Assembly: GCA_964016885.1 (NCBI GenBank)
Contig: CAXHJY010000483.1
Coordinates: 1 to 42,694, forward strand
Length of the DNA: 42,694 nucleotides
Reading direction: 5' to 3'
Source of the DNA: Eledone cirrhosa
Lineage: Eukaryota
Below the pieces are notes generated by a model that saw nothing but the letters and a program-made list of their open reading frames with translations, was not told the origin of the DNA and did no database searches. A program made the translations under genes and the position numbers. Positions 1 through 42,694 of the stretch are shown piece after piece. Positions within the stretch are counted from its first letter, which is position 1, and the number at the start of each line of letters is the position of its first letter.

Positions 1-12596: not shown

Positions 12597-13511
12597 TCTA
12601 TATATATAAAACTGTGGTTGTCTGTCTGTCTATCGATTTTTGGCACACATCTCCTCTTAGAATCTCTCACGGAATTGCACCAAAATTGCTATACTTGTAC
12701 ATTGAGCCCTAGCGAAGACATCGGAAAAAAAGTATTTCAAATTGACCCACCCTATGTGACGAAATCGAATATAATGTATCGATTTTTGAGCGTAAGTTAT
12801 CAGTTATTTCCCTTTGTTCTGTTTACATTGAGCGTCTTACGTAAAAAATTACGCTGGCTTTCTCAGCGTTTAAAATGACATTAACACAATACACGAACAG
12901 ACAGTTGTCGAGCCAGCAAAATATTGACCTGCAAAATTCATCAGTTCGAACACGAAGCTTCCGTTTTGCTTCATTTCCATTTAAAAGCATTTTAAAACAA
13001 TATTTTTACTTGAAAACAAGTCTATTTAAAGACTACGTAAAACAAGCAAATATTTCGTCGTTAGGCGTGCAGACAGACAGTCGTGCAGACAGACAGTCGT
13101 GCAGAGAGGTGATATACGCGGGCAGACAGACAGTCGTGCAGAGAGGTGATATAGGCGTGCAGACAGACAGTCGTGCAGAGAGGTGATATAGGCGTGCAGA
13201 CAGACATAACTGATAATTTGGTTACGCTAATGTTTTTCTCTGCGTTGCAGTGTTTACATTTTCGATCTTTCTTAATAAATAACCAGTGCAGTTTCTATCC
13301 CCAGCATCCTCTTTTGTTATAACATTCGGGTTATCGTTATGTTTTCTTAACTTCATAAGGCATATTGTTGGTTGAGGGAATATTAATCAAAAACACCACA
13401 TGCAAGTCTGCACAGTGGACACTACAGTTTTTAAGCCAAGAAAGAAACTTAACATTGTAACTTTAACACAGCTACTGAGCGACCCCGAGCAACGCCGGGC
13501 TTTACTGCTAG
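12597..13511 (+). mobile_element. Non-autonomous Helitron
   Basis: A|TCTATATATATAAAA 5' end; subterminal hairpin CCCGAGCAACGCCGGG; CTAG|T 3' end; no TSD; internal short tandem repeats at 13063-13206. Confidence 0.88.
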
Positions 13512-13866
13512 TAGTCAATATAGCAATACAAAGAAATATGGCTACATCACAACACAATACAACTACACTAATACAATATTACACAAATCCACATTACCAG
13601 CACATTACTATCTCAATACCACCACAATACCATTGTATGTATAGATGGATGCATGGATGGATGGGCCACTAACTCATGAGGGAGTCATAGGGACGTTGTA
13701 TTGATGAGGCGTTTCTAGAACATTTTAAAGTCTGAATACAGACAGATTTCTTCCAGAAAAGGATAGAGAGAGTGAGAGAGAGAGAATGGAAGTGAGAAAG
13801 AGATATAGATGGAGAATCAATCTCAGTACTTGACTGGTACTTTATTATTGACCTTGAATGGATGAA

Positions 13867-13966
<100 letters not shown>

Positions 13967-14409
13967 GAAGAGAGAGGGAGAGAGGAAGAATCGACTCCAG
14001 TACTTGACTGGTACTTTTTTATCGACCTTGAATGGATGACAGGCAACCCCAGTACTAGAATGGAACATTCACGGAGACTTCTTATAGGATTTTTCGGAAT
14101 ATATTGTTTTGAGGAAGAGTTAAAAATAGGCATATACTTATACATGGCTAGTACAAACATACTTTAATTATCATATCCGAATCTTGGATGTATAAGACGC
14201 AAGCTGGTTTTAACATCGAATTTTTATGTAAAAATGTGTCTCATGTTTCACCCACCCGCAACCAAATCGGAATATGAAACAATTTGAATTTAAAGGTAGC
14301 TAACTATCTCACATAAAAAAAATACAACACCAAGTCGGATTATAGGAATAAAATATTACTTTACCTACCAAAATACAGAAATATTAAAATTCTAGATGAA
14401 TGATATGTG

Positions 14410-14770
14410 TGAAAGGACAGAGAAGCTATTGAAGGAATCAAGAGAAGAAAAAAGCATGAAATACCAGAATTATTAACAAATCTGTCTTGAGAAGAAAGGT
14501 GTAAAAACCTAGGAATTACAACTTTGGAGTAGATAAAGCTAAGGAGAGACATGATAGAAATATTTATGATAATGAAAGGACTTGAAATTACAGAAGAAAA
14601 TGTAAGAAGAGAACACCATTATACTATTTATAAGATACAATGCTCTAAAGACATCAGAAAATATATTTTTCTCAAAGAGTTATTAGTGAATGGAATAGTT
14701 TGTTTAATCATGAAGTAGACGACACAACAGTAAATGATTATAAAAAGATATGACAGATGAAGAACGAATG
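14410..14770 (+). mobile_element. CR1-clade LINE 3' remnant (inverted paralog at about 17860-18375)
   Basis: EERCKNLGITTLE*IKLRRDMIEIF...G and SQRVISEWNSL match CR1 ORF2 C-terminal motifs. Confidence 0.8.
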
Positions 14771-14981
14771 AATAGATTGAAATATTTGTGATGCTGAGTA
14801 AAAGAGAGCAGAAAGCATTGTAGTGAATTTGAACTTGCGATGCCTTCCAATCTCATATTGAAAATGTATAATATCAATCAGGATAATGTCGTATATTTTC
14901 TACATGATCGGAATGACAATTCTAAAACTACGAATTACTAGAAAAGGTGAAAATATAAACAAAACACAACATTATAATGTA

Positions 14982-15394
14982 CTAGCAGATGTACCCGGCG
15001 TTGCTCGGGAAATGCATGAGAGCCTGAATTGTTCAAGGTCGTTTATGGCTTAGCTAGCAATTTCTGAGTGCATGTCAGCTTATGTCAGCTAATTGGCGAG
15101 CCAATGAGAGGTCGCCTCAATAGCACGTGCCAAATCGTCATAGTACTTCAAAGGTTAAAAGGAGCCTAGTATTTGTACACAGACAGATACACACACAAAA
15201 TCGATTTTTCGGCCCCAATATCGATTTTTTTTTCAAATTTGTTTTTGTCCAAAACCTGCTCTGGCATATAAGCAATACGTGTGCCAAATTTGGTTGAAAT
15301 CGGCCTAGTACTTCAAAAGTTAAAAGGAGTCTAGTATTTGTACACAGGCAGACAGACACACAGACACACACCGACTTGCTTTTATATATATAGA
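14982..15394 (-). mobile_element. Non-autonomous Helitron
   Basis: Same termini in reverse orientation; inserted between A and T; absent from the paralogous arm near 17224. Confidence 0.92.
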
Positions 15395-17466
15395 TACCGT
15401 CGAAAGTATATCTGTATACAATATGTATTATTGGAAGATTTGAGGAAAGGAATCGAATGTGAGAGGAGGGGCATTAAACTGTACTTATGTCGTGAAAAAT
15501 GTCTAACTTCAGACAGTAAATTGTAGCAGAGGTTCTTTCTGCTATCGAGTGTTTCTTTGAACGTCAATTTTTAAATATTTGTCTCTCTTTAAAGATAGAT
15601 TATCTTTTTAAACTAATTTTAGATTATTCGTGGCTGGTCTGTGTGGTTTGTTTTGATGCAGCATCTCTGTCTCGGAGACAGGTTGAATTTGATCAAGTGG
15701 AATATGAGTCTTTAAAATGAAAAATTGCGTAAAAGACACACCTTTTGTTTATCCCAGGTATCGCGGTAGATGTCCTGATGTCTCCTGTTTGTAAAGTAAT
15801 CCAAAAGGCAAAAGACGACATCCAGTAAACCTTGGTAATCCAGCTTCGCCGTAGCCGCCATTTGCAATAGAAAATGGCAAGAAAAAACAAAAACAAAAGG
15901 CACACTGAGCAGTTAATGTATTGAAAATCACAAAAATAAAAATAAAACTAGTGAATAGAGATATTTTCATTTCATTATTTAATTTTTTGTTTTCTTTATT
16001 GCTAACAATCTGCTGAAAATCTTATAATAATTAATTTGTCTTACAATGGTTCGTATTGTTGCTTCGTCCATTTTACGTTTACTGTCACAAACTATCGTTT
16101 ATTCAAGATTTTGTTCTAATATAATAAACTATACTTTTAAAAGACTGACTTTCTCACATTCATTCTGTCTCTTCTATATTGTTATCTAATGGATAAAACA
16201 ATATTTGTGGTATGTGAGAGGTAGAAATAACACGACTTACTTTCACCGCTGCAGATAGCTAACTGGCAATGTGTTTAGCTGACAACGGTGAACATCACGT
16301 GTTTAGTGTTAAGTCCCAACAAAGTGCCATTTTTATACCGGGTTAACTGGAAAGTCGGACCAAATGAGGATACAATTTTCTCTCCTTATCAACATTCTCC
16401 GATTTTGAGGACCTTGGTCCCTGAATAAATAGTGAGATAAAGTGATAGGGTTGAATCTCTAGCAAGAATTACAGTAGGTTATTTTTAACGAAGGACATCA
16501 ATAAATTTAATAGTGAGGTATGACAGTTGAAGAAGGCCACTGCAGACCATCGGGTTATAGGATGAAATGAATCTTAGAGAAAGTAAGTGAAGATATATTT
16601 TCTGAAATTGCCAGAAGAATAAAATCCAATGTCGACCCTTTTGAAGTATTGATAAGGCTGAGAAAGGCATGAATGCCACAACATCTATTATGCTTGGAAA
16701 TACAAGGTAGGTTTCTGAAAGCCCCAGAGGAATAAAATATAAGACGGTCGTTGGTAGTGCGAATAACATGGAGAAAGACAGGAAGGCCACAACATCGTTT
16801 GCTTGGATATAGAAAAGTAGCTTTATAAATATAAATTGGATTACTTTACAAACAGGAGACATCAGGACATCTACCGCAATATCTGATATAAACATAAGGT
16901 GTGTCATTTTAATGACTCATGTTCCACTTGATCAAATTTCACCTGTCTACGAGACAGAGATTCTGCATCAAACCACACAGACCAGCCAGGAATAATCTAA
17001 AATTAGTTTTACAAAAGATAATTCATCTTTAAAGAGAGACAAATATTTAAAATTTGACTTTCAAAGACTTTCAAACACTCGATGGCAGAAAGAATCTCAG
17101 CCACAATTTACTGTCTGAAGTTAGACATTTTTCACGTTTAATGCCCCTCTTCTCACATCCGATTCCTTTCCTCAAAACTTTCTTCAAATAATACATATTT
17201 TATAGAGATATACTTTCGAAGGTGTACATTACGATTTTGTGTTGTGTTTTGTTTTGTAACTTTTCTAGTAATTCATTGTTTTAAAAAGAACATTACGATC
17301 ATGTAGAAAATCTATGACATTATCCTGATTGATATTATACTGTAACATGAATTTGGAAGACGGGCATAATGAACTAATCTTCAAGATTATATTTAACCAA
17401 ATACAAACACACATCAAAAGGATTTAGTAACTGAAATCTTTAACGAACGTAACTACATACAATAAT

Positions 17467-17565
17467 TGTTTCTACTTTTGGCACAAGGCCAGCAATTACC
17501 CAGTGCATTACTGGTACTTTATTTTATCGACCCTGTAAGGATGAAAGGCAAAGTCAACCCCGGCG
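17467..17565 (-). mobile_element. 5'-truncated SINE copy (related fragments at 13815-13868 and 13988-14046)
   Basis: Matches the 3' half of 7894-8083. Confidence 0.8.
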
Positions 17566-18000
17566 AAAGTATTTCAAAGAAATTAATGAGTTTCACCGAT
17601 ATTATTGTAATCTACATCATGGAAGACGTATCTCTGTATATCTTCATGATAAAATATTCATCATTAACAATTCATGGAGTGACGACTAAACTGTAGTTAT
17701 GTCGAAGCAGTTGATACAATTCTAAATCAGTTGATATATTCTGAAGTGTTGCGAGATTTACTGTGTTCTTATTATTGCCATAGCAAGTTCAAATTCACTA
17801 CAATGATTTCTGCTCACTTTTACTCAGCATCACAAATATTTCAATCTATCCATTCGTTCTTCATCTGTCATATCTTGTTATAATCATTTATTGTTGTGTC
17901 GTCTACTCCACGATTTAAACTATTCCATTCACTAATAACTCTTTGAGAAAAATATTTTTTCTAATGTCTTTAGAGCATTCTATCTTATAAACAGTATAAT

Positions 18001-18184
18001 TGTTTCTACTTTTGGCACAAGGCCAGCATTTACACAGTTCATTACTGGTACTTTATTTTATCGACTCGGTAAGGATGAAAGATAAAGTTAACCTCGACGG
18101 GATTTGAACTCAGACCGTAAAGGGACGTAACTGTGCTGGAAAGCATGGCGTCCGACCCTCTACCGATACTGCTAATTCACCGCC
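18001..18184 (-). mobile_element. Same SINE family, with 17-bp TSD
   Basis: TSD CTTATAAACAGTATAAT at 17984-18000 and 18185-18201; empty site in the paralog near 14618-14634. Confidence 0.92.
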
Positions 18185-19511
18185 CTTATAAACAGTATAA
18201 TGATGTCCTCTTACATTTTCTTCTGTAATTTCAAGTCCATTCATTATCTTAAATATTTCTATCATGTTTCCCCTTAGCTTTATCTCCTCCAAAGTTGTAA
18301 TTCCTAAGTTTTTACATCTTTCTTCTCAAGACAGATTTCTTCTCTAGATTCCTTCAACAGCTTCTCTGTCCTTTCGGAAGTCGGGTAACCATACCTACAA
18401 ATAATATTCTAAGTATCATTTATCTAGAGTTTTAATATTTCTGTATTTAGCTAGGTAAAGTAATATTGTATTCCTATAATCCGACTTGGTGTTGTGATTT
18501 TTTTTCTGCGAGATGGTTAGCTACCTTTAAATTCAAATCGATGCATATTCCCAATTTGTTGGGGGTGGGTGAAACAAGAGACATATTTGTACATAAAAAT
18601 TCGATGTTAAAACCTTTTGGCGTCTTACATATTCAAGTTACGAATATATTACGAATATAGTTACAAAATATATTCCGAAAAAATAATGTATGAAGTCTCC
18701 GTAAGTGTTCCATTTCAATATCTCTTTTCAATATCTCTTTTCAATATCTCATTTCAATATCTCTTTTCGATTTTCAGAGGATTGTATTGCCGTTGAAGAT
18801 GCAATCATTTGTCCTTATGATTAATAAACCCATCTTAAAATGGTTCGTATTGTTGCTTCGTTCAATATTTTGTTCTAATAAAATAAATTTTATTTTTAAA
18901 AGATTGACATTTTCACATTCATTCTTTCTCTTCTATATTGTTATCTAATGGATAAAACAATGTATGTGAGAAGTAAAAATAACACGACCTTCTTTCACCG
19001 CTGCAGAAATGTAACTGGCGAGTTTCAACAAAGAGCCCTTTATATACCGTGATTTTTCTTTTTGTTTACATAGAAGTAATTCTATTTTCCATACAAGTAG
19101 AACGATGTATAAATAACATTATAAAATTGCTGGCAATTCTTTCAGAACATTACAAACATGATGTCGTTGATAAACGCAAATATAAACGCATAAACGCGAG
19201 AGAGAAAAAATTAAAAGAAATGAGTGGGAAGCAAAACACAAGCCGGGAAGATGAGCTAAACCAAGATACTCTCTTCTCTCCTTATCAATATTCTCTGAGT
19301 TTCAGGACCTTACCTCCTTGAATAAGTTGTGAGACAAAGTAACAGGTTTGAATCCCTACCAAGAAATGCAACAGGTTATGTTTAACCAGGGACTGTTATG
19401 TCGTGGTTGTTGCTATAAGGTATAGTCAAAGTTTCAGTCTTTAGTTGGGATTATATGGTATGTTCAAATCACACATACACATATATGTGTGTGAGTGTGT
19501 GTGTTTATCCC

Positions 19512-19563
19512 GGGTTCAATCCTGATGATTTCTCTCGAATGAAACAGTTCTAGTCCTGTAGAA

Positions 19564-19566
<3 letters not shown>
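19512..19566 (+). ncRNA. Hammerhead-like motif with weak stem I
   Basis: CTGATGA-tTTC tctc GAAt-GAAA-CAG ttctagtc CTG-TA-GAAGCC. The 3' half is repeated at 19627-19657. Confidence 0.6.
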
Positions 19567-19616
<50 letters not shown>

Positions 19617-19927
19617 AGGCTTCTACCGAATGAAACAGTTCTAGTCCTGTAGAAGCCTTTCTATATTAAATATTCATACTCTGCTGTGTATTGAGTACCT
19701 TACTTACTGTGGTTACCCCCGATTGAACACAGGAGGGTGAAAGCAGCGATACTTTGCTTAAACTTTAATCTGTTATTTTAATATATGTGTGTGTGTGTAG
19801 GATTGAGGGATGAGAGAATTGAAGAGGCATTGTGACTGAACACACCAATCTAAGATCAAGTCTAACACACATCTATATTTTTAATGATCCAGCATCACAA
19901 TCGAAGACCATTACTGCAGATCATCTG

Positions 19928-20468
19928 GTTGTAGAATCAAATCAACCCTAGAGAGACGAGAAACACTGTCAAGTTATATTTTAGCAAAGCCCCAGATAGA
20001 TGGACAAGGTTGACACGGAGAAAGGGATGAACGCCACCAGATCATAGATATTAATTTTCCATCAATTTTTGTAGTTGTTTCTGTGGCCTATTGGTAGGTA
20101 TGAGAGACGGTGGAGACCCTCGTCTGGGGTTCAATCTCAGCTAGTATCTACATTCGAAACTATTTTTTTTTTAATATAGAGTAAAAAAAAAAATGAAAAA
20201 CAAATTAAGTGAATAGGACTGAGATTGAACCCCAGACCAGGATCTCCACCGTCTCTCATACTTACAACTGCTACAAAAACTGATGGAAAATTAAAATTTA
20301 TAAACTTACTTTTCTATTTCCAAGCAAAATTCACGTGGTGGCGTTCATGCCTTACTCAATTTTATTGCTACTAAAAAGGGTCGACTTTGTCTCTCATCCT
20401 CCTGGGTCTTTCATAAATTAAATCTTCACTTTCTTTCTTATCGCTCTACGGTTGATTTGAACCTACAA
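19928..20468. repeat. Diverged inverted repeat with a tRNA-like segment at the inner ends
   Basis: TATGAGAGACGGTGGAGA..GTCTGGGGTTCAATCTCAG vs CTGAGATTGAACCCCAGAC..TCTCCACCGTCTCTCATA; the outer parts also mirror each other. Confidence 0.8.
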
Positions 20469-20544
20469 TGTCCCCGCCTGCAATAATGTTTACTAACTTT
20501 AAATCTATCATACTTGGGGGGGGGGGGGGGGCGTGTGCGTGTAC

Positions 20545-20578
<34 letters not shown>

Positions 20579-21033
20579 CACGCATTCCCACCTCGGGCCT
20601 TATGTCCGTAAATTTTTAAACCCGATTTCTATATAGATAATATATGTACCAGTGTGTGGTCTGAGCCTACAATATGTTTTGCTTTAATTTTACGCAATTT
20701 CAACTAAATAGCGATATGTATTGTGTTTTTCGTTCGTTAACAATAAAAGAAATTCTATATCTCCAGCTAAAGATTTGAACTCCTGACAGCACCACAAACT
20801 AAATATTTAACTACTAAACTACCGAGACTTACCTGGTTTTTGTGTGTGTGTGTGAAAGATTCAAACTTAGTACGACGTGTCTGCATCTTGTTAAACCTGA
20901 TTTCTATATAGGGATAATATATATACACGCTTAAGATTTGAACCTACAGACTTGTGCTTTGTAGTAATGTCACGTAACTTCAACTAGATGGCGCTCCGTA
21001 TTTGTATTTTGTTCGTTCATTAAAAAGAATAAT

Positions 21034-21316
21034 TGTTTCTACTTTTGGTACAAGGCCAGTAATTATACCAGTGTATTACTGGTACTTTGTTATTGACCCC
21101 GTAAGGATGAAAGGGTTAGGGTTATTTAAAAAATAATTGTTTCTACTTTTGGCACAAGGCCACAAATTACCCCAGTGCATTACTGGTACTTTATTTTATC
21201 GACCCCGTAAGGATGAAAGGCAAAGTTATCCTCGGCGGGATTTGAACTCAGACCATAAAGGGGTGTAACTCTTTGCTGCAAAGCATGGCGTCCGACCCTC
21301 TACCGATACTGCCAAT
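21034..21316 (-). mobile_element. Two tandem copies of the SINE (partial plus near full length)
   Basis: Both begin TGTTTCTACTTTTGG on the + strand; AGAATAAT flanks the pair. Confidence 0.85.
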
Positions 21317-21379
21317 AGAATAATTAAAAGCAATTTTATATCCCTAGCTAACGATTGACTTCATGACGACTCCTTATAT

Positions 21380-22194
21380 CAGGGGTTCTCAAACTGGACG
21401 CTACTGCCCCCGGGGGGCATCGAGAAGCTCCAGGGGTCACTGTGGTCTAAGGGGGTGGGGTGGTAGACATGATATAATAGTATATTTAATATCAAATGAT
21501 ACATATTATATATAAATATAGCGAAATAAAAATATATAATATTTATTTATACATAGTATAGTGTGGAAGTCGGACCTTCGTAAGACCTGAAGATCCATCT
21601 CTTCATTGCTGTAGTGGAGTCTGTGCTACTGTACGGGTCTGAGACTTGGACACTGACCAAGAAACTCACTCAGATAGTGGATGGGTGCTACACGAGAATG
21701 CTGAGGATGGCTCTGAACATTCATCAGTATACACTGAGGATGAATAACTCAGAGCTGTATGGGAGCATCCCAAAAGTCAGCTCAAAAGTGACACAGAGGA
21801 GACTGAGGTTAGCTGGACATGCTCACCGACATCTAGAGTTGACACTGGACTCAGTGCTCCTGTGGGAGCTCCTGCATGGACACACTGGAAGAAGGAATCT
21901 TAGGGTTAACATATGTTGATGCCCTAAGGACAGACACTGGTCTGTTGGAGACGCAGGACATGGCAGTGATAATGAGGGACAGAGACCGCTGGAGAGAACT
22001 CGTCCATGGATCTCGGGAATTTTACCCGCCCTAGATATATATATATATATAAATTAACGATTTTATTTATTATATATTATTTACAATTTGTGTATAGGTA
22101 GGTCTGTCTGGAAATAGGGTGGGGGGTGGGAGGAGGCAGAGAAATTACATGACCATGAGGGGAGCAGAGGCCCCAAAAGATTTGAAGACCTCTG
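21380..22194. mobile_element. hAT-like MITE carrying a nested RTE fragment
   Basis: Imperfect TIRs CAGGGGTTCTCAAA / TTTGAAGACCTCTG; degenerate 8-bp TSD CCTTATAT / TCTTATAC. Confidence 0.7.
21580..22034 (+). mobile_element. RTE-clade LINE 3' fragment, 5'-truncated
   Basis: LLYGSETW, RRLRLAGH and DRDRWR motifs; ends in (TA)n; nested in a hAT-like MITE. Confidence 0.9.
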
Positions 22195-22454
22195 TCTTAT
22201 ACTAACACCAATAACTACATTACATATTTAATTAAGATACCAACACATAAATTTGTAACTGAAAAATAAAGTATTAAAACTTAAATTTTTTTTAAAGTAA
22301 ACATTGTATTTTTTATTATCGTAATTCGAATTAATTTTTTGAAATAAAATAACATTACAAATGCATAAATAACATTATCAAGTTAAGAAGACTTAGGTGT
22401 GTGTGTATGTATATATATATATATATATATATATACAGTATATATATATATATA

Positions 22455-22613
22455 TAGGGCGGGTACAATTCCCGAGATCCATGGACGAGTTCTCTCCAGC
22501 GGTCTCTGTCCCTCATCATCGCTGCCATGTCCTGCATCTCCAAGAGACCAGTGTCTGTCCTTAGGGCATCAAGATATGGTAACCTAGGTCTTCCTCTTCC
22601 AGTGTGTCCATGC
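22455..22613 (-). mobile_element. Short 3' end of the same RTE family
   Basis: HGHTGRGRPRLPYLDALRTD...ELYPP followed by (TA)n. Confidence 0.88.
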
Positions 22614-22746
22614 ATCATCATCATTATCATCATTTTACGTCTGCTTTTCCCTGCTTGCAAGGGTGGGACAGGTCCTATTCAGTACAGCATCTCTCCATTC
22701 ATCACGGTCCTTCGTCATCTCCTCTGTGAGCTTCAGCAATCTGAGG

Positions 22747-22749
<3 letters not shown>
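22614..22749 (-). mobile_element. 3' end of a second RTE family with a (GAT)n tail
   Basis: Matches 36181-36311. Confidence 0.8.
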
Positions 22750-22797
<48 letters not shown>

Positions 22798-23451
22798 TAA
22801 GGTGAGCCACCAGCGATAACAAGAACTGTCAGTGGCCCAACTCCACCAAATGTCTCGTGCTTTCACTGAATTACCAAAATGTAGCCCCAGTCATGCCTAT
22901 CCCTCAAAACGTTTCTGATGCTCCAAACATGACCACCTCTCCTTATTTGGAACTGCATGTGTAGAATTCAGAATAGGGATGCTCATAGCTGGAACATCGA
23001 TGAAGTTTTGAGGGTTTAACCCCTTTTTATCCCCCCTCCCCATTATTCCAACAGTGACTCCAAATTCCACGCATGTTCACTCCCACCATTGCATGGGAGG
23101 TATATTACAGTAGGTATAATGCAGTACAGTAGGTATATTACAGTACAGTAGATAGGCTCAGCAATTTATATTTATTGGAACTCAGTGATCTCATCAACAC
23201 AGGGTTTTCTGCATGTGTATTTGTGGCACACCCTTCCTCACCAAAAACATCTGCTACAAAAATAAAAGAAAGAAAGATAGAGGTACAGAAGAACTGAACT
23301 CAATAAGTATAATAGATTTTCATTAGATTTTATTAAAAGACATCTTAAGAAACCTCAGAAGGTTTTTACAGGACCTACTTTGTCGTCTGCCATTTCAGAT
23401 GTGGAAATATTTTCACGATTATTCTCTTTGGTGAATCGAACAAAATATTGT

Positions 23452-23899
23452 AGGATATGGTAGAAGATGTTATAATAATGTAGATTATGGTCGATAATGT
23501 AGATTCTGGTATAATATAGATTATGGTATAATAATGTAGATTATGGTGGAATAATGTAGATTATGGTAGATGTTATAATAATGTAGAAGATGTTATAATA
23601 ATGTAGATTATGGTAGATGTTATAATAATGTAGAAGATGTTATAATAATGTAGATTATGGTAGATGTTATAATAATGTAGAAGATGTTATAATAATGTAG
23701 ATTATGGTGGAATAATGTAGATTATGGTAGATGTTATAATAATGTAGATTATGGTAGATGTTATAATAATGTAGATTATGGTAGATGTTATAATAATGTA
23801 GAAGATGTTATAATAATGTAGATTATGGTAGATGTTATAATAATGTAGATTATGGTAGATGTTATAATAATGTAGATTATGGTAGATGTTATAATAATG
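23452..23899. repeat. 27-bp minisatellite with shorter variants
   Basis: GTAGATTATGGTAGATGTTATAATAAT. Confidence 0.95.
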
Positions 23900-24324
23900 C
23901 CACGTCTGACACAAGTCAAAGTACTGTCCTGTGGAGTAAGAGACAAGACAAAACAGCATCTTATACCAATTAATCTATGACAGTAAACGTAGAATTTCAC
24001 AAACATCTTAATGTCATTTTCCTTTCTGGAGCAGGGATTAGTTTAGTGACAAGTTCCTCAATATTTCCCTATTATTTAAATCCTCCCTAATCAAACAAGC
24101 CTGGCTAAGAAACGAGTGGGATGGACCCTTTTTCCTATACCCCACCCCTGGTGTGAAACAACAGTAAAAATAAAGATGTTACAGCTCACCCCAAGGTTGT
24201 ATGTAATAGGAGATTTCGGAGTGTCTTAATGATTGAGGCCCCTAGTCCTATCATGTTGTTACAGCTCACCCCTATGTAGGTTTACCTGGCTTCCTACAAG
24301 GTTGTATATCATTGGAGGCTTCGT

Positions 24325-24868
24325 GGGTGCCTTAATGATAGGGTCCCCAGTCCTATCATGTTGATGTTATAGCTCATATCTATGTAGGTTTGGTGGGTGT
24401 CTTAATGATAGGGTCCCCAGTCCTATCATGTTGATGTTACAGCTCATATCTATGTAGGTTTGGTGGGTGTCTTAATGATAGGGTCCCCAGTCCTATCATG
24501 TTGATGTTACAGCTCATATCTATGTAGGTTTGGTGGGTGTCTTAATGATAGGGTCCCCAGTCCTATCATGTTGATGTTACAGCTCATATCTATGTAGGTT
24601 TGGTGGGTGTCTTAATGATAGGGTCCCCAGTCCTATCATGTTGATGTTACAGCTCATATCTATGTAGGTTTGGTGGGTGTCTTAATGATAGGGTCCCCAG
24701 TCCTATCATGTTGATGTTACAGCTCATATCTATGTAGGTTTGGTGGGTGTCTTAATGATAGGGTCCCCAGTCCTATCATGTTGATGTTACAGCTCATATC
24801 TATGTAGGTTTGGTGGGTGTCTTAATGATAGGGTCCCCAGTCCTATCATGTTGAAGTTACAGCTCACC
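24325..24868. repeat. 70-bp minisatellite, 7-8 copies with degenerate flanks
   Basis: GGGTGTCTTAATGATAGGGTCCCCAGTCCTATCATGTTGATGTTACAGCTCATATCTATGTAGGTTTGGT. Confidence 0.96.
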
Positions 24869-24961
24869 CTTATGTAAGTTTAGCTGGTCCCACACAAAGT
24901 TGCATCTCATAGGAGGGGTCATGAGTGTTTTAAGGATAGGGACCCCAGTCATATCTTGAAA

Positions 24962-25078
24962 AACAACATAGCAAAATTAAGGGATTTGCTCAAGAATGCA
25001 ACATACCCGCCCCGTCCTGGAATCGAAACCAAGCCCTCATAAACACAAGTCCAACGCACTAACCATTAGGCCACACAC
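24962..25078 (-). mobile_element. tRNA-derived SINE head of a different family
   Basis: Reverse complement GTGTGGCCTAATGGTTAG (A box) ... GGTTTCGATTCC (B box) ... TTCTTGAGCAA. Confidence 0.65.
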
Positions 25079-25497
25079 CTGTGAGTAGGAGTTGCGGTGG
25101 GGGATAAACAACAGCAGTAACAATAAAGGGGAGAAAACTCTGTTGGTCTTATCTCCACTCCTCAGCATAAGACTTTAACACTTATTGTTATCCCCCCCCC
25201 CCCAGTCATTGTTGTGTCATTATCTCCTTCACGTGACCTCCCCCACCACCACCACCGTCGCCCCCTTCACTGATGCACAGAGGCCTTAATCACCCTGGCT
25301 ACAGATCAACAGACAGACTGGTTAGTTAGTTAGTTAGTCATGAAACCAGCTAGTCCCCACCACCACCACCACCTCCACCACTACACCACCACTACACCAC
25401 CACCACCACCTCCACCACACCACCACTACACCACCTCCATAGTAAAACTTAACTTGAAGCAGACACAGAAACAAGGTTGGTGTATTTTGAACTGGTA

Positions 25498-26185
25498 TCC
25501 CACCATGGGACAATGTGTGTGTATGTACGTGTGTGTGTGTGTGTGTGTATGTATGTGTGTGTGTGTGTGTGTGTCTGTTGATTTTGTAATTGTCCCACCA
25601 TGGGACAATGTATATATGTATGTATATATATATAAATATATATATATATGTGTGTATGTATGTATGTGTGTGTGTGTGTCTGTCGATTTTGTAATTGTCC
25701 CACCATGGGACAATGTATATATGTATGTATATATATATAAATATATATATATATGTGTGTATGTATGTATGTGTGTGTGTGTGTGTGTCTGTTGATTTTG
25801 TAATTGTCCCACCATGGGACAATGTATATATGTATGTATATATATATAAATATATATATATATGTGTGTATGTATGTATGTGTGTGTGTGTGTGTGTGTG
25901 TCTGTCGATTTTGTAATTGTCCCACCATGGGACAATGTATATATGTATGTATATATATATAAATATATATATATATGTGTGTATGTATGTATGTGTGTGT
26001 GTGTGTGTGTCTGTTGATTTTGTAATTGTCCCACCATGGGACAATGTATATATGTATGTATATATATATAAATATATATATATGTGTGTATGTATGTATG
26101 TGTGTGTGTGTGTGTGTGTGTCTGTTGATTTTGTAATTGTCCCACCATGGGACAATGTATATATGTATATATATATAAATATATA
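25498..26185. repeat. Composite tandem repeat of about 105-115 bp: hairpin core plus microsatellite
   Basis: ATTGTCCCA-CCA-TGGGACAAT core six times plus one partial, separated by TA/TG tracts. Confidence 0.95.
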
Positions 26186-26229
26186 TACAATATTAAATAA
26201 ATGGAAAACTATATTTATAAAACCATATT

Positions 26230-26295
26230 TATTTCATTATATATATTTCGGGGATATCATATTAACAATATGCTATGCCTTCATCAGACAAAATA
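26230..26295 (-). ncRNA. Type I hammerhead ribozyme with palindromic stem III
   Basis: Reverse complement: TATTTTGT-CTGATGA-aGGcATAgCATATT gtt AATATGaTATcCCc-GAAA-TATATA-TA-ATGAAATA. Confidence 0.7.
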
Positions 26296-26653
26296 CAATA
26301 TAAACAGTTTTATAGATAAATATATTCGACATACCGTAATAAACATCAACTTCATTTGAAGAGGTTTACTCTAGCAGTGAAAATACAGAGAGAGAGAAAG
26401 AGAGAAAGAAAAGAGGGAAAAAAGAAAGAAAGAAAGACAAAACGAAGAAGAGGAAGAAAAAGAAGAAAAAGAAAAAGAAGAAATGCATGGGACAAAATAG
26501 AGAGATGGAAAAATAGATAAAGCGAAGAGCTTCATGTAAAGAGACAGAAAGAGATATATATATATAGAGAGAGGAAATAGAGATAGATACATATATATAT
26601 ATAGAAAATTAGGTAGTGGGAGGTCATTTTGAGTAAGTGTATCAATGATACAT

Positions 26654-26688
<35 letters not shown>

Positions 26689-27247
26689 GCTCAAGTATTA
26701 ATATTGTTTATATTATAACCCAACAATTTTAAATATAACTTTACATGTATAAATATATATATATATATGTGTGTATGTATGTATGTATGTATGTATGTAT
26801 GTATGTTCTTCTGGTTTTATAATTTCACAAAGTTTTACCAATAGAGAGAGAGAGTCGGTTTCTAACATAGACACAAGACTCTCTCATTGGAATTTACACA
26901 ACATCAACTAGGTAGATATGTATGTATGCATGTGTAGATATGGATGTTATTGTATGTGTGGATGTGGATGTTTTGAGTTGTATGTGTGCATTTGCATACG
27001 CTTTGTATCTGTACATGTGTATATGCAGTTATTAGATGCAGCATTTTTGGAATGTTTTACATATTTTTACTGTTCCATTAATGGATTGTACTTGTAATTT
27101 CCTAACTAGTTGTGTTCTTTCTGTTCCTGTGAAGCCTAGCTTCTCAAGATTTCTATTGAGGCAGTTACTAACATGCGTGTGTGTATATATGTGTGTAGGT
27201 ATGTATATGTATGTATGTATATATATATATATACATATGTATGAGTA

Positions 27248-27300
<53 letters not shown>

Positions 27301-27466
27301 GTGTGTGTGTATATATATATGTATGTATATATATATATGTATATTTGTATGTAGGTCTATTATATGTGTGTGTATGTATATATACATATGTATGAGTATG
27401 TATGTGTGTATGTATATATATATATGTGTATGTATGTATATATATATATATATTTGTGTGTATATG

Positions 27467-27544
<78 letters not shown>

Positions 27545-27585
27545 GTGTGTATATGTATGTATATATGTGTGTATATGTATGTATG

Positions 27586-27640
<55 letters not shown>

Positions 27641-27705
27641 ATGTATATATGTATGTATGTATATGTATGTATATATATATATATATGTATGTACGTGTAT
27701 GTATG

Positions 27706-27740
<35 letters not shown>

Positions 27741-28510
27741 GTAGATGTATGTATGTATATGTGTGTATATATATATATATATAGTCATGCCCTGGTGGCA
27801 AATAAATAGAAAGTTATATATATATAGTCATGTTTCTATAGTACACAATGATAATGTTTTGTCTCATATATTCTACACTACATTCAACGGCAGTTATTTA
27901 TACACACACACATATAATAGACACACACACACACATATATATATATACACATATACACACACATATAATAGACATACATATATATATACATACACACACT
28001 TACATATAATAGACCCATATATATATATACATACATATATATATATACTAGACCTACTTATGTAAACACATACTGTGACTGTGTAAAAAATCGAACTAAT
28101 TTAAATTCAGTATTTATATATATGAGAGAGAGAGAGGGGGGGGGGGGGTTGTCAGGTGCTCTCTCTTAGTTGCTAAGATAGTGGTGAACAAATCTCTCAA
28201 TTCAGAGAAGTAGCAGCTCTACTTGGAGAAACTCTCTGATCTCTGAGCTACAAATCTGTCCAGTGATTCTTTCCTGAGACATTCTAACCACATGTCCATA
28301 ATATCAGAGCTGTGATCTCTCAATTCAGAGAAATAGCAGCTCTACCTGGAGTGACCTTCTGGTCTCCAAGCTACACACCCTATCAAGTAACATTACTCCA
28401 AAAACCCTTAGGAGAAACCCAGACCCTTCATTTTACTTTTTTTTTCATTAATACTATTTCATCTTTCCCCTCTCTCTCTTCCTCCCTTTCTTCCTAGGTT
28501 TTTACCTAAT

Positions 28511-30112
28511 ATGGTAATGGCTAATTATTCAACCAGCAACAACAACAATAACAATAATAAGTACAAACCAAGTGATGTGAATTACAAACAAGAGGACAAT
28601 ACTCTTCCTCCAATTAATGGGAAGACATTCGAGGTTTCTAACCATCGACTGGCCATGGCTGAAGAAGAGGCTACCATTCTTTCCCGCTACCTCACAACCA
28701 TGATCTCGGGCAACGCTGACATGGACAACAACAACACGAGTGTCTCTGACATGACCTCGGTCCTTCAAGACTATGACATCCAAGATCTTGATTACACGAG
28801 CAGTTCGGATCTGTCATCATGCTCCACCAAAACCAAACAGTTTTCACGCTACAATGAAGAGAATCTAGAGCTGTCTGCACGCCTTAACAAAGCCGAACAG
28901 ACAGTGAACACTTTAAAGGAGGCCTTGAACTTTCTTCAGGGTGGAGACAGTGAAGATGCTAAATTTAATGAAGTGTTAAATGAAGCCCGAAAATCCCAGG
29001 AATTTGCCAGGGTCAATGAAGGGTTAAATGAACCCCAGAACTTTGTCAGAATGAATGAGGAGTCACAAGAATTTATCAGAATAAAGGAAGCATTAAATGA
29101 TCCCAGGAAATTCCAAGATGTTGTTAGGTTCAACGAAGTGTTAAATCGATCCCAGAAATTACAGAAATCTGTGAGGGTCAATGAAGTACTGAAAGGGCCC
29201 CAAAAGCTACAGGATGCTGTTAGGATCAACAACGAAGCACTGAATGGGCCCCAGACATTGCAGGATTCTGTTAGGCTCAATGAAGCATTGAATGAGTCTA
29301 AAATGTTTCAGGATGCAGTTAGGGCCAACAACGAAGCACTGAATGGACCCCAGAAGTTACAGGATGCTGTTAGGGTCAACGACGAAGCCCTGAATGGACC
29401 CCAGAGGTTACAGGATGCAGTTAGGGTCAACAATGAGGCCCTGAATGGACCCCAGATGTTACATGACACAATTAGGGTCAACAACGAGGCCCTGAATGGA
29501 CCCCAGATGTTACATGACGCAGTTAGGGTCAACAACGAAGCCCTGAATGGACCCCAGATGTTACATGACGCAGTTAGGGTCAACAACGAAGCCCTGAATG
29601 AACCCCTGATGTTACATGACGCAGTTAGGGTCAACCATGAAGCTCTGAATGGACCCCAAAAGTTACACAATGCTATTTGGGTCAACAACGAGGCCATGAA
29701 TGGACCCCAGAGGTTACACAATGCTGTTAGGGTCAATGAGGCCCTGGATGAACCCCAGAGCTTACAGGATGCAGTTAGGGTCAACAACGAGGCCTTGAAT
29801 GGACCCCAGAGGTTACAGGATGAAGTTAGGGTCAACAACGAGGCCCTGAATGGACTCCAGAGGTTACACAATGCTGTTAGGGTCAACGAGGCCCTGGATG
29901 GACCCCAGAGGTTACAGGATGCAGTTAGGGTCAACAATGAGGCCCTTAATGGACCCCAGAGGTTACAGGGTGCTGTCAGTATTGGTCAGCTTCAGCATGA
30001 TGAATTGATCTGTCTCCGACAAGAACTAAAACTAGAACGGGAGGCCAAGACCAGGGCACAAGACGAAATAAGGATTCTCAGAGAGTCTTTATGCAAGACA
30101 TTCCAATTGCAG
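28511..30112 (+). CDS. CCDC150: Coiled-coil domain protein, CCDC150-like; first visible coding exon, with internal tandem repeat block
   Basis: Polypyrimidine tract and TAG acceptor at 28497; ATG at 28511; 534 open codons to a CAG|GTAATT donor (phase 0). Segments TFEVSNHRLAMAEEEATIL, ELSARLNKAEQTVNTLKEALNFLQ and LRQELKLEREAKTRAQDEIRILRESL match, in order, my recollection of vertebrate CCDC150 (TFTVLQQRMRIVEEQ, LVNRMCRLESLMQSLK, LRQQL..KAQDEVQRL). The symbol is from memory, not a search. An upstream exon is likely. Confidence 0.75.
28961..29977 (+). repeat. Coding minisatellite, 48/51-bp unit (RVNNEALNGPQxLxDAV), about 21 units
   Basis: Unit GTTAGGGTCAACAACGAAGCCCTGAATGGACCCCAGATGTTACATGACGCA; all length variants preserve the frame; no stops. 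Confidence 0.95.
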
Positions 30113-30156
30113 GTAATTGTACTTTCTATGTTCTATATCTTGGCACTTCCACCTTT

Positions 30157-30767
30157 CCATCTGTCTGTCAAACCATCTGTCTATTGGTCGGTCCATCAAT
30201 CTGATTGTCTATTTGTATATTCGTCCATCTGTCTGTCTGTCAGTTGGTCCATCTGTCTGTCTGTGTGTCAGTTGGTCCATCTGTCTGTCTGTCAGTTGGT
30301 TCATCTGTCCATCTGTCTGTCTGTCTGTCTGTGTGTCAGTTGGTCCATCTGTCTGTCAGTTAGTCCATCTGTCTCTCTATCTGTCAGTCAGTCCATCTGT
30401 CTGTCAGTCAGTTGGTCCATCTGTCTGTCAGTTGGTCCATCTGTCTGTCTATCTGTCAGTCAGTCCATCTGTCTGTCAGTCAGTTGGTCCATCTGTCTGT
30501 CTGTCTGTCTGTCTATCAGTTGGTCCATCTGTCTGTCAGTTAGTCCATCTGTCTGTCTATCTGTCAGTCAGTCCATCTGTCTGTCAGTCAGTTGGTCCAT
30601 CTGTCTGTCAGTTAGTCCATCTGTCTGTCTATCTGTCAGTCAGTCCATCTGTCTGTCAGTCAGTTGGTCCATCTGTCTGTCAGTTAGTCCATCTGTCTGT
30701 CTATCTGTCAGTCAGTCCATCTGTCTGTCTGTCAGTTAGTCCATCTGTCTGTCAGTCAGTTGGTCCA

Positions 30768-30801
<34 letters not shown>

Positions 30802-32490
30802 AGTTGGTCCATCTGTCTGTCAGTTAGTCCATCTGTCTGTCTATCTGTCAGTCAGTCCATCTGTCTGTCAGTCAGTTGGTCCATCTGTCTGTCAGTTGGT
30901 CCATCTGTCTGTCTATCTGTCAGTCAGTCCATCTGTCTGTCTGTATGTCTGTCTGTCTGTCTATCAGTTGGTCCATCTGTCTGTCAGTTAGTCCATCTGT
31001 CTGTCTATCTGTCAGTCAGTCCATCTGTCTGTCAGTCAGTTGGTCCATCTGTCTGTCTATCTGTCTGTCTATCAGTTGGTCCATCTGTCTGTCAGTTAGT
31101 CCATCTGTCTGTCTATCTGTCAGTCAGTCCATCTGTCTGTCAGTCAGTTGGTCCATCTGTCTGTCAGTTAGTCCATCTGTCTGTCAGTTAGTCCATCTGT
31201 CTCTCTATCTGTCAGTCAGTCCATCTGTCTGTCAGTCAGTTGGTCCATCTGTCTGTCAGTTGGTCCATCTGTCTGTCAGTTAGTCCATCTGTCTGTCAGT
31301 TAGTCCATCTGTCTGTCTATCTGTCAGTCAGTCCATCTGTCTGTCTGTCAGTTGGTCCATCTGTCTGTCAGTTAGTCCATCTGTCTGTCAGTTAGTCCAT
31401 CTGTCTGTCTATCTGTCAGTCAGTCCATCTGTCTGTCAGTCAGTTGGTCCATCTGTCTGTCAGTTGGTCCATCTGTCTGTCAGTTAGTCCATCTGTCTGT
31501 CTATCTGTCAGTCAGTCCATCTGTCTGTCAGTCAGTTGGTCCATCTGTCTGTCAGTTGGTCCATCTGTCTGTCAGTTAGTCCATCTGTCTGTCTATCTGT
31601 CAGTCAGTCCATCTGTCTGTCAGTCAGTTGGTCCATCTGTCTGTCAGTTAGTCCATCTGTCTGTCTATCTGTCAGTCAGTCCATCTGTCTGTCAGTCAGT
31701 TGGTCCATCTGTCTGTCTGTATGTCTGTCAGTCAGTTGGTCCATCTGTCTGTCTGTATGTCTGTCTGTCTGTCTGTCAGTCAGTTGGTCCATCTGTCTGT
31801 CTATCTGTCAGTCAGTCCATCTGTCTGTCAGTCAGTTGGTCCATCTCTCTGTCTGTATGTCTGTCTGTCTGTCAGTCAGTTGGTCCATCTGTCTGTCTGT
31901 ATGTCTGTCTGTCTGTCTATCAGTTGGTCCATCTGTCTGTCAGTTGGTCCATCTGTCTGTCTATCTGTCAGTCAGTCCATCTGTCTGTCAGTCAGTTGGT
32001 CCATCTGTCTGTCTGTATGTCTGTCTGTCTGTCTATCAGTTGGTCCATCTGTCTGTCTATCTGTCAGTCAGTCCATCTGTCTGTCAGTCAGTTGGTCCAT
32101 CTGTCTGTCTGTATGTCTGTCTGTCTGTCAGTCAGTTGGTCCATCTGTCTGTCAGTTGGTCCATCTGTCTGTCTATCTGTCAGTCAGTCCATCTGTCTGT
32201 CAGTCAGTTGGTCCATCTGTCTGTCAGTTAGTCCATCTGTCTGTCTATCTGTCAGTCAGTCCATCTGTCTGTCAGTCAGTTGGTCCATCTGTCTGTCAGT
32301 TAGTCCATCTGTCTGTCTATCTGTCAGTCAGTCCATCTGTCTGTCAGTCAGTTGGTCCATCTGTCTGTCAGTTAGTCCATCTATCTGTCTATGTGTCAGT
32401 CAGTCCATCTGTCTGTCAGTCAGTTGGTCCATCTGTCCATCTGTCTGTGTGTCAGTTGGTCCATCTGTCTATCTATCTATCTATCTATCT
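30157..32490. repeat. Complex TCTG/TCAG/TCCA tetranucleotide satellite filling an intron
   Basis: CCATCTGTCTGTCAGTCAGTTGGT variants span almost the whole intron 30113-32497. Confidence 0.97.
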
Positions 32491-32497
32491 ATACCAG

Positions 32498-32683
32498 GTC
32501 GACACCAACGACAAAGCCACCACATTGGAGGCAGAGAAGGAGAATTTGGCGGAGAATCTGTCAAAGATAGAGAAGGAACTGATTGAGGAACGGAACACTC
32601 ATCAAAACCTGGAACACTCCCATATTTCATTGTTGACCAAGATCGGACAGTTAAAGACATTGGTTGACTCTGAGCAGGAGGGG
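32498..32683 (+). CDS. CCDC150: CCDC150-like, second visible exon (VDTNDKATTLEAEK...LVDSEQEG)
   Basis: CAG acceptor at 32495-32497; 186 bp, phase 0 to 0, in frame with the previous exon; GGG|GTGAGT donor; heptad-rich; EERNTHQNLEHSHISLLTKIGQL resembles recalled CCDC150 [23 protein letters not shown]. Confidence 0.8.
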
Positions 32684-32759
32684 GTGAGTGTTGGATCTAA
32701 TGTTCACACACACACATATCCCTTCCATATACTGTACCGTGTTGTTATTTCTGTTTACC

Positions 32760-32813
<54 letters not shown>

Positions 32814-32884
32814 CCCTTCCATATACTGTACCAATTGTGTTGTTATTTCTGTTTACCTTTTACATACATATATATATATATGTC

Positions 32885-33135
32885 GTGTAGGTGTCACAAC
32901 AAAAAAAACACACAGTCCACGCTGTAATGTGGCCGTGTAGGTAACACGGTAAAAACCTCCCAGACCCACACTGTAAACGTGATTGGTGTTAGGAAGGGCA
33001 TCCAGCCGTAGAAAACCTGCCAGACAGTCCTATACGAGCGAGACATGGTCACCCGACCAATCTTGCCTCCAGTAGGACAATTCCCGTCTAAACCCATGCT
33101 AGCGTGGAAGATAGATGTTAAACGATGATGATGAT
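32885..33135 (+). mobile_element. Short (GAT)n-tailed retroposon, probably RTE-mobilised (copies at 36643-36891 +, 35471-35620 -, 10330-10470 -, 10975-11076 +)
   Basis: Shared TTAGGAAGGGCATCCAGCC...CCCATGCTAGCGTGGAA..GACGTTAAACGATGATGAT; the tail resembles that of the RTE at 36181. Confidence 0.8.
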
Positions 33136-33171
33136 ACTGTACCGATTGCGTTGTTATTTCTGTTTACCTTT

Positions 33172-33231
<60 letters not shown>

Positions 33232-33505
33232 CATTCATTTCATTTATTGATTTATTGATAATTTATCTGAGTGTCCTGAATCTTCCATATCGAAATTTTT
33301 CGGTTATTTGGTTGATTGTAGACATATTCTACATGTGACGGTATTTTAACGATAGTTATAGCTCTGATTTATTTGAATTATGGAGCCCTCTGCCGCTCAT
33401 CTCGAATTTTGTTTATCGTGAACTCGTGCGCCGATTTTTCGATACTCGATCTCGAATTTTGTTTATCGTGAACTCGTGCGCCGATTTTTCGATACTCGAT
33501 CATTC

Positions 33506-33540
<35 letters not shown>

Positions 33541-33566
33541 TAGAAGTGAAAGATCACTAATTTTTC

Positions 33567-33648
33567 AACAACTACTGAGGAGCAGAGAAACGTGAAAACT
33601 TCACTTAATAAGTCGTTGCGAAACAGTCTCCAACACTGTCTAGTTGTT
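33567..33648 (+). ncRNA. Type I hammerhead ribozyme, canonical GUC site, intronic sense strand
   Basis: AACAACTA-CTGAGGA-GCAG...TTGC-GAAA-CAGT ctccaac ACTG-TC-TAGTTGTT: 8-bp stem I, G-C closing stem II, 5-bp stem III. Cleavage predicted after C33640. Confidence 0.88.
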
Positions 33649-33922
33649 ACCAGGCATTTTTGCCCAATATAGGTCTGTTATTTTTTTTTATTTTTCTTAA
33701 TTTAATATTTAAAGTTAAGGATAACAAACTATATTGCTGTAGTTAGTATTTTCACCCTAGCAAATTTTGGTCCTTACGATTCGAACACATGTATGTTTTT
33801 ATATTAGAGTTCATCTCTCTTGTTTATTCAATTATATTGTACGCCTCGGAAAAGCTTTTTTCTTAGAGCTATTTAATTGTAAGAGACTACTCTGAGTTCT
33901 TAACTCAATATATATATATATA

Positions 33923-34315
33923 TATATTAATAAGAGGAATTCCAACTTTGTCTGATTTACTCGTTTTATTTACAATCCTTTAAAATATATAATGGTATTA
34001 TAATGAAATAGTATGATAGAATATTAAATTCTAAGTGTTAATTGAACAAGTACTTTCATGCTTTCGCAATCTTCAGGTTCATAATATGTGGTGACAGTCA
34101 AGTTTGCAATTTTCAACACAGTTGAAAATTGCAAACTTGACTGTCACCACATATTATGAACCTGAAGATTGCGAAAGCATGAAAGTACTTGTTCAATTAA
34201 CACTTAGAATTTAATATTCTATCATACTATTTCATTATAATACCATTATATATTTTAAAGGATTGTAAATAAAACGAGTAAATCAGACAAAGTTGGAATT
34301 CCTCTTATTAATATA
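33923..34315. mobile_element. Palindromic PLE-end element (about 195-bp arms, 3-nt spacer) with two outward-facing hammerheads
   Basis: Arms appear to be exact reverse complements about ACA at 34118-34120; microsatellite flanks. Confidence 0.9.
34157..34195 (+). ncRNA. Minimal hammerhead (mirror copy at 34043-34081, - strand)
   Basis: TGAAC-CTGAAGA-tTGC gaaa GCAt-GAAA-GTAC-TT-GTTCA; the palindromic stem III is typical of dimer-acting PLE hammerheads. Confidence 0.8.
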
Positions 34316-34365
34316 ATCTTCTATACACAATCATACACACCCGTGTATATTTACCTATCTATATC

Positions 34366-34405
<40 letters not shown>

Positions 34406-34527
34406 ACAAAGGAATTGTGGTAAGGAACCAGATGGACCATAACGCACCAGAGTACTCAATACTTAGGGTAGTAGAGTGGGAAATAGGAAAAGGTATGACC
34501 CCGTCGGGGTCATACCTTTCCCTATAA

Positions 34528-34564
<37 letters not shown>

Positions 34565-34565
<1 letters not shown>

Positions 34566-34945
34566 ACGCTTATGTGTACCTCTCAAAATTCGTTGGATTT
34601 TCTAATTGGATTTTCACCCTGAAACTGGATACCAACCCGGAGTACTCCTGAACTTCCACCAGGAAATCTTTTGTATCATTGAAATTTTCTTTGCTTCTTG
34701 CATTTAAATATTCCACGACTCTCTACCACTTTTCCTCTACTACAATCTTCTTACACCTCCTTCTTCTTCTCACCCATCTATTTTCCCCTCCCACCCTAGT
34801 ACCTTCAATATGCCCAATCTCAAACATTTTCTATTCCAACCCGCCCGTCCCTTCAATCTATCTTATTTCTCATTCTTTCTTCTGATGAAGGACTAGCGTC
34901 CAAAACGTTAAGACCCTCTTCCTGCTATATCAAGCATTAACCTAA
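34565..34945 (+). mobile_element. PLE 3' remnant with degenerate hammerhead at 34877-34913
   Basis: A NWIFTLK stretch resembles the WIxxLxT..P.GLN end of PLE endonucleases; a pyrimidine-rich UTR follows; then TCTT-CTGATGA-aGGAC tagc GTCC-AAAA-CG-TT-AAGA, in which GAAA has become AAAA. Confidence 0.55.
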
Positions 34946-35109
34946 TATATTCCTTCCATATACTGTACTGATTGTGTTGTTATTTCTGTTTAGCTTTTAC
35001 ATACATATATATAAGATATATATATATATATATATATATATGTTAGGTAATTCCGAAGGAAAAGCAAAGGAAAAAGAGTGCTCTATGTATAGAACAGAGC
35101 TATTTAATT

Positions 35110-35336
35110 AGAAAGTGAACAACAAAAAATATAACTACTCCATTACCAAAGGTTTCTGGATCCCAGACAATAATAATATACGTCTGGATCGGTCATCAGA
35201 CAGGGATGTTATGAATAAAAAATATTTTTATCCATAACATCCCTGTCTGATGACAGATCCTGACGTATATTATTATTGTCTGAGATCCAGAAACCTTTGG
35301 TAATGGAGTAGTTATATATTTTGTTGTTCACTTTCT
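35110..35336. mobile_element. Palindromic PLE-end element (about 110-bp arms) with hammerhead motifs at 35140-35203 (-) and 35243-35306 (+)
   Basis: Inverted arms with a few mismatches; CTGT-CTGATGA-long stem II-GAAA-CC ttt GG-TA-ATGG. The left arm extends about 70 bp further to (TA)n. Confidence 0.8.
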
Positions 35337-35577
35337 GAAAAAAAAAAAATTTATATATACACACTCATATGAACATGTATACATCCACACATATATACAA
35401 ACACACACACATATATATAGAGATATGCATAGACACATACACACAGACACACACACATATATGTATATATATCATCATTATCGTTTAATGTTCATCTGCC
35501 ACACTAGCATGGGTTGGACAGGATTATCCCACGTCTGGCTGGTTTTCTACAGCTGGATGTCCTTCATAACACCAACC

Positions 35578-36022
35578 ACATTTACAGTGTGGACTGGGAG
35601 CCTTTTTACCATGTCACCTGCATGATCACTTTACAGTGTGGCTTGGGTGCTTTTTGCTGAGACACCTACACGACCACTTTACAGTGTGGACTAGGTGCTT
35701 TTTGTTGTGACACCTACACGACCACTTTACAGTGTGGACTGGGTGCTTTTTGTTGTGACACCTACACGACCATTTTACAGTGTGGACTGGGTGCTTTTTG
35801 TTGTGACACCTACACGACCATTTTACAGTGTGGACTAGGTGCTTTTTGTTGTGACACCTACACGATCACTTTACAGTGTGGCCTGGGTGCTTTTTGTTGT
35901 GACACCTACATGACCACTTTACAGAGTGGCCTGGGTGCTTTTTGTTGTGACACCTACACCACCACTTTACAGTGTGGACTGGGTGCTTTTTGTTGTGACA
36001 CCTACACCACCACTTTACAGTG
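35578..36022. repeat. 48-bp minisatellite, about 9 copies, derived from the retroposon 5' part
   Basis: TTTACAGTGTGGACTGGGTGCTTTTTGTTGTGACACCTACACGACCAC, the reverse complement of the motif at 32885-32975. Confidence 0.93.
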
Positions 36023-36180
36023 TAGATGTTCTGTGGTTCCAACATAACTTTACACACATATATACATACCCACATACACACACAAGTGCACTAGAAAGGT
36101 TGTTATATTTGACACAACTAAAGAGTCCTCTCAACACTTTGTTTGACAAGATTTCTACAGCTGGACGCCCTTCCTATCAT

Positions 36181-36600
36181 CCATCATCATCATCATTTTA
36201 CGTCCGCTTTTCACTGCTTGCAAGGGTGGGACGGGTCTTCTTCGGCACAGCATCTCACCACTCATTACGGTCCTTCGTCATCTCCTCCGTGAGCTTCAGC
36301 GATCTAAGGTCAGCTCTCACCACCTCCGCCCATGTTTTTCGTGGTCTTCCTCTACTACGTCTTCCTTCTACTGGGATTTCTTGGCACTTCTTTACCCAGC
36401 ATTCATCCTCAATGCACATTACATGTCCATATCATCTCAGTCTTCTCTCCCTCATACCACAACTTATCCATCTTAAACACAGTTTCTCTCTCAACTCATC
36501 TATGCTTGGTCGTTCACGCACATTGATATTGCACATCCAATGGAGCATGCTTGCTTCATTTCTCTCCAGCCGTCACATAGCCTCTGTAGTTGCTGCCCAT
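36181..36600 (-). mobile_element. RTE-clade LINE 3' fragment, second family
   Basis: Reverse translation: RLERNEASMLHWMC...RERRLR*YGHV...VEGRRSRGRPRKTWAEVVRADL...DRNEW; (GAT)n tail. Confidence 0.88.
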
Positions 36601-36962
36601 ATTTATAAAATACATCAACATCCAGTCCAAACTAATGAGGTTGTGTAGGTGTCACGACAAAAAAAACTTACAGTCCACGCTGTAATGTGGCCGTGTAGGT
36701 AACACAGTAAAAAGCTGCCAGTCCACACTGTAAATGTGGTTGGTGTTAAGAAGGGCATCCAGCCATGGAAAACCTGCCAGTTAGTCCTATACGAGCGAGA
36801 CATGGTCACCCAACCAATCTTGCTTCAAGTGGGACAATTCCCGTCTAACCCATGCTAGCGTGGAAGATAGACGTTAAACGATGATGATGATTTGCTATTT
36901 CAGTTGTTTATGATATAAGTTATAAGGAGGTTAACTGGTTTGTTTGTCTGTTCAATCCCCAG

Positions 36963-37086
36963 TTGAAAGATTTAAGTGCAGCCCACAAAAAACAACAGCT
37001 AGTTATTGCCAAATGGCGAAACAAACTGAAGGATGAACGCAAACTAAGAATTAAAATAGAGAGAAACTACCAACAACTTCTCAAAG
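36963..37086 (+). CDS. CCDC150: CCDC150-like, third visible exon (LKDLSAAHKKQQ...NYQQLLK)
   Basis: CCCCAG acceptor ending at 36962; phase 0 start is compatible with the previous exon; coiled-coil sequence; AAG|GTGAGG donor. The gene probably continues beyond the window. Confidence 0.75.
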
Positions 37087-37163
37087 GTGAGGTCTATTGT
37101 TCCTTTGTTGCTTTACTGCAGGGTTCAGTCATTAGACTGTGGCCATGTAAATATATATATATA

Positions 37164-37203
<40 letters not shown>

Positions 37204-37439
37204 AATATATATATATAAATATATATATATAAATATATATATATAAATATATATATATAAATATATATATATAAATATATATATATAAATATATATATAT
37301 AAATATATATAAATATATATATATAAATATATACATATATATATATAAAGTATACTAGGGAGAGGATCAGGGGTGTATAACACTCCACTTATCCAGCAGG
37401 CAGTATAAGGTTAGCTCGATGTCTGAGGACAGAGCCGTG

Positions 37440-38143
37440 ATATAATAAATAACAAAGAACGCCTATAGCATATGCATATCTTTACTTGCTAACATTGTTT
37501 CATCCGCACTATAAGTGGGACTCATCAGAGCATAAAGGTTAATTACATACCACACAAGCAATAACAAATCCAAGACATTGAAGAATGAAAAATAATAGAA
37601 GATAAAGGATATTAAGGAAGTAAAAGTAAAAATAAAAATAAAAATAAAAATAAAAATAAAAATAAAAATAAAAATAAAAATAAAAATAATAAAATAAACA
37701 ATGAAAAATAAGGGGTGCTATCAGTCACAGTTGGGCGGGGTGCTGTCAACATATAGTTACATACAAGCATACACATGGATAAGAGAACAGACAAGAGTAG
37801 ATAAGATAGATAGGATTAGGTAAGAGTAGGTAAAAAATAGGTGAAAAACAGACTTATAATATATATAAGAAAATATAAAAAAATATAACAAACATACATA
37901 TAAAATATAAAATATACAGATAATAGTGATACAGGGTAAGGAATGAAATAAAATAATATAAAATTAAAATTAAAATTATATAAAATAGAACATAATATAA
38001 TATAATCATAAAATAAGATAAAATAAGGTAAACTAAAATAAAATAAAATAGACTAAAGTAAAATAATATAATATAAGATATAATTAAATGTAATTAAATA
38101 AATAAATAAATAAATAGAATTAAATAAATAAATAAAATTAAAA

Positions 38144-38179
<36 letters not shown>

Positions 38180-38800
38180 GTAAATAAATAAATAAATAAA
38201 TAAATAAATGAAATTAAATAAATAAATAAATAAAATTAAATAAAATGAAAAGAAATAAAATAAAATAAAATAAAGTAAATTGAGATAAGATATATATTTT
38301 TTTAGAGTATATCTCTTGAATACATCAGGGGCCCACGAAGGCACTAAGTGTCACAGTTATCTGTATCACTTGACCATTTTTTTAGAATATATTTCTTGAA
38401 AATATCAGGGGCCCACGAAGGCACTAAGTGTCACAGTCACCAGTATCACTTGACCATTGCAAGGCAATGGAGGCGTCCCAGGTTGGGCAGTCCAACTGAG
38501 ACTGCCCAACCTAGGACGCCTCCATTGCCTTGCAATGGTCAAGTGATACTGGTGACTGTGACACTTAGTGCCTTCGTGGGCCCCTGATATTTTCAAGAAA
38601 TATATTCTAAAAAAATGGTCAAGTGATACAGATAACTGTGACACTTAGTGCCTTCGTGGGCCCCTGATGTATTCAAGAGATATACTCTAAAAAAATATAT
38701 ATCTTATCTCAATTTACTTTATTTTATTTTATTTTATTTCTTTTCATTTTATTTAATTTTATTTATTTATTTATTTAATTTCATTTATTTATTTATTTAC

Positions 38801-38836
<36 letters not shown>

Positions 38837-39540
38837 TTTTAATTTTAATTTTATTTATTTATTTAATTCTATTTATTTATTTATTTATTTAATTACATTT
38901 AATTATATCTTATATTATATTATTTTACTTTAGTCTATTTTATTTTATTTTAGTTTACCTTATTTTATCTTATTTTATGATTATATTATATTATGTTCTA
39001 TTTTATATAATTTTAATTTTAATTTTATATTATTTTATTTCATTCCTTACCCTGTATCACTATTATCTGTATATTTTATATTTTATATGTATGTTTGTTA
39101 TATTTTTTTATATTTTCTTATATATATTATAAGTCTGTTTTTCGCCTATGTTTTACCTACTCTTACCTAATCCTATCTATCTTATCTACTCTTGTCTGTT
39201 CTCTTATCCATGTGTATGCTTGTATGTAACTATATGTTGACAGCACCCCGCCCAACTGTGACTGATAGCACCCCTTATTTTTCATTGTTTATTTTATTAT
39301 TTTTATTTTTATTTTTATTTTTATTTTTATTTTTATTTTTATTTTTATTTTTATTTTTACTTTTACTTCCTTAATATCCTTTATCTTCTATTATTTTTCA
39401 TTCTTCAATGTCTTGGATTTGTTATTGCTTGTGTGGTATGTAATTAACCTTTATGCTCTGATGAGTCCCACTTATAGTGCGGATGAAACAATGTTAGCAA
39501 GTAAAGATATGCATATGCTATAGGCGTTCTTTGTTATTTA

Positions 39541-39546
<6 letters not shown>
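37440..39546. mobile_element. 2.1-kb near-perfect palindrome (PLE end plus inverted copy) with hammerheads near both outer ends
   Basis: Arms of about 1050 bp around spacer CAACTGA (38493-38499); identical mirror ORFs in the ORF track; long (TA)n flanks; left-only extension at 37348-37439. Confidence 0.92.
39449..39506 (+). ncRNA. Type I hammerhead (mirror copy at 37480-37537, - strand)
   Basis: CTTTATGCT-CTGATGA-GTCC CACT tat AGTG c GGAT-GAAA-C aat G-TT-AGCA ag TAAAG. Confidence 0.8.
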
Positions 39547-41682
<2,136 letters not shown>

Positions 41683-41772
41683 GGAGGTGAGTTTTTATTG
41701 TAGTACAATAAAGCAATGCAGATATCGGATAAGAAGCACTCTACAGTTTTGTAGGACTGGGAGTATTACATA

Positions 41773-42134
41773 ATATATAAGATCAAAAGATGGTTAAAGG
41801 AGTTCCATGTATTTTATTATGCGCATTTCAAAAAACAAACATCATCATGCAATAATATTTGTGTTTTTCATCAGATAAAACAGGAGGGGACATGATATGA
41901 AGGCTAAAAAAACACTTGTGGATAGTGCAGTTTTAAATCAACATATATATTGTATGTATATATGTTGATTTAAAAACTGCACTATCCACAAGTGTTTTTT
42001 TAGCCTTCATATCATGTCCTCCTGTTTTTATCTGATGAAAAACACAAATATTATTGCATGATGATGTTTGTTTTTTGAAATGCGCATAATAAAATACATG
42101 GAACTCCCTTTAACCATCTTTTGATCTTATATAT
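41773..42134. mobile_element. Palindromic PLE-end element (about 175-bp arms) with two outward-facing hammerheads
   Basis: Inverted arms around a short spacer near 41950-41956; the left arm extends about 90 bp to (TA)n. Confidence 0.88.
42026..42094 (+). ncRNA. Type I hammerhead (mirror copy at 41812-41880, - strand)
   Basis: TTTTAT-CTGATGA-AAAA..CAAATA...TGTTTG TTTT..-GAAA-TGCGCA-TA-ATAAAA; palindromic stem III. Confidence 0.8.
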
Positions 42135-42145
42135 ATATATATATA

Positions 42146-42212
<67 letters not shown>

Positions 42213-42430
42213 CGTTTTCTGAATTTGTTTAGCAAGATTCTTTATCTGAAATCGTGTGTTGAAACCGATATTGTTTATACTTTGGGAGGGGTCATGTTGC
42301 CAATAAGAAAACCACCCGCACCAGTTGCTTTCACTTCAATTTAATTTAATATATATTTATAAATTTACAAATTTATAAATTTCTGGTTGGTTGGTTGGTT
42401 CCACAACCAGATAGTTGTTTATATATATAT

Positions 42431-42475
42431 AGTCATAGTTCTTTCGTCACACACTCTGTGACCTCTTCAGTGACT
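42431..42475 (-). ncRNA. Minimal hammerhead upstream of a palindrome centred near 42612
   Basis: Reverse complement: AGTCA-CTGAAGA-gGTCACA gagtg TGTGAC-GAAA-GAAC-TA-TGACT. Confidence 0.78.
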
Positions 42476-42530
42476 GGGGGATTTCCTTTCTTCGTTTCTG
42501 TGCCTTTCCTTTCTTCTATCCTACGCCATT

Positions 42531-42694
42531 TTGTTTGTGTGTGGGTTGCGTGCTCAGTTTGCGCATGCGCCACATCCGGGTGTCTGTGTGTGTGTTTGTG
42601 TTCATTTTTTCTAGAAAAATGAACACAAACACACACAGACACCCGGATTGTGGGCGCATGCGCAAAACTGAGCACGCAACCCACACACAAACAA
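42531..42694. repeat. Inverted repeat centred on TTTTTCTAGAAAAA, truncated by the window end
   Basis: 42613-42694 is the near-exact reverse complement of 42531-42612. Confidence 0.9.

Follow-up and report, generated by a model that had tools for sequence, protein, structure and literature searches.

A type I hammerhead motif in an intron of Eledone cirrhosa is part of a dispersed 518-bp non-coding repeat

The host intron and its hammerhead motif

We analyzed a contig of Eledone cirrhosa, 42,694 nucleotides in length (the whole stretch is called the window below), which carries a hammerhead motif on the sense strand of an intron (Table 1). The exons on both sides of the intron are in frame and match consecutive stretches of the Octopus protein P0001 (residues 210-268 and 271-310), and the intron is therefore real. 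The predicted cut of the hammerhead is located 957 nt after the donor GT (32684) and 3322 nt before the acceptor, in agreement with the sense-strand intronic position about 960 nt after the donor given in the original prediction. The host is an octopod coiled-coil gene. Its homologs are Octopus proteins named "hypothetical" or "paramyosin isoform X2", with none longer found, and the host protein has no Pfam match above the cut-off. The name "CCDC150-like", proposed earlier for this gene, could not be confirmed, as the searches gave neither family hits nor a named CCDC150 homolog; the gene may resemble CCDC150. The host exon is found only on the 42.7-kb window contig, and no second genomic copy, which was sought for an empty insertion site, is present in the assembly. 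A large upstream exon contains, in frame, a 51-bp tandem repeat of ~15 copies (29189-29976), which has no counterpart in the Octopus homologs P0001-P0003.

Table 1 Features of the host intron, the hammerhead motif and the adjoining elements (window coordinates)
Feature	Position	Strand	Remarks
Upstream host exon	32498..32683	+	62 codons; single copy in assembly; 66% identical to P0001 210-268
Host intron	32684..36962	+	GT-AG, 4279 nt, phase 0
Downstream host exon	36963..37086	+	63% identical to P0001 271-310
(TA)n tract, 5' junction of repeat copy	33509..33537
5'-truncated copy of 518-bp non-coding repeat, unit positions 139-518	33534..33915	+	Carries the hammerhead
Type I hammerhead motif	33567..33648	+	Predicted cut 33640/33641 after GUC; from sequence and descriptor scan
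Hammerhead stem I, 5' strand	33567..33574	+	Pairs with 33641-33648, 8 bp
Hammerhead core CUGAGGA	33575..33581	+
Hammerhead stem II, 3-4 bp	33582..33619	+	Closed by G10.1-C11.1 (33582/33619); long bulged extension with 5-bp hairpin
Hammerhead GAAA core, 5-bp stem III with 7-nt loop, and C17	33620..33640	+
78-nt tail between the short 3' end (unit 440 = 33837) and the long 3' end (unit 518) of the family	33838..33915	+
(TA)n tract, 3' junction	33908..33926		Common to the repeat copy and the adjoining element
Inverted pair of Penelope-like element 3' ends	33923..34365		195-nt arms, tail on right arm only; separate insertion
Minimal hammerhead, palindromic AGUACU stem III, right arm of Penelope-like element	34157..34195	+	Mirror on minus, core starts 34076

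The motif contains the type I elements: a core of the form CUGANGA, the GAAA stretch (33620-33623), a UH triplet, and three helices, of which helix I is open. Stem III is formed in the sequence by 33623-33627 and 33635-33639. The perfect 8-bp stem I, the intact core, the G-C closing pair, and the stem III with a 7-nt loop and a GUC site that had been described for this motif are all present (Table 1). A descriptor scan finds no other motif in the window whose stems reach 8, 3, and 5 bp. A chance origin is ruled out by the absence of any motif of this quality in 300 shuffles (block-wise dinucleotide shuffling of the whole window, both strands), and the type I hammerhead is real. The description "canonical-looking", on the other hand, does not hold. 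Canonical fast metazoan type I hammerheads have a helix I of 6 bp, a helix II of 4 bp, and conserved loop-loop contacts, whereas here helix I is an unbroken 8 bp, stem II leads after 3-4 bp into a bulged extension of ~30 nt in place of a terminal loop 2 at 4 bp, and a loop 1/loop 2 contact is not recognisable. Rfam gives nothing at the gathering score in the whole window, and around the motif no hammerhead model at E<=10.

Other hammerhead-like motifs and repeats were observed in the window. A large inverted repeat at 37440-39546, with 709-nt arms that are 100% identical, holds a short type I hammerhead at 39454-39499 (plus strand) and 37487-37532 (minus strand), with stems I and II of 4 bp and a stem III of 2 bp. 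Each copy faces its antisense arm, and this hammerhead is nearer the canonical form than the motif at 33567-33648. An inverted pair of hammerhead-like motifs, at 41810-41882 (minus) and 42026-42094 (plus), lies beside a 2-kb (TA)n-rich tract. Within the host intron, a palindrome at 35103-35343 has 119-nt arms, each with CUGAUGA and a downstream GAAAC, for which the descriptor scan finds no standard hammerhead pairing; related pieces are located at 864-923, 2477, and 4429, and the 14-mer just left of 35113 is common to the tail of the 518-bp unit described below. A piece of a further repeat (34817-35013) contains a CUGAUGA core at 34882, with GAAA altered in the window copy, and a 91% match to it adjoins a 518-bp unit at locus L011. 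At 7173-7564, the window contains a short palindrome that resembles a hairpin and has open frames on either strand, and LINE-like reverse transcriptase fragments lie at about 3890-4300 and 21580-22590.

A 518-bp repeat family and its insertion architecture

The hammerhead belongs to a dispersed repeat, which was missed in the original prediction. We defined the repeat unit by mapping loci on a natural copy (L024:1357-1874); it is 518 bp long with 34% GC, contains no open reading frame, and has its predicted cut after position 246. In a search of the genome itself, which gave 698 first-look candidates, all 40 scored candidates, including the window, share 94-100% identity over 161 nt. The 33-nt stretch downstream of the cut has 60 exact genomic matches and at least 113 at 0-1 mismatch, on many contigs. 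The window copy, a truncated monomer, differs from the family majority at 10 positions over 380 nt (~97% identical), one of which is a common polymorphism inside the hammerhead. Its hammerhead 82-mer thus shows no change beyond the family polymorphism, versus 9 changes elsewhere in the copy; this is expected by chance at ~2.6% divergence and is also compatible with selection. The identical 82-mer is found at 4 other loci among the 71 examined. We note that loci were sampled by similarity to the window copy, so older copies are under-counted in these figures. In three sequencing runs of one sample, the family is present as many short contigs, whose loose ends go into (TA)n at 33837; none of them spans the window stretch.

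The original prediction stressed that the motif is not shielded by an antisense arm nearby. This is correct, the best other matches of the 82-mer in the window being 11-14 nt. An antisense arm accompanies 15 of 96 complete hammerhead copies in the family and is absent from the other 81, so the unshielded state is the family norm.

The insertion architecture was analyzed in 99 distinct loci, after removal of 9 that repeat a place or a 10-kb duplicate. The 3' ends of the copies are fixed at unit position 440 or 518 and are followed by (TA)n, and the 5' ends are scattered. A head-to-tail junction from 518 to 1 is found in 36 of the 99 loci. Inversions are present in 55 loci: 41 have one short (440) and one long (518) end, 14 are irregular, and none has two short or two long ends. 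The 44 loci without inversion have a short end in 21 cases, a long end in 19, and otherwise in 4. Two complete hammerheads occur in 6 of 71 loci, some of them inverted, with the two on the same strand in L024, L058, and L100. Only partial tandems were seen, and no long tandem arrays of the unit. In the copies at L059 and L119, stem III is spanned by small internal deletions flanked by short direct repeats, as expected from a reverse transcriptase that skips a hairpin.

The positions of the 5' ends were compared with the cut site. Piece starts do not pile up at the cut, with none among the first 30 exact matches and 1 of 60. In a larger set, 6 of 146 piece starts lie at unit 244-250, versus ~2 expected. 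We chose this range with the data already at hand, and the first letters of the site are TA, which offers microhomology to the target, so we do not count the excess as established. It may be a weak, after-the-fact hint of templates that start at the cut.

The element that adjoins the window copy is of a different family. The perfect palindrome at 33923-34315 was considered as a possible assembly artefact, a reading rejected because the palindrome, with one of its arms tailed, is found again at many loci. Copies of this young family are 96-99% identical, and a near-complete copy at L082 (5087-8958, with an inverted arm of 1325 nt) shows that the palindrome sequence derives from the 3' end of an element that has a frame of 530 residues. 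This frame matches GIY-YIG above the curated cut-off (E 2.4e-6) and RVT_1 just under it (E 1.9e-6), and it contains a C-x4-C-x2-C linker of the kind given for Neptune in the description of Penelope-like elements by Craig et al. (PMC8557442). The supplement of that work lists octopus elements and may name this one. Among 21 loci examined, 14 have both arms detected, and 12 of these combine a short arm with a tail arm. In 2 of the 99 loci (the window and L017), the Penelope-like element and the 518-bp unit are neighbours in a tail-to-tail arrangement, and the near-complete copy at L082 adjoins a 518-bp unit in the same way. The unit and the 3' UTR of its neighbour share no homology, the best match being 11 nt; an enzymatic partnership is therefore suggested by the architecture and by an adjacency in only 2 of 99 loci.

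The insertion marks themselves are those of a known group. According to Craig et al. 2021 (PMC8557442), Penelope-like elements are characterised by partial tandems and 5' inversions, by a tail restricted to one end, and by a bias to microsatellites, and the 518-bp copies share all these marks, including the (TA)n targets, with endonuclease-positive members of the group. A type I hammerhead in the terminal region is a further similarity (Cervera and de la Pena 2014, PMC4209133). The stem III of the 518-bp hammerhead is long and non-palindromic, as described for fungal and protist Penelope-like hammerheads, whereas the metazoan ones are described as minimal and dimer-acting, a description that fits the hammerhead of the neighbouring element (34157-34195). 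With 78 nt, the tail of the 518-bp unit is longer than the 30-40 nt given for Penelope-like elements.

Given this resemblance, the 518-bp unit could be a terminal repeat (pLTR) that has become detached from an autonomous Penelope-like element yet to be found, with its copies as the 5'-truncated ends of that element. Besides the shared architecture, most Penelope-like copies are reported to be 5'-truncated and their terminal repeats to carry type I hammerheads (PMC4209133; bioRxiv 10.64898/2026.07.22.740005). However, the unit closes on itself, position 518 being followed by position 1 at the head-to-tail junctions, and in the loci whose flanks were inspected, unit position 1 adjoins the end of a unit, an inverted segment, or (TA)n on its upstream side, and no copy extends into coding sequence or an open reading frame. 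We therefore consider a detached pLTR very unlikely. Unlike an autonomous Penelope-like element, the 518-bp unit lacks a reverse transcriptase/GIY-YIG frame, which only the neighbouring family has.

The 518-bp family is most probably an animal non-LTR retrozyme, a known kind of element. Animal non-LTR retrozymes, as described by Cervera and de la Pena 2020 (PMC7229834) and by Li, Clavereau and Pollet 2026 (bioRxiv 10.64898/2026.07.22.740005), are likewise non-coding units with one type I hammerhead, AT-rich, found as head-to-tail copies and dispersed monomers, and co-occurring with Penelope-like elements. A mussel retrozyme family described in PMC7229834 also lacks recognisable loop 1/loop 2 contact nucleotides. 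In Xenopus, ~42-44% of retrozyme copies likewise overlap introns. Unlike the known retrozymes, the copies of the 518-bp unit occur for the most part as scattered partial tandems and inversions within (TA)n, with a long bulged arm II. At 518 bp, the unit exceeds the 170-400 nt that PMC7229834 reports for animal retrozymes and lies within the 51-972 bp range of bioRxiv 10.64898/2026.07.22.740005.

Core decay, predicted folding, and possible cleavage

Inserted copies of the 518-bp repeat decay neutrally. In 82 of the 103 copies that match the 33-mer, the sequence continues through the entire hammerhead, and the core is intact in 42 of these 82. Non-CpG changes affect 34 of 902 core positions and 145 of 4510 in the rest of the motif (Fisher P=0.41), and purifying selection on the cores is not seen. 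The closing pair of stem II is G-C in 67 of the 82 copies, A-U in 7, and different in the other 8. The A-U pair is probably one compensatory event in a source lineage, and it fits selection on the fold in source lineages. The window hammerhead has not been kept apart from its decaying parent element, as it still sits within the 380-nt piece of the repeat.

The motif was expected to fold as a monomer, and the folding models do not bear this out. In the predicted minimum fold, GAGA in arm II pairs with UCUC in arm III. The active hammerhead fold is 1.5 kcal/mol higher and makes up ~3% of the predicted ensemble at 37 °C, and less in the cold. With both flanks added, its share ranges from 0.006% to 2.6%, and with the upstream intron alone it is below 1%. 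We note that these models include neither Mg2+ nor tertiary contacts and that a gap of 1.5 kcal/mol is within their error, so the prediction weakens the case for hammerhead activity and leaves such activity possible.

One alternative concerns a single step in the life of the element and not its identity: the GAGA/UCUC pairing may act as a trap that makes the hammerhead catalytically negligible family-wide, with spread from uncut tandem transcripts. This would be consistent with the active fold not being the predicted minimum at any temperature tried, with the many copies that read through the site, and with the lack of selection on the cores. However, the family-majority motif is fully intact, a subfamily has the compensatory A-U closing pair, the 5' ends show the weak excess near the cut, and the energy gap is small relative to model error. 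We consider negligible catalysis possible but less likely than not.

Cleavage rates of comparable hammerheads give a rough scale for what the intronic copy might do. Two hammerheads without loop contacts are reported to cleave at ~0.1 per min (mussel, PMC7229834) and 0.16 per min (fungal Penelope-like element, PMC4209133). At these rates, and assuming 1.1-3.3 min until the acceptor is transcribed, 10-41% of the molecules in the active fold would be cut before the 3' splice site is transcribed, a fraction that misfolding would lower. Some co-transcriptional cleavage of the pre-mRNA by this hammerhead is physically possible. We predict slow or partial cutting by the intronic copy, and any side effect on the pre-mRNA would be modest at most.

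The original prediction went further and proposed an effect on splicing or expression similar to that of amniote intronic hammerheads. In its strongest form, the mobile-element copy would now cut nascent pre-mRNA enough to alter splicing or output of the host gene and would be kept for it, as an early stage of domestication. The sense orientation in a real intron, the intact core, the stable stem III, an 82-mer without private changes, and the cut fraction calculated above agree with this proposal, and amniote intronic hammerheads are themselves proposed to derive from retroelements (PMC6155905). On the other side, the insertion is recent and comes from a neutrally decaying family, the 4 other loci with identical 82-mers are unrelated, and the active fold is predicted to be rare in isolation and rarer with upstream intron sequence. 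Hammerhead-like motifs are common here, as the same intron contains further ones that stem from different repeats. Exon tethering has been reported to allow splicing of a nascent transcript that is broken (cited in PMC5126111), and splicing may therefore tolerate such a break. Furthermore, 1 of 9 predicted Xenopus retrozymes cleaved in vitro according to bioRxiv 10.64898/2026.07.22.740005. Taken together, we regard domestication of this copy as very unlikely.

The comparison with amniotes leads to the same view. Amniote intronic hammerheads (RECK and others) are described as conserved across species in orthologous introns, among birds, mammals, or reptiles, with their tertiary contacts kept (PMC6155905). 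The window motif is also of type I, inside an intron of a protein-coding gene, and attributable to a retroelement. Unlike the amniote hammerheads, it belongs to a young insertion with many copies and still lies within its element. These points do not support the analogy: the copy is recent, at 10 differences from the majority over 380 nt, and the mobile repeat is young, with no sign of purifying selection on the family cores. A splicing role like that of amniote intronic hammerheads is unlikely. As one of more than 100 near-identical copies of a young non-coding mobile repeat, the intronic hammerhead is probably a passenger and not a gene regulator.

A putative route of mobilisation and its meaning

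We believe, with a probability of about 85%, that the hammerhead is part of a 518-bp non-coding repeat, and that this copy was likely inserted in trans by a Penelope-like enzyme and is likely useless to the host. Source copies in partial tandem would be transcribed into multimers, which the hammerhead would cut into single units that may then circularise. A GIY-YIG endonuclease may nick (TA)n, and a reverse transcriptase would prime at unit 440 or at unit 518, two AU-rich sites of the RNA. Since the template would be ligated or uncut, the enzyme would in most cases pass through the cut site. Where both nicked strands served as primers, inverted copies with one short and one long end would arise. 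The neighbouring Penelope-like element, with its reverse transcriptase and GIY-YIG domains, is a candidate source of the mobilising enzyme.

A more far-reaching combination of these ideas is that the hammerhead is active as a monomer and cuts in vivo, that the copies record both ligated or circular templates (the read-through copies) and cut linear ones (5' ends at the cut), that the Neptune-like neighbour is the donor, and that sense intronic copies measurably lower or reshape host transcripts. We consider this combination as a whole unlikely. If it were true, well over 100 recently scattered cutters would show, while it is under way, the stage that precedes the domestication of intronic hammerheads.

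In its modest form, the finding adds one more copy of a repeat of the animal retrozyme type. A full-text literature search on octopus or cephalopod retrozymes listed only PMC8557442 and no description of such an element, so the 518-bp family may be undescribed in print. The mobilisation of retrozymes by Penelope-like enzymes is an idea that has been proposed and is still unproven, and the rule of one short and one long end and the (TA)n targets, both common to the repeat and to its neighbour with reverse transcriptase and GIY-YIG, are genomic evidence for it. If the intronic copy cut efficiently and changed splicing, it would illustrate a way in which mobile elements could give rise to conserved intronic hammerheads.
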